Shown here: piece after piece, positions 1 to 64,000 of the stretch
Layout of the letters: each line of letters opens with the position of its first letter
Position numbering within the stretch: the stretch's first letter is position 1
NCBI GenBank assembly: GCA_025454475.1
Contig: JALOOJ010000014.1
Location: 179-64,178 of the forward strand
DNA: 64,000 nt
Direction of reading: 5' to 3'
From: Anaerolineae bacterium
Lineage (GTDB): Bacteria; Chloroflexota; Anaerolineae; B4-G1; SLSP01
The notes under the pieces: generated by a model
What the model was told of the DNA's origin: nothing
Seen by the model: only the letters and a program-made list of their open reading frames with translations
Database searches by the model: none
Translations under genes and position numbers: made by a program

Positions 1-459
1 GGGGGCGCCTATCTGATCGCGCTTCGCGCGGTGCCCGACGGGTTCTGGTGGACCCTCAGCACGTTCATGGCCGTTTGGGTTGGCGACTCCGCAGCGTATT
101 TCCTGGGCAGGCGGTATGGCCGGCACAAGATGGCCCCCACGATCAGTCCCGGCAAGAGCTGGGAGGGATATGCAGCCCAGGTGGTCGGGGGACCTTTGGC
201 CGGGCTGCTTATGGCCTGGCTGGGCCAGATGATCTATGGTGAGACAGCCACATTGACGTTCAGCCATGGCATCATCCTTGGCCTAATCGTTAGTGTTTTC
301 TGTCCAGCTGGGGATTTCCTGGTGTCGATGATGAAGCGTGAGGTAGCGGTCAAAGACACCAGCGGCTTGATTCCAGGCCACGGTGGGATGTTGGATCGCA
401 TCGATAGCCTGCTATGGGCAGGGATTCTGGGCTATGTTCTGGCCCTCTGGTTGCGGTGA
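1..459 (+). CDS. cdsA: phosphatidate cytidylyltransferase (CDP-diglyceride synthase), C-terminal part; 5' end lies outside the window
   Basis: Open frame from base 1 (GGAYLIALRAVPDGFWW...) with no stop. C-terminal CdsA-like multi-TM sequence ending ...GMLDRIDSLLWAGILGYVLALWLR. Confidence 0.75.
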   Translation, partial: GGAYLIALRAVPDGFWWTLSTFMAVWVGDSAAYFLGRRYGRHKMAPTISPGKSWEGYAAQVVGGPLAGLLMAWLGQMIYGETATLTFSHGIILGLIVSVFCPAGDFLVSMMKREVAVKDTSGLIPGHGGMLDRIDSLLWAGILGYVLALWLR

Positions 460-480
460 ATCGCCGTTGACGAGGGCTAG

Positions 481-1998
481 TTGCAGGGCTCCGGTCGGCG
501 CGCTAAGATGGCGCTCGGAGTGTGGCAGGTCGAAAAGCAGAGGAGGCATGACGTGGAGTCAACTGTGAAATCCCAAGCCGAGGACGAATTCGAGTTCTCG
601 GAGCCTGAAGAAGAACCCATCGTTGCGGTTGCAGAGGCAGTTCCAGAAGATGCGGGAGATGGCGCTGGGGCAAAGAGCAAGCACTCTGTCGGAGCGCAGG
701 GCGACGTGCTGCGAAAGCTGGCTATGGCGGATCTGGAGCGCATGCGTCTTCAGGAACTGCGTGAGTTGGCCCGCGACTATCGGGTCACCGGCTACAGTGG
801 GCTAAAGAAGGATGACCTGATACTGCTCCTACTCCGCACCAAGGCTGAGCGCGAGGGGTTCAGTTTCGGTGGTGGCATCTTGGAGATCACCGACGACAGC
901 ATGGGATTCCTGCGTTCGGCGCGTTACGCGCCTGGCCCGGAAGATGTCTACGTGTCACAGAGCCAGATTCGGCGATTTGGCCTGCGGAGTGGCGACATGG
1001 TCGCGGGGCAGGTACGTCCGCCCAAGGATACCGAGAAGTTCCGGAGCCTGCTGCGAATCGAGGCCGTGAACGGCATGGATCCGGAACTGGCTAAGCTCAG
1101 ACCAGTCTTTGAAAAACTGACACCCATCTTCCCCACCAAGGGGTTCACTCTGAACACCGGGCCGCGGATGCTTACGCAACGGCTGTTGGAGTTGGTGGCT
1201 CCCATCGGCTTTGGTCAGCGTGGGTTGATAGTCTCCCCACCCAAGGCGGGCAAGACGACCGTGCTGAAAAAGGTAGCCAACGGCATCTCGGCAAACCATC
1301 CGGATGTGCATCTGATGGTTGTCTTGATCGGCGAGCGACCGGAAGAGGTAACCGACATGGATCGGTCGGTAGATGCCGAGGTGGTCAGCTCCACGTTCGA
1401 CGAGGCGGTAGAGCATCAGGCCCACGTTGCGGAGATGGCGCTGCATCGAGCCAAGCGCCTAGTGGAGATGGGGCGGGACGTGGTCATTCTAATGGACAGC
1501 CTGACCCGTCTGACACGGGCCTATAACCTGGTCGTTCAGCCAAGTGGTCGAACGTTGTCCGGCGGCCTCGACCCAGCAGCGCTATACCCGCCCAAGCGTT
1601 TCTTCGGCGCTGCACGCAATATCGAAGAGGGCGGCAGCCTGACCATTCTGGCGACCTGCCTGATCGACACAGGCAGCCGTATGGACGACATGATCTATGA
1701 GGAGTTCAAGGGAACGGGTAATATGGAGCTGCATCTCAACCGCAAGCTCGAGGAGCGACGCATCTTCCCGGCCTTTGACATCATCCGTTCGGGCACACGC
1801 CGTGAGGAGATGCTACTGGATAAGGAGACGCTGCGCAAGGTGTGGCTGATGCGCCGCATGATCTCGCAGATGATGTCCGGCACAGCGACAACGCAAGGCT
1901 ACGACATCACGGCGGCACACGAGGCTCTTCTGGCGCAGATGCGCAAGAGCCGCACCAACCGTGAGTTCCTGGACGTGTTGACCAAGGATCTTAAATAA
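481..1998 (+). CDS. rho: transcription termination factor Rho
   Basis: Acidic N-terminal extension, then Rho N-terminal domain ([32 protein letters not shown]), OB/CSD region, Walker A PKAGKTT, RecA-like core and C-terminal KDLK. Start uncertain; an internal Met or GTG is possible. Confidence 0.9.
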
Positions 1999-2012
1999 GC
2001 ACGCCTACTGCT

Positions 2013-2360
2013 TTGGGATCACGTTGCGTTTTCTGTGGGATCATACGCGGTGAGGTCGCTGCCGACATTGTCTATCGGGATGCGTCGGTGACGGCCTTCC
2101 GCGATCTAGCCCCTCAAGCTCCGTGCCATGTGTTGGTCGTTCCAAATCAGCACGTGCGAGACCTCTCCGAGCTTGGTGTAGAGAAGGCCGACTTGTTCGG
2201 GACGCTGCTCTGGGCTGCACGGGAGATCGCTGCGGCGGAGGGTCTCGCGCAGCGTGGCTATCGCCTCGTCCTCAATGTGGGCGCTGATGGGGGGCAGAGC
2301 ATCCAACACCTGCATCTCCACATTCTGGGGGGACGTCGCCTCGGGTGGCCTCCAGGGTAG
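2013..2360 (+). CDS. HIT-family (histidine triad) nucleotide-binding protein
   Basis: CVFCGII...HxHxHxx motif (QHLHLHILGG), ~115 aa. Confidence 0.85.
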   Translation: MGSRCVFCGIIRGEVAADIVYRDASVTAFRDLAPQAPCHVLVVPNQHVRDLSELGVEKADLFGTLLWAAREIAAAEGLAQRGYRLVLNVGADGGQSIQHLHLHILGGRRLGWPPG

Positions 2361-2459
2361 TACGCTTGCGGTCGGGTTGGGACGCGGTGGGGCCAAGCCC
2401 TGTAGTGTTTTTCTCCTCTGTCTGGGCGCAAGGAAAATTGCATGTCTGTGGGCTGCGAG

Positions 2460-2487
2460 TTGACAACCGACCTCAGACCGGTACAAT
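2460..2487 (+). promoter_or_regulatory. sigma70-type promoter (-35 TTGACA 2460-2465, 16-nt spacer, -10 TACAAT 2482-2487) placed for a leaderless transcript of the 2494 ORF
   Basis: Near-consensus hexamers read directly in the sequence. ATG at 2494 lies 7 nt after the -10. Confidence 0.55.
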
Positions 2488-2493
2488 AGCTGA

Positions 2494-3330
2494 ATGTCAG
2501 ATCGAGCCATAGAGCGTCTTCGGCCGGAGCGGGGCAAACTCAGTGTGTTGCTCGCGGTCACCCTCTCCAGCGTGACGCTCTTTCGCTTCGTAGAGCTGCC
2601 CACATTGAACTGGGGAGCGTTACAGATCTTCGGATCGCCTCTGGGATTCAGCCTCGATGGTGGCGTGCTCCTAACACTCCTGGTTGTGGGTCTTGTCGCC
2701 ACTGGGACCCTTGCCATCCTACAGGATCATCCCCAGCGGGAAGCCGGAGAACGTCCCCTGCTAATAGCCCTCATCACACCATCGATGGGCGCGTTGGTAG
2801 TCTCGATCTTCCTTATCCAAGCTGCGACGTGGCCGCTTTGGTTAGCAGTGTTGCTCGTGGGCGGGGCCATCATTGGTATGCTTGTCCATCTTAGCTATCA
2901 GGCTATCTCACCACGCAATCCTGCCTACCCGGGTGCGAGAACGCTGCTGAATGTCGTCGGTTATCTGATGGGATTTGTGCTCTTCAGCTTGAGCCTGGGG
3001 CAGGAGGGGCGCGGGCTGATCATTGCCCCCGTGGTGATGGTGTTGAGCGGGTCGCTGGCGTTGGAGCTCTTGAGCGCGACCGGCGCCCCGATCGGCTCGG
3101 TGCTGCTCTACAGCGCCACGATAGGGTTGCTTGAGGGCGAGTTGGCATGGGTCCTGGGATACTGGCCCATCTCGACGTGGACGGCGGCAACGGTGCTGAC
3201 GTTGGGACTTTACATCTGGGGGGGCGTTGGCTACCAGCATCTCCTGGGACGGCTGACACGTCAGATCGTTGTGGAGTTCACCGCAATCGGACTGCTGATG
3301 CTGGTCCTGGTGTTGGCCATACGCCCGTGA
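2494..3330 (+). CDS. hypothetical polytopic membrane protein
   Basis: 278 aa with multiple hydrophobic helices and no recognisable catalytic motif. Preceded by a strong promoter. Confidence 0.55.
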   Translation: MSDRAIERLRPERGKLSVLLAVTLSSVTLFRFVELPTLNWGALQIFGSPLGFSLDGGVLLTLLVVGLVATGTLAILQDHPQREAGERPLLIALITPSMGALVVSIFLIQAATWPLWLAVLLVGGAIIGMLVHLSYQAISPRNPAYPGARTLLNVVGYLMGFVLFSLSLGQEGRGLIIAPVVMVLSGSLALELLSATGAPIGSVLLYSATIGLLEGELAWVLGYWPISTWTAATVLTLGLYIWGGVGYQHLLGRLTRQIVVEFTAIGLLMLVLVLAIRP

Positions 3331-3387
3331 TGCGTTATGGGTCTGCTTCCCGCAGATTCTCGCAGTCTACCTACAGTTAGGGGATAG

Positions 3388-5562
3388 GTGCAAGTGGAAA
3401 TAAGAGAGAGGTCGGTAATTGCTGAGAAGCTGACGCCGCGCTTGGCGCGCGTTGCGGAGTTGGCTTACAACTTCTGGTGGTCGTGGAACCGTCCGGCGCG
3501 CGATCTGTTCAAGCAGTTGGATAGGACGTTGTGGACAACGACACGTCACAATCCGGTGCGGATCCTGCGAGAGGTGCCTAAAGAGCGCGTGCTGAGCTTG
3601 ACACGGGACCCGGCATTCCTGCGCGATTTCGATGCGGTGTTGATGGAGCTGGACCGAGAAACCAGGAATGGCCACCTCTGGTACCCGCAGGCTTACCCGA
3701 ACCTCTGCGCGCATCCGATAGCTTATTTCTCGGCGGAGTTCGGGCTGCACAGCTCGTTGCCCATCTACTCCGGCGGCTTGGGAGTCCTGTCCGGGGATCA
3801 TACGAAGGAAGCCAGCGACTTGGGTCTGCCGTTCGTGGCGGTCGGATTCCTGTATGAGCAGGGATACTTCCGGCAGAGGCTCGACCACAGCGGGTGGCAG
3901 GAAGCTATCTACCCGCCTCTTGACCCGGATGAGGTGGCCCTTCGGCCTGTCACGCAGGAACAGGATTCCTGTGGTGCGATTCTTGTCCAGGTGGGCGATC
4001 GCGAGATCTGTCTCAAGCTCTGGGAGGTCATGGTCGGGCGCACGCGCGTCTACCTGATCGACGCAGGTGTCGAGGCGAATGCGCCCTGGGATCGGCAGCT
4101 GACAGCGCGGCTGTACGGAGGGGATCGCGAGATGCGCATCCAGCAGGAGATCCTCCTGGGGATTGGTGGTGTGCGTGTCCTGCGCGCCATGGGCATCCAG
4201 CCTTGGGTGTGGCACATCAACGAGGGACATTCCGCGTTTATGGTACTGGAGCGGGTGCGCGAGTACGTCGCTCAGGGATTGACGTTCGACGAAGCTCGTG
4301 AGCGCGTTCGTGCAAGCACCGTGTTCACGACGCACACGCCAGTGCCGGCGGGTCATGATGCATTTGACTTTGGCCTCATTGACAAGTACTTCCATGACTT
4401 CTGGCCTCAGTTAGGGCTCACTCGAGAGGATTTCCTGGAGTTGGGTAGCTACAGTCCGGGCTATGGTGCCGCGTTCAACATGACCAAGCTGGCTCTGCAA
4501 GTGTCCGGGCAGGCCAACGGCGTGAGTGCGCTTCACGGCGAGGTCAGCCGCCGCATGTGGCAGAGTCTGTGGCCGGACCGCAAAGTTGAGGATGTGCCCA
4601 TCGGCCACGTCACGAATGGCGTTCACCTCTCTTCCTGGACCGGTGAAGCTATGCATCAGCTCTACCGGCGCTACATAAGCCCCGATTGGGTCCGGCGTCA
4701 GGACGATCCCCTGCTATGGGCCCGTGTCGAGGAGATCCCCGATGGGGAGCTGTGGGACGCGCACGTCATACTGAAGCAGAAGATGTTCGCGACGATCCGG
4801 GAGCGGGCTCGCCAGGATTGGATCACCCGCTCGACGCCGCCTGAGCAGTTGTTGGCCTCCGGTATTTTTCTGGATCCCAATGCGCTGGTGATCGGCTTTT
4901 CCCGGCGCTTTGCGACCTACAAGCGGGCCAACCTGATCTTCCAGGATTTGGACCGGCTGATGCGGCTGGTTCACGATCCTTACCGGCCCGTGCAGGTGAT
5001 CTTTGCGGGCAAGGCGCATCCTGCGGATGACCCTGGGAAACTTGCCCTGCAGCGGCTCTACAACCATGCGCGTGATCCGAAGTTTGGCGGGCGTAGTGCC
5101 TTTGTTGAGGATTACGACATGCATGTCTCGCGGTACTTGATTCAGGGCGTTGATGTATGGCTCAACACACCGCGCAAGCCTAACGAGGCCAGTGGTACCA
5201 GCGGGATGAAAGCGGCGTTCAACGGTGTTCTCAACCTGAGTATCCTCGACGGTTGGTGGGCTGAGGCTTACAACGGGCGCAACGGTTGGGCAATTGACGC
5301 CGGGGTCGAGACAGATGACTGGGATGAGCAGGACCGGACCGACGCTGCGGCGCTCTATCGTATACTCGAGGAGCAGGTTGTTCCGCTGTACTACCAACGC
5401 GATCGGGACTACGTCCCACGCGATTGGGTCGCTATGATGCGCGAGGCGATCCGGACCATTGGCCCGCAGTTCTCAACGCGACGGATGGTCAAGGAATATA
5501 CTGAGCGTTACTACGTGCCCGCACTGCAGGCGTCATTGGCGCTGGAGGCACAAAGCCAATAG
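3388..5562 (+). CDS. glgP: alpha-glucan phosphorylase (GT35, GlgP/maltodextrin phosphorylase-like with DUF3417 N-terminus)
   Basis: WNxxARDLF...NPV N-terminal motif, GGLGVLSGDH, EGHSAF, TTHTPVPAGHD, FSRRFATYKR, GKAHPADDPGK, ASGTSGMKAAFNG (PLP-Lys region), NLSILDGWW. Confidence 0.85.
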   Translation: MQVEIRERSVIAEKLTPRLARVAELAYNFWWSWNRPARDLFKQLDRTLWTTTRHNPVRILREVPKERVLSLTRDPAFLRDFDAVLMELDRETRNGHLWYPQAYPNLCAHPIAYFSAEFGLHSSLPIYSGGLGVLSGDHTKEASDLGLPFVAVGFLYEQGYFRQRLDHSGWQEAIYPPLDPDEVALRPVTQEQDSCGAILVQVGDREICLKLWEVMVGRTRVYLIDAGVEANAPWDRQLTARLYGGDREMRIQQEILLGIGGVRVLRAMGIQPWVWHINEGHSAFMVLERVREYVAQGLTFDEARERVRASTVFTTHTPVPAGHDAFDFGLIDKYFHDFWPQLGLTREDFLELGSYSPGYGAAFNMTKLALQVSGQANGVSALHGEVSRRMWQSLWPDRKVEDVPIGHVTNGVHLSSWTGEAMHQLYRRYISPDWVRRQDDPLLWARVEEIPDGELWDAHVILKQKMFATIRERARQDWITRSTPPEQLLASGIFLDPNALVIGFSRRFATYKRANLIFQDLDRLMRLVHDPYRPVQVIFAGKAHPADDPGKLALQRLYNHARDPKFGGRSAFVEDYDMHVSRYLIQGVDVWLNTPRKPNEASGTSGMKAAFNGVLNLSILDGWWAEAYNGRNGWAIDAGVETDDWDEQDRTDAAALYRILEEQVVPLYYQRDRDYVPRDWVAMMREAIRTIGPQFSTRRMVKEYTERYYVPALQASLALEAQSQ

Positions 5563-5577
5563 CCAGGGTACCACGAC

Positions 5578-5618
5578 ACAGATGAGCGCCGCCTCACATC
5601 GAGGCGGCGCTCATCTGT
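5578..5618. terminator. perfect 18-bp inverted repeat (acagatgagcgccgcctc / gaggcggcgctcatctgt, 5-nt loop) between convergent genes; candidate bidirectional terminator without U-tract
   Basis: Inverted repeat seen directly; lies between the glgP stop (5562) and the convergent metallopeptidase gene end (5649). Confidence 0.5.
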
Positions 5619-5648
5619 TGATACGCCATGCGTGTCCCCGTAACAACC

Positions 5649-6017
5649 CTAATAGGCTCCCAGGTCGCGCAGCCGGTCATCGCTGATTCCAAAATGGTGG
5701 GCGATCTCATGCCGCAGGACGTGTTCGACCATCGTGCGGACGTCTTCCTCTGTCTCACAGCGCATCTGGATAGGCCCGCGGTAGATGCTGATCTTGTCCG
5801 GCAGTACGAGGGTGTAGCTGCGAGTGCGGTGCGTCCGTGGCACGCCGTGGTAGAACCCCAACAGCTCTGTGCGATGCCTGATGCCGGCCTGGCGCATGGT
5901 CACCCTGTCTGGCCAATCCTCAACAACGATCTCCACGTTGTCCAGCGTCTCAAGCAGACCGGGTGGCAGGGCGTCGACCGCCTCCGCAACCAGGGTCTCA
6001 AACAACGTTCGATCCAT
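5649..6017 (-). CDS. metallopeptidase-family protein (zincin-like, DUF1025/SprT-like small Zn protease)
   Basis: 122 aa with HEIAHHFG (HExxH) motif. Confidence 0.65.
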   Translation of the reverse strand: MDRTLFETLVAEAVDALPPGLLETLDNVEIVVEDWPDRVTMRQAGIRHRTELLGFYHGVPRTHRTRSYTLVLPDKISIYRGPIQMRCETEEDVRTMVEHVLRHEIAHHFGISDDRLRDLGAY

Positions 6018-6025
6018 GGCCCCGT

Positions 6026-7231
6026 CTATTCAGCCAGGCTAAGTACCATACCCGCTGCGACCTCCTTCTGTACCTGGAGGGCACGGGCAAATGGAATCGA
6101 GATGAGGATCAGGACTGCCGAGGCCAGGAAGATGCCCTGGTAGTTGATGATGGGCAGTAGCGCTCCGGCAAGGAAGGGCACTCCCACCGAGCTGATGTGG
6201 TCAAAGGTAACGCCGGCGGTCAACGTCGGGGTGAGTTCCTCTGGTGGCGCGGTGCGATAGACATAGGTCGATAGGCCCATCCCGAGCGGTGTGACCAGCT
6301 TGATGATGATCCAAAGCGCAATCAGGATCCACAGATTGGCAACCACGGCGAAGCCGAAACAGCATAGGGCGAGGACCGCATAGAAGGCCACGGTCGTGAC
6401 CTGCTCGCCCCGTCGATCGATGAGCTTGCCCATTGCGGGGGAGAGGACCAGCGTAAGGACGCTGCTGATGAGGGTAAGCGTGCTGATATGCCAGACTCGT
6501 AGACCGAAGGTTTCGACCAGCATCAGCGTGATAAGGCTACCCAATACCAGCTTACGGGCACCAGAGAAGAAGATCAGCACGTAGTAGCGCCAGTAGCGAC
6601 CCTTGATGAGGATTCGCGGAGGCTCGACCTCTGTCGTACCAAGGTGCTTGGGCAGCCAGTAGAGCAGCAGCGAGGCTATGATGATCACGACACCGCCTGC
6701 CACGTAGTAGGTGGTCAAGGGCATGGAGGGCAACAGCCCCGAGATGAGTGAGATCGCTCCCATGCCTGCGATGCCTGCTAGCGAGCCCACCGAGGCCAGC
6801 GCGCCGAGAACGTATCCGGCGTTCTGCCGATTGCTCAGCGCAAGTCCGATGGAGCTGTGCAGTGGAGCCCAGAGGTGGAAACCGAAACTACCGGCGACCA
6901 CGGCCAGGAGAAGGGCCGAATACGATCCTACAAACGCATGGACGAGATAACCCACGCCCATTACGAACAGGGCCAGCGTGCCCTGGCGCATCAGCGGCAA
7001 CCGCATCGTGAACGCTGCCAGGAAGATCAGGCCGAGTCCGGGAAGCTCCCGAATGCCCTCCAACCACAGGACCTGGCCCTCGCTCAGGTTCAGCGTCTCG
7101 ATGAAGAAGTTCATACGGGTGCCATCCAACAGCCCCTGACCGAAGCGAGACAGGAACAACGTGGCGGCGAACAGGACGAGGTTCCTGGTCCAGATGGAGG
7201 TGTCGAAGCGTATTCGGGTGCGTTGTTGCAT
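6026..7231 (-). CDS. MFS-type transporter (about 12 TM)
   Basis: Many TM helices. The long ORF (to 7627) has an implausible non-membrane N-terminus; start placed at the internal Met (MQQRTRIRFDTS) at 7229-7231. Confidence 0.7.
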   Translation of the reverse strand: MQQRTRIRFDTSIWTRNLVLFAATLFLSRFGQGLLDGTRMNFFIETLNLSEGQVLWLEGIRELPGLGLIFLAAFTMRLPLMRQGTLALFVMGVGYLVHAFVGSYSALLLAVVAGSFGFHLWAPLHSSIGLALSNRQNAGYVLGALASVGSLAGIAGMGAISLISGLLPSMPLTTYYVAGGVVIIIASLLLYWLPKHLGTTEVEPPRILIKGRYWRYYVLIFFSGARKLVLGSLITLMLVETFGLRVWHISTLTLISSVLTLVLSPAMGKLIDRRGEQVTTVAFYAVLALCCFGFAVVANLWILIALWIIIKLVTPLGMGLSTYVYRTAPPEELTPTLTAGVTFDHISSVGVPFLAGALLPIINYQGIFLASAVLILISIPFARALQVQKEVAAGMVLSLAE

Positions 7232-7409
7232 GAAATCTCCTCGGCTGCACAGGCGCGGGCCCCCAGATGGTGTTGGATACCCAACCCGGGGTGGATTATA
7301 CACCTTCCGGGAAGCTCGGCGGAGCCTCGCAGATACAGGGATTACGGCAAGTGCGAGGAGCTTGCGTGACGGCGGTTCTACAGCTTCTCGCAAGACCGGA
7401 ACGCGCGCC

Positions 7410-7437
7410 TTGATCTCCGCGCCGAAACTGCTATAAT
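7410..7437 (+). promoter_or_regulatory. promoter of ssrA (-35 TTGATC 7410-7415, 16-nt spacer, -10 TATAAT 7432-7437); predicted TSS coincides with the tmRNA 5' GGGG at 7445
   Basis: Hexamers read in the sequence. The -10 to tmRNA 5' end distance is 7 nt. Confidence 0.6.
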
Positions 7438-7444
7438 AGTGTCT

Positions 7445-7843
7445 GGGGATGATCGGTTTCGACGGGGAAGGCTGGCTGTGGGCTGCGAGCCGGGGAGGCT
7501 TCGTCTCCGTAAACCCAGAAGCAAACCAATAAATGCCAACACTATGGCAAACACTTGGGCGCCCGTCGCCGTTGCTGCGTAAGCAGTAAGCGACTAACCC
7601 CAAAAACCTGACCGGGTATCCGGTCACGCCCCTCTGGCATCTCGTATGCGTGTCAGAGTAAGGTGATATAATGTATACGTGCTAGCTGGCAGACACCGAT
7701 AAGCCAGTCCAAGAAAAATCGGATGGCGCGGATGCGGCGTGGTCGGCAACGGCCCTCCGCGCGACACGAAATCGCCGACTACGCTCGTAGAGGCTCATTG
7801 TCGATTTCTTCGGACGCGGGTTCGATTCCCGCCATCTCCACCA
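7445..7843 (+). ncRNA. ssrA: tmRNA (SsrA), standard one-piece form
   Basis: 5' GGGGATGATCGGTTTCGACGGGG and 3' GGACGCGGGTTCGATTCCCGCCATCTCCACCA (T-arm plus CCA) form the tRNA-like domain. Internal tag reading frame ...GCA AAC ACT TGG GCG CCC GTC GCC GTT GCT GCG TAA (7547-7582) encodes ANTWAPVAVAA, or ANTMANTWAPVAVAA if resumed at GCC 7535. Confidence 0.85.
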
Positions 7844-7849
7844 AGTAAC

Positions 7850-7886
7850 AAGGAAAGCCACCGCAGATAGGTGGCTTTCCTTGTTA
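7850..7886 (+). terminator. rho-independent terminator after ssrA (aaggaaagccacc / ggtggctttcctt stem, then TTGTTAT)
   Basis: 13-bp perfect stem with 6-nt loop immediately 3' of the tmRNA CCA end, followed by a T-rich run. Confidence 0.7.
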
Positions 7887-7985
7887 TCGCCTCAGGCCCA
7901 GATCATCAGGAGGTATGAGCGATGAACAAGGTGTCAGTGCCGATATCCAACAACTTCTGCGATCGCTGGATGAGCCTGAGCCATA

Positions 7986-8582
7986 GTGAAACCGCAACAC
8001 CCTCATCGGGGACCCGTGGCGGACTCTAACGTCATCCTGCTGACCGGCGATCGACAGATCGGCAAGACCACGGCGCTGTGGGAGGCGGTGGGGTTGCTGC
8101 GAGGCGTCGGCATGAGGGTTACAGGGCTGTTGACACAGCGCACCGGGCCTCACGATTTGGCGGTTATGGAGCTCCACACCGGAGACCGTTACCCATTGAC
8201 CGATCCCTGGTACGAGGATCATGGTACACCGACGCCCAATTTCGTTATGAACGAGGCGGCGATGGCTCGCAGCAGTGGTGCATTGGCGGCGTGTTTTCCG
8301 ACGCAGGTGTTCGTGCTCGACGAGATCGGCCCGCTCGAATTGCGCCACCGGCGTGGATGGGTGGGTGCGTTGGATCTACTGAGGCGCGAGGCCTACGAAT
8401 TAGGCATTCTCGTGATCAGACCTGAGCTGTTGGGAGTGGCAATCGCCGAATTACCTGGAACAACCTTCACGGTGATCCGAGTGGACGCGGGCAACCGGCA
8501 GGGTTTGGGGACCGAGCTATTTGGCACAGCGATGGCGCTGTTCTCGCGCACCGCGATGCTACCCCAGGGGATTCGTCTGTGA
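7986..8582 (+). CDS. P-loop NTPase of the THEP1/NTPase_1-like family
   Basis: Walker A ILLTGDRQIGKTT and Walker B VLDEIGPLEL (THEP1-like DEIGxMEL). 4-nt overlap with holB. Start uncertain. Confidence 0.55.
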   Translation: MKPQHPHRGPVADSNVILLTGDRQIGKTTALWEAVGLLRGVGMRVTGLLTQRTGPHDLAVMELHTGDRYPLTDPWYEDHGTPTPNFVMNEAAMARSSGALAACFPTQVFVLDEIGPLELRHRRGWVGALDLLRREAYELGILVIRPELLGVAIAELPGTTFTVIRVDAGNRQGLGTELFGTAMALFSRTAMLPQGIRL

Positions 8583-9568
8583 GCCAGTGGCCTGTTGTCG
8601 GTCATCGTTGGGCCGTACAGCAACTGCGCCACGCGATCGAGGTTGGCGAGGTCCCGCATGCGTTGTTGATCACCGGCCCGGAGAGCGTGGGAAAACGTAC
8701 GCTGGCGCAGCAATTGATCGCCGCGATGCTGTGCCGGGCCACAGGGGAAGAGCGTCCCTGCGGTCGTTGCCCTTCCTGCCGGAAGCTGGCTTCTGGCAAC
8801 CACCCGGACTTCTATGGGGTGGAGTCCGAGGACCGGACGACCCATCTGCGGATCGAACAGATCCGAGACGTGGAGCGGTTCCTGACGCTGACGCCGAACG
8901 AGAGCCCGTGTAAGGTAGCGCTCATCAGCGACTTCGAGCGTGCCACAGTTGGGGCGGCCAATGCACTGCTCAAGACGCTGGAAGAGCCCCCGACGTATGC
9001 GCACTTAATCCTCTTGGCAACAGACGCCGACTTGCTTTTGCCGACGATCGTGTCCAGAGCACAGCAGATCGTGCTTAGGCCCCTCGCAAGCCATGAGATT
9101 GAGGGAGCCCTGATCGCCACGTGGGGCGTCGAGGCGGGGTTGGCCGGTCGCCTGGCGCGACTCGCGGGAGGGCGGATCGGGTGGGCGGTGCGAGCTGCGA
9201 CAGGGCAGGAGCCCCAGACACAGATGGAGGTCGCAGTCGAGGCGCTTGCCTCGGCGCTGCGGGAGGATCTGCCGTCGCGGTTTGAGCGTGCTCAGGCGCT
9301 GGCGCGGGACACAGCCACATTGGCCGAGACGCTGGAGGCCTGGCTGACGTTCTGGCGCGATGTGCTGTTGCTGCAGACAGGCAACGAGGTCGCGTTGGTC
9401 AATCTCGAGCGGCGCGACCTGTTGGGTTCGATTGGTAAAGCGGTGGACATCGCGATGACGCTCCACATCCTGGCGGAACTCGACCATTCACAGGATGCCA
9501 TTCTTGCGAATGCCAACGCGCAACTGCTGGTCGAGGCCCTGATGCTCGAGCTGCCTACCCTAAGCTGA
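8579..9568 (+). CDS. holB: DNA polymerase III subunit delta'
   Basis: AAA+ clamp-loader fold: HALLITGPESVGKRT, Zn module CGRCPSCRK, SRC-like TIVSRAQ motif. Confidence 0.85.
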   Translation: MSQWPVVGHRWAVQQLRHAIEVGEVPHALLITGPESVGKRTLAQQLIAAMLCRATGEERPCGRCPSCRKLASGNHPDFYGVESEDRTTHLRIEQIRDVERFLTLTPNESPCKVALISDFERATVGAANALLKTLEEPPTYAHLILLATDADLLLPTIVSRAQQIVLRPLASHEIEGALIATWGVEAGLAGRLARLAGGRIGWAVRAATGQEPQTQMEVAVEALASALREDLPSRFERAQALARDTATLAETLEAWLTFWRDVLLLQTGNEVALVNLERRDLLGSIGKAVDIAMTLHILAELDHSQDAILANANAQLLVEALMLELPTLS

Positions 9569-9609
9569 TCGCCGGAGGGGATAGACCTGTTCCAGGGTGA
9601 GGAGCGCGC

Positions 9610-9951
9610 TTAGGGGCGGCTTTGCTCTGTGAGGGTGACGCCGACCTCGGTCGCGAAAGCAGTGATGGATTCGACCGCGAATCGCATGGCCGTGCGTTCC
9701 TTGCCATCGATGCTCACTTCCGAGAACGAGGGGATGCATGCGATCTCGATGGCGTCCAACTCGAGGTAGCCCCGTGCGATGGCGATAGCCTTGATAGCCT
9801 GGTTGACCGCGCCCGCCCCGATGGCCTGTACGTCTACGCGTCCCCTTTCTCTGATGATGCCTGCGATGGCCCCTGCCACTGCCGTGGCACGGGAGTTTGC
9901 TGCGACCTTGACGAGATCCACGGATGTCTCCTTGGGCACAGGTTGGTGCAC
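9610..9951 (-). CDS. spoVS: SpoVS-family protein (stage V sporulation protein S homolog)
   Basis: LKVAANSRATAVAGAIAGIIRERGRVDVQAIGAGAVNQAIKAIAIARGY matches the conserved SpoVS core. Start may be an internal Val/Met. Confidence 0.8.
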   Translation of the reverse strand: MHQPVPKETSVDLVKVAANSRATAVAGAIAGIIRERGRVDVQAIGAGAVNQAIKAIAIARGYLELDAIEIACIPSFSEVSIDGKERTAMRFAVESITAFATEVGVTLTEQSRP

Positions 9952-10130
9952 GCCCCGTGTTTATTATACCAATATTCGTGTTCCGAGGCAAGTAAATCTG
10001 TCGCTCGCCGTGGTTTGTGCCACTTTTGTATACCAGTTCGCCGCAAAGTTTGTTGATCGCGTGATCTTTGCGCATATTATCCTGGCTCGGGAAGTTGTCA
10101 GACCACCGCTCGTGAGTATAATCGCACGGG

Positions 10131-10745
10131 ATGTTCCATTATGGCGTGGCGTACAAACCTTACGGCGTTCTCAGCATTCATCACGAGGACCCACTCGGCC
10201 GGCGGACTTTGACTGCGATGGGTATTCCGACGACGCTGTCTTCCGCTGGGCGACTCGACCTCGACAGTGAGGGACTCTTGGTGCTCACCGATGACGGTCA
10301 GACGTTGCATCGCCTGACGCACCCGGCCTTCAGCCACGCGAAGACCTACTTTGTGCTCGTGCTGGGACATCCCGACGTCGAGGCGCTGCGATCCCTACGC
10401 CAAGGCGTGGAGATCAAGCTGGGGCGGACTCGCCCCGCCGATGTCGAGATCCTAGCCAACGCGCCGCCTCTCCCTCATGCGCCTGTGCCGCAGCCGCCGC
10501 CCGATCATACGACTTGGCTGCGCATCGTGCTCCATGAGGGGATGAACCGCCAGATCAAGCGCATGACAGCGGCAGTAGGTCACCCAACCGTGCGTCTGAC
10601 GCGCGTGGCGGTGGGGCATGTGACGTTACCGCCGGATCTTGCCCCCGGCACGTGGCGTGAGATGACTGCTGTCGAGCGTAAGGTGTTGCTTGACGATGCC
10701 TGGCCCAATGGCCGTCGGGCTGCCGTGCGCCGCCATCGTTTATAG
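10131..10745 (+). CDS. RsuA/RluB-family pseudouridine synthase catalytic domain (no S4 domain in this ORF)
   Basis: SAGRLDLDSEGLLVLTDDG (catalytic Asp motif), HAKTYFVLV, NRQIKRM. Confidence 0.75.
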   Translation: MFHYGVAYKPYGVLSIHHEDPLGRRTLTAMGIPTTLSSAGRLDLDSEGLLVLTDDGQTLHRLTHPAFSHAKTYFVLVLGHPDVEALRSLRQGVEIKLGRTRPADVEILANAPPLPHAPVPQPPPDHTTWLRIVLHEGMNRQIKRMTAAVGHPTVRLTRVAVGHVTLPPDLAPGTWREMTAVERKVLLDDAWPNGRRAAVRRHRL

Positions 10746-10759
10746 GTTCGGAGGTTCTC

Positions 10760-11497
10760 GTGAAGCTTTCTGTGATCATTCCTGCGTACAACGAGATCGA
10801 GACCATCGAGGAGATCATCGCCCGCGTGCGGAACGTACACCTTGAGATCCCAATCTGGTCAAGTCACGCGAGCGAGACGTTGGTCCAGATGGACCGCGAG
10901 ATCGTCGTCGTGGACGATGGTTCGACGGATGGTACGCGCGCTTATCTGGATACGCTCCGCGACGTTGAGGGAATCATCCCCATTTTTCATGAGCAGAACC
11001 AAGGCAAGGGTGGCGCTGTCTGGACCGGGCTCAAAGCGACGACGGGCGACATATGCCTTGTCCAGGACGCGGACCTTGAATATGACCCTCGCGAGTACAG
11101 CAAACTGCTGCAGCCCATCCTCGAGCACCGCACACACGTCGTCTATGGGTCTCGGTTCCGCGGTGGACCGACAAAAGCTATGTTCTTCTGGCATATGATG
11201 GGCAACCGCTTTCTGACCGCGGTTACGAATGTGCTCTACAACACGATTCTGAGCGACATGGAGACTTGCTACAAGGTCTTCACCCGCGAGGTGGCGGACC
11301 GTCTTCACTTGCAGGCGCGCGGTTGGGGGTTTGACCCTGAGATCACGGCTCAGATCCTGCTAAGTGGTTACCGCATTTATGAGGTGCCGATCTCCTACAG
11401 CGGCCGCGAATTTGCCGAGGGCAAGAAGATCTCCTGGCGCGATGGCTTCACGGTGCTCTGGACGCTGCTCAAGTACCGGATCGCGGGCTACCGCTAG
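10760..11497 (+). CDS. family 2 glycosyltransferase (DPM1-like)
   Basis: VIIPAYNE, VVDDGSTDGT, QDADLEYDP (DxD) motifs. Confidence 0.8.
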   Translation: MKLSVIIPAYNEIETIEEIIARVRNVHLEIPIWSSHASETLVQMDREIVVVDDGSTDGTRAYLDTLRDVEGIIPIFHEQNQGKGGAVWTGLKATTGDICLVQDADLEYDPREYSKLLQPILEHRTHVVYGSRFRGGPTKAMFFWHMMGNRFLTAVTNVLYNTILSDMETCYKVFTREVADRLHLQARGWGFDPEITAQILLSGYRIYEVPISYSGREFAEGKKISWRDGFTVLWTLLKYRIAGYR

Positions 11498-11617
11498 CGT
11501 CGCCGGTGTCTCATATTCCGCTTGGTATGGATGCCGCCGAATCTTCACTTGACGATTTGGCCGAGAATGCCATGATGGCTGTGTGAACGCCTCGGGTCCG
11601 GCTGAGGGGGACGTAGA

Positions 11618-13288
11618 GTGGGAGTGACGGAGTTCAGACTTCCTACGATCTCGCGCCCAATCCGGCATCTGCAACGTTACCGGCAGATCCTGATGGTCTT
11701 TACGCGCCACGGGTTTGGCTTCGCGCTCGCGCATCTTCCCACAGAGCCCCTCTGGTTACGCGACCTCTACCCCTATCCGAGACAGGAACGGGCTTCGCTG
11801 CCTTTCCACTTCCGCCAGGCTCTAGAGGAACTGGGGCCGGCATTCGTGAAACTGGGCCAGGTTCTGAGCACGCGTCCTGACTTGCTGCCGCCGGACTATA
11901 TCGTTGAGCTGACCAAGCTGCAGGACGAGGTCCCGCCCGTGGCTTGGGCCGAAATAGAGCACGTGCTTATCGGCGAATTGGGTCGCCCGTTGGACGAGGT
12001 ATTTGAGGAGATCAACACGCGACCCCTGGCAGCTGCTTCACTGGCACAAGTCCATCTTGCGAAGCTGAATACGCACGAGCGCGTGGCGCTGAAGGTTCAG
12101 CGACCGAATATCCTTCGCACACTCAAGACCGATTTGGAGATCATCCACGATATCGCTGAGTATGCCCAGGGCCATACGCCGCTAGGACATGTGTACAACC
12201 TTGAGGAAATTGCAGAAGACTTCGCGGACACGCTGAATCGCGAGCTTGATTACGTTGCAGAGGGCCGCAATGCGGACCGTTTCCGCCATAACTTTGCAGA
12301 TGAGTCTGGCGTCTACATCCCAGTGGTGCACTGGGATTTCACCACCAAGCGTCTTCTCGTTATGGAGTTCATCGAAGGCATCAAGATCGACCAGATCCGA
12401 GCCATCGATGGTGCAGGATACGATCGCGAGGAAATCGCCAAGAACGCTGCGCGGATGATCATCCAGGAAGTGCTGCTGGACGGCTTCTTCCACGCCGATC
12501 CACATCCCGGGAACTTCCTGGTCATGGAGGGTAATGTTATCGGTGCGCTCGACTTCGGCATGGTGGGATACCTGACTCGCGCCGATCGGGTGAACCTAAT
12601 CCGTCTCTATAACGTCGCCGTCCAGATGAACGCCAAAGGGGCAACCGAGGAACTCATTCATATCGGCGCGGCCCCCTACGATGTAGACCGGCGGGTCCTG
12701 ACGCGCGATATTGAGCGATTGCTGCAGCACTATGGTGGGCGTGCGCTCAAGGACATCCACCTCGGCGATCTGGTCGACGAGGTGATGCCCGTGATCTTCG
12801 AGCACCGGCTCAAGATGCCCACGAACTACTGGCTGTTGGCCAAGACCCTGGCGATGATGGAGGGTATAGGGCTCAAGCTGGCGCCGGGGTTCGACATCTT
12901 CGGTTTCTCCGCACCCTATGTCAATCGGCTCATTCTGGGCACTGTTGTGCCCGACGGACGGTGGCTTGGGGACATGGTGCGCCGCGGAATGTCGTGGATC
13001 GATCTGTTGGATGCACTTCCCCAGGCCGGCCGACTGCTAATCGACAGGTTAGAGAAGCACGAACCTGTCAGATTGGCGCTGGACGATCGCAGCCTCAACG
13101 TCCTTGACCGCCTTGCAACTCGGCTGGCGCTGAGCCTGATCGTCGCGGGGATGATCGTCGGACTGGCATGGCTGATACCCGCGGTCACTGGGGCCAACTG
13201 GCTCGTTCAGGCGTCTGTGATTGTCAGCTTCATCGTAGCGATTCTGATGGGATTCAGGATTCTGTGGTCCATCGTGCGTAAGCGGTGA
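11618..13288 (+). CDS. ubiB: ABC1/UbiB-family atypical protein kinase
   Basis: AarF/ABC1 kinase-like motifs (LGPAFVKLGQVLSTRPDLLP, FHADPHPGN, DFG) and C-terminal TM helices. Confidence 0.85.
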   Translation: MGVTEFRLPTISRPIRHLQRYRQILMVFTRHGFGFALAHLPTEPLWLRDLYPYPRQERASLPFHFRQALEELGPAFVKLGQVLSTRPDLLPPDYIVELTKLQDEVPPVAWAEIEHVLIGELGRPLDEVFEEINTRPLAAASLAQVHLAKLNTHERVALKVQRPNILRTLKTDLEIIHDIAEYAQGHTPLGHVYNLEEIAEDFADTLNRELDYVAEGRNADRFRHNFADESGVYIPVVHWDFTTKRLLVMEFIEGIKIDQIRAIDGAGYDREEIAKNAARMIIQEVLLDGFFHADPHPGNFLVMEGNVIGALDFGMVGYLTRADRVNLIRLYNVAVQMNAKGATEELIHIGAAPYDVDRRVLTRDIERLLQHYGGRALKDIHLGDLVDEVMPVIFEHRLKMPTNYWLLAKTLAMMEGIGLKLAPGFDIFGFSAPYVNRLILGTVVPDGRWLGDMVRRGMSWIDLLDALPQAGRLLIDRLEKHEPVRLALDDRSLNVLDRLATRLALSLIVAGMIVGLAWLIPAVTGANWLVQASVIVSFIVAILMGFRILWSIVRKR

Positions 13289-13313
13289 GGTAAACGCCTT
13301 ACAGCCGGTGCGG

Positions 13314-13341
13314 TTGCTCGCGAGTATCGCTATGTTACAAT
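13314..13341 (+). promoter_or_regulatory. promoter for pcrA (-35 TTGCTC 13314-13319, 16-nt spacer, -10 TACAAT 13336-13341); the -10 overlaps ATG 13340, so the ATG at 13349 is likely the leaderless start
   Basis: Hexamers read in the sequence. Second ATG (MKQDIH) lies 7 nt after the -10. Confidence 0.45.
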
Positions 13342-15532
13342 GGTGAGCATGAAACAGGACATTCATCCCCTCCTTCGCGTGCTCAATGAGCAGCAGCGCG
13401 CCGCGGTGACGACTCCCACAGGCCCGGTTCTGGTCCTCGCTGGCCCAGGCTCGGGCAAGACGCGCGTCCTGACCCATCGGATTGCCTGGATGCTATCCGA
13501 GATGCATGTGTCTCCCTGGCAGGTGCTGGCGGTCACTTTTACCAACAAGGCGGCTCGCGAGATGAACCATCGGTTGGGCACGATGTTGGGGGACACATCC
13601 GCCCGCGCGATGATGCTCGGCACATTTCACGCCACTTGCGCGCGAATCCTGCGGCGTGAGGGGGAGACGCTCGGCCTTTCACCAAACTACCTGATCTTTG
13701 ACACTGATGATCAGCTCACGGTGATGAAACAGGTCGTGGCGGATCTTGGGTTGGATGACAAGAAGTACCGGCCCCACAACCTGCTCAACGCGATCTCCTC
13801 GGCCAAGAACGAGCTGATTCTCCCGGCGGATTACCCGGTGCGTACGTATCACGACGAGATCGTCGCGCGAGCCTACGTCCGATATCAGCAGACACTGCGT
13901 AAGAACGACGGGCTCGACTTTGATGACTTGCTTATGGAGACCGCCCGGATGCTGCAGACGAACCCGACTGTGGTGCGTCAATACCGGGATCGCTTTCAGC
14001 ACATCCTGGTCGATGAGTTCCAGGACACGAACATCGCACAGTATGTGATTCTCAAGCAACTGGCTGCGGAGCATCACAGCCTCTATGTCGTCGCGGACGA
14101 GGATCAATCGATCTACTCGTGGCGGGGCGCGGATTACCGCAATATCGTGCGCTTGCGGGAGGATTTCCCAGAGCTCCTGGAGTTCCTTCTGGAGGAGAAC
14201 TACCGTTCCACACAGGTCATCCTCGACGGCGCACAGGCGATCATCGCGCAGAACTCCGATCGGACGCCCAAACATCTGTTCACTGAGAAAAAGGGCGGAC
14301 AGCCGATAAGCCTGAACGAGGCGTACGATGAGCAGGAGGAGGCCGATTTCGTCGCCGACGAGACGACGAGGCTGCTGCGTAACGGTCACAAGCACGGTGA
14401 TATCGCCGTGATGTACCGGACCAACGCACAATCGCGTGCTCTGGAGGAAAGCTTCATCCGGCACAACATTCCCTACCGACTGATCGGTGCGACGCGCTTC
14501 TACTCGCGCAAGGAGATCAAGGATGTTCTTGGCTATGTGCGCCTGGCGCACAACCCTGACGATGACGTAAGCTTTGCGCGTGTGATCAACGTCCCGCCGC
14601 GCGGAATCGGCGCCCGCACGATCAGCGCCGTGGCTGCCGCAGCGCAGCGTGCTGGGGGCAGTCTATACGCAGGGATGCTCGCGCTGATCCAAGCCGGCGG
14701 TCAGGGCGGACGGACGGAGCGTGCGTTGTCCGCTTTCGCCGCGATGGTCGCGCAGTGGGTGGTGCTACGGCAGGAGCTCAGCGTTGCCGGGCTGATAGAC
14801 CGTGTGGTGGCCGATACGGACTATGAGACGTTTATCCGTGATGGGAGCGACCAGGGCGAATCGCGGTGGGAGAATGTGCTGGCGCTGCGGGCAGTGGTGG
14901 CCGAGGCGCCTGACATATCGTTGACCGATTTTCTGACTGATGTGGCGTTGGTCGCCGATGTGGATGAGCTCTCCGAGGAGGTTGATGCGGTTACGCTGTT
15001 GACGCTGCACAGCGCGAAGGGGCTTGAGTACCCTGTTGTGTTTCTCACCGGTCTGGAAGAAGGACTGCTGCCGCACAGTCGGTCGATAGAGTCCGCAGTC
15101 GAGGTGGCCGAAGAGCGCCGTCTGCTCTACGTGGGCATGACGCGCGCCGAGCGGCGCCTCTATCTGACGTACGCTTTCCGCCGGAGCTGGCGGGGATTCA
15201 GGGACAGCGAGCCGTCAGCGCCGTCGCGGTTCCTGGAGGATCTGCCGGACGCGGTGCTCAAACAACCGCGGGACCGGGGTCGGCAGGCGACGAAAACCAG
15301 CTGGACACCTTCGTGGCGCGCGGCGCCAAAGCGAGCGGAGGCGCCGGTCCGTGTAGAATTGCAGTACCGCACCGGGCAGCGCGTGGCGCATGCGTTCTAT
15401 GGCGAGGGAATGGTGTTGGGCAGTGAGCTCGAGGGACGGCAGGAGATGGTGACCGTGCTGTTCGGCAACGGGATCGGTGTGAAGAAGCTCCTGAGCAGCA
15501 TGGCGCCAATGGAGCCGTTGCCGCAACACTGA
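13340..15532 (+). CDS. pcrA: ATP-dependent DNA helicase PcrA/UvrD (SF1)
   Basis: GPGSGKT (Ia), TFTNKAAREM, DEFQDTN (II), YRSTQ, VMYRTNAQSRALEE, LTLHSAKGLEYPVVF, LLYVGMTRAE motifs. True start may be 13349. Confidence 0.9.
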   Translation: MVSMKQDIHPLLRVLNEQQRAAVTTPTGPVLVLAGPGSGKTRVLTHRIAWMLSEMHVSPWQVLAVTFTNKAAREMNHRLGTMLGDTSARAMMLGTFHATCARILRREGETLGLSPNYLIFDTDDQLTVMKQVVADLGLDDKKYRPHNLLNAISSAKNELILPADYPVRTYHDEIVARAYVRYQQTLRKNDGLDFDDLLMETARMLQTNPTVVRQYRDRFQHILVDEFQDTNIAQYVILKQLAAEHHSLYVVADEDQSIYSWRGADYRNIVRLREDFPELLEFLLEENYRSTQVILDGAQAIIAQNSDRTPKHLFTEKKGGQPISLNEAYDEQEEADFVADETTRLLRNGHKHGDIAVMYRTNAQSRALEESFIRHNIPYRLIGATRFYSRKEIKDVLGYVRLAHNPDDDVSFARVINVPPRGIGARTISAVAAAAQRAGGSLYAGMLALIQAGGQGGRTERALSAFAAMVAQWVVLRQELSVAGLIDRVVADTDYETFIRDGSDQGESRWENVLALRAVVAEAPDISLTDFLTDVALVADVDELSEEVDAVTLLTLHSAKGLEYPVVFLTGLEEGLLPHSRSIESAVEVAEERRLLYVGMTRAERRLYLTYAFRRSWRGFRDSEPSAPSRFLEDLPDAVLKQPRDRGRQATKTSWTPSWRAAPKRAEAPVRVELQYRTGQRVAHAFYGEGMVLGSELEGRQEMVTVLFGNGIGVKKLLSSMAPMEPLPQH

Positions 15533-15540
15533 GGCGCATA

Positions 15541-17196
15541 TTGGATGCAGATCCTTTGAAAGGGTGCACGACGCAACACAAGGGGGACGCCATGGGAGCG
15601 CTGGGATCCGAATGCAGAGCACGCGACGTGCTGGTTGGCTTGTTGGCGGGCCTGCTGGTGTTTCTGGGGGTGCTTTCGTTCCTGGTTGGTGAGCGGGCGC
15701 ACGAGATCTTCCCCTCCGCACACAATTCCGCCCTTGTCTCCCTGCGCGAGGACCCGGTCGCGCTGGCGGCTGCCGATCGCGCCCGTGGCTTGTTGGTTGG
15801 TCCGCTCTATGTTCTAGCGGCGCCCAATGTGACGTGTACTGTCGATATCACGACGACGGATAGCGCCCCCGTGGGCAATCTGACGCTGGACACAGCCGCG
15901 AGTATCGCCAACTACACTGATCAGTCGCTGCTGGTAGGGACGGGCCCGCACGTCCCTGGAGCATCAGTGGAAACGCGGTCCGATTTCTATAGGCTCGATA
16001 ATGCTACGCCCGGCTACAAGTACACAGTGCAGGCCAAGCCGGACCGGACCATCAACTACAACCTGGGGATGATCGTCTACAATCGCGACAGGGTCGCGAT
16101 CATCACTGACACCAATACCTTTGACAACAACTTCGCAAGTGTGACCGTCACGGCTGACAACTTCGGCCCCTACTACTTCGAGATCTTCCAGATCAGCGAC
16201 CAGTGTTCGGGGCATACGTACAGCCTGATCCTGGGCTCAACGGCTCCGACACCTACCCCTTCGCCCACAGGGACTTCCCAACCTGCGGCAACAGCGACCC
16301 CTGTAGCGCCAAGTTGGATGACGGGTTTCGACCAGTACGAGCCCAACTACGACTTTGGTGTTGCCACGACTATCGCACCCGGCCTCAGCTATGAGATGAA
16401 CTTTGTCCCCTGGGGTGGGGCGGATGTCGACAACGACTTCCTCAAGGTTCGGGTCAAGCCTGGCCTGCAGCTGACGTGTGAGACCTCCGACCTCGACCCG
16501 GCGGTGGACCCGCGAATCGCCTTCTATACTGGTCCGGGCGAGCAGTTCTTCGTCATGGCTAATGACGATATCTCGCTCGGGGACTTTAACAGTCGGCTTT
16601 CGACTTACATTAGCTATGAAGGGTTCCTGTACATTCTGGTCGGGCAGGGGACCCGTATGGCCAAGCGCGATACGGTGAACAGTTCGTATACGATCTCCTG
16701 CCAGCTCACTGTGCCAGGCCAACCTACCACGCCGGGACAGCCCACTCCGATTAGCAAAGCACCCATTCCTGCGCCTGTTGCCACAGCTACGCCGCGGACG
16801 TCGCCTATCGACACGCCCACACCGCCCCCGGCGGCTCAGGATGTTCCGTTGACCTTCCGTCTCGTCACCCGGCCTGAAGCGCCGACGGAAACGCCGGCAC
16901 CCAACGAGTTCCGCACCTTCCGAGTCCTGGTCTACTTCGATGCGGACATGGATGGGGAGATGGGGGCTGGCGAAGGGGTGACCGGTTTCTTTGTTCTGGC
17001 CTTCTCTCCCGATGGTCAAACCGGGTTGGCTCAGGGGTACACCGACGAACTGGGTCAGCTCTCCTTTACTGTCCCGACGGTGAGCACCGTGCGCATCCTG
17101 GTGCCTCTGTTGGGCTATGATCGTCTGATCGAGTCCTCAAGACCCGAGGTGCGGGTGCGTATTGCGCCGCCCAACCTGCCGGAGATGATCCCGTGA
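15541..17196 (+). CDS. hypothetical membrane-anchored protein with two PPC-like beta domains separated by Pro/Thr-rich linkers
   Basis: N-terminal TM helix (LLAGLLVFLGVLSFLV); PT linkers (APTPTPSPTGTSQPAATATP and PGQPTTPGQPTP...TPTPPP). Start may be the internal Met at 15592. Confidence 0.5.
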   Translation: MDADPLKGCTTQHKGDAMGALGSECRARDVLVGLLAGLLVFLGVLSFLVGERAHEIFPSAHNSALVSLREDPVALAAADRARGLLVGPLYVLAAPNVTCTVDITTTDSAPVGNLTLDTAASIANYTDQSLLVGTGPHVPGASVETRSDFYRLDNATPGYKYTVQAKPDRTINYNLGMIVYNRDRVAIITDTNTFDNNFASVTVTADNFGPYYFEIFQISDQCSGHTYSLILGSTAPTPTPSPTGTSQPAATATPVAPSWMTGFDQYEPNYDFGVATTIAPGLSYEMNFVPWGGADVDNDFLKVRVKPGLQLTCETSDLDPAVDPRIAFYTGPGEQFFVMANDDISLGDFNSRLSTYISYEGFLYILVGQGTRMAKRDTVNSSYTISCQLTVPGQPTTPGQPTPISKAPIPAPVATATPRTSPIDTPTPPPAAQDVPLTFRLVTRPEAPTETPAPNEFRTFRVLVYFDADMDGEMGAGEGVTGFFVLAFSPDGQTGLAQGYTDELGQLSFTVPTVSTVRILVPLLGYDRLIESSRPEVRVRIAPPNLPEMIP

Positions 17197-17202
17197 TGCC
17201 AT

Positions 17203-18894
17203 TTGGCGAACAGTGATGAGGCAATATCCATGACCCAGAAAACCGTGAAGGACTACTACGCCGTCCTTGGGTTATCGTCACGGGCGTCGCTGGATGAGAT
17301 TCGGCTGGCCTATCGCAAGCAAGCGCGGGCCTACCATCCTGACCTGAGCACAGACCCGGATGCTGCAGAGCGGTTCCGGGAAGTGAACGAGGCGTATGAG
17401 GTCCTGGCCAATGCGGAGAAGCGTCATGCCTACGACTACTTCACTGCGGGGATGCCACCCCTGGAGACGCCCCAGATGGACGATGTGCCCCACCTTGATT
17501 CATCACCGCCGCTATCAGCCCCCTTTGCGCCATCTTTGGCTGGGCCCGGGCCCGTGATGCCGCCGCCGTTATCGGCAGCCAGGGCAGAGGCTCCGCGGCG
17601 GGTCTATCCGCCCACTTGGGCGATTCTGCTGATCGTGGTCGGCGCATGTACCATCGTTGGCGTTGGCATCGGAGCGTTCCTCTCGCTTCGGCGCAATCGC
17701 CCCACGGGCGGGGCTGGGGCCGTCGATGTGGTGAAGCTGGCCACGTTCCTCTCCCCGCCGTCGATTCCGGAGAATCTCACGGTTCTGCAAGAAGACGATA
17801 TGCCTTTGCGCACGGTCGCGCCCATCCAACTCATGGTAGGCGGTGATGTCTTCCCCGTTGTAGCCGTGGTTCCGGAGCAGGGGCGGTGGCCGATGCCTGC
17901 GGAACAAGAGCAGTTGGGGGTATGGATCCACGGGACGCTGATCAACTATGTGATCGGGATGCCCTACACGGCCGATATGGAGTATTTGCTCTCCGGGCTG
18001 ACGAGCAGCGATCGCCTTACGCTCACGCTGGAGAGTGGGATGGCCCTCGTGTTCGGATCTCCTCAGTTGAAACGCGTCGCGCTCGATGACATGTCACCGC
18101 TGGCTCAGGACACCCCGGAGCTCACGTTGTTGACGCTGGGCGACGGCCGCTCCAACCGTCTGGTCGTCAAGGCTCGATACCTGCCGGAGAACGTGGCTCC
18201 AGTCGTTGAACAGAGCGCCGATGGCCTTGGGGTCAAGATAATGCGTGCCGACGTGGTCCCGGGCGTGGCCCCCGACGATGGGGAATCGGCGTACTTCGTA
18301 GTCGAGTTTGAAGTGATCAATGGAAACGCGTCCGCTGTTAATCCGGCGTTCTTCGATATGGTGCTGGAGGATGGTCGCGGACAGCGATATATGCTGAATG
18401 ACACCGCGACAAGCAAGGGCAACTACGGCAAGCTCAGCCTGCCGGTTCTAGCTGGCGCGAGCGTCTCCGGCAGCGCCGGCTATGTGATACCACGTCAGGT
18501 TGTCGCGCCTCTCGTCTGGATTTTCAGGGCCGATGTGACTTCCAGCGATGTGGTCAGGTTTGTCACGAGCTACGAACCCCCTGCGCCAACGCCGGCGGCG
18601 CCCGAAGTTGAGCTTAGCGAAGCGTTCTTCGACCGGAATCGCGATGTGATTGTTATCTCGGGCACGGTCTACAATGATGGGGGCTCGAACTTGAGTGTTG
18701 CCGCTGAATCCGTTGAACTGACCTCCAGCATGGGCCAAAGCAGGCTGGTTGCCTCGACGCCGTTGTTGCCGTGGCCTATCATTCCCGGTAGCTACCAGGA
18801 CTTCGAGCTTCAGTTCGAGGCGCCGGCGAGCACCGACTCGGTGCTGCTCAACATCCTGGGGTTTACCTTCGAGATCGAGGGCTTGACCCCCTAA
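17203..18894 (+). CDS. J-domain (DnaJ-like) membrane protein with C-terminal extracytoplasmic DUF4352-like domains
   Basis: J domain DYYAVLGL...[12 protein letters not shown] (HPD motif), Pro-rich linker, TM helix ([22 protein letters not shown]), then beta-rich C-terminal domains. Confidence 0.7.
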
Positions 18895-19709
18895 GCTTCC
18901 AGGACGATCAAGGCGCCGAAGCGACCTGTCCGGCCCCCTTCGGAACGGTGCGAGTACCACTCGTCTGTGCGGCACGCCGTGCAGATTCCTGCGTGGTCGA
19001 TCGCGCGGACCCCCAATGCTGTCAGCTGCGCATGGATTGCGCCCGGCAGGTCGAGGGTCCACTGGTCTGCCCGTCTGAAAGCGACCTGCGCTCCGGGAGG
19101 AAGCGTGGCCTGGACCGCGTCAACGACTGCGTCGCCCACCGCATAGTGGTCACTACAGATCGATGGGCCGATTCCTGCCCAGAGGTCGCTCGGATCTGTC
19201 CCGAAGGTTGCGGTCAGGTGCGCCAGGGCGGCGGGCACCACCTGTGCAGCTACGCCGCGCCAGCCGGCGTGTGCCAGGCCGATGACGTGGTGCACGGCGT
19301 CATAGAACAACACCGGAACACAGTCGGCAAAGCGCAGCAGGAGCGCTAAGCCGGGCTGGTTGGTGACGAGGGCGTCGGTCGCCGGGATCACCGAGCCCCC
19401 ATCGCGGCGGTCCGCTGTGGCGACGTGCGCGCCATGGACCTGGTGCGGGCTCACGACTGCGGCTCTCGATAGGCCCAGTGCCCCAAAGAGTCGCCGATGG
19501 TTCTCCTCAACGGCCCCAGGATCGTCGCCGACCGAACTACCAAGGTTCAGGGCGGCGAATGGGGCCCGGCTGACTCCACCCAGGCGCGTGACCATCGCGT
19601 GTTGGAAGCCCTTCAGGGAATGGATACCTCGATCCCCTGAAGGGCGCGGGTCTATGAAGTGGTACCAGGCGATGCCTGTTCCCGGATCCTCGACGCGCTG
19701 AAGGGGCAT
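18891..19709 (-). CDS. pgeF: peptidoglycan editing factor PgeF (YfiH/DUF152, laccase-domain purine nucleoside phosphorylase family)
   Basis: Conserved H and C motifs ([45 protein letters not shown]). Confidence 0.8.
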
Positions 19710-19716
19710 GCCGCCC

Positions 19717-20232
19717 CTACGAGCGGGCGGTTCGGAAACCGTGGGCGAAGAGTGTCTTCAGGACGAGCCCAACCCAGCCGACGGCCCAGAACCCGAGGAG
19801 GATGCCCGCCAGAGCCACTTTTTGCTCGTCGACGATGGGCTTGACGTGTGTTCCATCTGGACCGACCTCGATGTAGGCGATGGGACGTACATGCGCGCCA
19901 GCCCCGCCGCCTGCGCCGCTCGCTGGCTCGTGTACGTCGCATTCACAGGGCTCGTCCTCACAGCAGCCCTCGTCCGCGCAGCATGCCTCGCCCTCGGGTT
20001 CAGTCTCACTGCCGCATTCGCACTCGCCTTCACACTCACACTCTTCCTCACATCCGCACGAACATTCCGGCGGCTCTGAGGTTCCTGCTCCCATTCCGAA
20101 GCCATACGTCACCTCAGCCACGGGGATAAGCGTGCGTCCCTCAATGACCTGCGGTTTTCCGAACACCGCGTCCACGTTGGCCTCGGCAGACATCTTCTCG
20201 AATCGGTTCACCAGTGCTGTGATTGCTTCCAT
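19717..20232 (-). CDS. GerW/YtfJ-family (Spore_YtfJ) protein with an internal Cys/Glu-rich insertion and a C-terminal TM helix
   Basis: Both conserved halves of the YtfJ fold flank a 48-residue insert with 13 Cys (PECSCGCEEECECEGECECGSETEPEGEACCADEGCCEDEPCECDVHEP). Confidence 0.7.
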   Translation of the reverse strand: MEAITALVNRFEKMSAEANVDAVFGKPQVIEGRTLIPVAEVTYGFGMGAGTSEPPECSCGCEEECECEGECECGSETEPEGEACCADEGCCEDEPCECDVHEPASGAGGGAGAHVRPIAYIEVGPDGTHVKPIVDEQKVALAGILLGFWAVGWVGLVLKTLFAHGFRTARS

Positions 20233-20246
20233 TCAACTAGCCTCCT

Positions 20247-20549
20247 CTATCTACGCCACAGGAATCGGATCGCGCCTATCAGGAATACGGCGGCCAAGGC
20301 GATACCTACGGCTGGAGCAGCCATGGTACTGATCGTGGCTGTCGTTTCATTGGGAATCTCCATCCATTGTGCGCCCTCGGGTCCCTCAACCACGATCGAT
20401 ACTGGTCTTGCCTTCACTTGGCGGAATAGCCCACGCCCCGGCACTCCATAGGCCGTTGTATCCACGAGGACTGAGGGCAATAATCTCACCTCGCCCAGGT
20501 CGATCGGCGTTGCTGCCACCAATCGGGTTCGTTTTTCGGGTAGCTTCAT
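20247..20549 (-). CDS. hypothetical small protein with C-terminal TM helix
   Basis: ORF 20247-20642, start placed at the internal Met (MKLPEKRTRL). Co-directional and tightly spaced with the GerW-like gene. Confidence 0.4.
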   Translation of the reverse strand: MKLPEKRTRLVAATPIDLGEVRLLPSVLVDTTAYGVPGRGLFRQVKARPVSIVVEGPEGAQWMEIPNETTATISTMAAPAVGIALAAVFLIGAIRFLWRR

Positions 20550-20574
20550 GGATACCTCCATACGGGAAGGCGCC

Positions 20575-20895
20575 TCATTGCAGGAGCGCGTCCTTGTCAC
20601 AGTAACTCGGCCATCCGTTGGGCAGATCCAGGTCACAGACATCGGAATCCACGGGATAGCGGGTCAGCTCAAGCGCCATATCCAGGCCATCGGCGATGTC
20701 GTCCAGTGTCGTGGCCATCGGCGTGTCGGTCCAGCGTAGATCGGTGATGTGCTCCCGAATCCACCTGGAGGCCATCAGCCGTTGTGACTCAGGGACCTTG
20801 AGCAAGATGACCTCGCCCTGGCCGATAGCGTCCAGCAACGCATCGAGGCTGCTATAGCCCATCATCTTCGCGATCTCACGTGCTCGGTCGATCAT
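20575..20895 (-). CDS. hypothetical acidic protein
   Basis: 106 aa, no recognisable motif; first gene of the minus-strand cluster ending in pgeF. Confidence 0.4.
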   Translation of the reverse strand: MIDRAREIAKMMGYSSLDALLDAIGQGEVILLKVPESQRLMASRWIREHITDLRWTDTPMATTLDDIADGLDMALELTRYPVDSDVCDLDLPNGWPSYCDKDALLQ

Positions 20896-20940
20896 AGTGT
20901 CACTCCTTGTCGCGCCACATTAACGTCAGTATACCTTCGT

Positions 20941-22821
20941 TCAGCCGATGAAACCAGCCTGAGGGATCAAGTCAGCGTAGTCCTGGACTGAGCCCTGATC
21001 CAGACAGCACTCGATGATCCGGCGCCCGAGGGGATCCAAGCTATCAGTCAAGAAGAGGCCCAGTTGCTGGTGGAAGAAATCGGTCAGAATACGTGCGCCC
21101 TGGTCGTAGCCGTCATTGCCGACCTCGGGCTGAGTGTTCACTTGCAGGAACCACCGGGCAACAAACCGGCCCTCCAACTGCAGTTGGTGGAGTGCATAGC
21201 CGAGCAAGGGGCTGCGCGCTGGGCGAATCTGGTCAGCCTTGAACTTGGCGCTTCCCCGACGCGCCAGATACTCGCGCATAAGCCACTCAGCCATGAACCC
21301 GACGCGCCATGCGCCGATGTACTGGTTGGGGCAGAGCACATAGCGCGTGTTGAGATTGTCTCGGAATTGCGTCAGCAGCAGATTGGCTTGATCGACGCGC
21401 AGGCCGGTCGCAAAAGGCCAATAGGAGCCCACGCCCTCGCTGCTCATACCCTTGGTGTCGATGATGCTCGGGCTGTCGTGCCCGCGCGGTGCAGCGAGTC
21501 GCCACAGCCACGCCAGTGCCGGCGGTAGCAGGTGAAAGAGGCCGATGATCCCATACGTAGGATGCTCCTCTGTACACGGGGGCGTGCGGACGCCGAAGCT
21601 GCGGATGTCGACCTGCACCGGCTCGTTGACGATATTGGGGAAGATGCTGCGCGGGACAACCACGCGTGGATTTGGGCAAGGCTTTCCTGGCGTGTCTTCA
21701 ATGTGCTCCCAGATCAGGGCACGGCTACCGGGCACTGCATAGAGGTTCATAAAGAGCAGCGGTTCGGACGGCTCCGCCGTCAGGCGTTCCAGGTGGACAT
21801 CGGTCCCGTAGTGATCGATATGGTTGACGCGGAGAAACCACGCATCTTCGGCATCGACGACGGTGAGTTTGCCGGAGCCGGTTTGCAGCGAGGGGTGGCA
21901 GAGCGCCATGTCATCGGCTACGGGGTATAACTCGCAAGATCGTGGGATCTCGAGGTAGCGGCGCTCGCCGGTCAGCATGTTCTCCCCGAGCAGTAGCCGC
22001 CCGTCTTCCTCACGCTGTGCGTGCTCCAGAAGCTCGCTCTTGCCACCTCCGCTCGCAGCTTCGTGCATCATCGTTGTCACGTTATCGTAGGGTGTCACCA
22101 CCATCACGGCCGAACAGTGCGCAGTCACCCATCCCTCTTTTTCGCCCTGGGCCAGCAACATTCCGTATACACCCTTTTTTGCGCTCGGGCCCGGGTAGAG
22201 GTTGTAGGAGAACATCTCGTGCAGGTCCGGCATGCGGTTGTGGACGACCACCTGTCTGCCGTCGAAGTGCGTGTGCCTGAAGGGTGGGGCCACGTAGATG
22301 ATCGACTTAGGGCAAAAGTCCTCGGGGATGTCTTCCTCAGCGATGATGCCTTGCAGGAGGGCGAGACTCATTCCGAAGAACCCCGCGTTTGCGGGCGCGA
22401 TGACCACGGAATCCTGTCCCATGCCGCGCTGCCCAGTCACATAGCCAAACATCATCAGCGGGCGCGCTGCCAGCCAATCGAAGGTGGCTTGGCGCATCGG
22501 CGCGAACTCGCTTCCGTAGCGCTCCAGGTACGTAGGCTTATCGGTAGGACCGTCGTCGGCGACGACCAGGCAGTCGGGATCGCGCCGTCGCATGTAGGGT
22601 TCGGGGTAGTTGACCGAAACGCCATTGCGCACCCGGGCGACAATTGCCTCGACGACGTCGCCCTGCTCAGGTACGTCATACGAGACTTCGAAGTGGCTGC
22701 TGCCCATCCCGCCGCAGGCGAGGTTGACCAGTTCAGTCACAGTGCTGGCAATCGTCAGGCTGGGACAAGCTTTGACGATCCGCGCGGCCTCCGCAGGTAG
22801 ATGATATCGCTCCCAATCCAT
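20941..22821 (-). CDS. large uncharacterised protein, DUF4914-like, with an HprK/PEPCK-like P-loop (ASGGGKSE)
   Basis: About 626 aa from Met MDWERYHL; the long ORF begins at 22950. Family assignment is from memory only. P-loop-like motif seen directly. Confidence 0.55.
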   Translation of the reverse strand: MDWERYHLPAEAARIVKACPSLTIASTVTELVNLACGGMGSSHFEVSYDVPEQGDVVEAIVARVRNGVSVNYPEPYMRRRDPDCLVVADDGPTDKPTYLERYGSEFAPMRQATFDWLAARPLMMFGYVTGQRGMGQDSVVIAPANAGFFGMSLALLQGIIAEEDIPEDFCPKSIIYVAPPFRHTHFDGRQVVVHNRMPDLHEMFSYNLYPGPSAKKGVYGMLLAQGEKEGWVTAHCSAVMVVTPYDNVTTMMHEAASGGGKSELLEHAQREEDGRLLLGENMLTGERRYLEIPRSCELYPVADDMALCHPSLQTGSGKLTVVDAEDAWFLRVNHIDHYGTDVHLERLTAEPSEPLLFMNLYAVPGSRALIWEHIEDTPGKPCPNPRVVVPRSIFPNIVNEPVQVDIRSFGVRTPPCTEEHPTYGIIGLFHLLPPALAWLWRLAAPRGHDSPSIIDTKGMSSEGVGSYWPFATGLRVDQANLLLTQFRDNLNTRYVLCPNQYIGAWRVGFMAEWLMREYLARRGSAKFKADQIRPARSPLLGYALHQLQLEGRFVARWFLQVNTQPEVGNDGYDQGARILTDFFHQQLGLFLTDSLDPLGRRIIECCLDQGSVQDYADLIPQAGFIG

Positions 22822-22907
22822 GGCCTTCTCTCCTCTTCCTTTCCCTTGGGATAGCACAAGCGGCGCCTTTGACTTGCGCCGCCTGTCATCCCTCAACCCC
22901 GAATCTC

Positions 22908-25900
22908 TTAGGTCATCCCCGGCGGCGTTTGCGCTCGAAGCGCTCGCCACAATCGCTCAGGTGTTACCGGCGTTCGCTGGACCATCACGCCAGTGGCGTC
23001 ATAGATCGCATTGATGACCGCAGGGGCGACCCCATTGACGACGATCTCCGCCACTGACTTGACACCCACAGGGTGCGACGGCTCGAAGGTCTCGACGAAG
23101 AGCGTTTGCATCGGTGGCATTTCGTCAGCGCGGAGCACGCGGTAGTCATCGAAGCGCGGGTTCACGGTGCGGCCCTGATCGTCGTAGATAAGCTCCTCGG
23201 TCAGCGCATAGCCCAACGCCTGATGCATCCCGCCCTCCGCCTGGCCGCTTGCCGTCAGGGGGTTGACGATCTGCCCGGAGTCCAGGGCGATCAGCAGGTT
23301 GTCTACCACTGTCTGGCCGGTCTCGGTGTCGACGGTGACCTCGGCAAACTGTGCGCCGAAGGGCGGCGGGCTCACAGGACTCACAAACGATGCGTGCCCC
23401 ATGATTTGGTGCTGGTTCTGCGTGTGGAGCGCGAACAGCGCGATCTCGCGAAGCCCCAAGCTTGCGCCGTCCTTGCGCCAGGCCCGTCCACCCCTCAGCG
23501 TGAAAGCCGAAGGAGCGCCCCCGACCATCTCCGCAGCCACGGCCCGGATCTGGTCCGCTACTGCGTTTGCAGCCCGGGCAACGGCCCCGCCACTGACATA
23601 GGTAGTACTGGACGCGTAGGCGCCCTTGTCGAAGGGCGTCACGTCCGTGTCCGAAGACCGGATGATCAGGTTCGTCAGACTGCAGCCCAGGACCTCTGCA
23701 GCGATCTGGCCCAACACCGTGTCGGATCCCGTGCCCAAGTCGGTGGCGCCGATCATCAAGTTGAACGAGCCATCGTCGTTCATCTTGATATTTGCCGCCC
23801 CCATGTCCAAGTTGGGGATCCCTGAGCCCTGCATCAGGAAGGCAACGCCGATTCCACGGCGCAGGTGCGGCTTGCCCCAGACCACGTGCCAGTCTGGGTG
23901 GCCGAACTTTCGGGACCAGTCGACGGCTGCTGCGCCCTGGATGGCCGCCTCACGCAGCGCGTTGGTTTCGATGATTTCGCCACGGGCCTCGCGTCCCTCA
24001 CTCCACGTCTTGCTCATGATGTTTTCGGTGTGTGGGGCGATGATGTTGCGCAGGCGGAACTCCAATGGATCGAGTCCCAGTTCGTGCGCCGCGCGCGTGA
24101 TAAGCGTCTCGGTAGCGATGACCCCCTGGGTGACGCCATAGCCGCGGAAGGCCCCCGCACGGGGGAGGTTCGTGTAGTAGGTCTCGCCCCGGAAGCGAAC
24201 GTTGGGGGTGTTGTATAGCGGGAGGGTCTTGTGTCCGGTGTTGCCCAGCACCGTCAGCCCGTGCCCGCCGTAGGCGCCCGTGTCGCTGATGGCGTGCATA
24301 TCCTGCGCGACCATGATGCCGTCCGCGTCGACGCCGATGCGATACGTCACTCGCATCGGGTGCCGCGTGGTCGTGTAGATGAACTGCTCCTCGCGCGTGA
24401 GCTCCAGGAAGACTGGGCGCCCGGTGGCGATCGTCAAGTGCGCCGGGATGTCCTCGTAGATCTCCTGTTTATTGCCGAAGGCCGCCCCGATGCGCGGTTT
24501 GATCACGCGGATGCGGCTTTCGGGGAGTCCCAGAACCGGCGCCAGAATCCTGCGTACGTGAAATGGAACCTGCGTCGAGGCCAGGATGACCAGCCGGTCG
24601 TCCTCGTCCCAATACGTCAGGGTCACCCAAGGTTCCAGGGGGACGTGCTTCATCTTCTGCGTGTCGACGGTAGTTTCGAAGACCCGAGCCGCACGGCCAC
24701 ATGCGTCATCGACATTACCGACCTCAAGGTCCACCTTGGCGACGAGGTTCCGGGCGGGGTCGCTCTCCCCGAATCTAGCATAGTCGTCCTGATCGTGGAT
24801 GATCGGCGCGCCCTCTGCCATAGCGGCATCCATCGTTAGCGCCGCCGGTAGCACCTCGTAGTCTACCCGGATCAGACCAATGGCTTCCTCCGCAATCTCG
24901 GGGCTGTCGGCAGCCACTGCCGCCACACGATCGCCCACATAGCGAACCTTCCGGTCGAAACTCACGTAGTCCAGCGGTCCAGGAATGGGGTAAGACTGCC
25001 CGGCTGTTGAGTAGACGACGCGGGGCACGTTCTTGTGGCACAGTACCGCACGCACGCCGGGCAGGTTCTCAGCCTCGCGCGTGTCAATCTCCCTGATTCG
25101 CGCATGGGCGTGGGGGCTGTGGAGGATCTTGGCATAGAGCATCCCGGGACGCTCGAAATCGGCTACGAAGGCTGCGTGTCCCTGCACGAGCTTCGGCGCA
25201 TCCACTTTGGGTAGGGGCTGGCCGACGACATCGAAGCGCTGCCCCTCCGTTGAGACAAAGACTGTCGGATGCGTCTGGATGCGAGTCTGTGTGGCTGAAT
25301 GAGGTGCACCACCGGACTCCAGGGGCTCGGGTTCGACGCTGGGGGCGGGGCCAAACGGGCTGGGAGGGAGCAAGTCGTCGGGCATACGATACAGATCGGC
25401 GGTCGCGTCATCGCCGATGGGGCCGAGGTCCTCGCCGCGCATGATCGCGGCTGCGCGCAGGATTGCGGAAACGGGCTTCGCATACCCGGTCTCGCGCGAT
25501 ACAATGCCACTGATGGCATCGCGAACTTCCGCCTCGGTAGGGGTGCGCGTGCGCTCCAATAGCGCCAGCCCCGCGAGGATCAGGGCAGGTGTGTCGTAGC
25601 CGCTCTGGATCGCCCCGGTGTCGATGAAGGCCTGCTGCAGCGGGTGCCACGCGGGACCACGGTCCCAGCCCAGTAGCTGCGGCCCCCTCAGCCCTTCGAG
25701 CGTCAGGACCTCAGCGCCATCTACCTGGGCGGCGAGCAGGGTCACACTGCTCACCGCGTGCCCGTTCACCAATACCGTGCTATACCCATCGGCGCCGTCC
25801 TCGCTGCCGAACTTCATACTGTGCAGACCAGGCCGCTGGGAAGCGGGACGCCGGAGAAGGCGAAACAAGGTGTCTCGTGGTGATATGTCGAACTGGCGTT

Positions 25901-25931
25901 TTTCTCCGTTTAGGGTAATGGTGATCTGCAT
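22908..25931 (-). CDS. xanthine dehydrogenase/aldehyde oxidase-family molybdopterin-binding subunit with a fused N-terminal cysteine-less [2Fe-2S]-type domain
   Basis: N-terminus aligns to CoxS/XdhA-type 2Fe-2S subunits (TLNGEK...TLLxxLR...TVLVNG...QQAFIDTGAIQSGYDTPALI) but every Cys position is substituted. Followed by a/b hammerhead (HSPHAHARI...GVRAVL) and MoCo-binding domains. Start at MQITITLNG (25931). Confidence 0.85.
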   Translation of the reverse strand: MQITITLNGEKRQFDISPRDTLFRLLRRPASQRPGLHSMKFGSEDGADGYSTVLVNGHAVSSVTLLAAQVDGAEVLTLEGLRGPQLLGWDRGPAWHPLQQAFIDTGAIQSGYDTPALILAGLALLERTRTPTEAEVRDAISGIVSRETGYAKPVSAILRAAAIMRGEDLGPIGDDATADLYRMPDDLLPPSPFGPAPSVEPEPLESGGAPHSATQTRIQTHPTVFVSTEGQRFDVVGQPLPKVDAPKLVQGHAAFVADFERPGMLYAKILHSPHAHARIREIDTREAENLPGVRAVLCHKNVPRVVYSTAGQSYPIPGPLDYVSFDRKVRYVGDRVAAVAADSPEIAEEAIGLIRVDYEVLPAALTMDAAMAEGAPIIHDQDDYARFGESDPARNLVAKVDLEVGNVDDACGRAARVFETTVDTQKMKHVPLEPWVTLTYWDEDDRLVILASTQVPFHVRRILAPVLGLPESRIRVIKPRIGAAFGNKQEIYEDIPAHLTIATGRPVFLELTREEQFIYTTTRHPMRVTYRIGVDADGIMVAQDMHAISDTGAYGGHGLTVLGNTGHKTLPLYNTPNVRFRGETYYTNLPRAGAFRGYGVTQGVIATETLITRAAHELGLDPLEFRLRNIIAPHTENIMSKTWSEGREARGEIIETNALREAAIQGAAAVDWSRKFGHPDWHVVWGKPHLRRGIGVAFLMQGSGIPNLDMGAANIKMNDDGSFNLMIGATDLGTGSDTVLGQIAAEVLGCSLTNLIIRSSDTDVTPFDKGAYASSTTYVSGGAVARAANAVADQIRAVAAEMVGGAPSAFTLRGGRAWRKDGASLGLREIALFALHTQNQHQIMGHASFVSPVSPPPFGAQFAEVTVDTETGQTVVDNLLIALDSGQIVNPLTASGQAEGGMHQALGYALTEELIYDDQGRTVNPRFDDYRVLRADEMPPMQTLFVETFEPSHPVGVKSVAEIVVNGVAPAVINAIYDATGVMVQRTPVTPERLWRALRAQTPPGMT

Positions 25932-26144
25932 AAAGTCCTCGTCCATGCCGCTCGGGAGCGTTGAGACCGGGATGTTTTTCGATTATCCGAGCCATTGTAC
26001 CGGGATTGATGCGTCTGTCAAAGGTCTGAGGCGTAGGTTTCAGGGCTGAGTGTGCTATAATTGGATTGGATCGTGACACTCATTGCCTTCGGGCTCTGGG
26101 CACCCGCTGTCAGAATGCCTCGTCACGACACCTCGGGAGATCCA

Positions 26145-26897
26145 ATGAGCAGGAGCGAGGATCCTTTGCACAAAGTGCAGGCCAACCTGAACTACCAATT
26201 CCGTGACCCTGCATTGCTCGAGCTTGCGCTTACCCATCCCTCATATGCTCACGAGCATCCGGACGAGGGTGGGGAGGAGCATCACAATCAGAGACTCGAG
26301 TTTCTTGGGGATGCGGTCCTGGATTTCCTGGTTGCTGCATGGCTCTATCGCACCTACCGCGGCTTTCCGGAAGGTCCACTCACGCGCTTGCGGGCGACCC
26401 TCGTGCGTACGACCACGCTCGCTGATCTGGCGCGGGAACTGGAGCTGGGGGATGCGCTCCGGCTCGGACGGGGTGAGGAAGAGAGTGGCGGCGATGCGCG
26501 TTCGGCGAATCTGTGCGATGTGCTGGAGGCCACAATAGGCGCCCTATATCTCGACGCCGGCCTGGATGCGATCTGGACGCGACTGGAGCCATGGTTCGCG
26601 CAGAGAGCTGAAGCGATTCTGGACGCGGAGTCCTACGTGGACGCCAAGTCGCGGTTCCAGGAATGGGCGCAGGCCGAACTCGGTGCCACGCCGGCCTACC
26701 AAATTGTCGCAGAAGAAGGCCCAGACCACGCGAAGACCTTTACCGCACAGGTACTGGTTGGGCACCAGATCGCGGGAGAGGGGATCGGCGCAAGCAAGCG
26801 GCTGGCTGAACAGGCCGCGGCGCGGGCAGCTTGGGCTGGTTACCCGCGAGCCGGTCGTGGAAACGACCGAGGCCGTCAGAACGGCTTGGAGGGATAG
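26145..26897 (+). CDS. rnc: ribonuclease III
   Basis: RNase III signature [20 protein letters not shown], catalytic E ([13 protein letters not shown]), C-terminal dsRBD (KSRFQEWAQ...). Start at Met 26145 within the longer ORF. Confidence 0.85.
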
Positions 26898-26902
26898 CAC
26901 TG

Positions 26903-29386
26903 ATGATGCGCTTTGATCGTTTCACCGAGCGGGCACAAGAAGCTGCCCAGCGGGCTGTGGAGCTGATGACCCGGTACGGGCATAGCCAGGTTGATGTCGA
27001 ACACCTATTGTTGGCGTTGGTGCAGCAGAAGGATGGGACCGTTCCGTCGTTGCTTACTGAGTTAGGTGCCGATCCTGCTGTGATTGCAGACGCGCTTGAC
27101 AATCAACTGCGCGATAGTCCCCGCCCGGGGATCTATGGCGCGCGCGGCAATCAGCAAGTTTTCATCACTCCGCGGGTGAAGCGGGTGCTGGACGCCAGCC
27201 AAGAAGAAGCTACAGCGCTGAAGGACGAGTACATCTCGACTGAGCACATCCTTCTGGCGATTACCCACGAGCTCAATACCCCTGTGGCACGTATGCTGGG
27301 AGAGCACAACATCACTCACGAGCGGGTGAAGGAGGCGATTCAGCAGATGCGGGGGGGGCAGCGTCTGACCACGCCTCAGGCGGAGAGCAAGTATCGGACG
27401 CTGGAGCGATACAGCCGAGACTTGACGCAGTTGGCCCGGGAGCACAAGCTCGATCCGGTGATCGGTCGCTCTGGGGAGATCCAGCGGGTGATCCAGATCC
27501 TCGTGCGGCGGACCAAGAACAATCCGGTTCTGATCGGCGAGCCCGGGGTGGGCAAGACGGCGATCGTGGAGGGACTGGCGCAGAATATTGCCAGCGATGA
27601 TGTGCCCGAGATTCTGAAGCACAAGCGACTCTTGCTCCTGGATCTGGGTGCGCTGGTTGCGGGGACCCGCTTCCGTGGGGAGTTCGAGGAGCGGCTGAAA
27701 TCGATTCTGGAGGAGCTTCAGCGGTCAGAGGGGGAGAACATCCTGTTCATCGACGAGCTGCACACCGTTGTGGGCGCGGGGAATGCGCAGGGAGCTCTGG
27801 ACGCGTCGAATATGATCAAGCCGGCCCTGGCGCGCGGGCAGTTGCAGTGCATCGGCGCGACTACGCTGGATGAGTACCGGCAGTACATCGAGAAGGATGG
27901 CGCACTGGAGCGGCGTTTTGCGCCGGTCTTTGTTGAGGAACCCTCGGTCGAGGATACGATCGCGATGTTGCGGGGCTTGCGCGACCGCTATGAAGCGCAC
28001 CACAAGGTGCGTATTAGCGATGAGGCATTGGTCGCTGCGGCACGTCTCTCTCATCGCTATGTCACCGATCGTCACTTGCCGGACAAGGCCATTGACCTGA
28101 TGGATGAGGCATCGGCCAAGCTACGGGTCACGTTGTTCACTCTGCCGCCGGACCTCAAGCGGATGGAGGCTGAGATCAATCGACTGCGGGTCGAGGAGGA
28201 AGCTGCCGGCAACACGCGCGACTACGAGCGCGCGGCCGAGGCTAAGACTGAGCGTTTGCGCGCCGAGCAAGCTTTCTCCGAAGCGTGGTTGAGCAGCCAC
28301 CAGCTTGACGAGACGGTCGAGGCGGAGGATATCGCCGACGTCGTGTCAGCGTGGACCGGAATCCCGGTCTACCAGGTGATGGAGAAAGAGGCCGACAAGC
28401 TGTTGCGGATGGAGGAAGCGCTGCGGGAGCGCATTGTGGGGCAGGATGAGGCGATCGGCGTGATCGCCGACGCGATCCGCCGCGCCCGCGCCGGGCTGAA
28501 GGATCCCCAGCGGCCTATTGGAAGTTTCGTCTTCCTGGGCGCTTCCGGCGTCGGCAAGACCGAGACAGCCAAAGCGTTGGCGGCATTCCTTTTCGATGAC
28601 GAGGATGCGCTGCTGCGCATTGATATGAGTGAGTATCGCGAAGGTCATACGGTCTCACGGCTGTTCGGGGCGCCGCCGGGATACGTCGGCTACGATCAGG
28701 GTGGGCAGTTGACCGAGGCCGTGCGCCGTCGCCCCTATCAGGTAGTGCTATTTGACGAGATTGAGAAGGCACACTCGGATGTCTGGAATGCGATGTTGCA
28801 GATCCTGGATGAGGGACGCCTGACCGATGGCCAGGGGCGAACGGTGGACTTCCGTAACACGGTCGTCATCATGACATCCAACGTGGGCACGGACTATATG
28901 AGCCGCGGTGGGGCATTGGGGTTTGCCAGGGGCCGGGACGAGGAGGAGGAGCAGAATCACCGCCGAACCCTGTCGGCCCTGAAGGAGACCTTCCGCCCCG
29001 AGTTCATCAACCGGGTCGATGAGATCATCATCTTCAATAACCTCACGCGCGCCGACGTCGAGCGTATCGTGGACCTCCAGATGCAGGAGATCCGCGAGAG
29101 GTTGCTGGAACACGGTCTGCACGTGACGTTGACCGACGCGGCCAAGGGCTGGCTTGCTGAGCAGGGCTACGATCCCCAGTTCGGCGCCAGGCCGCTGCGC
29201 CGGGTGATCCAACGCTGCGTTGAGAGTCCGCTCAGTATCGACCTGTTGCGGGGCCAGTTCACCGGCGGCGCTAATGTCCTGGTCGACCTCGCAGCCAATG
29301 CTCTGGTGTTCCGTGCTCTGTCCGAGGAGGCTGTTGAGGTAACGTCTGTGGTCGAATCGGTTGATCTGGAGCAAGAGGGCCCCTGA
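26903..29386 (+). CDS. clpB: ATP-dependent chaperone ClpB
   Basis: Clp N domain, two AAA+ modules (GEPGVGKTA and GASGVGKTE), long coiled-coil M domain between them, [15 protein letters not shown] sensor region. Confidence 0.9.
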
Positions 29387-29532
29387 CTCACGGAAGCTTC
29401 AGTGCCTCACGGGATCTGATGAAAGGAGGTGCATCCGGCAGCGACTTCGTCGTACTGGGGTGGCTTGTCTCGAAGTGTGTTGTTAGCAAAGCCGGCGTTT
29501 CGGTTTCACTCAAACCAAGGAGGGTTTTCTCT

Positions 29533-30585
29533 ATGCGTAAGCATCTGTCGATTGGGTTGGCCGCCATTCTTCTGGCGAGTCTCGTGATGACCGCATGCGG
29601 TGGTGGCGCTGCCAGCGGCTACAAGGTCGGTATGGTGACCGACATGGGCGGAATCGACGACAAGTCGTTTAACGCACTTGGGTGGAAGGGTATCGAGGAT
29701 GGCATCAAGGAGCTTGGCATTGAGGGCTCCTACCTTGAGTCGCAGCAACAGACTGACTACGCTACGAACATCACGCAGTACGTGAACCAGGAGACGGATC
29801 TCATCGTCACCGTAGGGTACATGCTAGCCGACGATACGGCGAGCTTCGCGGCGGCTAATCCTGACGTGAACTTTGCCATCGTCGACTTCTCGTACGCTCC
29901 GCCGATTGACAACGTCCGAGGTCTGACATTTGCGACTGATCAGGCGTCCTTCATGGCGGGTTACATCGCGGCTGCCGTGACCAAGACCGGCAAGGTCGCC
30001 TGCTTCGGTGGTATCAATATCCCCTCGGTGGCGATTTTCATGGTGGGCTATGAGGCGGGTGTCAAGTACTACAATGAGAAGCATGGCACCAATGTCGAGG
30101 TCTTGGGCTGGGACACGGCGGCGAACAATGGGGTCTTCGTCGGCAACTTTGAGTCCACGGACGATGGACGTCGTACGGGTGAGGAGTTTCTCGCCGAGGG
30201 CGCCGACGTCATAATGGCTGTGGCCGGTCCCGTGGGTCAGGGTACCGCTGAGGCGGTGCAGGCAGCTGGGAATGCATGGTTCATCGGTGTCGACGCAGAC
30301 TGGACGGTCACGGCATCTAAGTACTCGGACATCATCCTGACCAGTGTCCTGAAGAACATTGATGTTGCCGTCCTCGACACGATCAAGTCGGCCTCTGCGA
30401 GTGGTTTCGCCGGCTTTGGCGGCGAGTCCTATGTTGGGACGCTGGCCAACAACGGTGTGGGCCTGGCCGATGTGGCAAGTGGCGCGATCTCCAACGATAT
30501 TGAAGATGAGCTCGAGGATGTCCGCCAGGGCATCATCGACGGCACTATCGACTCGGGTTGGGAGACCTACCTGTCCAACCTGTAG
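29533..30585 (+). CDS. BMP-family (basic membrane lipoprotein, PnrA/NupN-like) ABC transporter substrate-binding lipoprotein
   Basis: Lipoprotein signal (LLASLVMTAC-GGG), then BMP-family fold motifs (GMVTDMGGIDDKSFN, FIGVDADW). Confidence 0.85.
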   Translation: MRKHLSIGLAAILLASLVMTACGGGAASGYKVGMVTDMGGIDDKSFNALGWKGIEDGIKELGIEGSYLESQQQTDYATNITQYVNQETDLIVTVGYMLADDTASFAAANPDVNFAIVDFSYAPPIDNVRGLTFATDQASFMAGYIAAAVTKTGKVACFGGINIPSVAIFMVGYEAGVKYYNEKHGTNVEVLGWDTAANNGVFVGNFESTDDGRRTGEEFLAEGADVIMAVAGPVGQGTAEAVQAAGNAWFIGVDADWTVTASKYSDIILTSVLKNIDVAVLDTIKSASASGFAGFGGESYVGTLANNGVGLADVASGAISNDIEDELEDVRQGIIDGTIDSGWETYLSNL

Positions 30586-30741
30586 TGTGATGGGCGAAGA
30601 GGGGAGCGGGCTGCTCGGAAGCGGTTCGCTTGTGAGCGACTTGCTCCCCTGAGTCGGCGGCAGGCGCCGGGATGCTGCCTGGCGGCGGGGCGTCCCTATG
30701 GGGCGTGCTCTGCTATGGTTGCTTAGGTTGCCGCTAGAGCA

Positions 30742-32268
30742 TTGGAGGTGACGATGCCCCCTGTACTGCAGCTTCGAGGGATCACCAAGCGTTTCCCCGG
30801 TGTTCTCGCCAATGATCACATCGACCTGGAGCTCGAGCAAGGGCAGGTCCTCGCCCTGCTTGGCGAGAATGGCGCCGGCAAGAGCACGTTGATGAACATC
30901 CTATATGGTCTGTATCACCCGGACGAGGGCGAGATCTACGTCCGCGGCGAGAAGGCCGATATTCAGGGTCCGAGCGACGCTATCAAGCTGGGCATTGGCA
31001 TGGTGCACCAGCATTTTATGCTCGTCCCTGTCTTGACTGTCACAGAGAATGTGATGCTGGGCATGGAGTCCATACGGAACGGCATCGTCTTGGACCGCGC
31101 CAAGGCGGCGAGGCGTATCCGCGATATCTCAGACCAATATGGCCTGGAGGTCGATCCAGAGGCAACGGTGGAGGACTTGCCGGTAGGGATCCAGCAGCGG
31201 GTGGAGATCATCAAGCTGCTCTACCGGAACGCAGACATCCTCATCCTCGACGAGCCCACAGCTGTCCTGACCCCGCAGGAGGTCATGGGACTGATTGCCG
31301 TGATCCGTTCGCTAGTCGCCCAAGGGAAGTCGGTCGTCTTCATCTCTCACAAGCTCAAGGAAGTGCTGGAGCTCTCAGATCGCATCGTAGTGCTGAGGCG
31401 CGGACGTTCGGTAGGAGCCACGACCCCAGCGGAAAGCGATGAGCGCAGCCTAGCCTCGATGATGGTGGGACGGGACGTGATCCTAGAAGTGCCCAAGGGT
31501 CCGGCAAATCCGGGTGACGTGGTCCTTGATGTTCGGGATCTGGTAGTCAAGGGAGATCAGAACAAGGTCGCTGTGTCCGGCGTCAGTTTCCAGGTTCGGG
31601 GCGGCGAGATTGTGGGCGTGGCAGGGGTCCAGGGTAACGGGCAGACGGAGCTGATAGAGGCGCTCACGGGCCTACGAGCCGTCGAAAGTGGGCGCGTCGA
31701 GCTTGGAGGCCGAGACGTCGCCAATGCCTCTCCAAGGTCGATCACGGAGGACGGAACGGCACACGTGCCGGAGGACCGGCAACGAGATGGGCTTGTGCTG
31801 GGCTACTCCGTTGCTGACAATCTGATTCTCAATACGTACTACCTGGCGCCCATTGCCAAGGGCCTTGCTATGCAGGAAGCGGCCATTACCGATCGGGCCG
31901 ATCGCCTTATCAAAGAATACGATGTGCGTACACCCACGCCCCTAACCCCTGCGGGTAACCTGTCCGGCGGCAATCAACAGAAAGTCATCGTCGCGCGTGA
32001 GCTGAGCCGACCGGTGAAGCTGACGATCGCGTCCCAGCCTACGCGGGGCCTGGACGTTGGCTCGATCGAGTACATTCACTCACAACTAGTCAAGAAGCGA
32101 GATGAGGGGGCGGCGGTGATCGTCGTATCCGCGGAGCTTGACGAGGTGATGGCCCTGGCGGATAGGATTCTCGTGATGTATGAGGGGCGGATCATGGGCG
32201 CCCTCGATGCTGCCGCTGCTACCAAAGAGTCGCTGGGTATGCTCATGGCAGGTGTAGCGACAGAATAG
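30742..32268 (+). CDS. ABC transporter ATP-binding protein with duplicated ATPase domains (nucleoside/sugar type)
   Basis: Two Walker A/LSGG/Walker B sets (GENGAGKST...LSGGNQQK...). Start may be the Met at 30754. Confidence 0.9.
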   Translation: MEVTMPPVLQLRGITKRFPGVLANDHIDLELEQGQVLALLGENGAGKSTLMNILYGLYHPDEGEIYVRGEKADIQGPSDAIKLGIGMVHQHFMLVPVLTVTENVMLGMESIRNGIVLDRAKAARRIRDISDQYGLEVDPEATVEDLPVGIQQRVEIIKLLYRNADILILDEPTAVLTPQEVMGLIAVIRSLVAQGKSVVFISHKLKEVLELSDRIVVLRRGRSVGATTPAESDERSLASMMVGRDVILEVPKGPANPGDVVLDVRDLVVKGDQNKVAVSGVSFQVRGGEIVGVAGVQGNGQTELIEALTGLRAVESGRVELGGRDVANASPRSITEDGTAHVPEDRQRDGLVLGYSVADNLILNTYYLAPIAKGLAMQEAAITDRADRLIKEYDVRTPTPLTPAGNLSGGNQQKVIVARELSRPVKLTIASQPTRGLDVGSIEYIHSQLVKKRDEGAAVIVVSAELDEVMALADRILVMYEGRIMGALDAAAATKESLGMLMAGVATE

Positions 32269-32398
32269 CGGGGATGTCTGTCTGAATCTCGGATTACACT
32301 GATTACGATATCCCACGGACGGCGGAGATCGTCCCCTGGTTTGGTCCGTGAAATCCAGGAATCTGTGTCATCCGTGAATCAGACTCTCCAGTACAAGC

Positions 32399-33703
32399 GT
32401 GGGAAGAGGAGTGTCCATGGACGACAAGACTGTAGCGAGCGCCATTGCCAACGCGGTCCAACAACCGAAGAGCGGGGCCCCTACCCCGAAGGGGCAGCAT
32501 CGCCGGGGCGGCTGGCTGAGGCAACTGCTTGTCCCACTTCTGGCGATCATCACGGCATTGATCCTCGGGGCTCTAGTCATCGCCTTTACGGATGAATCCG
32601 TCTTTCAAGCGTTTGGCGGCGGGTTTGGGCGTGGTGTCGGACAGGCCTTCTCTGTCATCGGACGGGCCTACGGCGCGTTCTTCTCCGGGGCCTTCGGGAA
32701 TCCTGTCCGGATCATCAGCGCGCTCATCAGCGGACAGGGGGCCCAGATACGGCGGGCCATCTACCCGCTGATGGAGACGCTGCGCATCTCAACCCCCTAT
32801 ATCTTCGCCGGTCTTGCGGTCGCGCTAGGTTTCCAGGGCGGTGTGTTCAACATCGGCGCCGAAGGTCAGTACTTCATCGCCGGCCTGGTAACGGTGTTCG
32901 TCGGATATGCCATCAAGGGCCTTCCTGCCATCGTGCACTTGCCGCTGGCGCTGCTCGCTGGGGTAGTGGGGGGCGGTCTGTGGGGCGCGATCCCAGGGTA
33001 CCTAAAGGCCAAGACCGGCGCGCATGAGGTCATCAACACGATTATGTTGAACTACATCGCGTTCCGTCTTGCGGAGTTCATGCTGGATGCCAATGGGTTG
33101 ATGGCTCGGGGCGATGGGCGGCCGGTCAGCCCAGAGATCCAGCCAAGTGCCTATCTACCGCAGTTCTTTCCCAACCAAGTCGAGCTGCGGGTCAATGTCG
33201 GCTTCTTCTTGGCTCTGGCGGCGGCAGCCCTGGTCTGGTGGCTGCTTTACAAGACGACGCTCGGCTATGAGATCCGCACCGTTGGTGCAAATCCCCGCGC
33301 TGCTCGCTATGCTGGCATGAGCGTTGCCCGGACCATTGTCATCACGATGGCCCTGAGTGGGGCGCTCGCCGGGCTTTCAGCCTCCACGGACATACTCGGC
33401 GTGTTGCACTATATGCCTAACGCTTTCTCCTCGGGGTACGGATTTGACGCTATCGCTCTCGCCCTTCTGGGCAAGAGCCATCCGTTTGGTGTGGTGCTGG
33501 CATCGTTGCTCTTTGGGGCCCTACGGGCGGGGGCTCAGAACATGCAAGGTATTGCGCAGGTGCCGGTCGACCTGACGTCGATCGTGCAGGGCCTGATCAT
33601 CGTGTTCATCGCCGCTCCCGAGATTATCCGGAAGCTCTACCGGCTACGACAACCCGTGGAGGGTGAGGAGTTGGTGACGGTTCGCGGATGGGGTGGCGCG
33701 TGA
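32399..33703 (+). CDS. ABC transporter permease (first of two, branched-chain/sugar type)
   Basis: Multi-TM protein downstream of the ATPase; alternative start Met at 32417. Confidence 0.8.
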   Translation: MGRGVSMDDKTVASAIANAVQQPKSGAPTPKGQHRRGGWLRQLLVPLLAIITALILGALVIAFTDESVFQAFGGGFGRGVGQAFSVIGRAYGAFFSGAFGNPVRIISALISGQGAQIRRAIYPLMETLRISTPYIFAGLAVALGFQGGVFNIGAEGQYFIAGLVTVFVGYAIKGLPAIVHLPLALLAGVVGGGLWGAIPGYLKAKTGAHEVINTIMLNYIAFRLAEFMLDANGLMARGDGRPVSPEIQPSAYLPQFFPNQVELRVNVGFFLALAAAALVWWLLYKTTLGYEIRTVGANPRAARYAGMSVARTIVITMALSGALAGLSASTDILGVLHYMPNAFSSGYGFDAIALALLGKSHPFGVVLASLLFGALRAGAQNMQGIAQVPVDLTSIVQGLIIVFIAAPEIIRKLYRLRQPVEGEELVTVRGWGGA

Positions 33704-33737
33704 TGACGATCAACGGGTCGTCTTACAGGAGGGATCG

Positions 33738-34991
33738 ATGACACTGATCAAGACGTCGGCAAAGGCCCAGCGACGGGCACGGACGTTAGGCGTTGTCTTG
33801 CTTGTGTCTGCGCTGGCCATTCTGCTGTTGTTCGTCCCAGGAGCAAATGCCGGTCAGACAACCACGTTCGCCTTCAACGAGACGCGTAGCGAAGCCTTTG
33901 CGATTCCCGAGCTTGCCTTCCCGACACGGGCCGGACTCTATCTCATGGCGGCCCTGACTGCGTTCGCTGGAGCCTACCAACTCGCCCGGGGGTTCACGCG
34001 CCAGGGTGCCGTGCTAGGCATTGTCGCGGGTCTGTTTGTGCTGGCCTTTCTAACATGGGCGGCGCGTGGTCAGTCGATGAACCTCACCGGTATGATGAAG
34101 TCCTCGCTCTTGCGCGCGATTCCCATCATCCTGGCGGCGCTGAGCGGCGTGATGTGTGAACGGTGTGGTATCGTCAACATCGGGATCGAGGGCATGATGC
34201 TGAGTGGCGCGTTTCTGGCTGCGCTTATCGGCAGTGTGGCGAACAACGTCTGGGTCGGCCTGATTGGCGCGATGCTGGGAGGCGCCCTGATGGCGGCCCT
34301 CTTGGCTGTGTTGGCGATCAAGTACCGGGTCAACCAGATCGTCGCGGGGACGGCTATCAACATCCTGGCCACCGGACTGACGAGCTACTTCAGCTCGCGC
34401 TACCTGCAGAAGTACGAAGTGCTGAACACCCCCCCCACCTTCTTGCCAATCCCTCTGCCCGGCCTGTCGCGCATCCCCATCATCGGTCCGGCGCTGTTCA
34501 ATCACACGGTACCGGTCTATCTGACGCTTGTGCTGGTGATCGCGATCCAGCTGATGTTGTTCTACACGCGCTGGGGCCTGCGCACCCGTGCTGTGGGCGA
34601 GCACCCCAGAGCGGCTGACACGTTGGGCGTGAATGTCTTCTTGACGCGCTACGTGAATGTACTCCTTGGGGGATGTGTTGCGGGGCTCGGCGGAGCCTAT
34701 CTAGTGCTGAGCTCTGTCGCGCGCTTTGACGAACTGATGACCGCTGGGAAGGGCTACATTGGCCTTGCTGCGATGATCTTTGGCAAGTGGAACCCTGTGG
34801 GGGCCTTTGGTTCTTCGCTGATGTTCGGGTTTGCGGATTCGCTGCAGACGCGGTTGGCCATTCTGGCTGTCCCCATTCCTTCGCAGTTCCTGTTGATGGC
34901 ACCCTACCTGCTGACGATGGTCGTACTGGCGGGCGTTGTAGGACGGTCCCGTGGGCCGGCTGCTGGCGGCCAGCCTTACGAGAAGGAATAG
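33738..34991 (+). CDS. ABC transporter permease (second)
   Basis: Multi-TM permease; start placed at Met MTLIKTS (33738) within the ORF beginning 33693. Confidence 0.8.
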   Translation: MTLIKTSAKAQRRARTLGVVLLVSALAILLLFVPGANAGQTTTFAFNETRSEAFAIPELAFPTRAGLYLMAALTAFAGAYQLARGFTRQGAVLGIVAGLFVLAFLTWAARGQSMNLTGMMKSSLLRAIPIILAALSGVMCERCGIVNIGIEGMMLSGAFLAALIGSVANNVWVGLIGAMLGGALMAALLAVLAIKYRVNQIVAGTAINILATGLTSYFSSRYLQKYEVLNTPPTFLPIPLPGLSRIPIIGPALFNHTVPVYLTLVLVIAIQLMLFYTRWGLRTRAVGEHPRAADTLGVNVFLTRYVNVLLGGCVAGLGGAYLVLSSVARFDELMTAGKGYIGLAAMIFGKWNPVGAFGSSLMFGFADSLQTRLAILAVPIPSQFLLMAPYLLTMVVLAGVVGRSRGPAAGGQPYEKE

Positions 34992-34996
34992 CCCCT

Positions 34997-36439
34997 TTGG
35001 CTCTGTGGCCGGAGGATTTCGTCGAGCGGATGCGCGGCTGGCTGGGCGCGGAGAGTGATGATTTCCTCGCCGCGATGGCCAAGCGCGATGTTGGGCTACG
35101 GCTGAATCCCAGCCGCGGCGAGTCCGCACTCCTCAGGACGCAACTCCCCTGGACTACCGCGCCGGTGCCTTGGTGTCCCGAGGGGCTGGTGTTGCGGCCA
35201 GTCCCCCATGCCGACTCAGGCGCAGGTGATCCCGATCCCGAAGTCTCTATCGGCGTACATCCCTATCACATCGCCGGCGTGTACTACGGCCAGGATCCGA
35301 GCGCGATGGCGGCGGCTGTGCTGCTCGACCCCCAGCCCGGCGAGTGGGTACTGGACCTCGCCGCAGCCCCAGGCAGCAAGGCCACCCACATCGCCGCGCG
35401 CATGCAGGGCGATGGCCTGTTGGTCGCCAACGACGTTTCGCGGAAGCGCACAACTGTCCTAGCGATGAACCTGGAGCGCATGGGGGTGACCAACGCCGTC
35501 GTCACCAATGCGTATCCCGAACGATTGAGCGAGGCATGGCCCGGGCTGTTCGACGCGATGCTGGTGGACGCTCCGTGTTCGGGCGAGGGGACCTTCTCGC
35601 GCGAGCCTCAGGCGTTGCGCGATTGGAGTCTCGATACTGTAAGAAGCTATGCCGCGCGACAACAGCGCATCCTGGATCAGGCCGCCCCACTCGTGAGGCG
35701 GGGCGGCCGGGTTCTGTATGGGACCTGCACATTCTCGCCTGAGGAGAACGAGGGGGTCATTGCCGGATTCCTGAGCGAGCATCCGGAGTTTGAGATCGCC
35801 GACCTGCCTGCGGTGCCGGGGATGAGCGCAGGGCACCCTGAGTGGATAGGGGTCTCGGAGGACCTGCGTCGCGCAGGTCGGTTCTGGCCTCACACCGGCC
35901 CAGGCCATGGGCACTTTTTCGCGTTGTTGAGGCGCACGGGCAGGGCGCCTGAGGACCTCCCGGTACGCTGGACAGGACAGAACATACCGGGACGTATCCT
36001 GCGGTTGTACGAGAAGACGTTGGCCCAGGTCCTGGTCCACGAGCCACCCGTGGCTGGGTTGGTACTCACCAAGGATGATGAGTGTTACATCACGCCCATG
36101 GCGCCTGATCTGCTGAGTCGGGTGCCTGTGTTGCGACGGGGATGGTGGGTGGCTTCACTGCGGCACGACAAGATCCTGCCCGACCACGCGCTGGCGATGG
36201 CGTTGCGCCCGGACGATGTCCAGTACACCGTCCGGCTCTCTCCCGGGGATCAGCGGCTGCCCAGTTTCCTCGACGGAGGGTTCTGGATTGAGGAGGGGCG
36301 TCAGACCACAGAGCCATCTGGTTTCGCGCTGGTCACGGTGGATGGGTTCCCGCTGGGGTGGGCCAAAAGCGACAGTAGCAGAGTCCGCAGCCGCTACCCC
36401 GTTCACCTGCGCCGCGGCGCAGCGCTCACGCTGGGCTGA
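34997..36439 (+). CDS. rsmF: 16S rRNA (cytosine-C5) methyltransferase, RsmF/RsmB (NOL1/NOP2/Sun) family
   Basis: SAM MTase motifs (VLDLAAAPGSKATH, DAPCSGEGT, LYGTCTFSPEENE), N-terminus LPEDFVERMRG like RsmF. Start TTG 34997 (alternative ATG 35030), right after the permease stop. Confidence 0.7.
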   Translation: MALWPEDFVERMRGWLGAESDDFLAAMAKRDVGLRLNPSRGESALLRTQLPWTTAPVPWCPEGLVLRPVPHADSGAGDPDPEVSIGVHPYHIAGVYYGQDPSAMAAAVLLDPQPGEWVLDLAAAPGSKATHIAARMQGDGLLVANDVSRKRTTVLAMNLERMGVTNAVVTNAYPERLSEAWPGLFDAMLVDAPCSGEGTFSREPQALRDWSLDTVRSYAARQQRILDQAAPLVRRGGRVLYGTCTFSPEENEGVIAGFLSEHPEFEIADLPAVPGMSAGHPEWIGVSEDLRRAGRFWPHTGPGHGHFFALLRRTGRAPEDLPVRWTGQNIPGRILRLYEKTLAQVLVHEPPVAGLVLTKDDECYITPMAPDLLSRVPVLRRGWWVASLRHDKILPDHALAMALRPDDVQYTVRLSPGDQRLPSFLDGGFWIEEGRQTTEPSGFALVTVDGFPLGWAKSDSSRVRSRYPVHLRRGAALTLG

Positions 36440-36447
36440 ACCTGGTT

Positions 36448-38814
36448 CTAGGGCGTGTCTTCCCCGTCTCCCCCCAGCACGACCTGACGGCTGCGGCCAG
36501 CGCTTTCCTGAGGCCCAACCAGACCCATTGTCTCCATCTGCTCCATCAGCCTCGCCGCGCGCGGATAGCTGATGCGAAGGCGACGCTGGATGCCCGATGT
36601 GGAGACCTTGCCATGGGTTCTTGCATAGGTGATTGCCTGTTCGAGGAGGTCCGCGTCCTCGCCAAGTCCCTCAATGCGCCAGTTCTCCGGGCCCTGCGAG
36701 TCAGCCAGCACATCCCATGGCGCTCGCGCCGGGGTTGCGCCAGCTTCCTGCTGCCAGAAGCGGATCAGTGCCTCGAGCTCGTCGTCGGAGATGTAGCATC
36801 CCTGAACCCGGATCGGCGCCGATGCGTCGGGCGGCATAAAGAGCATATCGCCTTGACCGAGGAGTGTCTCGGCGCCAGGTGTGTCAATGATCACGCGCGA
36901 GTCGACGCCACTGGCAGTGGCAAAGCTGATACGGGCCGGGAAGTTGGCTTTGATCAGGCCGGTGACTACGTCGGTGCTGGGACGCTGCGTCGCCACGACG
37001 AGGTGAATACCTGTGGCCCGCGCCATTTGGGCGATGCGCGTAAGCGTTCGCTCGGTCTCCTCGGGCTCCGACATCATCAGATCTGCCAGCTCGTCGATGA
37101 GCACGACGATACGAGGTAGCGGGGCTTCCTCTTCCTCTTCCGCATCGGGCACCGCGCGTCGGCGTGCCAGTCTGGCATTGTACTCGTCGAGGTTGCGCGC
37201 AACGGCCTTGGCGAACAGCTTGTAGCGCTCATCCATCTCATGGGCGACCCAACGGAGCACGCGCAGACCGCGCTCCACGTCCGTTTCAGCGCTCCCCAGG
37301 AGATGGGGGAGCCCGTTGAGGTGGCTGAGCTCCACCATCTTGGGGTCGATGGCGATCAATTTGAGTTCCTCTGGCGTGTTGTGCGCAATCAGGCTCGCGG
37401 CCAGTGCTTTGATGAAGATGGACTTGCCGCTGCCTGTAGTCCCGGCAACCAGCAGATGGGGCATCCTTGATAGATCGGCGACCTGCGGGCTTCCGGCGAC
37501 ATCAAGTCCGATGGCGATGCAGAGCGGGCGACCGCATTTGTGAAACGCATCGCTCTCGAGCAACGACCTGAGCCGAACTGTGGTGATGTCAGCATTGGGT
37601 ACTTCGATCCCCACGACAGCGCGTCCGGGCACTGGTGCTTCGACGCGTAGCGAGCGTGCTGCCAACGCCAGAGCCAGATCGTCGGAAAGCGTGGCGATTT
37701 GGCTGACGCGCACCTTGCGCTGCCGCTCTCCCTCAGTCCCACGGTTAATGTACCCGGGCGAGACGCCAAACTGGGTGACTGTAGGGCCAGGACGCACTTC
37801 GGTGATGCGTGCCGGGACACCAAACTGCTCGAGTGTCTCCTCGATGATGTGGCTCTTACGCTCGATCTCCTGCGGGTCCATCCCGATTGTCTTGGATTCG
37901 CGGAGTAGATCCATAGGGATCATAAGTAGAGCAGATTTAGTGCGTCGGGGCTTTGCGATGGGTTGGGGCTGTCGGATCTTGGGCTTGGCTCGGTTCTGCT
38001 CCATAGGCGGCGCCATCGCCGCAGACCGGCGTCGCGAAATCGGCGAGACGGCGACGCCGGCGGCAGGGCTGTAGCTCTGCGCGTCGCCCAGGGCGTGTCG
38101 GGCATTGACTCGCGCAGTGACCTTGGCTGCTTGGGCTGCACGCCACGCTGACCAGACCTCCGTCAATCGCCCGCCGAAGGCTGCAAGTTCCTTGCCAGTC
38201 AGGTCGAAGACCAGCGCGATACCCAGCAAGGTCATCAGACCCATGAGCAGTCCGGTGATCAGCTTGCCTAGATAGTCGCTCACGAAGAGGTAGAGCCCCC
38301 AACCGATAACACCACCGCCTTTACCCGACTCAATAAGCATCCAGCCAGGCTGATCGATCAAGGCAAAGGTTAGGGCTTGTAGACCAATCAGGGCCAGCTC
38401 GAGGCCCAGAAGGGGGCGCCAGCGCCATGCTGTGGGCTGGTGCACGAGGTGTCGCAGCCACAACAGCCCCGAGGCCACAATCAGGGTCGCCACGGGATAC
38501 GCCGCCCAGCCAAAGGCAAGAACCAAGAAGCGCACCCAAGCGATGACCAAGGCTCCGGAATTGACGCCCGGGATGAGCGTGATAAAGGTTACCGTGCCAA
38601 ATGCGATCAGTGCTAGCGCCAAGACCTGCTGACCAGCAGGCCCCATGAGCCAGGCTCCCAGCCAACGGCTGAGTTTTGCTGGCCACGACTCGGCCAGGGG
38701 CTTGGGCGGTGCGGATGCGCGCGCTGCGGATGAGTGAGGCGCAGGTGTGCGCTGCTGCCTGGTCGTGGCCCCGCTTCGTGGATGGGCCATACGCGCGTAA
38801 CGTCGCTCAGGCAT
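36448..38814 (-). CDS. ftsK: DNA translocase FtsK/SpoIIIE
   Basis: N-terminal TM helices, linker, RecA-like motor (HLLVAGTTGSGKS, VLIDELADLM), gamma domain wHTH. Confidence 0.85.
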   Translation of the reverse strand: MPERRYARMAHPRSGATTRQQRTPAPHSSAARASAPPKPLAESWPAKLSRWLGAWLMGPAGQQVLALALIAFGTVTFITLIPGVNSGALVIAWVRFLVLAFGWAAYPVATLIVASGLLWLRHLVHQPTAWRWRPLLGLELALIGLQALTFALIDQPGWMLIESGKGGGVIGWGLYLFVSDYLGKLITGLLMGLMTLLGIALVFDLTGKELAAFGGRLTEVWSAWRAAQAAKVTARVNARHALGDAQSYSPAAGVAVSPISRRRSAAMAPPMEQNRAKPKIRQPQPIAKPRRTKSALLMIPMDLLRESKTIGMDPQEIERKSHIIEETLEQFGVPARITEVRPGPTVTQFGVSPGYINRGTEGERQRKVRVSQIATLSDDLALALAARSLRVEAPVPGRAVVGIEVPNADITTVRLRSLLESDAFHKCGRPLCIAIGLDVAGSPQVADLSRMPHLLVAGTTGSGKSIFIKALAASLIAHNTPEELKLIAIDPKMVELSHLNGLPHLLGSAETDVERGLRVLRWVAHEMDERYKLFAKAVARNLDEYNARLARRRAVPDAEEEEEAPLPRIVVLIDELADLMMSEPEETERTLTRIAQMARATGIHLVVATQRPSTDVVTGLIKANFPARISFATASGVDSRVIIDTPGAETLLGQGDMLFMPPDASAPIRVQGCYISDDELEALIRFWQQEAGATPARAPWDVLADSQGPENWRIEGLGEDADLLEQAITYARTHGKVSTSGIQRRLRISYPRAARLMEQMETMGLVGPQESAGRSRQVVLGGDGEDTP

Positions 38815-39745
38815 TCTCGACCTCGCTTGTCGCCAGCGCTAGGGCAATCCGGTGTTCGTCAGGCAGAATGTCGAGTATGCGGACGTCGATTGCCTCCCCG
38901 ACAGTGAACATGCTCTGGACATCGTTGCGGCAGCTCGCATCGCCCAGTCCGGAGATGTGAACGAGCCCCTCAATGCCTTCCAGAAGCTCAACGAAAAGCC
39001 CAAAGCGTTCGACACTCGCAACGGATCCTTCGATGACGTCGCCGGGCTTCAGGAGATCATGCACGGTCGCCCAGGGATTGGGCCGCAAGCGCTTGATGCT
39101 CAAGCCAACGCGCTGGTGCTCGAGGTCAACGTTGAGGATCCTGACCTTTACCGACTGTCCAGGGGCGACGAAATCCTGAGGGTGGCGCACGCGTCCCCAG
39201 GAGATCTCAGAGATATGGACCATGCCCTCGAGGGGACCGATATCGACAAAGGCACCAAATGGACGTACGCTGGTGACGATTCCATCGCAGACTGTGCCTA
39301 TACATAACCATGCGGGCCATTCAGTATGCTTTGGCTCACAGTCGGCGACCCGGCGCTCTGAGAGCAGGATCCGGTTACGTGAGGGTTCGACTTCGATGAC
39401 GCAGAAGCGCAGGGTCTTGCCCAGATAGCGCTCAAAGCAACTCTCTCTGGTGTCGGGATCAGCAGGAAACGGATAGGCCACGAGATGGGATGCTGGCACG
39501 AAGCACTCGATGGATTTCCAGTGTGCTATCAGGCCTCCGCGGTTGTAGCTGTCTACAGTGATACTGACAGTGCTGTGGCGATCCTGAAGGTCGCGGGCTT
39601 CATCCCATATCTCGAGAGCCACTGACGGCAACTCGATCCACTCCCATGGCCCTGGGACCTCACCTGTGCTGATCGGCCCCTCCCTAAGGATCGCCTCCCA
39701 GCATGCCTCACAGGGCGGGCAGTACGGCGGAACGTACGACTCCAT
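38807..39745 (-). CDS. S1 RNA-binding domain protein (three S1 repeats) with N-terminal CxxCxxC cluster
   Basis: Repeated S1 motifs (GxV..V..FGAFV.I....G.VHISE). N-terminus YCPPCEACW. Confidence 0.65.
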   Translation of the reverse strand: MESYVPPYCPPCEACWEAILREGPISTGEVPGPWEWIELPSVALEIWDEARDLQDRHSTVSITVDSYNRGGLIAHWKSIECFVPASHLVAYPFPADPDTRESCFERYLGKTLRFCVIEVEPSRNRILLSERRVADCEPKHTEWPAWLCIGTVCDGIVTSVRPFGAFVDIGPLEGMVHISEISWGRVRHPQDFVAPGQSVKVRILNVDLEHQRVGLSIKRLRPNPWATVHDLLKPGDVIEGSVASVERFGLFVELLEGIEGLVHISGLGDASCRNDVQSMFTVGEAIDVRILDILPDEHRIALALATSEVENA

Positions 39746-39793
39746 TCAGCTGATCCTCCTCACCGGCTCTGCAGTCAGTGCACCAGCCGGTCT

Positions 39794-41680
39794 TCAGTCG
39801 GCCGGGGCGTTCTGTGCCTCTTCTTCCATCTCCGTCAGGATATCGGCCAAGCTTTCTATGGCGATCCGCTGTTTGCGGTAGAGGTCGCTCTCGCTGACGG
39901 CCAACCGCATCGCAACCTGTCGCACCCTGTGCCCGCGCAGGAACTTCATTTCCAGGATATTGTACAATAGCCATTCGGGGGCTGTCAACTTCAGCTCGCC
40001 GTCAGGGCGCAATCGCTCAATCGCATTGGCCAGAACCGCCCGCAGGCCTTTCACGGCGTCGCCTTCATAGTCCGAGGCCGCCTGGCGCACCACCTGGAGT
40101 TCGAGGAGTGGGTTGGCCGTCAGACGTGGCCCGCCCCAGTAGTGTGCTAAAGCGTCGTGTACATACTGGGGCAACTCGGGCGACTGTGCCACAGAGAATC
40201 CGACGACGGACTCCCCGCTGTAGCGCATCATCCCACCACGCATTTGAATGTCTCTCAGCTCGGGGAGCAATGGGGCAAACGCTGCGAAGACGATCTGCTG
40301 CAGTCGCCGATCAGCCAAAGCCGCAGATGCCTGCAAGAGCAGCTGGTCAAGACGGTGCTGTTGTTCGGATGTGAGTGGAGTCTCCACGGCTGGGGACCTC
40401 AGCCCGATGAAACCCAGCAAATCGCTGCCCGCCTTGTCGCGCAAGGGGATCACCCAATACCCGTCCCAGCGGATGAAGGCCTCGCCCGACGGATCGGTGT
40501 CGTGTGCTTGTGTGACCTGCGCGAGTTGCAGTGTCGCGATCTCGGCATCGGACATCGACAGGTCACACCAGATATCCCAGCGGAGTTGTCCCTGATCAAG
40601 AATCGCCAGGAAGCCCCCGTTGCTGCGCATGAGCTCGCATACGGCGGCCAGGACGTTTTCCAGGAACTGCTTGAGATCCGCCGTGGTGAGCAGACGTTGG
40701 CTCAGTTCTTGCGCTTGTGTGACCTCACGAGCTCCCTCGCGGTAGAGCATCAGGTCGATCACCGGCTTGAGCAGTTCAACGGCCAACTGCGCCAAGATGA
40801 CGGCAACAGCAAGCGCGACAAGCGAAAGCGTGTACTGCCCCAGACCTAGCAGCGGCTCCAGGGTCAGTCCGACTCCGAATGCGATCAGCGCCACAATCGC
40901 CGTGACAGGGCCGCGTAGGAGGAAGCGCACCATGCGGTGTTTGATGACCCGATCGGGCATCAACGTCCCGAAGAACGCCACGCTGTATGCCACAAGGGCC
41001 AGCATCGCCGCTACCGCGAGGTTACCGGCGATTAGCAAAATCTGCAGAACGCCACTGGAGAGACCTGCGGGCCATCCAGCAAGCAGCAAGTATGGGAAGA
41101 CGCCCATCGCCGGGGCCGCGAAGCCGATGGACAGGTAAGCCATGCGTCTGCGTGCCGTGTGGGTATAGCAGCGTTTCCGGGCAAGGAGAGTCTCACGCAG
41201 TCCCCACAGGGCCACGATGGCGAACAGAAGTGCAAAGGGATAGAAGAGCGGACCCGGTCTGAGGTGGAAAGTGCGGGCCGCCGTAGGGTTGCTTTGCACC
41301 ACCAGATTCGTGGTGAGGGCCAAGATGCTGATGAGGCCACTCAGTACGACGCTTACGGGACGCAACCAGCCGAAGCTGTGATCTCTGACAACCGATAACC
41401 TGATGGCACGAACGAACTCAAGGTAGAGCGACGGTGTGAACGCAATTCCGATCCACTGCAGGCGAAGAAGGCGCTCTGCGTACTCGGGCCCGGCGATATT
41501 CCGCAGCAGCAGATCAGTCAGGTAGGCAACGATAACGCATCCCAGAAGGCCGACGAAGGTACGGGCGACCTGACTGGTCCGGTTGTAGACAAGCAGGTAG
41601 AGCGCGAGCGCCAGTGCGGTCGCGCCGACGCCCGCTGTGAGCACGTCGCTGGCGCGTTCGAGAAAGTGTACCCAATCCAT
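39794..41680 (-). CDS. membrane-bound putative regulator: N-terminal 7TM, GAF-like domain, C-terminal sigma-70 region-4-like HTH
   Basis: About 7 TM helices in the first ~330 aa. GAF-like core (GGFLAILDQGQLRWDIW...LLGFIGLR). C-terminal LYNILEMKFLRGHRVRQVAMRLAVSESDLYRKQRIAIESL resembles sigma70_r4/LuxR-type HTH. Confidence 0.55.
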   Translation of the reverse strand: MDWVHFLERASDVLTAGVGATALALALYLLVYNRTSQVARTFVGLLGCVIVAYLTDLLLRNIAGPEYAERLLRLQWIGIAFTPSLYLEFVRAIRLSVVRDHSFGWLRPVSVVLSGLISILALTTNLVVQSNPTAARTFHLRPGPLFYPFALLFAIVALWGLRETLLARKRCYTHTARRRMAYLSIGFAAPAMGVFPYLLLAGWPAGLSSGVLQILLIAGNLAVAAMLALVAYSVAFFGTLMPDRVIKHRMVRFLLRGPVTAIVALIAFGVGLTLEPLLGLGQYTLSLVALAVAVILAQLAVELLKPVIDLMLYREGAREVTQAQELSQRLLTTADLKQFLENVLAAVCELMRSNGGFLAILDQGQLRWDIWCDLSMSDAEIATLQLAQVTQAHDTDPSGEAFIRWDGYWVIPLRDKAGSDLLGFIGLRSPAVETPLTSEQQHRLDQLLLQASAALADRRLQQIVFAAFAPLLPELRDIQMRGGMMRYSGESVVGFSVAQSPELPQYVHDALAHYWGGPRLTANPLLELQVVRQAASDYEGDAVKGLRAVLANAIERLRPDGELKLTAPEWLLYNILEMKFLRGHRVRQVAMRLAVSESDLYRKQRIAIESLADILTEMEEEAQNAPAD

Positions 41681-41701
41681 AGTTGCGAGAGTCCGCGCGA
41701 T

Positions 41702-42232
41702 CTAACGGATTCGCTGGCGGAAGAAGAGTGCGACTTCCTGGCCCGGCCAGTAAGCATCCTGGAAGCCGCAGAAAACGAAGCGTTGCTTCAGTGCGAAGGC
41801 GATTGCAGGATAGGCTTTCAGTGAGGAGACCAAAACGAGTTGGTTGACGTGCTGCCTGAGACACCATTCCGTGGCACGGGCCAAAAGGGCGGTCGCCATA
41901 CCGTGACGCCGCTCCTCAGGTGCGACCACCAGATCGGTGATCTGGGCTTGTCGCCGGGCCTGGTCGACGTCCAATCCCAGGTAACCGCTGATCTTGCGGT
42001 GCTCTATCGCGACCCAGAACGCGTCACGACGTTGCCACGCCTTGAGCGAGCTTTCATCGGGAGGAGGGGGCTGGATACGCAGCGTGCGGGGAAGATGGAT
42101 CTCACGGAACGACATCCGCCACTCGCCGCCCTCCTGGCGGGTGTCCATCTGCCAGGAGGCATCGGTCTCGTAGGACAGGTCGATGCCGAGACAAGATTCC
42201 CAATCGTCGTCACGGGCAATGCGGACAAGCAC
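41702..42232 (-). CDS. GNAT-family N-acetyltransferase
   Basis: Acetyl-CoA binding motif VVAPEERRHGMATALL. Confidence 0.7.
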   Translation of the reverse strand: MLVRIARDDDWESCLGIDLSYETDASWQMDTRQEGGEWRMSFREIHLPRTLRIQPPPPDESSLKAWQRRDAFWVAIEHRKISGYLGLDVDQARRQAQITDLVVAPEERRHGMATALLARATEWCLRQHVNQLVLVSSLKAYPAIAFALKQRFVFCGFQDAYWPGQEVALFFRQRIR

Positions 42233-42242
42233 AGTACCCTCC

Positions 42243-43034
42243 TTATTCCTCTGCAGCCACGATATTCACCGGGATGACACACGCGGTGGTGTTCCCATAG
42301 ATATCCACCACCACGAGTCGGAAGCGGTAGGGCCCACCAGGTGGGTACCGCGTCGGGTCCGAGATATCCCAGAAGCCCAAGGAACCATTGTCCACGGATG
42401 TGTCGATTTGAGCAACGAAGTTCGGCGTCTCCGATCCCGGGAAGATGACCTCAAAGCGGTAGAATGAGAACGCATTCACGCTTGCTGTGCCGAGGACTTC
42501 GACCACACCCGAGAGATCGCTTCCCGCTGCGGGGAACGTTAACTGAGCGCCGGGACTGGGGCAGTCAGGCTGCAGTGCGGCTTGAGGGACTGCGGTGGAG
42601 AGCGGCAACGGCGTCGGTTCGCCGGCACTCTCTGGGGCAGAGATGATTACGCCCGTCGCAACGGGTCCGCCCGTCGCAACGGGTTGGGTCACCGTGCCCG
42701 AGGCGCTCAGGGGTGGATTCGGCAAGGTGGATCCCGGGGTCAAGGTGAACAGCCCGCTGCTGGGAGTGGGCGAAGCCGTCAGGTCATCTGAAGTCGTCGG
42801 CGCCCAATACATTCGGATGGTGAACACGGTCGCCGCGAGCATAAGAAACAGCAATGTGACGAATCCTGCACGCGCCATACGTTGCTGGTAGACCTCACGT
42901 TCCAAGCTGAACTGCGCCGTGTCTCGTCTGCGCTTCGCGACGATGGCCGAGACCGAATACCCTATGGCGCCGAACAGGCAGATCACGCCGATCCAGATGA
43001 CCTGTCGGCTGAGCCAACTGAGAATAACGCTCAT
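42243..43034 (-). CDS. hypothetical membrane-anchored protein with Pro/Thr/Ser-rich linker and C-terminal beta domain
   Basis: Two N-terminal TM helices, low-complexity PT-rich linker, C-terminal domain with FYRFEV / YRFRLVVVD motifs. Confidence 0.45.
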   Translation of the reverse strand: MSVILSWLSRQVIWIGVICLFGAIGYSVSAIVAKRRRDTAQFSLEREVYQQRMARAGFVTLLFLMLAATVFTIRMYWAPTTSDDLTASPTPSSGLFTLTPGSTLPNPPLSASGTVTQPVATGGPVATGVIISAPESAGEPTPLPLSTAVPQAALQPDCPSPGAQLTFPAAGSDLSGVVEVLGTASVNAFSFYRFEVIFPGSETPNFVAQIDTSVDNGSLGFWDISDPTRYPPGGPYRFRLVVVDIYGNTTACVIPVNIVAAEE

Positions 43035-43888
43035 AGCTCGCTGAGGATGCCCCGCACAAGCAACTCGAGCCGCGGTACCAGGGCAGCGCCGGCCTCGAGT
43101 ACCTCTTCATGGTTGGGTGGTTGGGCCCCCTCTGCTCTCAGGGGCACAGGTTCGCCAACGAGGATGTTGGTGATCCCGGAGAGCCCCAAGACCCGGATTC
43201 CACTATGGCGTGCTGTGATAACTTCCGGCACCGTGGACATCCCCACAGCATCTGCCCCGATGACGCGCAGGAACCTCACATCCGCTGGCGACTCGAAATT
43301 CGGCCCCGCGAGGCAGATATACACGCCTTGTTGGAACGGAATTCCCTCATCCAGCGCGATCTTCCGCGCCAACTCCCGGAGCGCTGGGTCATAGGCGTCA
43401 TTCATGCTGGGGAAACGCGGGCCGAACTGGTCAAGGTTAGGCCCGCGGAGTGGCGTGAGTCCCGCCATCCCGACCAGGTTGATATGGTCACGGATGATCA
43501 TGATTTCACCGGGACGATAGGCCATATTGACGCCACCTGCGGCGTTGGTGACGATGAGGACTTGGATGCCGAGCAAAGCCATAACCCGGATAGGGAACCC
43601 GATCTGCCCCATGCTGTACCCTTCGTAGTAGTGGCTTCTGCCTTGCATTACGACGACTGGCTGTCTCTCCAGCATTCCCACAACCAACCGGCCAGAGTGT
43701 CCCTGTACCGTGGACACGGGGAAGTGCGGGATCTGCCCGAAATCAACGCGGACCGGCATCTCGACTGCATCAGCCAGGGGGCTGAGTCCCGATCCAAGGA
43801 TGAGCCCCACACGAGGGGTCAGGTCCGCGAGCTGTTTGATGGCTGCAGTGGCTTCCTCAAGCATCGCCATTGTGATCAGTGGATCCAT
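43031..43888 (-). CDS. punA: purine nucleoside phosphorylase (PNP-I/PunA; MTAP-related)
   Basis: PNP/MTAP family motifs (LGSGLS, GHSGRLV, VTNAAGGV, STVPEVI). Confidence 0.85.
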   Translation of the reverse strand: MDPLITMAMLEEATAAIKQLADLTPRVGLILGSGLSPLADAVEMPVRVDFGQIPHFPVSTVQGHSGRLVVGMLERQPVVVMQGRSHYYEGYSMGQIGFPIRVMALLGIQVLIVTNAAGGVNMAYRPGEIMIIRDHINLVGMAGLTPLRGPNLDQFGPRFPSMNDAYDPALRELARKIALDEGIPFQQGVYICLAGPNFESPADVRFLRVIGADAVGMSTVPEVITARHSGIRVLGLSGITNILVGEPVPLRAEGAQPPNHEEVLEAGAALVPRLELLVRGILSEL

Positions 43889-43890
43889 AG

Positions 43891-44952
43891 CTACCCTCCA
43901 TCCTTTGCTTCGAAGTGAGCCCGCGGATGTGCTCGATTGTAGGCCTCACGCTTGCGACGGCTAGAGACGTCGGTATAGATCTGGGTTGTCGTAACACTGG
44001 CGTGGCCCAGCAGTTGCTGCACCTCCCGCAGTTCCGCGCCCCCCTCAAGCAGGTGGGTCGCGAACGTGTGCCGTAAGGTGTGGGGCGAAACCCACGCGGG
44101 CAGGCCGGCAGCCTCTGCATAGCGCTGCACGATGAGCCAGAGGCCCTGGCGTGTCAAGCCTTCTCCGGTGCTATTCAGGAATAACGGCAGGTCCGCCAGA
44201 GATTTGCCGTCAGAACGGTTGCCGTCAGACCGTGCCGGATCGTCGAGTCGGTCGGCTCGATAGCCCGTACGCAGCAGCAGGGGACGCCCCACCTGCACGT
44301 ATCGCGCGACGCTCTCCAAAGCCCGCGGATACAGCGGGATGATCCGCTCCTTGCTGCCTTTCCCGAAACAACGTACGGTGCCCGCCTCGCAGTCTACATC
44401 GTGGGGTCGGAGCTGGATGATCTCTGAGGCCCGCATCCCTGCCGCATAGAGCAGCTCAATGAGGGCCCTGTCGCGTAGCTTCGTCGGGCCGTCGTCCGTC
44501 GGAACGGGTCCGCCCGTCAGGATGGGCCGCTCAGGAGTGGTGTCGTCCGTTGGAACGAGTTGCTCAGCTGCAGGGGCAGGGCTGCTCGTCGCACGCAACA
44601 GCCGGTCGATCTGATCTTGGGTCAGCACTTTCGGGAGGCGTTTCTCGGTCTTCGGCTGGTGCAGCCAATCCAGGTATTCAGGGCCGATATCACCCTCGGC
44701 GTAGAGGAACCTAAGGAAGGCACGTGTCGCCGCGATTTTCCGCGCGACTGTCGCGCTGCTGTACCCTTCACGCTGCAGGGCAGCGATGAAGCCATCCAGC
44801 TCTTCCGGAGTCAGGTCCTCCAGCGGGGCATTGAGGTCATCGACAAAGCCCTGAAACTGCTGGAGATCGTGCTCGTATGCGGCCAAAGTGTTGGGCGAAT
44901 ACCCACGCTCGAACCTAAGGTAGTGCAGAAAGCGGCGTCGTTGGGCTTCCAT
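43891..44952 (-). CDS. xerC: tyrosine recombinase XerC/XerD-type
   Basis: N-terminal SAM-like domain (FLHYLRFERGYSPNTLAAYEHDL), catalytic R..HxxR..Y (LRHTFATHLL, TQIYTDV), with low-complexity insertions. Confidence 0.85.
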   Translation of the reverse strand: MEAQRRRFLHYLRFERGYSPNTLAAYEHDLQQFQGFVDDLNAPLEDLTPEELDGFIAALQREGYSSATVARKIAATRAFLRFLYAEGDIGPEYLDWLHQPKTEKRLPKVLTQDQIDRLLRATSSPAPAAEQLVPTDDTTPERPILTGGPVPTDDGPTKLRDRALIELLYAAGMRASEIIQLRPHDVDCEAGTVRCFGKGSKERIIPLYPRALESVARYVQVGRPLLLRTGYRADRLDDPARSDGNRSDGKSLADLPLFLNSTGEGLTRQGLWLIVQRYAEAAGLPAWVSPHTLRHTFATHLLEGGAELREVQQLLGHASVTTTQIYTDVSSRRKREAYNRAHPRAHFEAKDGG

Positions 44953-46229
44953 CAGGGCCTCAAGGTGCGGTGCGTTCTACTTGCGTGTGCGTCGCCTGCT
45001 ATAGCTTGCGATCGTGGGGCTGCCAGAGACCATACTCCCCGCGCGATTTGCTCGGTCGCGAGGGGCCGGGCAAGGGCTCTTGACCTAGCGGCCATCGCGT
45101 GCCGTTCCTCTGGGTGTTCGACGAGGTGTACAACGGCGCGCGCGGCCTGTCGTGGGAATGGTGCCCAGAGCCCGGCGCCATTCTGAACCACGTGGTCGAT
45201 GTTGCCCTCTTCCTGTCCAGGCAGGGCGGCGAAGAGCACCAACGGCAAGCCCGCGACAAATGCCTCCGCGAGTGTGTTGGGTCCAGCTTTGGTCACCAGA
45301 ACGTCCGCGGCTCGCATCCACGCCTCCATATTGCTCACGAACCCCTCAATCTGGACTGTTGCTCTGAAGGGTACAGGTGCGGGCAATTCCAGACGAGCGA
45401 GTTCCTGCTGGAGCGCACGATTGCGGCCGGTGACGACAACCACGTGCATAGAAGCGCTCTGTCGCGCCAACGCACGAACGACGTGTCCCAACGGCCCCAT
45501 ACCATCGCCCCCGCCCACAACCAGCACGACGGGGCGATCCTGCGGTAGGCCGAGTTGGGCGCGGGCTTCGGACTGCGACAAGTCGATCGCCTCGACGAAA
45601 GCACGCCGCGCGGGCATTCCTGTCACATGGATGTGGTCCGGCGCGATGCCCCAGCGCTTGGCGCGCGCCTCGGCAGCCAGGGTGGGCACAAAGTACAGAT
45701 CTGCGCCTGGCACAAACCAGGCGGCGTGTGTGGTGACGAGATCGACTGCGACGATCGCAAAGGGGACCTGCAGCCCCATATGTCGCAAGCTCATCGATAA
45801 TGCATAGTTTGGAACGGGGTGAAAGGAGACGATGACGTCGGCTGGGTGTCGATGTAACAAGCTGCACAGGGCGCTGCGCGTGTACGGCCAGACGATTCTG
45901 GACATCGTCTTGACTAATCTGGCGCCATCGGATAGGTGGAAGCCAACACCCCAGGGGATCCCGTTCAGGCCGACGCATGTCGGATACCATTCGGGGAAGC
46001 GGTCAAAGGGCCACTGGCCCAGCGCAGCGAAGACGTCCAGGAGTTCCACGGTCGCAGCTGCGCCATAGAGCCGTTCCATCTCGCCCTTCACTGCCTGGGC
46101 CGAGGCGCGGTGGCCCCCGCCTGTGTCGGAGAAGAGAAAGACAAAGCGCTTTGGGGCCAAAGGATGTCCGATGCCAGCTGCAGCTTCGCGCAGGGTGTCA
46201 GTCCCCAACGTGAGCGGATGCTTTGTCAT
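44952..46229 (-). CDS. GT28-family glycosyltransferase (MGDG synthase / processive diacylglycerol glycosyltransferase UgtP-like)
   Basis: N-terminal [17 protein letters not shown] motif and C-terminal GT-B domain (VLVVGGGDG...TKAGPNT). Confidence 0.75.
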
Positions 46230-46438
46230 AGTGCGACCACTTCTGGGCCCCGCTCTACAAATCGTTTGATGTCGTGCTCAAAGCGCCGTCGGGGAATCAG
46301 GACATAGCGCCGGCATGTGAGACACTCTGCCCCGATGTCCAACCCGACGCGCAGGACCCGCCATAGCCTGCCGCCACAGGGATGGGTCTTTCGCAGCTCG
46401 ACGACATCGCCGATGGTCAACGCTATTGGCTCAGCCAT
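46226..46438 (-). CDS. DUF951-family small protein
   Basis: 70 aa; [15 protein letters not shown]...ECLTCRR pattern typical of DUF951. Confidence 0.6.
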
Positions 46439-46585
46439 AATCCATCCTGCGCTTGGAGCCTAGCGCTAGGGCGGCGTAGCGTCGTAGGGAAGTCGCTGAG
46501 GCGCCGCGATACGATAATGCAGGCTCCGGCCGTCGGAACGGATGCGGCCGCGGAAATGAGCCGCTACGAAGCGGGAGGGACTGGA

Positions 46586-47218
46586 TCATGCCAGAGAGAC
46601 CTCCCGCGGGTGAACGCGCAGGTGCTCCGCCTGGATGATCTGGAGTACCTTAGCGACGGCGTCGTCGAGTTCACATTCCCGATTGATAACCACATAGTCG
46701 AACTCGACGATCCGCTCCATCTCCTGCCGCGCCGTCTCGATCCGCCGCTGCAGTTGCGCCTCCGACTCGGTCTGGCGCTTCTGCAGCCGCTCGACCAGCT
46801 CCGCTTCCGACGAAGCCGTGAGGAAGATGAGGATGGCCTCGGGAAGGAGGCGCTTGATCGTGGCAGCGCCCTGAACGTCGAGGCGCATGACGACATCCTG
46901 CCCACTGGCCAATGCTTCACGGACCTGCTGTTTCGGGATGCCTTTGTACTGCTCGTAGACGATGGCGTATTCCAGCAGTTCATCCTGTTCAACCATCGCC
47001 TCGAATGCCGCAGGTGAGACAAAGAAGTAGTCGACACCGTGAATTTCCCCCGGTCTGGGAGGGCGTGAGGTCGCAGTGATCACGAAATGGAACTGCGCGC
47101 CGTGCTCCTTCATTGCCTCCACTAGGCTATCCTTGCCAACCCCGGAGGGGCCCGAAATGACGACCAGTAGCGGCGTAATCTGTGGATGGTAGGGATCGAC
47201 TACGGTGGCGTCGCGCAT
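46586..47218 (-). CDS. gmk: guanylate kinase
   Basis: SGPSGVGKDSL P-loop, ATSRPPRPGEIHGVDYFFV, GK fold. Confidence 0.9.
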   Translation of the reverse strand: MRDATVVDPYHPQITPLLVVISGPSGVGKDSLVEAMKEHGAQFHFVITATSRPPRPGEIHGVDYFFVSPAAFEAMVEQDELLEYAIVYEQYKGIPKQQVREALASGQDVVMRLDVQGAATIKRLLPEAILIFLTASSEAELVERLQKRQTESEAQLQRRIETARQEMERIVEFDYVVINRECELDDAVAKVLQIIQAEHLRVHPREVSLA

Positions 47219-47333
47219 GCGTTTGCTCCTGGCCGTACTTCACAGTATAATGGCATCGCTCTGGCTAGATCGCACCTGGACCTGGCCGAGTTGTGTTTCA
47301 AGACTATACCACACTTGACCGAGGAGACGAAGG

Positions 47334-47777
47334 ATGCCGATCTACGAGTACCGATGCGAAGCGTGCACACGTCGATTCTCGGTGTTTTGGCGCTCCTTTT
47401 CCGACGTTGACGAAGCCAAGGTCTACTGCAAACGGTGCGGGAGCGATCAGGTACACCGATTGGTGTCGCGGGTGCGGGTCGTTAGGTCAGAAGACAGTCG
47501 CCTCGAAGATATGGCGGACCCCAGTGCATGGGGCGATCTCGACGAGAACGATCCCAAGAGTATGGGACGGTTTATGCGCAAGATGATGAGCGAGATCGGG
47601 GATGAGGCCGGAGAGCTAGGTCCGGAGTTCGAGGAGGTCGTGAACCGCCTCGAGTCCGGGCAGGACCCCGAGCAGATCGAGAGGGATATGCCGGATCTGA
47701 TGGGCGAGGGTGCGGGTGGCGCTCCGGGGATGGGCCCTGGCGCAAACGAATATAACGCGTCGGATTTCGATGATTGA
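47334..47777 (+). CDS. FmdB-family zinc-ribbon putative regulatory protein with acidic/Gly-rich tail
   Basis: MPIYEYRCEAC...CKRCGS (CxxC...CxxC). Confidence 0.7.
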   Translation: MPIYEYRCEACTRRFSVFWRSFSDVDEAKVYCKRCGSDQVHRLVSRVRVVRSEDSRLEDMADPSAWGDLDENDPKSMGRFMRKMMSEIGDEAGELGPEFEEVVNRLESGQDPEQIERDMPDLMGEGAGGAPGMGPGANEYNASDFDD

Positions 47778-48633
47778 GAGTGCCTCTGCGGTCCTGGGTA
47801 AGGGGTGCGGGGAGGTTGCATCCTTAGGCGGTAGGCTGAAAGGCCGGTGGGCGCTCATACTCGGCGCCTCGAGTGGTTTCGGTGCCGCCACCTCCCGGGC
47901 GCTGGCACGGGAGGGTATGAACGTGTTCGGCGTACATCTTGATCCGCGCCGAACAGTCGAGCGGGCTGAGTCCGTCATTGCCGACATAGAAGCTACTGGC
48001 GCTCGGGCGGTCTTCTACAATACCAACGCTGCCGATGCACGGCGACGTGCGCGTGTGGTCGAGGCGATAGGCGAGGTGCTGAGTGCGGATTCGGGTGCGG
48101 CCATCCATATGGTGGTACACACACTGGCATTCGGTAGCTTGCGCCCCTACATTGCTGACGACCCCATTGTAGCTGTGAACGAGAGCCAGATGGAGATGAC
48201 GCTGGCGGTCATGGCGCATAGCTTAGTCTATTGGACCCAAGACCTTGTTCGCGCGGGCTTGCTCCGTCGCGGTAGTCGCGTCTATGCTATGTCCAGTATC
48301 GGTTCTCGACGGGTCTCGTCTCACTATGGGCCGGTATCCGCAGCGAAGGCCGCGCTCGAGGCCCACACGCGACAGCTCGCTGTGGAACTGGCGCCTGTGG
48401 GAATCGCAGTTAACTGTTTGATGCCTGGTGTGGCCGATACACCGGCTCTGCGCGCGATTCCCGGTCACGAAGAGATCCTACAGCAGGCACACACGTACCA
48501 CCCGGCGCGTCGGTTGACTCAGCCCGAGGATGTGGCACAGACCTTGGTCGTGTTGGCGGATCCGCGCCTGACGTGGGTTTCCGGCGCCGTGATCCCGGTC
48601 GATGGTGGTGAGTCCCTTGTTGCTGCAGGCTAG
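47770..48633 (+). CDS. SDR-family oxidoreductase, enoyl-ACP reductase-like (FabI/FabL-type Y-x6-K)
   Basis: GASSGFGAATSRALA NAD(P)-binding motif; SHYGPVSAAKAALEA (Y-x6-K) as in FabI/FabL. Start ATG 47770 overlaps the FmdB stop. Confidence 0.6.
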   Translation: MIESASAVLGKGCGEVASLGGRLKGRWALILGASSGFGAATSRALAREGMNVFGVHLDPRRTVERAESVIADIEATGARAVFYNTNAADARRRARVVEAIGEVLSADSGAAIHMVVHTLAFGSLRPYIADDPIVAVNESQMEMTLAVMAHSLVYWTQDLVRAGLLRRGSRVYAMSSIGSRRVSSHYGPVSAAKAALEAHTRQLAVELAPVGIAVNCLMPGVADTPALRAIPGHEEILQQAHTYHPARRLTQPEDVAQTLVVLADPRLTWVSGAVIPVDGGESLVAAG

Positions 48634-48638
48634 CGAAG

Positions 48639-48666
48639 TTGACTTTGCGCCTGGGTATGATACAAT
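48639..48666 (+). promoter_or_regulatory. promoter for rpsA-infA (-35 TTGACT 48639-48644, 16-nt spacer, extended -10 TGaTACAAT 48658-48666), followed by a ~70-nt leader containing a small hairpin (ttgcac...gtgcaa)
   Basis: Hexamers read directly in the sequence. Confidence 0.5.
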
Positions 48667-48735
48667 ACCTGGAGTTTGTGAGCCCCATCTAAGTTGCACC
48701 GATCCTTTTTTGTGCAAAACTAGATGGAATAGGAG

Positions 48736-50265
48736 TTGGATGTGGACGATTTGATTCATGCCTCTACGCCTTCGGAGTCTGTGGAAAGCCAAGTAGAAGA
48801 GCCCAGTGCTGTGCAGCAAGAGGTTGTGGCTGTGACGCCGGACGTTGCCGAGCCAACTGCTTCGCCTAAGGTGGCTGAAGTGCGAGCCCCGGTTGCTGCG
48901 GCTGTACCCAAAGAGGCAACGGCCTCCTGGGAGGAGCAACTCGAGGAGTCGCTCAATGCCAGTACGATCAAGCGTGGCGAGTTGCGCGAGGGCACCATCC
49001 TCTCTCGCCGTAGCGATGGCTTTGTCGTTGACATTGGGGCCAAGCGTGACGGCTTTGTACCTTTTGAGGATCTTGCAGAAGTCCACGGCCGTGAGTTCAA
49101 CGTGGGTGACTTGGTTCCTGTCGTTGTGGCGCGGTTCCGTGACTCCGATGGCAACGTGGAGCTTTCCATTTCCCAGGCTCTCCTGCAGGAGGACTGGCTC
49201 ATCGCGGAGAGACTTCTTGAGAGCCAGGATGTCTATGAGTCGCGTGTCACAGGGGCTAACCGTGGTGGCTTGACCGTTGAGTTTGGTCGACTTCGTGGTT
49301 TTGTGCCGATGTCGCAGCTCATTGGTTTCAACCGTATTCGTCAACCCGGAGAGCGCCAGCGCCGCCTGGAGGCGATGGTCGACGAGGAGATTCTGCTCAA
49401 AGTCATTGAGGTGAACCGTCGGCGACGCCGGCTGATCTTGTCCCAGCGCGCTGCGGCCAAGGAATGGCGCGCTACGCGGCGTCAGGATTTACTTGAGGAG
49501 CTCGAAGCCGACCAGGTGCGCAGGGGGCGTATCAGCCAGATCACGGACTTTGGCCTCTTTGTGAACCTTGGTGGCATGGATGGGTTGGTGCACATTTCTG
49601 AGCTCTCATGGGGTCGCATCGAGAACCCCAGTGAGGTATATCACGTTGGACAACGAGTCAAGGTCAAGGTTCTCAATATCGACCGAGACCGGCAGCGGAT
49701 CGCGTTGAGCATCAAGGCGCTCGCCCCCGATCCGTGGGAAAGCGTGGTCGAGCGCTACAACATCGGTCGGTTGGTGCAAGGACGTGTGACCCAGGTTGTG
49801 GACTTCGGCGTCTTCATTGAGCTTGAGCCGGGCGTTGAGGGTTTGCTGCACAACTCCGAGTTGCGTGACGTCGCGCAGCGTGAAGATATGGTCTCCGGTG
49901 AGGCCGTGTTGGTGAAGGTAATTCGGGTTGAGTCGGACCGGCGCCGCATCGGTTTGAGCGTTCGCCAGGTGCGTCCCGAAGAGTGGGAGGAATGGGCGCT
50001 CGCTCAGATCGCCGAGGAGCAGGTCGCCCCGTCCGAGGATGACGGTGACGAAGACGTCGAGGATGATCTCGATTTTGGCGATGTCAGCACGCATCCGAGT
50101 GCTGATATCGGTGCTGGTGCCGCTGCTGATGAAGGCCTCGACGACGAAGATGCCGAAGAGGATTTTGGTGTCGATGAGGGTGACAACGCTGACGAAGACG
50201 TCATTGACGATGTCGTCGAGGGTGACAAGATCAGTAATGTAGACAGTATGGAGTCGGAAGGTTAG
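48736..50265 (+). CDS. rpsA: 30S ribosomal protein S1 (four S1 domains, long acidic D/E-rich C-terminal tail)
   Basis: Four S1 repeats (GxV..V..FG.FV.LG...GL.HISE...). Start codon TTG 48736 or GTG 48742. Confidence 0.85.
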
Positions 50266-50275
50266 AGTTGTAAGT

Positions 50276-50527
50276 ATGACAACAAAGGAAGAGAAGATCG
50301 TTGTTGAGGGTTTGGTAGTCGAAGCCCTCCCCGCCACCCAGTTCAAGGTCAAGCTGGAGACTGGTCACGAGGTTCTGGCGTACCTCTCCGGTAAGATGCG
50401 CAAGTACTACATCCGGATTCTGCTGGGCGATCGTGTGCGGGTGGAGCTTTCTCCCTACGATCTGACGCGCGGACGTATCGTCTATCGCCACAAGAAAATG
50501 CGGTTGGGCGATCCTGACGAGGAGTAA
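50276..50527 (+). CDS. infA: translation initiation factor IF-1 (with ~10-aa C-terminal extension)
   Basis: [62 protein letters not shown] is near-identical to canonical IF-1. Confidence 0.85.
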
Positions 50528-50552
50528 AACTCGCTTCACGTGAGCACATACG

Positions 50553-50590
50553 GACGCCGGCCTACCCTGTGGGGGCCGGTGTCTTGTTAG
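50553..50590 (+). terminator. probable intrinsic terminator after infA (GC stem ccggcc...ggccgg followed by TGTCTTGTT)
   Basis: Inverted repeat plus T-rich tract seen in the sequence. Confidence 0.45.
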
Positions 50591-50620
50591 TTGGAGCCTA
50601 GGTATCGTGGGAGCCTTTAT

Positions 50621-51472
50621 ATGGATCTCTATCAAGCTATCCTCAGTCGCCATTCCGTGAGGCGCTATCGCAACGAGCCGTTGGACAAAGAGACATTGGC
50701 TATGATCGATGACATCGCCGCTCATGTGAGACCCCTCGTCCCGGAGAATCGTTTTCGCTTTATGCGACGTGATGTCGTCAGTGGTGAGGATCTCATCGCG
50801 GCAATGGGGGGGTACGGGCGGGTGCTTACTCCGCCGCACTACCTGGTGGCTTATACAGTGGGCGACCGTGCGCCCCTAGTGGATCTTGGCTATCGTATGG
50901 AGCAGATCTGCGTGCAGATGGTGCAGTTGGGTGTCAGTGTCTGCTTTATCGGCAGTCTGGGTCGGGAAGACAATGTGCGCGTGCGGTTCCGGTTGACTCG
51001 TGGCGGCCGAACAGGTGCCTTCTTGATCTTTGGGCGAGCTGCCGAGACCGTGACAGGGCGGACGATCAACGCCGTCATCCGTAGGACGTCCGGCGGAGCT
51101 ACCCGGTTGGACCCAGAGGATATCTTCTACGATGGGGCGTTCGACAGCCCCGCGGTGCCTCCCAAACACCTGGCCAAGCTGGTCGATGCCGGTCGGCGCG
51201 CTCCATCGGCCAATAACGCCCAGCCGTGGCGGTTTCTGTGGCGAGATGGCGATCTGTGGCTTCTGCTGGAGAAGCATCATATCCGCTATGGCAGCAGTTC
51301 GGTGCTTCAGGAGTACCGGTATTTCGATGGTGGTATCTGCATGGCCAACCTTATGATGGCGATGGAGGCGCTCGATATGCCCGGTCGCCTGCATCTGCTC
51401 GGCCCGGCGGATCCCTCTCCGGAGGGCCTGCCCGACAGACTCGAGCCATTGGCGAGGATAATACTGAACTGA
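50621..51472 (+). CDS. nitroreductase-family protein
   Basis: N-terminal AILSRHSVRRY motif typical of nitroreductase/SagB-like fold, duplicated domain pattern. Confidence 0.7.
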   Translation: MDLYQAILSRHSVRRYRNEPLDKETLAMIDDIAAHVRPLVPENRFRFMRRDVVSGEDLIAAMGGYGRVLTPPHYLVAYTVGDRAPLVDLGYRMEQICVQMVQLGVSVCFIGSLGREDNVRVRFRLTRGGRTGAFLIFGRAAETVTGRTINAVIRRTSGGATRLDPEDIFYDGAFDSPAVPPKHLAKLVDAGRRAPSANNAQPWRFLWRDGDLWLLLEKHHIRYGSSSVLQEYRYFDGGICMANLMMAMEALDMPGRLHLLGPADPSPEGLPDRLEPLARIILN

Positions 51473-51479
51473 CGCCCAC

Positions 51480-52691
51480 CTATGGCGTTTCGACTGGGAT
51501 GATGATCCCTTCCGAGACCCGTAACGTGGTCGTACGTTTCCGGAAGCTGTCCGGGAACAACTCGGCATCCGTCGTCGCCAGGATAGTTTGCTCGACATTA
51601 CCCAGCAGGTCCAGTAGGTAGTTGCGCCGAGCTCGATCGAGCTCAGCGAGGACCTCATCAAGGAGCAGGACCGGCGATTCCCCCGTGGTCTGCTCTAGCC
51701 AACGTAGTTCGGCCAGGTGCAGGGCCAGTACCGAGGTGCGCTGCTGACCACGCGAGCCAAAGGTCCCCATATCGCGTTCATTGGAGATGAAGCGCATCTC
51801 GTCGCGGTGGGGACCGACCAAGGTCATTCCCCTGTCGATTTCCTGGGCGCGTTTGCGCGCGAGCGCTTCGCGGTACGCGGTATAAAGCGCTTCCACATCC
51901 AGGGTTCGCTCCTCCGCATCCTCGGGTAGTAGCCCCATCTGATCGGCTGCAGGGGGCCGTACGGGGTCGAAGTTGGGCTCATATTGTAGCCTGAGCCAGG
52001 CTTGTCCACCGGTCAACTCCCGATGCAGTCGATCGATATGTATGGTGAGCTCGCGGATCACCTGCTGGCGATAGAGTGAGACCGTGACGCCGGTTCGGAC
52101 AATGCGCTCCTCCAGAGGAGCCAGCTGCATCGGATCTCCCCCATGCCGGCGCAGGTGCCGCAGCAGGGCATTCCGTCGCGAGACTGCGTGACGATAGGCA
52201 TCATAGACCTCGACATAGGTTGGATAGACCTGTGAGAGCAAGTTGTCGAGGTAGGCGCGTCGCCCCACCGGCGGGCCGTGGACGAGCGCAAGGTCCTCAG
52301 GCAAGAAGAGCACGACGTTGAGATGGCCGGCGAGGTTTGACCGCCGAATGGGTCGCTGGTCGATACGCACGCTCTTCTGCATGCGCTGGTGGCCATTGGA
52401 TAATGGCTTCCGCTCGATGGCGACCTCCAGCGTCTCCGTGCAATCGCGCCGCACGACCTCGGCCCTCACGTGTGAGAAGGGGAGACTGGCCTCCTCAGCG
52501 CCCCAATGGATGACTTGTTGGTCCACGCTGGTAAGGGGAGAGGCGCCGATGGCGAGAAACGCGATCGCCTCGAGCAAGCTGGTCTTTCCCTGCGCATTTG
52601 CTCCCAGGAGCAGAATGGGGCCAGCGGGCAGATCCAGCTCCAGGCGGTTGTACGTGCGGAATTGCCGCAGGCTAAGGCTTCGGATACGCAT
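51480..52691 (-). CDS. recF: DNA replication and repair protein RecF
   Basis: MRIRSLSLRQFRTY, Walker A GANAQGKTSLLEAI, signature and Walker B LLLDEVLAELD. Confidence 0.85.
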   Translation of the reverse strand: MRIRSLSLRQFRTYNRLELDLPAGPILLLGANAQGKTSLLEAIAFLAIGASPLTSVDQQVIHWGAEEASLPFSHVRAEVVRRDCTETLEVAIERKPLSNGHQRMQKSVRIDQRPIRRSNLAGHLNVVLFLPEDLALVHGPPVGRRAYLDNLLSQVYPTYVEVYDAYRHAVSRRNALLRHLRRHGGDPMQLAPLEERIVRTGVTVSLYRQQVIRELTIHIDRLHRELTGGQAWLRLQYEPNFDPVRPPAADQMGLLPEDAEERTLDVEALYTAYREALARKRAQEIDRGMTLVGPHRDEMRFISNERDMGTFGSRGQQRTSVLALHLAELRWLEQTTGESPVLLLDEVLAELDRARRNYLLDLLGNVEQTILATTDAELFPDSFRKRTTTLRVSEGIIIPVETP

Positions 52692-52825
52692 CGGAGGCGT
52701 ATTGTAGCACGGGCGATCGGAAGCTCAATGCTGGTTCAGGCAGGTTTGTGACTGGGGTGAACTGTGGTAGGGTAGGTGCTGTGCCGAATAGGGCGATCCT
52801 TTACCGGAGTCAGGAGGGAGCGTAC

Positions 52826-55399
52826 ATGCGACCAAAGCCGATTCGCACGTTTTCCATTGTCCCATCGTTGCCCGAGCCGTTGCTGCCACTCTGGCGCCTG
52901 GCCTACAATCTGCGCTGGGCTTGGAAGCACGATGCTATTGAGCTTTTTATCCGATTGGACAGTGAGTTATGGGAGCGGACGAACCACAATCCTGTTCGTA
53001 TGCTCGGGATGGTCAGCCAGGAGCGGTTGGAGAAGCTAGCTACCGACGTTGGGTTTCTGGCGCACCTCGAGCGGGCAACGGCGTACCTGGACGACTATAC
53101 GGGCCAGACGGAGTCTTCGTGGTACAGCCGGACGTATGGCAAGAAGGGCTCGGCGCCCATCGCCTATTTCTCGCTTGAGTTCGGACTGACTGAGTCGCTC
53201 ACTATTTTCGCCGGGGGCCTCGGCGTGCTTGCTGGCGACCACCTCAAGTCATCGAGTGACCTCAACGTTCCGCTGGTGGGGGTGGGCCTGCTGTATCAGC
53301 AGGGCTACTTCCAGCAGTATCTGAACCAGGCCGGATGGCAGCAGGAAGCCTATGAGGACAACCACTTCGACAATCTGCCCCTGACCCTTGAGCGGTTGCC
53401 CAACGGCGATCCTCTGACCGTGGACGTTCAGTTCCCTGGACACAAGGTGTTCGCCCAGGTATGGCGGGCCCAAGTTGGGCGCATCCCCCTCTACTTGCTG
53501 GATACCAACACGGCACTTAATAGCCGCCCGCAGGATCGTGACATTACCGATCAGCTCTATGGAGGGGACCAGGATCTGCGGATCAAGCAAGAGATCCTCC
53601 TGGGGATTGGCGGCTATCGGGCATTGCAGGCGCTGGGCCTGGCGCCGGTTGTCTATCATATGAACGAGGGGCACTCGGCTTTTCTGGCCCTGGAACACAT
53701 CCGAAGGCTAATGGTCGATCACAACCTCACTTTTGCCGCGGCACGCGAGGCAGCCTCGGCGAGTTGTGTGTTTACCACGCACACGCCGGTGCCAGCGGGT
53801 CACGATCGCTTCCCAGCCCCCCTGATGCAGCACTACTTCAACGATTATGCTACGCGTGAGTTGTCCTTGGGCTGGAATGACTTTATGGAACTGGGGCGCG
53901 AGAACCGTTTTGACGCCAATGAACCTTTCTGCATGACTGTTCTGGCTATCAAGTTGTCATCGTACACTAACGGCGTGAGCGCTCTCCACGGTGAGGTGTC
54001 GCAGGAGATGTGGCAGAATCTGTGGCCCGGGGTGCCACAGCAAGAGATCCCGATCTCGCATGTCACGAATGGGGTCCATATCCTCTCCTGGATCTCTCGA
54101 GATATGAAGGTGCTTTACGACCGCTATCTCGGCCCGCGGTGGCGTGAGGAGCCTGGTGATCGGGAGGTGTGGCGGCTGGCCAGGGATATCCCGGCCGATG
54201 AGCTATGGCGCACGCACGAGCGCCGCCGAGAGCTGCTCGTGGGCGTGACTCGGCAGCGCTTGCATCGACAGTTGGAGCAGCGCGGCGCACTGCCCAGCGA
54301 CATCCGTGCGGCTGACGAAGTCCTCGATCCAGAAGCCCTAACCATCGGGTTGGCGCGTCGTTTTGCGACGTACAAACGCGCCACACTGATCATGCGGGAC
54401 CCGGATCGCCTCGACCGCATCCTCAATGACCCCCAGCGTCCGGTTCAGATCATCTTCTCCGGAAAAGCACATCCCCGTGACGACCCCGGCAAGGCGATGA
54501 TTCAGCAGATCGTGGCCCTGAGCCGGGAGGATCGCTTCCGCAACCGTATCGTCTTTCTTGAGGACTATGACATGATCGTGGCCCGTTATCTGGTCCAGGG
54601 CTGCGACGTCTGGTTGAACACGCCCAGCCGACCAAGAGAGGCGAGTGGCACCAGTGGCATGAAGGCTGCCGCCAATGGCGTGCTGAATATCAGCACGCTG
54701 GATGGTTGGTGGGCTGAGGCCTACCGCCGTGAGGTGGGTTGGGCTATCGGCCGGGGTGAGACGTACAACGATGCCGAATACCAGGATCGCCTCGAGGCAG
54801 CGGCGCTCTATGATCTTCTGGAACGCGACGTCATCCCTATGTTCTACGACCACGAAGGGCGCGTCCCGCGCCGTTGGGCCGAGCAGATGAAGGCCAGTAT
54901 TGCGGACCTTTCCTACTTCTTTAACACCAACCGGATGGTGGCGGAGTACACGGATAGATTCTACGTCCCCTTGGCGGCGCGATATCGCAGCCTTGCCGAG
55001 GACGAGTTCGCGGGGGCAAAGGATCTTGCGGCCTGGCGTGAGAGGGTTCTACGCGACTGGTCGCAGATCCGCGTGAATTCGGTCAACGGCGATCTGCCGG
55101 TCCAGATCCATGTGGGGCGAACGTTTACAGCACACGCCGAAATCTACCTTGGTACCCTGCAGCCAGAGGACGTATGCGTCGAGCTCTATATCGGATTGGT
55201 CAATCCAAGTGGCGAACTGGTTCGGGGACGCCCGGTCACGATGCAGGTCAGTGAGAAACTCGACGGGCAGCGGTATCTCTATGCGGCGGACGCTGAGTGC
55301 GCGATGAGCGGCCTGCACGGGTATACGGTGCGGGTCTTGCCCTATCACGAGGACCTGGTGACCCTATTCCAGCCCGGGATGATACGTTGGGCCGGCTAA
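52826..55399 (+). CDS. glgP: alpha-glucan phosphorylase, second paralog (GlgP-like with ~150-aa C-terminal extension)
   Basis: Same motif set as 3388-5562 (WKHDAIELF...NPV, GGLGVLAGDH, EGHSAF, TTHTPVPAGHD, GKAHPRDDPGK, ASGTSGMKAAANG). Start at Met 52826 preceded by AGGAGG. Confidence 0.85.
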   Translation: MRPKPIRTFSIVPSLPEPLLPLWRLAYNLRWAWKHDAIELFIRLDSELWERTNHNPVRMLGMVSQERLEKLATDVGFLAHLERATAYLDDYTGQTESSWYSRTYGKKGSAPIAYFSLEFGLTESLTIFAGGLGVLAGDHLKSSSDLNVPLVGVGLLYQQGYFQQYLNQAGWQQEAYEDNHFDNLPLTLERLPNGDPLTVDVQFPGHKVFAQVWRAQVGRIPLYLLDTNTALNSRPQDRDITDQLYGGDQDLRIKQEILLGIGGYRALQALGLAPVVYHMNEGHSAFLALEHIRRLMVDHNLTFAAAREAASASCVFTTHTPVPAGHDRFPAPLMQHYFNDYATRELSLGWNDFMELGRENRFDANEPFCMTVLAIKLSSYTNGVSALHGEVSQEMWQNLWPGVPQQEIPISHVTNGVHILSWISRDMKVLYDRYLGPRWREEPGDREVWRLARDIPADELWRTHERRRELLVGVTRQRLHRQLEQRGALPSDIRAADEVLDPEALTIGLARRFATYKRATLIMRDPDRLDRILNDPQRPVQIIFSGKAHPRDDPGKAMIQQIVALSREDRFRNRIVFLEDYDMIVARYLVQGCDVWLNTPSRPREASGTSGMKAAANGVLNISTLDGWWAEAYRREVGWAIGRGETYNDAEYQDRLEAAALYDLLERDVIPMFYDHEGRVPRRWAEQMKASIADLSYFFNTNRMVAEYTDRFYVPLAARYRSLAEDEFAGAKDLAAWRERVLRDWSQIRVNSVNGDLPVQIHVGRTFTAHAEIYLGTLQPEDVCVELYIGLVNPSGELVRGRPVTMQVSEKLDGQRYLYAADAECAMSGLHGYTVRVLPYHEDLVTLFQPGMIRWAG

Positions 55400-56281
55400 G
55401 CTGACCTCAAGAACGCGATCCCTCCCCTCCAGATCCTGATGTATCTGGAGGTGGGTGGCTTGATGCCCACGTCGTGTGAATATTCGCTGAGCCAGCTCCA
55501 TCACGGCGCTGGCTTGCTGCTCACCAATCTCCGTTAACAGACATCCCCCGGGCGCCAGTCGCGTTGCCGCTTGTCGCAACAGCCGCTCAATGGCATCTAG
55601 TCCCTCCGGCCCAGAGATCAGAGCCGCACGAGGCTCATGCCGGACCGAGCACGGAAGGTCCTGCCATTCTGCCTCGGCGATGTAGGGCGGATTGCTGACA
55701 ATCAAGTCCACGGGCGCGGCGAACGGTGTCAGCAGATCGGTCTGTACCCACGCCAGGCGCTCCGCCACGCTGTTGCGCTGCGCGTTCGCTCGGGCCACTG
55801 CCAGTGCTGCAGCCGAGATGTCCGCGGCCCAAATACGCGACGAAGGCACTGCCGCCGCTAGTGCCACCGCGATACACCCGGACCCAGTGCCAACGTCGAC
55901 CACGCGCTGCGCGCGCTGTACCCCGGAGTGGTGCCATGCTGAGAGCCGGGGCAGTGCCAGCTCCACCAGCAGCTCCGTTTCGGGACGTGGGATCAGAACC
56001 GCCGGCGTAACACCGAACTCCAGCCCGAAGAACTCGACGAATCCCAGGATGTACGGTAACGGGACGCCGGTAGCTCGGCGTTGCACTGCATCCGTGAAGC
56101 GATCGACTTGGGCTGGTGCGAGCGGCCATTCGGGGTGAGCCAGAACTGCGGTCCGCTCAAGGTGCAGTATCCAGGCAAGCAGGCGCTCTGCCTCATTGTG
56201 AGGACGATCGGTTGTTCGCTGAAGTTGGACGACTGCCCACTGCAGCGCCTCGCGAATTGCGAGCAGGCTTGGCGATGTCAC
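55364..56281 (-). CDS. prmC: release factor glutamine N5-methyltransferase PrmC (HemK)
   Basis: VDVGTGSGCIAVALA SAM motif, NPPY catalytic motif (IVSNPPYI). Start placed at GTG 56281 downstream of the upstream gene's stop; the longer ORF is excluded. Confidence 0.7.
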   Translation of the reverse strand: MTSPSLLAIREALQWAVVQLQRTTDRPHNEAERLLAWILHLERTAVLAHPEWPLAPAQVDRFTDAVQRRATGVPLPYILGFVEFFGLEFGVTPAVLIPRPETELLVELALPRLSAWHHSGVQRAQRVVDVGTGSGCIAVALAAAVPSSRIWAADISAAALAVARANAQRNSVAERLAWVQTDLLTPFAAPVDLIVSNPPYIAEAEWQDLPCSVRHEPRAALISGPEGLDAIERLLRQAATRLAPGGCLLTEIGEQQASAVMELAQRIFTRRGHQATHLQIHQDLEGRDRVLEVSLAGPTYHPGLE

Positions 56282-56310
56282 GGCCGGCGCGGTGTTCCCT
56301 AAGCCGAGGT

Positions 56311-56994
56311 CTACTCGTTGCGGAAGCGGGCCTCGAGTTTCTCCAGCAGTTCTGCGGCTTCGACCAGCTTGTCGAGCGGGTTCTGCTTGCCCGTGAAATA
56401 GCGGTAATCGCAAGGCATAATATCCAGCTTTGTTACCAGCGTCTCGTGGTGTTTTCTGATGGTTTCTGCTGAGCTCTCGTAGGTATTGACGAGCTCTTCC
56501 AGCGAAACGTCGTGTAGGTTCACCTTGCGTACGGTGTAGTCCAATGCGGCGGCCCAAGCTTCGGGCTTGGGGATGGCGAGCGGTTCTTCGCCCAGGCTTA
56601 TACGGAACTCCACCCACATCTGGATCGCCGCACCCGTTAGGTCGATGGGTAGATGCGAGGCAGTCATCTTCTCGGTGAGCTGGTTCTCAACTGGGTCCAT
56701 CCCACTGGCAAAGAGCTGCTCGATGCGACTGGCTACCTTCGACTCGGGCTCGAGTCTGAGGTAGTTGGCCAGTGCTCTCAGAGCCCGGTCGAAGTCTCCC
56801 GAGCGCGACAGCACCTGCGCCAGGCGCATCTGGTAGGCCGCGTTGTCCGGATGCAACGCTACGACTGCTTCCAGTCCCCGCACTGCATCCTCAACATCCC
56901 AGCGCTCGTATGCCGCAAGTGCCTTGTCGTAAAGTGTCTGGGCTTTGCGCCGTTTGACCGCTGCTGACTGATCTGGACTCATCGCGACCTCCAT
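56311..56994 (-). CDS. TPR-repeat protein
   Basis: Helical TPR-like repeats (AAYERWDVEDAVRGLEAVVALHPDNAAYQMRLAQVLSRSGDFDRALRALANYLRLEP). Confidence 0.6.
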   Translation of the reverse strand: MEVAMSPDQSAAVKRRKAQTLYDKALAAYERWDVEDAVRGLEAVVALHPDNAAYQMRLAQVLSRSGDFDRALRALANYLRLEPESKVASRIEQLFASGMDPVENQLTEKMTASHLPIDLTGAAIQMWVEFRISLGEEPLAIPKPEAWAAALDYTVRKVNLHDVSLEELVNTYESSAETIRKHHETLVTKLDIMPCDYRYFTGKQNPLDKLVEAAELLEKLEARFRNE

Positions 56995-57109
56995 AGGTGA
57001 TCACGCCGTATGCATGTCCATTATAGCATTGACGGCAGGTCTGCAAACAGAGCGTAAGATTTCGGTATGCGCACGCGGATGCGCTGCTCCAGACGCTGGG
57101 GAGAGCGCG

Positions 57110-59326
57110 TCACCACCAATGCTCGGACGCTACTTCGACACCCCAGGAGTCCAGCAACGCCATAACCTCACTCCAGTGTGCTTCGTTGACGATCGCCAGG
57201 CTTTCCAGACCGGGCAGAGGGCGCAGCCAGCGATGCAGGGCTGGGTCCGCAGCGCGCAGTTCGGCCAACGCCTCGTTGCGTTTGAGGTGGAGCAAGCGTA
57301 CCTGGGAAGTCTGGCCGTCGCCAAAGTGCTTGCCCCACGCTTTGACAAGTTTTTCCAAGCCGTCTGGGGGAGGCGCACCGGTTAGCATCTTCAGGCGGGC
57401 AATCACCTCAAGCGGGGGAGTGCCCAACGCTGCTGCCGCCTGAATAGACTGTGGGGTGAGGCGCCAACGGTTTCCGTGCGGTTCAGCGAACCGGGCCAAG
57501 GCGGCGCTTACATAGAGGCTGGGCAGTGCGGTGCGCGACTCCAGCTCACCATCACGCCACCGCATACTGTTTGGGAGGTCGGCTTGAGCTCCATGCGATA
57601 CTGCTGGGAGTAGTTCGTGTGCCTGGAGGCGCTGTCGGACCAGATCGGTGTCCTCCGGTACGAACCATGCGGAACGATCGTCAATGCGATGAAGATGCTG
57701 GCCAAGTTGAGGATCATCCAACAGCGCGGTCAGGCGTTCCCCACTATCGACTTGCAGGATCCTTGCGCTGCGCCGGACAGTGATCCGCTCATACTGCCGA
57801 TACCACTCCTCAAGCGAGCGGTGGATGTTTTGGGGGATCGGCTGGCCTGTGGTTTCTTCCAGGTATGCCAGTATGGTCGGCACTGTCTCGCCCGCTCGCA
57901 GCGCGCGGTAGATCGATTCGCGGTTGAGCCGGTACGTGACGACGCTCTCATCGATCTTCTCGCGGTGCGCGACTTGCTCGATACCGGCCAGAACACGCAA
58001 CGGGATGGGGCCTAATGCCAGAACTTGGAAATCGGGTTGCAGGATCACTTGCCAGGGCTGGTCCTGATGGCTTGGTACGGTCTGTCCAAGGGTCTGATCC
58101 GTGCGTAGCGCCACCAGATCCTTCGAGTCGGCCTCGCTGTACCCTAGCTCGACCAGTCCCATGGCACACAACTCCTCCAGTGCGCGCTGGACCCATGCTC
58201 GCTCTATCCCCTTCAGATTGGCCTCCACCTCGCGTTGATAGGCGCTGCCATACCAGCGATATTGGTCATAAACAACGGCCAGGATGTTGTCATCGAGGAC
58301 AAGGCCGCCCGCTTGGTCGCCTGTCAGCAGGCTCAGGAGGGTGGAGAAGGACCACCAGCCGGGAGCGGAGGCCTGTACAAGCGTAGCCAGGATCTGACTG
58401 CGCACGTCGCTGGGTGCGCGTAGGTCAAATCCCTGGAGATGCCCGGTCAGGCGAGAGGTCGCGCGATCGCTAGAAAGCGGCGATGACATGCGGGCATACG
58501 CTTGGCGCAGATCGCGTTGATATTGGGAGGTCTTCGCTCCCCAGAACAACGTGACAGCTTGGCCCTCAACCGCCGTGACCTCAGTGGGGGATTCGGTAAC
58601 CAGATTCAGCGCGGCGAGCACGTGGCAGAGCCACGCGACCTTCTCCAGCCCATCGGGTTCTTCGAGCGCCAGCGCCGCGCACAGTCGGCGTCTATCGCGT
58701 TTCCCGATGTCTCCTGTCTTGAGGCGCTGGGCGGGCTGATCTCGGAGGTGAGCCCACACGAAGAGGAGCTCGCGCAGGAATGCCTGCAGATCGCGTGACA
58801 CGACGTGATGCGGTGTCACGCTGCGTGCCAAGACCTGGCCCAGATCCGGCTGCGGTTCAGACAGCAGAGCGGTTGGAAGTAGACTGCGGACTTCTTCCGG
58901 GATGCCAAAGCGGCTCATCAGCGACAACGTCCGGCCGTCAGAGCTGCTGATTGGTGGGGTCACGTTCACGATCAGGCCCTTGCGCAACAGGTCGGACAAG
59001 ATGTCTCGGGTCCGCGGCCGGCGAGAAGCCTCGGGTTGGCCCTCGATATGCACCAGCCCGGCTAGCATCAGGGGGCGGGCCACGGTGGCAAGTGTGGTAG
59101 GTTCCGCGCAGTTGATCAAGATTGCCAACGCCGCCCGCTCGGTGTCGCTCAGCGCCTGGATGAATGCTTCCGAACGTGCCATCTTGGGGATGAGTCTGCC
59201 AAGCTCGGTGACTAGCCATCCCTTTCGCGGAGGAAAACGATCTGACTTGAGCGCGAGCTGATCGGCGATTTCCTGCAGTGCATTGATGTGGTAAGACTGC
59301 AGCGTGGCTTCCAGTTGTGGGACCAC
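57110..59326 (-). CDS. large uncharacterised XPB-operon protein B (738 aa), paralogous to the 639-aa neighbour
   Basis: Shares N-terminal (..L..L..LGL....R..LV..L...DP....E..V..LSEEE-like) and C-terminal (LKxxWxxxxG...VRLLHLKRNEALAELRA) modules with the ORF at 59328-61247. 1-2 nt spacing between operon genes. Confidence 0.55.
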   Translation of the reverse strand: MVPQLEATLQSYHINALQEIADQLALKSDRFPPRKGWLVTELGRLIPKMARSEAFIQALSDTERAALAILINCAEPTTLATVARPLMLAGLVHIEGQPEASRRPRTRDILSDLLRKGLIVNVTPPISSSDGRTLSLMSRFGIPEEVRSLLPTALLSEPQPDLGQVLARSVTPHHVVSRDLQAFLRELLFVWAHLRDQPAQRLKTGDIGKRDRRRLCAALALEEPDGLEKVAWLCHVLAALNLVTESPTEVTAVEGQAVTLFWGAKTSQYQRDLRQAYARMSSPLSSDRATSRLTGHLQGFDLRAPSDVRSQILATLVQASAPGWWSFSTLLSLLTGDQAGGLVLDDNILAVVYDQYRWYGSAYQREVEANLKGIERAWVQRALEELCAMGLVELGYSEADSKDLVALRTDQTLGQTVPSHQDQPWQVILQPDFQVLALGPIPLRVLAGIEQVAHREKIDESVVTYRLNRESIYRALRAGETVPTILAYLEETTGQPIPQNIHRSLEEWYRQYERITVRRSARILQVDSGERLTALLDDPQLGQHLHRIDDRSAWFVPEDTDLVRQRLQAHELLPAVSHGAQADLPNSMRWRDGELESRTALPSLYVSAALARFAEPHGNRWRLTPQSIQAAAALGTPPLEVIARLKMLTGAPPPDGLEKLVKAWGKHFGDGQTSQVRLLHLKRNEALAELRAADPALHRWLRPLPGLESLAIVNEAHWSEVMALLDSWGVEVASEHWW

Positions 59327-59327
59327 G

Positions 59328-61247
59328 TTAGGCTTCCTTAGGCATATAGCCCTGCCGGGTTAGGTTGCTGAGAAGTGGGTCAACACTCTCTTCGTCAAGC
59401 AGTACCGTTTCAGGGGTCAGACTACCCAGAATTGACGACTGCAGACTGGGGAGGGCCACCTGCAGTTCATGCATGGTGACCGCATCGCGTGTCTGGAGCA
59501 GGGCTTGTGTCGGGTAGATGCGCACGTGTCCGTAGCGGAGCCACCAGGCATCCCACCACTGCGCAATCTCGGGAAGCGGCTCGAAACCTGTGGCGGCCCT
59601 CCATGCAGCCTTGAGTGCGTCGGGATGCATGCCGTGCTCAAAGGCTCTGTGAAGCCGCTGAACGTCCAGTCGATAGCGCACCAATGTGCGTGAGAAACCC
59701 GCCGGCACCGCCCATTGGAGCACAAACGTCACGAGATCCGGTGGAAGGGGGGCCTCGATCTCCAGGATGGACTCCGCCATAACGAACCGCAGGGTCTCTT
59801 GTCGCAGTTCACCAACGGCGTCCAACATGACCTCCATGCTTCGCCTCCAGTGGAGGTCCTGGAATCGCTGGAGGCGTATACTCTTGACGGTGTTCAGAGA
59901 CGGCCCTACATCCGCAAGGCCGAAAGCATGCAGTGGGCCAGTGACCATACGCAGGAGGGCCGTCTCCAGAAAGTCCGTCCAGCCTCCCTTGGGGCCCTTG
60001 GGTATGACTCCTATCAGATACTGATGGGTGTCCGGCGTTGGGAAGAGCGCGGTGAGCCACTCCATCAGATCGCTGACAGCAAGCCAGGTGCCGTGTGGGA
60101 GGCAGGCGAGCAACTCAAGTAAGACTCCCCGCAGATCGACGACGCTGCTTCTGATGGCGTCGTCGATAGAATTGAGCCCCCAATACCCGTGGTAGAGTTG
60201 GGTGATGGTAATCTGCTGCTCACGCCATAGAGGCCACCACTCCGACCACGTTGTGATGCTGCACCAGAGGTGATAGAGCGCACCCAGTTGGTTCCCCGGA
60301 GTCAAGGCTAACCACTGCTGCGCTAAGGCGCTGTCGATCGTGATCGGGCTGCCGCTCAGAATGATGCCGCTGTATAGGAGTAACGCGTAAATAAGCTCCG
60401 CCCGCTCCGGCGTGCAACCCAGTACGTGGGTCCACTCATTGAGCGTTTCGGCATCGAGGTCTGGGTCTGGTGGCAGTAACTCTATTCTGCCCTCCAAGGC
60501 GGGCCTGGCAATGATCTTCTGGGCATCGGCTGGGACCGGGGGCCAACAGATGATGGGCTGCGCAAACGGATAGGGTGGCGCTTTCCACCTGAGTCGAGCC
60601 CTGAGCTTCGCAGGTTCGGACTGCAGGACGCTGATCAGCTGCTGGACCTGTGTGAGGATTTCCCGCGGGTTGGACGGCACAACCTTACGCGGCGCCGAAC
60701 TGGCACGGAAGGGTATCTGCAGCTGTGGGAGTCTCCGGCGCAGTGCCGCTGGCAGATACAGCTGCCCGTCTTCGGTCACTAGCGCTAGCCCGGCTTTGCG
60801 GATGCGTTGCGCGAGTCTGGGCCACGGCGTCGTGAAGTCATACCACAACGCTCTTCCCTGGGGTACCGTGTGATAGGCTTGGATGAAGCTCTGCACGACC
60901 AGGGTGCCGTAATATCTGAGCTCTTCTTCAGAGAGATCGTCCACGCACTGCTCTAGGCGTTGGGGATCGAGGAAGCACTCGGCTAACTGCTGCGCCACCA
61001 GTTGCCGCGTTCCCCCTTCGGGCGGAAGCCCAAGGGCGGTGAGAAGGTCACGAAGTTGGGACAGCCGCCAGCCGGATTCCAGCAGCTCCTGCACCATATG
61101 GGTGACGGGGTCGACGAGTCCCGCCGACCAAGCGGGAGGGGCCGACAATGGGGTTGGCGACGTTGGGAACTCCCACAGATAGCCCAATTCCGAGCTCGGC
61201 GTCGCGTCCTCTCTGCTAGATTTCGCGCTCGAGGGCTTCTTGCTCAT
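59328..61247 (-). CDS. large uncharacterised XPB-operon protein A (639 aa), paralogous to the 738-aa neighbour
   Basis: Overlaps the XPB stop by 4 nt. Trp/Leu-rich helical protein with no recognisable catalytic motif. Confidence 0.55.
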   Translation of the reverse strand: MSKKPSSAKSSREDATPSSELGYLWEFPTSPTPLSAPPAWSAGLVDPVTHMVQELLESGWRLSQLRDLLTALGLPPEGGTRQLVAQQLAECFLDPQRLEQCVDDLSEEELRYYGTLVVQSFIQAYHTVPQGRALWYDFTTPWPRLAQRIRKAGLALVTEDGQLYLPAALRRRLPQLQIPFRASSAPRKVVPSNPREILTQVQQLISVLQSEPAKLRARLRWKAPPYPFAQPIICWPPVPADAQKIIARPALEGRIELLPPDPDLDAETLNEWTHVLGCTPERAELIYALLLYSGIILSGSPITIDSALAQQWLALTPGNQLGALYHLWCSITTWSEWWPLWREQQITITQLYHGYWGLNSIDDAIRSSVVDLRGVLLELLACLPHGTWLAVSDLMEWLTALFPTPDTHQYLIGVIPKGPKGGWTDFLETALLRMVTGPLHAFGLADVGPSLNTVKSIRLQRFQDLHWRRSMEVMLDAVGELRQETLRFVMAESILEIEAPLPPDLVTFVLQWAVPAGFSRTLVRYRLDVQRLHRAFEHGMHPDALKAAWRAATGFEPLPEIAQWWDAWWLRYGHVRIYPTQALLQTRDAVTMHELQVALPSLQSSILGSLTPETVLLDEESVDPLLSNLTRQGYMPKEA

Positions 61248-63019
61248 CTGCTGTCGATTCGTGGAACGCCGGGAATGGCTCGCTGCTGCGTGTGAGGCAG
61301 AGCCCCGGGGATCTCCTCCCCATAGAGGATCAGATACCGATAGCCTTGCTCGGTGAGGAAGCGTTGACGGTTGGCGCTGAAGTCCTGATCCACGGTCTCT
61401 TTGGTGACGATGGAGTAGAAGTAGGCCTGACCACCGTCAGGCTTGGGGCGCAGAATGCGACCGAGGCGCTGGGCTTCCTCCTGGCGCGAGCCGAAGGTTC
61501 CCGAGATCTGGATCGCAACATTGGCGTCCGGCAGGTCGATGGAGAAGTTGGCGACCTTGGAGACCACGAGTGTGGTGATCTCACCGTTGCGGAACTTCTC
61601 GTAGAGCTCCTCACGTTCGGACACCTTGGTCTTGCCGGTGATGATAGGATAGCCATAGTGCGAGGAGATCTGTTCTAGCTGTTCCAGGTACATCCCAATG
61701 ATGAGGACCCGATCGCCTTTATGATACGTGAGCAGCCGGTCGAGGATGTCGAGCTTGACCGTGGCATCGGCTGCTACACGGTACCTAAGTCGTTGCTCCG
61801 CCATAATGTAGCCTATGCGCTCCGCCTCCGACATCGTCACGCGGATTTCATAGCAGATGGCAGGTGCGATCCATCCTTGTCGTTCCAGATCGTGCCACGG
61901 CACATCGTACTTCTTGGGACCGATTAGCGAGAAGACGTCCTCTTCCCGCTGATCCTCTCGAACCAAGGTCGCCGTCAACCCAAGGCGGCGGCGCGCCTGA
62001 AGCTCGGCGGTGATGCGGAAGACGGGCGCGGGCAGAAGGTGCACCTCGTCGTAAATAATGAGCCCCCAGTCGCCCTCGTTGAAGAGCGCGAAGTGCGGGT
62101 ACTGTTCGGACAGCGGAAGGTGGTCGCCGGCCTTGGTGCCCCGCTTGCGATGCGTGAGGATCTGGTACGTGGTCACCGTGACCGGGCGGATCTCCTTGCG
62201 CTCCCCGGTGTATTCGCCGATCGAGTCCTCGGTAAGCGAGGTCTTGCTGAGCAGTTCCTCGCGCCATTGGCGGGCCGCGACGGTGCTGGGCGTGAGGATC
62301 AGTGTGTTCATTTGAATCTGCGCCATCGCTACCATGCCTACGATCGTCTTCCCGGCGCCGCAGGGAAGGACGATAACTCCTGCCCCACCGGCATCCGAGC
62401 CATGGGCCCAGAAGATGCCTGCAGCATCGCGTTGATACTCGCGGACGACAAACGGGCCGTCGTTCAGCGATAGGGCGCGAAGCTGGAGTGCCAATGGTTT
62501 GCCTGCGAGATAGCCGACCAGATCCTCGGCGGGATAGCCGGCCTTGAGCAGGGCCTGCTTCACATGGCCGCGTCGCGAGGCGGGTACCTGGAATGTGTGG
62601 GGCCCAAGGCGGTCCAGCACGTAGGGTTTGAGGTGGCGGTTATTCTCTAACTCGATGAGCAGTAGCGGCTCGTCTGATGTGAGTCGCAGTCGCTCCGGGT
62701 CATAGGGGTCGCGCGTGAGCCGCACCCTACCGTACCTGCCTATCGCGTCACGTATTTCGAAGACAACGTTTTCAGGCAGGGGATACTTGGCGAAGTTCTG
62801 CAGCCCGGCGATGATCTCCTCGGCGTCGAGGCCAGCGGCTGCGGCGTTCCACAGCGAGAGCGATGAGATGCGATACGTGTGGATGTACTCCGGGCTCTTC
62901 TCCAGCTCGGCGAACCTCGCCAGATGGTCTCGCGCGGCTTCGTAGTCAGAGCTGTTCACCTCCAGGAGGACTGTGCGGTCACCCTGGACGATAAGTGGCG
63001 CGTCGATTCGAAAATCCAT
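61244..63019 (-). CDS. xpb: XPB/ERCC3/Ssl2-type SF2 DNA helicase (bacterial XPB)
   Basis: N-terminal damage-recognition-like domain, motif I VLPCGAGKT, motif II IYDEVHLL, XPB-specific RED motif in LTATLVREDQRE, motif V/VI (SKVANFSIDLPDANVAIQ, QEEAQRLGRILR). Confidence 0.85.
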   Translation of the reverse strand: MDFRIDAPLIVQGDRTVLLEVNSSDYEAARDHLARFAELEKSPEYIHTYRISSLSLWNAAAAGLDAEEIIAGLQNFAKYPLPENVVFEIRDAIGRYGRVRLTRDPYDPERLRLTSDEPLLLIELENNRHLKPYVLDRLGPHTFQVPASRRGHVKQALLKAGYPAEDLVGYLAGKPLALQLRALSLNDGPFVVREYQRDAAGIFWAHGSDAGGAGVIVLPCGAGKTIVGMVAMAQIQMNTLILTPSTVAARQWREELLSKTSLTEDSIGEYTGERKEIRPVTVTTYQILTHRKRGTKAGDHLPLSEQYPHFALFNEGDWGLIIYDEVHLLPAPVFRITAELQARRRLGLTATLVREDQREEDVFSLIGPKKYDVPWHDLERQGWIAPAICYEIRVTMSEAERIGYIMAEQRLRYRVAADATVKLDILDRLLTYHKGDRVLIIGMYLEQLEQISSHYGYPIITGKTKVSEREELYEKFRNGEITTLVVSKVANFSIDLPDANVAIQISGTFGSRQEEAQRLGRILRPKPDGGQAYFYSIVTKETVDQDFSANRQRFLTEQGYRYLILYGEEIPGALPHTQQRAIPGVPRIDSR

Positions 63020-63028
63020 AACCTAGCC

Positions 63029-63056
63029 ATTCTACCCGACCAGGATGCTTAGTCAA
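63029..63056 (-). promoter_or_regulatory. promoter of the XPB operon on the minus strand (-35 TTGACT = + coords 63051-63056, 16-nt spacer, -10 TAGAAT = 63029-63034); start codon 63017-63019 lies 9 nt after the -10, so near-leaderless
   Basis: Consensus hexamers read on the reverse complement. Confidence 0.55.
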
Positions 63057-63139
63057 CGTCGCCCTTCATGATAGAATGCCTCTGGAGAGTTGGGGTACCC
63101 AACCTAACGCGATCCATATCCGATCGAGGAGGTTAACCT

Positions 63140-64000
63140 ATGCACCATGTCATGGTGACGGGGGGAGCGGGTTTCATCGGGTCGAACTTCGTCCGGTATT
63201 TCTTACAGGCGCACCCGGACTACGACGTCGTCGTCTATGACAAACTCACGTACGCCGGGCGGCTGGAAAATCTGCAGGACGTTTCTGAGGCCTTTGCGGG
63301 CCGCTATGCCTTCGTGCGGGGTGACATCTGCGACATTCCCCTGGTGGAGCGGACGATATCGCAGCACGGTGTTGACACGATCGTGAACTTCGCCGCGGAA
63401 ACCCACGTCGACCGCTCGCTAATGACGCCGGGGTCGTTTATCCAGACGGACGTGTATGGCACTTTTGTGCTGCTCGAAGTGGCCCGCAAGCACGGGCTGG
63501 AGCGCTATCATCAGATCAGCACCGATGAGGTCTACGGTCAGGTGCTCGACGGGCGCTCGGTGGAGACAGACCAGCTAGAGCCGCGCAGCCCCTATGCCGC
63601 CAGCAAGGCCGCCGGCGACTTGATGGCATTGGCATACGTCGAGTCCTGGGGGTTGCCCGTTACGATCACCCGAGGTTCCAACAATATCGGCCCTTTCCAG
63701 TATCCTGAGAAGGTGGTGCCGCTCTTTGCGACCAACGCCATTGATGATCAGCCTTTGCCCGTGTATGGCGATGGTCGCCAGATGCGTGACTATCAGCATG
63801 TGCTTGACCACTGCACGGGCATTGACACGGTTCTGCACAAGGGCGAGTTGGGTCAGATCTACAACGTCGGCACAGGGTCGGAGCTGACCAATATCGAGAT
63901 GACGCGGATCGTGCTCGACACGCTGGGCAAGCCCGATAGTCTCATCAAGCACGTCGAGGATCGGCCTGGGCACGATCGGCGCTATGCCCTCGATGTTAGC
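63140..64000 (+). CDS. rfbB: dTDP-glucose 4,6-dehydratase, 5' part (runs off window end)
   Basis: MHHVMVTGGAGFIGSNF, YDKLTYAG, catalytic YAASKAA, preceded by AGGAGG RBS at 63126-63131. No stop before 64000. Confidence 0.85.
   Translation, partial: MHHVMVTGGAGFIGSNFVRYFLQAHPDYDVVVYDKLTYAGRLENLQDVSEAFAGRYAFVRGDICDIPLVERTISQHGVDTIVNFAAETHVDRSLMTPGSFIQTDVYGTFVLLEVARKHGLERYHQISTDEVYGQVLDGRSVETDQLEPRSPYAASKAAGDLMALAYVESWGLPVTITRGSNNIGPFQYPEKVVPLFATNAIDDQPLPVYGDGRQMRDYQHVLDHCTGIDTVLHKGELGQIYNVGTGSELTNIEMTRIVLDTLGKPDSLIKHVEDRPGHDRRYALDVS

Follow-up and report, generated by a model that had tools for sequence, protein, structure and literature searches.

In eukaryotic TFIIH, p52 pairs with the N-terminal domain (NTD) of XPB, holding the motor and activating it (Greber et al. 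2019, PMC6422496); the mechanism of this pair is also treated in PMC3353954, citing Coin 2007. Archaeal XPB is encoded beside, and works with, a dedicated partner, the nuclease Bax1 (PMC7672443). Bacterial XPBs, for example ercc3/Rv0861c of Mycobacterium tuberculosis, are accompanied by one 'helicase-associated domain-containing protein' (in this species, putatively Rv0862c), and biochemistry on the bacterial system was done on the helicase only (PMC3353954). Here, we analyse a locus in which xpb is followed by two such partner genes, A and B, within a window of 64,000 nucleotides from an Anaerolineae bacterium. We consider it somewhat better than an even bet that this chromosomal, vertically inherited operon corresponds in bacteria to the XPB-p52 module of TFIIH.

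The three open reading frames, all on the minus strand, have exactly the coordinates given in the original prediction (Table 1), and the 4-nt and 1-nt junctions, from which tight coupling of xpb to two large partner genes had been proposed, were both read in the sequence. The gap between A and B has a median of 1 nt across 64 orthologous loci, and a Shine-Dalgarno-like run, AAGGAAG, lies just upstream of the GTG of B. A promoter-like site that matches the consensus at 10 of 12 positions lies within the 121-nt gap common to xpb and a divergent epimerase/dehydratase gene; upstream of the orthologues, the −10-like 7-mers GTAGAAT and GTAAAAT occur in 17 and 14 of 55 regions, respectively.

Table 1. 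Coordinates of genes, junctions and predicted domains of the xpb locus (positions in the window).
Feature	Position	Strand	Details
xpb	61244-63019	minus	591 aa, ATG start; NCBI MCU0519678.1, deposited as 'DEAD/DEAH box helicase'
Partner A	59328-61247	minus	639 aa, ATG start; MCU0519677.1, 'hypothetical protein'
Partner B	57110-59326	minus	738 aa, GTG start; MCU0519676.1, 'helicase-associated domain-containing protein'
ATGA overlap of XPB stop and A start	61244-61247	minus	translational coupling; direct sequence reading
A stop TAA, 1 base (C), B start GTG	59324-59330	minus	direct sequence reading
Promoter-like site TTGACT-16-TAGAAT	63029-63056	minus	consensus match alone; ~10 nt upstream of XPB start codon
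XPB N-terminal domain, aa 9-138, Pfam Helicase_C_3	62606-62995	minus	PF13625, 116 bits
XPB helicase core, two RecA-like domains with RED motif, aa 191-565	61325-62449	minus	Pfam and alignments
A: single XPB-NTD-like (Helicase_C_3, 'clutch'-like) module, aa 484-620	59388-59798	minus	hhalign
B: winged helix and first half of module 1, aa 379-497	57836-58192	minus	stretch aligning by sequence with Tfb2/p52
B: XPB-NTD-like module 1, aa 427-558	57653-58048	minus	Helicase_C_3 and hhalign
B: XPB-NTD-like module 2, aa 607-711, absent from A	57194-57508	minus	hhalign

The assignment of the first gene as a true XPB orthologue, originally made from its SF2 motifs and RED motif, is borne out by profile searches: the protein scores 842 bits against the NCBIfam equivalog model NF045503 'DNA repair helicase XPB' (cutoff 610) and 337 bits against TIGR00603 rad25 (cutoff 328.7), has Pfam matches to ERCC3_RAD25_C, ResIII, Helicase_C and, at the N-terminus, Helicase_C_3, and contains all of the motifs (GAGKT at aa 221, DEVH at 324, TATL at 349, RED at 354-356, and QRLGR at 517). 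The helicase core, with ResIII at 191-353 and ERCC3_RAD25_C at 378-565, aligns to Ssl2 362-736 and to human XPB 315-690. Among solved structures, yeast Ssl2/Rad25 is nearest (E = 9e-82, vs. E = 7e-43 for archaeal XPB), and human XPB aligns in a single stretch over residues 5-565, whereas the archaeal XPBs in the PDB, which are without an NTD, align in the core only. The N-terminal domain had been described as 'DRD-like'; it is present, but is more than that, with residues 11-103 aligning to the p52-binding domain of Ssl2 (135-227, E = 5.5e-10). Gene 1 encodes an XPB orthologue, a translocase/helicase in which the eukaryote-type NTD is retained, a homologue of the domain that pairs with the p52 'clutch' in eukaryotes.

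The original description of the partners as lacking recognisable catalytic motifs stands as regards catalytic domains, but it missed that both are p52/Tfb2-like: genes 2 and 3 encode paralogous scaffolds made up of a SAP-like motif, winged helices and copies of the XPB NTD, of which A has one and B has two. In B, the SAP-like motif is N-terminal and helical and is accompanied by several winged helices, and the closest solved relatives by fold and sequence profile are p52/Tfb2. When the confident B model (pLDDT 84) was searched with Foldseek, the 21 best PDB matches were all TFIIH p52/Tfb2 chains (E down to 2.9e-9), with alignments of 550-594 columns; XPB chains trailed them by some 5 orders of magnitude, and matches were limited to p52, the XPB NTD and winged-helix proteins. 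TM-scores were low (0.2-0.3) because multi-domain chains superpose poorly, and the co-linearity of B with p52 therefore rests on the 3Di alignment statistics. The sequence similarity of B to Tfb2 is marginal (E of 0.002-0.03). Chaetomium Tfb2 was the top PDB match of the B family profile (6trs_A, E = 0.0022, residues 191-327), in an alignment that takes in the winged helix and then the clutch, the order that Tfb2 also has; single-sequence searches reached yeast Tfb2 at E = 0.014-0.03, with 'ITRESIRRALTNGITADQIIAYLE' aligned against 'LNRESIYRALRAGETVPTILAYLE'; and 8 of 17 B family members matched Pfam Tfb2 (best E = 3.2e-4), all under the gathering score (13.7 bits for the window B vs. 34.5). 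Pfam places two Helicase_C_3 stretches in B. Module 1 scores 99.8 bits (aa 427-544), matches the XPB NTD in hhalign (97.9%, E = 6e-13) and contains the strongest invariant motifs of the family (LQPDFQ.LA and PQN..RSL.EW), and module 2 matches the XPB NTD at 94.5% probability (E = 8.2e-8).

That the two partners are paralogous, as first proposed, holds at the profile level: hhalign comparison of family alignments of 71 and 75 sequences places A 51-637 onto B 4-575 (probability 99.9%, E = 1.2e-35, 515 columns, 15% identity). BLASTP does not carry the claim as far, with only 24% identity across 89 aa (E = 2e-4), and we take A and B to be true but distant paralogues. The XPB NTD profile matches that of A (probability 97%, E = 1.2e-10), and Helicase_C_3 is sub-threshold in the window A (22.6 bits vs. 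34.2) and above threshold in orthologues (39-43 bits). The A2 profile search retrieved 640 cluster representatives at E<=1e-3, and Pfam SWIM and Rho_N/SAP matches are present in A orthologues. CxCx(n)CxH near residue 66 was found in 62 of 76 long A homologues and in 0 of 40 short ones. In the long-form orthologues, the SWIM finger stands at the start of the protein and the gene directly follows that of an SF2 helicase. Bacterial SWIM zinc-finger proteins are reportedly encoded beside SF2/SNF2 helicases, as Makarova, Aravind and Koonin are said to have described in 2002, an arrangement that these orthologues resemble and from which the window differs in that A is SWIM-less, the helicase is XPB rather than SNF2, and the remainder of A is p52/B-like. 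A is a SWIM-less member of a SWIM zinc-finger/SAP-like/winged-helix/XPB-NTD-like family, and its ancestors carried the finger that the window protein has lost. The structure model of A was poor (pLDDT 55), and its best PDB matches, Tfb2 and p52, were not significant with this model (E ~0.23-0.25).

Compared with eukaryotic XPB-p52(-p8) (Ssl2-Tfb2-Tfb5 in yeast), the window combines an orthologous helicase, including its p52-binding domain, with a non-catalytic scaffold in which winged helices are followed by an XPB-NTD-like clutch and which has p52/Tfb2 as best structural and profile matches. It differs in that the cluster is without genes for XPD, p62, p44, p34 and p8, that there are two paralogous partners instead of one, that B is longer (~740 aa vs. 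~460-510 aa for p52/Tfb2), with a SAP-like N-terminus and a pair of NTD-like modules, and that the genes form a translationally coupled bacterial operon, for which a link to RNA polymerase is putative.

The possibility that the association of xpb with two partners is a chance juxtaposition, which the original prediction had tied to a lack of conservation in relatives, does not hold. Among 80 related loci from Anaerolineae, Thermoflexia, Ardenticatenaceae and Caldilineaceae, 64 have XPB, A and B in this order on one strand; in the remaining 16, a contig end truncates the locus or, in L004, which has XPB upstream, an assembly gap interrupts it, and the order is kept in 65 of 65 informative loci. 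In Ktedonobacteria-like genomes, the A-B pair lies away from XPB, and in three such lineages, with differing upstream genes, it is followed by RecO, a hint of repair.

We weighed three other readings of the locus. A and B might share with p52 only Helicase_C_3 and generic winged helices, through convergence or likeness in one domain, and act in a non-p52 mode as DNA-binding regulators or adaptors, for example transcription factors that control or recruit XPB. We judge this rather unlikely: likeness in a single domain would not give the lead of p52/Tfb2 over XPB, or the alignment length, seen in Foldseek, the profile match covers the winged helix before the clutch as well, and strict co-linearity and coupling with xpb fit an obligate subunit better than a regulator. 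Helicases are also components of defence systems, such as Pbe, the Dnd/Ssp restriction modules and DISARM, and WYL domains are common in defence regulators. A module for defence against phages or plasmids, or for restriction, with the XPB-like helicase as motor and A and B as sensor or effector subunits, would be in line with the partial match of the XPB core to PbeA in PADLOC (E = 5.8e-26), the NCBIfam match of XPB to a Dnd restriction enzyme (63 bits vs. a cutoff of 600), the location of some XPBs of other phyla on megaplasmids, with toxin-antitoxin genes or an HNH gene nearby, and the C-terminal WYL domain of some actinobacterial partners. The PbeA and Dnd matches, however, are confined to generic SF2 regions and lie far under the family cutoffs; PADLOC gave no match for A or B, searches for domains and folds turned up no nuclease or other effector, no relatives of the B family were found in 2.9 million viral contigs, the G+C content of the locus does not deviate, and synteny of the neighbouring genes for TPR, PrmC, glycogen phosphorylase, RecF, RpoD and FtsY extends across many Chloroflexota, a conserved housekeeping setting rather than a variable island. 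This setting, which the original prediction missed, speaks for housekeeping and not for defence, and we consider phage defence unlikely and the module as a whole improbable as a defence system.

We give even less credence to a helicase-nuclease repair machine resembling archaeal XPB-Bax1, with A or B as a cryptic nuclease that cuts DNA opened by XPB. The layout is analogous, XPB being co-transcribed with its partner in archaea (PMC7672443), and part of A is poorly modelled, such that a divergent active site might lie there. Bax1, however, is unrelated to A or B, Pfam and NCBIfam searches found no nuclease family in either protein, Foldseek found no nuclease fold among the matches of the confident B model, A is homologous to B over nearly its full length, and the window XPB is nearer to eukaryotic XPBs than to the Bax1-associated archaeal ones, which lack its NTD.

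On our best reading, the locus encodes an XPB-p52 translocase module like that of TFIIH, which would serve in the repair of chromosomal DNA or in transcription-linked work. XPB, A and B would assemble into one complex, in which the winged-helix and SAP-like parts of the partners, together with the SWIM finger in ancestral A, may position the motor on DNA; the partners, expected to hold and activate the motor as in TFIIH (PMC6422496), would switch on ATP-driven double-strand translocation and DNA opening by XPB. Its most likely job would be to open or remodel chromosomal DNA where there are lesions, stalled RNA polymerase or recombination intermediates. Bacteria seem to possess a motor module like that of TFIIH, with partners that resemble the XPB-holding, XPB-activating p52.

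The duplicated partner, flagged as unusual in the original prediction, is so in a wider comparison: eight XPB loci from four other phyla (Actinomycetota, with five genera, Cyanobacteriota, Bacillota and Deinococcota) each have one B-type Helicase_C_3 partner, adjacent or within ~5 kb (8/8), and the second partner A is therefore a Chloroflexota addition. These XPBs belong to the same helicase family (50-55% identity to the window XPB), but in the window a SWIM-lineage paralogue is fixed between xpb and B, and the second NTD-like module of B stands where WYL sits in some single-partner systems. The order and spacing of xpb and partner vary in the other phyla, a small 115-aa ORF lies between them in Deinococcus, and the partners had no Tfb2 match at E<0.1. 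No Helicase_C_3 neighbour was found for the haloarchaeal plasmid XPB-like genes examined.

In M. tuberculosis, as stated in the original prediction, XPB lies beside one large protein: Rv0862c (960342-962612, minus) is directly upstream of ercc3/Rv0861c, on the same strand (958523-960151, minus; PMC8151990, supplement 6), and would belong to the B family. In the Tn-seq data of the PMC10534295 supplements, both genes were rifampicin-hypersusceptible (LFC −1.45, adjusted p = 1e-9 for ercc3, and LFC −1.68, adjusted p = 1e-11 for rv0862c) and neither was isoniazid-sensitive; since rv0862c is upstream, its phenotype could reflect polarity on ercc3. No SOS-type box was found upstream of xpb, except at 1 of 55 loci, and an M. 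tuberculosis mitomycin table, with column labels undecoded, gave no obvious induction; a damage-response role is therefore unsupported by regulation. The proteome samples in which Rv0861c is detected largely coincide with those for Rv0862c, and both proteins have comparably low intensities (PMC8151990, supplement 5).

Three minus-strand genes, xpb and those of the two large proteins that we call A and B, follow one another in that order (table). As read from the sequence, xpb and A share an ATGA overlap, and A is separated from B by a one-base spacer, with an AAGGAAG run preceding the GTG of B; the tight operon described in the original prediction is thus borne out. The 121 nt located 5' of xpb are common to this gene and to a divergent NAD-dependent epimerase/dehydratase gene on the plus strand, with its start near 63141. 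They hold a promoter-like element of which the -10-like part lies so close to the xpb start codon that the mRNA is suggested to be leaderless or to have only a very short leader. Among 55 regions upstream of xpb orthologues, the 7-mer GTAGAAT was found in 17 and GTAAAAT in 14. The unit consists of the three genes xpb-A-B because the 115-nt gap that separates it from the downstream TPR gene contains a TG-TATAAT promoter-like element of its own; for these reasons, the TPR gene was rejected as an operon member, even though 27 related loci have a TPR orthologue at the corresponding position. The contig belongs to a deposited Anaerolineae MAG, and the G+C content is uniform over the window.

Genes and sites of the xpb-A-B region, in coordinates of the window
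Feature	Position	Strand	Product	Public name	Remarks
recF	51480-52691	minus			TIGR00611, 286 bits (cutoff 172); 4.4 kb 3' of the operon
PrmC ORF	55364-56617	minus	417 aa as called		overlaps the TPR gene by ~300 nt
TPR protein gene	56311-56994	minus	227 aa		3' of the operon after the 115-nt gap
B	57110-59326	minus	738 aa	helicase-associated domain-containing protein	GTG start
A	59328-61247	minus	639 aa	hypothetical protein	
xpb	61244-63019	minus	591 aa	DEAD/DEAH box helicase	
Promoter-like TTGACT-16-TAGAAT	63029-63056	minus			~10 nt before the XPB ATG, inside the 121-nt gap

By the strictest sequence test available, the first gene encodes an XPB orthologue: the protein scores 842.1 bits against the NCBIfam equivalog NF045503 (cutoff 610), with residues 8-564 of 591 covered, and 337.3 bits against TIGR00603 rad25 (cutoff 328.7). 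Pfam identifies ERCC3_RAD25_C, ResIII and Helicase_C domains, and the SF2 motif set with the RED motif, from which the gene had first been recognised as a true XPB, is in place (GAGKT at 221, DEVH at 324, TATL at 349, RED at 354-356 and QRLGR at 517). Among relatives of solved structure, yeast Ssl2 ranks first (E = 9e-82), followed by human XPB (~1e-74), and archaeal XPBs (7e-43 or weaker) align with the protein in the core only. Its N-terminal domain (NTD; Pfam Helicase_C_3, residues 9-138) aligns with Ssl2 135-227 (E = 5.5e-10) and the protein scores 116.1 bits against PF13625 (Helicase_C_3; gathering threshold 34.2). DNA-dependent ATPase and 3'-5' helicase/translocase activity has been shown only for the XPB of M. 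tuberculosis (PMC3353954), and a 2026 review still describes the function of bacterial XPB as 'elusive' (PMC13024598).

In a single-sequence BLASTP comparison, A and B share only 24% identity over 89 residues. Comparison of their profiles with hhalign (built on 71 sequences for A and 75 for B, collected as ORFs at 80 related loci), however, aligns A 51-637 with B 4-575 over 515 columns at 15% identity (probability 99.9%, E = 1.2e-35), which, at the profile level, identifies the two proteins as real but ancient paralogues, as had been proposed. Residues 51-92 of A align with the N-terminus of B, the region of a SAP-like motif, and B is longer than A by ~160 C-terminal residues. The XPB NTD profile matches A once (residues 484-620, probability 97%, E = 1e-10) and B twice (module 1, residues 447-558, 97.9%, E = 6e-13; module 2, residues 607-711, 94.5%, E = 8e-8), so that A contains one NTD-like module, and B two. 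Against PF13625, B scores 99.8 bits in two stretches, the window's A 22.6 bits, below the 34.2 threshold, and A orthologues 39-43 bits, above it; within the window, modules of this type are confined to XPB, A and B. No catalytic family was detected in either partner with Pfam, NCBIfam or PADLOC, in agreement with the claim that they lack recognisable catalytic motifs.

The nearest known relative of B is p52 of TFIIH (Tfb2 in yeast). The AlphaFold2 model of B (pLDDT 84.3, pTM 0.64) consists of an N-terminal helical motif, several winged-helix-type helix-strand units and two tandem alpha/beta modules. In a Foldseek comparison of this model to the PDB, the top 21 matches were all TFIIH p52/Tfb2 chains (7o4i_2, E = 2.9e-9; 8ebs_D, 3.9e-9; 6nmi_D, 1.4e-7; 6trs_B, 3.8e-7; up to 594 columns), XPB chains ranked next (~1e-4, 200-290 columns), and unrelated proteins did not appear before E = 0.02. 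The architecture of B is that of p52, a winged-helix array followed by an XPB-NTD-fold 'clutch', in co-linear order. The best match of the B-family profile in the PDB was Chaetomium Tfb2 (E = 0.0022), in an alignment spanning winged helix and clutch, and single-sequence searches with B reached yeast Tfb2 (E = 0.014-0.03), the two having a motif recognisably in common. Against Pfam Tfb2 (PF03849; gathering threshold 34.5), B scores 13.7 bits (E = 0.03), below the threshold, as do all of the matches (E < 0.1) in 8 of 17 diverse B-family members, the best at 3.2e-4; a faint Tfb2 match to B-like proteins is also present in the precomputed annotations of the sequence collection. These sequence signals are in weak agreement with the structural result and, because the scores stay sub-threshold, we call B 'p52-like', short of membership in Pfam Tfb2. 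According to an explicit statement in a 2012 study, no p52 homologues had been found in bacteria (PMC3353954).

A putative kinship of A to p52 is drawn from its homology to B, because the model of A is poor (pLDDT 55, built on a 7-sequence alignment) and its top two Foldseek matches, Tfb2 and p52, are not significant; the A profile has no match in the PDB, and A none to PF03849. An exhaustive A-profile search of 1.84 billion cluster representatives yielded 640 relatives, 91 of them at E <= 1e-30, which split into two size classes, a long form of ~750-790 aa and a short one of ~640 aa, to which the window's A belongs. Most of the long forms (62 of 76) have a SWIM-type CxCx(n)CxH motif near residue 66, which all 40 short forms lack; Pfam confirms SWIM in some of the long forms, with detections in L064, L072 and P0038, and finds helix-extended-helix motifs of the Rho_N/SAP-like type in further, distantly related A-like proteins. 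Given this distribution of the motif (PF04434), which is absent from the window's A, the latter is a SWIM-less derivative. A further protein search with a diversified alignment added little, because the selection of candidates by shared words had become saturated with close relatives.

A scan with the B profile, at one genome per species, identified 170 relatives, and the best 80 loci were all from Chloroflexota. In 64 of these 80 loci, the order is xpb, A, B, with all three on one strand; the remaining 16 are truncated at a contig end, except for L004, which an assembly gap interrupts and which keeps XPB upstream, so that the arrangement is not a chance juxtaposition. The median gap between A and B across the Chloroflexota loci is 1 nt. 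The sample from other phyla comprised eight XPB loci from a plasmid collection, several of them really on megaplasmids or chromosome-sized replicons (Tsukamurella, Nocardia, Actinomyces, Arthrobacter, Nonomuraea, Gloeocapsopsis, Paenibacillus and Deinococcus). In all eight, a single Helicase_C_3 protein adjoins xpb or lies within ~5 kb, and in each this partner scores higher against the B profile than against the A profile. In M. tuberculosis, ercc3 (Rv0861c) and rv0862c are adjacent on one strand (coordinates in PMC8151990 supplement 6), which matches the original prediction, by which actinobacterial XPB lies beside one large protein; from its gene position, Rv0862c is a putative B-type partner. 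Because all eight loci have one B-type partner and the M. tuberculosis pair is adjacent, the general bacterial state is XPB with one B-type partner, and the window represents a Chloroflexota variant with a fixed second paralogue; duplication of the partner is, as anticipated, unusual. Ktedonobacteria-like genomes keep an overlapping A-B pair that is not adjacent to xpb, and in three such lineages (Tengunoibacter and two metagenomic ones; L081:13250-14059, L092:12335-13150 and L095:11884-12942) recO follows the pair within ~1 kb, after a small ORF, with different upstream genes. This neighbourhood may reflect a functional link to RecFOR-type repair.

The genes flanking the operon in the window encode the TPR protein, PrmC, a glycogen-phosphorylase-like protein, RecF, ribosomal protein S1 and enoyl-ACP reductase. 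Among the flanks in relatives are RpoD, FtsY and MoxR, and several flanking genes keep their synteny from locus to locus; the context is core genome, not a defence island. We treat recF as context and not as part of the operon, given that the plus-strand glycogen-phosphorylase-like gene intervenes and that its synteny extends to 6 close relatives only. In the called PrmC ORF, similarity to the family starts no earlier than residue 121-142, so the true start codon probably lies well inside it. A LexA box of the form GAAC-N4-GTTC was found upstream of xpb in 1 of 55 loci, which is weak negative evidence on SOS regulation of xpb, as this is the Gram-positive-type box and the true Chloroflexota motif may differ; SOS regulation was set aside on this count.

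Taken together, these observations make it moderately probable that the xpb-A-B operon as a whole is a counterpart of the XPB-p52 part of TFIIH. The main rival, that the partners have just a domain in common with p52 and act in another way, appears rather unlikely: p52 stands five orders of magnitude ahead of XPB in the Foldseek comparison, which indicates more than a shared NTD fold and is not a ranking that domain-only sharing would produce. That the operon is a defence module is improbable. XPB itself has only partial matches in PADLOC-DB v2 (PbeA, generic helicase regions), A and B have none, no B-family relatives were found in viral contigs, and the housekeeping flanks are syntenic, on which grounds defence was rejected as the main reading. 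A Bax1-like or other nuclease partner, for which the original prediction had looked to the archaeal pairing, was likewise rejected, and a cryptic nuclease is the least credible of the alternatives, with very little probability: the partner in archaeal XPB-Bax1 has a nuclease domain, whereas A and B contain no nuclease or Bax1 family in Pfam or NCBIfam, and no nuclease fold is among the structural matches of B. Two haloarchaeal megaplasmid XPB-like genes (L090:4713-6560 and L091:4431-6218) have no Helicase_C_3 partner beside them, and no gene there obviously encodes a nuclease; the two helicases, annotated merely as DEAD/DEAH box helicases, are 31-40% identical to the window's XPB.

In TFIIH, the XPB NTD is bound by p52, which also stimulates the ATPase of XPB; the C-terminal domain of p52 pairs with p8/Tfb5, and its N-terminus binds p34. 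The XPB NTD and the homologous p52 clutch domain form a pseudo-symmetric dimer (Greber et al. 2019, PMC6422496). By analogy, A and B would bind XPB by pairing of NTD-like modules, of which four are encoded across XPB, A and B, so that two pseudo-symmetric pairs could form; the winged-helix and SAP-like parts of the partners would position the motor on DNA, and the partners would stimulate its ATP-driven translocation and DNA opening. The operon contains no p8-, p34-, p44- or p62-like gene. In M. tuberculosis, transposon mutants of ercc3 and rv0862c are hypersusceptible to rifampicin by Tn-seq (LFC -1.45, adjusted p = 1e-9, and LFC -1.68, 1e-11, respectively; PMC10534295 supplement files 3-6), and isoniazid had no effect on either (PMC10534295 supplements). 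The Tn-seq paper discusses only ercc3 (PMC10534295), and since rv0862c lies upstream of ercc3, its phenotype may be a polar effect. In proteome data, the two proteins occur in largely overlapping sets of samples, with similarly low levels in each case (PMC8151990 supplement 5). The evidence is compatible with chromosomal repair or recombination, in view of the neighbouring recO and recF genes, as well as with a role linked to transcription, in view of the rifampicin phenotype and the TFIIH analogy.

Databases already contain XPB and the 'helicase-associated domain' label. Within the literature searched, the coverage of which is incomplete, no paper describing a relationship of bacterial XPB neighbours to p52 was found, and three points appear to be undescribed: the p52-likeness of these neighbours along most of their length, the generality of XPB-partner pairing across several bacterial phyla, and the Chloroflexota three-gene operon with its fixed, duplicated, SWIM-derived second partner. 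If the neighbours are p52-like, biochemistry on XPB alone probably concerned an incomplete enzyme, and bacteria would offer a two- or three-protein model of how p52 couples to and activates XPB, a step that XP/TTD mutations affect in humans. Whether the XPB-p52 of the TFIIH core came from bacteria or archaea would also become open to a phylogenetic test. We consider it possible, if doubtful, that Terrabacteria have a genuine homologue of the XPB-p52 clutch, with the p52-like subunit duplicated to a hetero-pair in Chloroflexota, that the partnership is pre-eukaryotic and perhaps passed from bacteria to eukaryotes, and that its bacterial role is transcription-linked. Bacterial entry into the eukaryotic lineage is raised because the window's XPB with its NTD is far closer to Ssl2 and human XPB than to solved archaeal XPBs, and the shared rifampicin hypersusceptibility hints at the transcription-linked role.

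Further variants of the partners were observed. One Anaerolineae and one Caldilineaceae MAG (L079:4158-5987 and L080:2483-4318) have a third Helicase_C_3 paralogue of ~610 aa, the gene of which either separates xpb from A or immediately precedes xpb, and the protein search returned similar proteins of 546-642 aa (P0041-P0046). B-type partners of Nocardia (L086:13303-15600, E = 2e-5) and Nonomuraea (L089:221-3220, 4e-8) have a C-terminal WYL domain (Pfam), the nucleotide/ssDNA-sensing module of PafBC-type damage regulators, where the Chloroflexota B instead has its second XPB-NTD-like module. On Deinococcus aquaticus pDATS01, a 115-aa 'hypothetical protein' (L082:7550-7897), with no PDB or Pfam match, is encoded in the interval that separates xpb from its single B-type partner. 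Residues 46-114 of this protein correspond to positions 517-584 of the B profile (E = 3e-10), where a small alpha/beta sub-domain follows module 1, and we speculate that it might be a p8/Tfb5-like mini-subunit.

What the first reader, a model, noticed from the sequence alone, without database searches (positions are those of the whole stretch)
57110..61247. The two XPB-operon partner proteins are paralogs of each other (tandem duplication)
Both start with a similar ~80-aa helical module (L..L..LGL....R.LV..L....DP....E..V..LSEEE-type in A; INALQEIADQLAL...GWLVTELGRLIPKMARSEAFIQALSDTER in B). Both end with a related module (A: LKAAWRAATGFEPLPEIAQWWDAWWLRYGHVRIYPTQALLQTRDAVTMHELQVALPSLQ; B: LKMLTGAPPPDGLEKLVKAWGKHFGDGQTSQVRLLHLKRNEALAELRAADPALHRWL). 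The middle regions diverge. This suggests a heterodimeric partner for XPB built from duplicated subunits.
Basis: seen in the sequence. Interest (0 to 1): 0.6.

Follow-up and report, generated by a model that had tools for sequence, protein, structure and literature searches.

The report
Two p52-like partners of bacterial XPB
The two genes after the XPB DNA-repair helicase gene in this Chloroflexota genome are ancient duplicates of each other, and the better-modelled one looks like p52/Tfb2, the protein that holds and activates XPB in the eukaryotic factor TFIIH.

Summary
Protein A (59328-61247, 639 aa) and protein B (57110-59326, 738 aa) are homologous over the whole length of A. Profile-profile alignment gives A51-637 ~ B4-575, probability 99.9%, E=4e-36. 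The N-terminal, middle and C-terminal parts are each significant on their own.

Two corrections apply. The collinear counterpart of A's C-terminal module is B residues 420-580. The middle regions are also still homologous.

The module is the XPB N-terminal domain fold (Pfam PF13625), so the operon carries four copies: one in XPB, one in A, two in B.

A confident AlphaFold model of B matches only TFIIH p52/Tfb2 as its top 21 PDB hits (E down to 3e-9).

The order XPB-A-B is kept in every testable Chloroflexota locus (69/69 and 60/60). Four other phyla have a single B-like partner.

The duplication is therefore ancient and retained. A heteromeric XPB-A-B complex built on paired domains, as in XPB-p52-p8, is the likely mechanism but was not tested. 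I found no paper describing bacterial p52 homologues.

The parts
61244..63019 (-). XPB helicase gene (591 aa), first gene of the operon.
   Evidence: NCBIfam NF045503 'DNA repair helicase XPB', 842 bits against a cutoff of 610. Pfam finds ERCC3_RAD25_C, ResIII, Helicase_C, and PF13625 at residues 9-138.
62465..63019 (-). XPB N-terminal domain (aa 1-185). This is copy 1 of the PF13625 module.
   Evidence: hhalign against B420-580 E=1.2e-16, against A478-639 E=1.5e-14, against B581-738 E=1.1e-9.
59328..61247 (-). Protein A (639 aa), p52-like paralogue with one C-terminal module. Sources that name it or its close homologues call them 'hypothetical protein'.
   Evidence: hhalign A51-637 ~ B4-575, E=4.1e-36. 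All 7 family members hit PF13625 below the Pfam threshold, best E=2.3e-6. An A orthologue lies upstream of B in 69/69 loci with room.
60738..61115 (-). A N-terminal helical module (aa 45-170), beginning with a possible SAP/helix-extension-helix-like motif.
   Evidence: hhalign against B1-120 E=9e-11. Helices with pLDDT 76-88. Weak SAP hit, E=0.14.
59817..60737 (-). A middle region (aa 171-477).
   Evidence: hhalign against B121-419 E=4.8e-17.
59331..59816 (-). A C-terminal XPB-NTD-like module (aa 478-639). This is copy 2 of the module.
   Evidence: hhalign against B420-580 E=4.6e-19, against B581-738 E=2.7e-13, against the XPB NTD E=1.5e-14.
57110..59326 (-). Protein B (738 aa), p52/Tfb2-like protein with two C-terminal modules. 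NCBI calls it 'helicase-associated domain-containing protein'.
   Evidence: PF13625, 99.8 bits, at residues 427-544. AlphaFold model pLDDT 84.3. Foldseek top 21 PDB hits are all p52/Tfb2, E=2.9e-9 to 7e-5. Pfam Tfb2 is hit weakly by 15 of 20 family members, best E=1.7e-4.
58967..59326 (-). B N-terminal helical module (aa 1-120).
   Evidence: hhalign against A45-170 E=9e-11. Helices H4-88 in the model.
58070..58966 (-). B middle region (aa 121-419) with winged-helix-like units.
   Evidence: hhalign against the A middle region E=4.8e-17. Helix and strand order in the model fits winged-helix units. The B-family profile over residues 379-497 matches Chaetomium p52 residues 191-327, E=0.0022.
57587..58069 (-). 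B module 1 (aa 420-580). This is copy 3 of the module and the equivalent of the p52 'clutch' plus the following beta-alpha-beta-beta-alpha unit.
   Evidence: PF13625 at 427-544. Yeast Tfb2 residues 310-406 align to B399-496. hhalign against the XPB NTD E=1.2e-16.
57113..57586 (-). B module 2 (aa 581-738).
   Evidence: hhalign B420-580 vs B581-738 E=5.5e-19. The order of strands and helices is the same as in module 1.
61244..61247 (-). ATGA overlap of the XPB stop codon with the A start codon.
   Evidence: Sequence read directly.
59324..59330 (-). A stop codon TAA, one base, then the B start codon GTG. An AAGGAAG Shine-Dalgarno-like motif lies just upstream.
   Evidence: Sequence read directly.
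63029..63056 (-). Promoter-like site (TTGACT, 16 bases, TAGAAT) just upstream of XPB.
   Evidence: Consensus scan, 10 of 12 matches. This is a pattern match only.

Best explanation
XPB, A and B form one operon.

Shown:
- A and B are ancient paralogues, homologous over the whole length of A.
- Both belong to the bacterial family of XPB-linked 'helicase-associated domain' proteins.
- B has the fold and domain order of TFIIH p52/Tfb2: winged-helix units, then a 'clutch' domain with the XPB N-terminal domain fold, then a small alpha/beta unit.
- A has that architecture once. B repeats the last module.
- The operon therefore encodes four copies of the XPB-NTD-like module.

Inferred:
- As in TFIIH, these modules pair with each other as pseudo-symmetric dimers. 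In TFIIH the XPB NTD pairs with the p52 clutch, and the p52 C-terminal domain pairs with p8.
- A and B would thereby assemble on XPB, hold its second RecA lobe, stabilise it and tune its ATPase/translocase.
- Their N-terminal helical and winged-helix parts would contact DNA or other factors.
- The likely cellular role is DNA repair or another DNA-opening task, not phage defence.
For: Paralogy: hhalign E=4.6e-14 and E=4.1e-36 with deeper alignments. The N-terminal, middle and C-terminal parts are each significant.

Similarity to p52: the B model has pLDDT 84.3. Its top 21 PDB hits by Foldseek are all p52/Tfb2, with about 350-590 aligned columns, followed by XPB chains. Sequence matches to yeast Tfb2 (E=0.014) and Chaetomium p52 (E=0.0022) are weak. 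Pfam Tfb2 is hit weakly by 15 of 20 B members.

Module identity: the XPB NTD matches B420-580, A478-639 and B581-738 with E=1e-16, 1.5e-14 and 1e-9.

Operon: the ATGA overlap and the 1-base gap with an SD-like motif. A promoter-like site lies only upstream of XPB and after B.

Conservation: A lies upstream of B in 69/69 loci and XPB upstream of A in 60/60 loci with room. In three further loci (one Ktedonobacteria genome, two other assemblies) the A-like/B-like pair stays together with overlapping genes, next to recO, and XPB is not adjacent.

A B-like partner sits beside or near XPB in Deinococcota, Actinomycetota, Cyanobacteriota and Bacillota.

Template for the mechanism: Greber et al. 2019 (PMC6422496) describe the XPB NTD/p52 clutch pseudo-symmetric dimer and the p52 CTD-p8 dimer cradling RecA2. 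He et al. 2020 (PMC7672443) report that human XPB is insoluble without p52 and p8.
Against:
- The A model is poor (pLDDT 55.2). Its two best PDB hits are Tfb2 and p52 but are not significant (E=0.23 and 0.25). A's likeness to p52 therefore rests on its homology to B.
- Pfam Tfb2 and NCBIfam tfb2 scores are far below their thresholds.
- TM-scores to p52 are low (0.2-0.37). This is expected for flexible multi-domain chains, but it means the relative domain arrangement is not reproduced.
- The equivalence of the small beta-alpha-beta-beta-alpha unit to the p52 CTD/p8 fold rests on secondary-structure order and my recollection of that fold. No Pfam match supports it.
- In the three loci with an A-like/B-like pair next to recO, no XPB gene lies in the fetched flanks. 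A and B could therefore also act without XPB.
Confidence: 0.75

Rival explanations
1. A and B are two alternative XPB partners. Each would form its own XPB complex, for example for different DNA substrates or conditions, instead of one XPB-A-B assembly.
For: Other phyla manage with a single B-like partner. Some Chloroflexota loci have a third ~600-aa paralogue (L079, L080), which suggests an expandable set of partners.
Against: The three genes appear translationally coupled. A and B co-occur in every testable locus. They stay adjacent, with overlapping genes, where XPB is not adjacent. Four modules could pair as two dimers in a single complex.
Confidence: 0.2
2. The similarity only reflects a shared mobile domain (PF13625) in two otherwise unrelated proteins, not duplication of a whole gene.
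For: BLASTP and Pfam detect similarity only within the PF13625 region.
Against: Sub-alignments that exclude the module are significant on their own: N-terminal E=9e-11, middle E=4.8e-17. The full alignment is collinear over about 515 columns.
Confidence: 0.02
3. A is a decaying, functionless copy of B.
For: A evolves faster and falls below the Pfam threshold (22.6 bits against 34.2). Partners from other phyla score better against B than against A.
Against: An intact A reading frame is present in 69/69 loci, spanning several Chloroflexota lineages as named in the record titles. Many residues are invariant, including the C-terminal RQGYMPKE motif.
Confidence: 0.02
4. The A/B pair is an XPB-independent DNA-repair factor, or the operon is a phage-defence module.
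For: Three loci have the A-like/B-like pair next to recO with no XPB in the flanks. XPB shows helicase-level similarity to PbeA in PADLOC.
Against: A and B have no PADLOC hits. By their sequences, the nearby open reading frames look like housekeeping genes (recF and infA read by eye, not tested). XPB is linked in 60/60 loci. XPB sits beside or near a B-like gene in four other phyla.
Confidence: 0.06

Closest known systems
TFIIH subunit p52 (yeast Tfb2) with p8/Tfb5, the XPB-anchoring and XPB-activating module of eukaryotes
   Same: B has the same fold and domain order. Its top 21 PDB hits are p52/Tfb2 chains. It has a clutch domain homologous to the XPB N-terminal domain. It is genetically tied to XPB.
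   Different: - Sequence similarity is marginal and below the Pfam and NCBIfam thresholds.
- Here there are two paralogues, and three in some genomes.
- B repeats the clutch-containing module.
- There is an N-terminal helical module with a possible SAP-like motif.
- I saw no TFIIH core partners (p34, p44, p62) in the neighbourhoods examined. From general knowledge these are not bacterial proteins.
- No separate p8-like gene is present in this window.
Bacterial 'helicase-associated domain-containing protein' (PF13625 proteins beside XPB, as annotated by NCBI)
   Same: B is annotated with this name. Homologous single partners lie beside or near XPB in Deinococcus, Tsukamurella and Paenibacillus, and as an unnamed hypothetical protein in Gloeocapsopsis.
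   Different: The name carries no function. A is not recognised as a member: the sources call it or its homologues hypothetical, and it scores below the Pfam threshold. The paired A/B arrangement was seen only in Chloroflexota among the genomes examined.
Bax1, the nuclease partner of archaeal XPB
   Same: It is also encoded next to XPB and also modulates XPB (PMC13024598).
   Different: Bax1 is an XPG-related nuclease that binds the XPB thumb motif and HD2 domain. A and B show no nuclease domain in Pfam and instead carry XPB-NTD-like modules.

Membership tests
Pfam PF13625 (Helicase_C_3, the XPB/Ssl2 N-terminal domain fold) | Score above the Pfam gathering threshold (34.2 bits). | tested here: met
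   B scores 99.8 bits at residues 427-544, with a second stretch also reported. XPB scores 116 bits.
Pfam PF13625 (Helicase_C_3), applied to protein A | Score above the Pfam gathering threshold (34.2 bits). | tested here: not met
   A scores 22.6 bits, E=1.2e-4. All 7 A-family members match below the threshold. Profile-profile comparison to the XPB NTD gives E=1.5e-14, so A is a divergent homologue and not a member by Pfam's rule.
TFIIH p52/Tfb2 (Pfam PF03849, NCBIfam TIGR00625) | Sequence score above the curated cutoffs. | tested here: not met
   B scores 13.7 bits against 34.5 for PF03849 and 10.5 bits against 320.7 for TIGR00625. 15 of 20 B-family members give weak hits, best E=1.7e-4.
TFIIH p52/Tfb2 | Overall fold and domain order: winged-helix units followed by the clutch domain. 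| tested here: met
   Foldseek of the pLDDT-84 model finds p52/Tfb2 as the top 21 PDB hits, E=2.9e-9 to 7e-5, with about 350-590 aligned columns. This applies to B only. The A model is too poor to test.
TFIIH p52/Tfb2 | C-terminal dimerisation domain that binds p8/Tfb5. | tested here: inconclusive
   A beta-alpha-beta-beta-alpha unit follows each clutch in B, at residues 522-569 and 676-727. There is no Pfam match and no p8-like gene in the window. A 115-aa protein homologous to this unit sits between XPB and the partner gene in Deinococcus aquaticus.
TFIIH p52/Tfb2 | Physical binding to the XPB N-terminal domain and stimulation of the XPB ATPase. | not testable with these tools
   Only genetic linkage was shown: 60/60 loci and apparent translational coupling.
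DNA repair helicase XPB (NCBIfam NF045503) | Equivalog score of at least 610 bits. | tested here: met
   842.1 bits over residues 8-564.
Bax1 (archaeal XPB-associated nuclease) | A nuclease domain next to XPB. | tested here: not met
   Pfam and NCBIfam scans of A and B at E up to 1 list no nuclease or Bax1 family.
Known anti-phage defence systems (PADLOC) | A match to a PADLOC protein model. | tested here: not met
   A and B have no hits at E up to 0.01. XPB shows only helicase-core similarity to PbeA.

The most novel reading that the evidence does not exclude
Bacterial XPB, A and B form a minimal prokaryotic counterpart of the XPB-p52-p8 lobe of TFIIH. In it, the four XPB-NTD-like modules would pair as two pseudo-symmetric dimers. 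This would mean the XPB-p52 partnership predates, or was exchanged with, the eukaryotic lineage, and that p52 and p8 arose by the same kind of module duplication and splitting seen here and in Deinococcus.
Probability: 0.35. Interest if true: 0.8.

Novelty: new variant of a known kind. Interest (0 to 1): 0.62.

Why it matters
Bacterial XPB has no established function or partner. [quoted passage not shown] A 2026 review still calls bacterial XPB function elusive (PMC13024598).

A conserved bacterial XPB operon with one, two or three p52-like subunits offers two things:
- A simple system that could be expressed in bacteria, for studying how clutch-type domain pairing controls XPB.
- A concrete way to test where the XPB-p52-p8 module of TFIIH came from.

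It would also give a functional name to a family of at least several hundred sequence clusters that currently carry uninformative names.

Tried and rejected
- BLASTP alone finds only the PF13625 segment, so it is inadequate for this question.
- The A structure model built from 7 sequences was poor (pLDDT 55.2) and its fold search was not significant. Deeper alignments from the fetched loci could not be submitted to the predictor.
- The XPB homologue search returned only close Anaerolineae relatives, so it gave no view of other phyla. tblastn against plasmid records was used for that instead.
- Cluster look-ups gave no organism names.
- Pfam scans of the small beta-alpha-beta-beta-alpha units found no Tfb5 or Tfb2_C match.
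- Ten literature searches found no description of a bacterial p52-like XPB partner. The library lacks most subscription journals, so prior mention elsewhere cannot be excluded.
- The defence-system reading was rejected.
- The domain-sharing-only reading was rejected.
Full report
**Anatomy**

Three genes lie head to tail on the minus strand:
- XPB, 61244-63019, 591 aa
- protein A, 59328-61247, 639 aa
- protein B, 57110-59326, 738 aa

The XPB stop codon and the A start codon overlap as ATGA. The A stop codon TAA is followed after one base by the B start codon GTG, with an AAGGAAG motif just upstream. A promoter-like site lies just upstream of XPB, and another lies only after B. I read this as one operon.

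XPB is a clear orthologue: NCBIfam NF045503 scores 842 bits against a cutoff of 610. The source is an Anaerolineae (Chloroflexota) metagenome-assembled genome. A 100% identical copy of B is annotated 'helicase-associated domain-containing protein'. A and its close homologues are unnamed or 'hypothetical protein'.

**Checking the observation**

BLASTP of A against B finds only one segment, A499-586 ~ B439-526, E=2e-4. Pfam places PF13625 (Helicase_C_3, the XPB N-terminal domain) in B at 427-544 with 99.8 bits, and weakly in A at 497-595 with 22.6 bits, below the threshold.

Profile-profile comparison of family alignments gives a collinear match, A58-637 ~ B10-580, probability 98.2%, E=4.6e-14. 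I then took 73 A and 77 B sequences from 80 Chloroflexota loci. With these the match rose to A51-637 ~ B4-575, probability 99.9%, E=4.1e-36.

Each part is significant when cut out and tested alone:

| Comparison | E-value |
|---|---|
| N-terminal helical modules (A45-170 vs B1-120) | 9e-11 |
| Middle regions | 4.8e-17 |
| A478-639 vs B420-580 | 4.6e-19 |
| A478-639 vs B581-738 | 2.7e-13 |

Two corrections apply:
- The collinear counterpart of A's C-terminal module is B's first module (420-580). B's C-terminus is a second copy of that module (B420-580 vs B581-738, E=5.5e-19).
- The middle regions have diverged in raw identity but are still homologous.

**What the proteins are**

The repeated module is homologous to the N-terminal 185 residues of the XPB encoded upstream. 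E-values are 1.2e-16 to B module 1, 1.5e-14 to A's module and 1.1e-9 to B module 2. The operon therefore holds four copies of this module.

The motif [YW]-R-[LI]-x(3)-[SR]-[IL]-x(2)-A-x(3)-G is visible in all four copies:
- HTYRISSLSLWNAAAAG in XPB
- VRYRLDVQRLHRAFEHG in A
- VTYRLNRESIYRALRAG in B module 1
- NRWRLTPQSIQAAAALG in B module 2

The corresponding stretches of yeast Tfb2 and human XPB appear in the alignments.

An AlphaFold model of B is confident, with mean pLDDT 84.3. In a Foldseek search of the PDB, its top 21 hits are all TFIIH p52 or Tfb2 chains. E-values run from 2.9e-9 to 7e-5, probability is 1.00, and about 350-590 columns align. XPB chains follow, through their N-terminal domain.

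Sequence searches agree but only weakly:
- B399-496 to yeast Tfb2 310-406, E=0.014
- the B-family profile to Chaetomium p52 191-327, E=0.0022
- Pfam Tfb2 hit by 15 of 20 B members, best E=1.7e-4, all below threshold

In the model, each C-terminal module has the order strand-strand-helix-strand-strand-helix-helix-helix, followed by strand-helix-strand-strand-helix (426-569 and 588-727). Greber et al. 2019 describe the C-terminal region of p52 as a clutch domain that has the same fold as the XPB NTD and pairs with it as a pseudo-symmetric dimer, followed by a dimerisation module that binds p8 (PMC6422496). B module 1 fits that description. That the small strand-helix-strand-strand-helix unit equals the p52 CTD/p8 fold is my inference from topology and memory of that fold. 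Pfam gave no support for it.

The A model is poor (pLDDT 55.2). Its two best PDB hits are Tfb2 and p52 but are not significant. A's likeness to p52 therefore rests on its homology to B.

**Conservation and distribution**

All 80 best genome hits to the B family are Chloroflexota by record title: Anaerolineae, Anaerolineales, Thermoflexales/Thermoflexia, Ardenticatenaceae, Caldilineaceae and others. An A orthologue lies directly upstream of B in 69 of 69 loci with room. XPB lies upstream of A in 60 of 60 loci with room.

In Tengunoibacter (Ktedonobacteria) and two other assemblies, an A orthologue and a B orthologue are adjacent with overlapping genes and are followed by recO. No XPB lies in the fetched flanks. 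HMM scores assign gene 1 to A and gene 2 to B. The duplication is therefore old within the phylum, and both copies are retained.

Two loci carry a third paralogue of about 600 aa with a single module (L079 and L080).

Outside Chloroflexota, each record I examined has a single partner:
- Deinococcus aquaticus, 805 aa
- Tsukamurella tyrosinosolvens, 725 aa, about 3.5 kb from XPB
- Gloeocapsopsis dulcis, 624 aa, annotated hypothetical
- Paenibacillus cellulosilyticus, 657 aa, overlapping XPB

All four match the A/B profiles collinearly, and each scores better against B than against A.

The B family is sizeable. A full HMMER scan found 413 clusters (at 50% identity) at E up to 1e-30 and 1560 at E up to 1e-10.

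**Mechanism**

Shown: the paralogy, the four-fold module, the p52-like fold of B, the operon structure and the strict co-occurrence.

Inferred: the modules pair as they do in TFIIH, so that A and B assemble on XPB and control its motor. In TFIIH, p52 and p8 recruit XPB and cradle its RecA2 lobe (PMC6422496). Human XPB is insoluble without them (PMC7672443).

The fact that A and B stay adjacent where XPB is not adjacent favours a direct A-B contact. Four modules would allow two pseudo-symmetric pairs in one particle.

The N-terminal helical module gives weak SAP and Rho_N hits. Together with the winged-helix units it could bind DNA.

The neighbourhood looks like housekeeping. The nearby open reading frames read as ribosomal protein S1, IF-1, RecF, a glycogen phosphorylase-like protein and a PrmC-like methyltransferase (assignments by eye, not tested). 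A and B have no PADLOC match. A role in DNA repair or DNA opening is therefore more likely than defence. The recO neighbour in three loci points the same way.

**Rivals**

- Domain sharing only is rejected by the sub-alignments that exclude the module.
- A decaying copy is rejected by intact A genes in 69 of 69 loci and by many invariant residues.
- Two alternative XPB complexes instead of one ternary complex remains open.
- An XPB-independent role for A and B cannot be excluded without whole-genome checks.

**Novelty**

[quoted passage not shown] A 2026 review calls bacterial XPB function elusive and names no bacterial partner (PMC13024598). Ten full-text searches found nothing on a bacterial p52-like partner.

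The B family is already catalogued under an uninformative name, so the genes themselves are not new. What appears new is:
- the similarity to p52/Tfb2
- the recognition of A as a full-length paralogue
- the internal module duplication in B
- the conserved two-subunit arrangement in Chloroflexota

I rate it a new variant of a known kind, with interest 0.62. The paralogy itself is solid but modest. The value lies in the link to TFIIH.

Noticed in passing
L086:5550-5897 (Deinococcus aquaticus plasmid pDATS01, NZ_CP115166.1): A 115-aa 'hypothetical protein' sits between XPB and the 805-aa partner gene. Its residues 46-114 match the unit that follows the clutch in B (B-family profile positions 515-582, E about 1e-9). 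Its N-terminus has an AT-hook-like KRRGRPPK motif. It may be a stand-alone p8/Tfb5-like subunit.
   Followed up: partly
L079:2158-3984 and L080:408-2315: Two Chloroflexota loci carry a third p52-like paralogue of about 600 aa with one C-terminal module. In L079 it lies between XPB and A. In L080 it lies upstream of XPB.
   Followed up: partly
L081:8001-14059, L082:8001-13942, L084:8001-14150: In Tengunoibacter tsumagoiensis and two other assemblies, the A-like and B-like genes overlap each other and are followed by recO. No XPB lies within the fetched flanks. I could not check whether XPB lies elsewhere in these genomes.
   Followed up: partly
window 51480-52691 (-): This 403-aa open reading frame begins MRIRSLSLRQFRTYNRLELDL, which looks like RecF, another DNA-repair gene about 4.4 kb from the operon. 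This was read by eye and not tested with a profile.
   Followed up: no
window 56311-56994 (-) and 57020-57047 (-): A 227-aa TPR-repeat protein follows B. It has its own promoter-like site (TTTGCA, 16 bases, TATAAT, with an upstream TG), so it is probably not part of the XPB operon. Its conservation next to B in other loci was not examined.
   Followed up: no
window 55364-56617 (-) versus 56311-56994 (-): The mechanically listed 417-aa reading frame with a PrmC/HemK-like methyltransferase C-terminal half overlaps the TPR gene by about 300 bases. Its true start is probably further downstream.
   Followed up: no
window 57110-57115 and 59331-59354 (-): Both paralogues have strongly conserved extreme C-termini of unknown role. 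B ends in WW, nearly invariant across the family. A ends in RQGYMPKE, invariant in the 7-sequence alignment.
   Followed up: no
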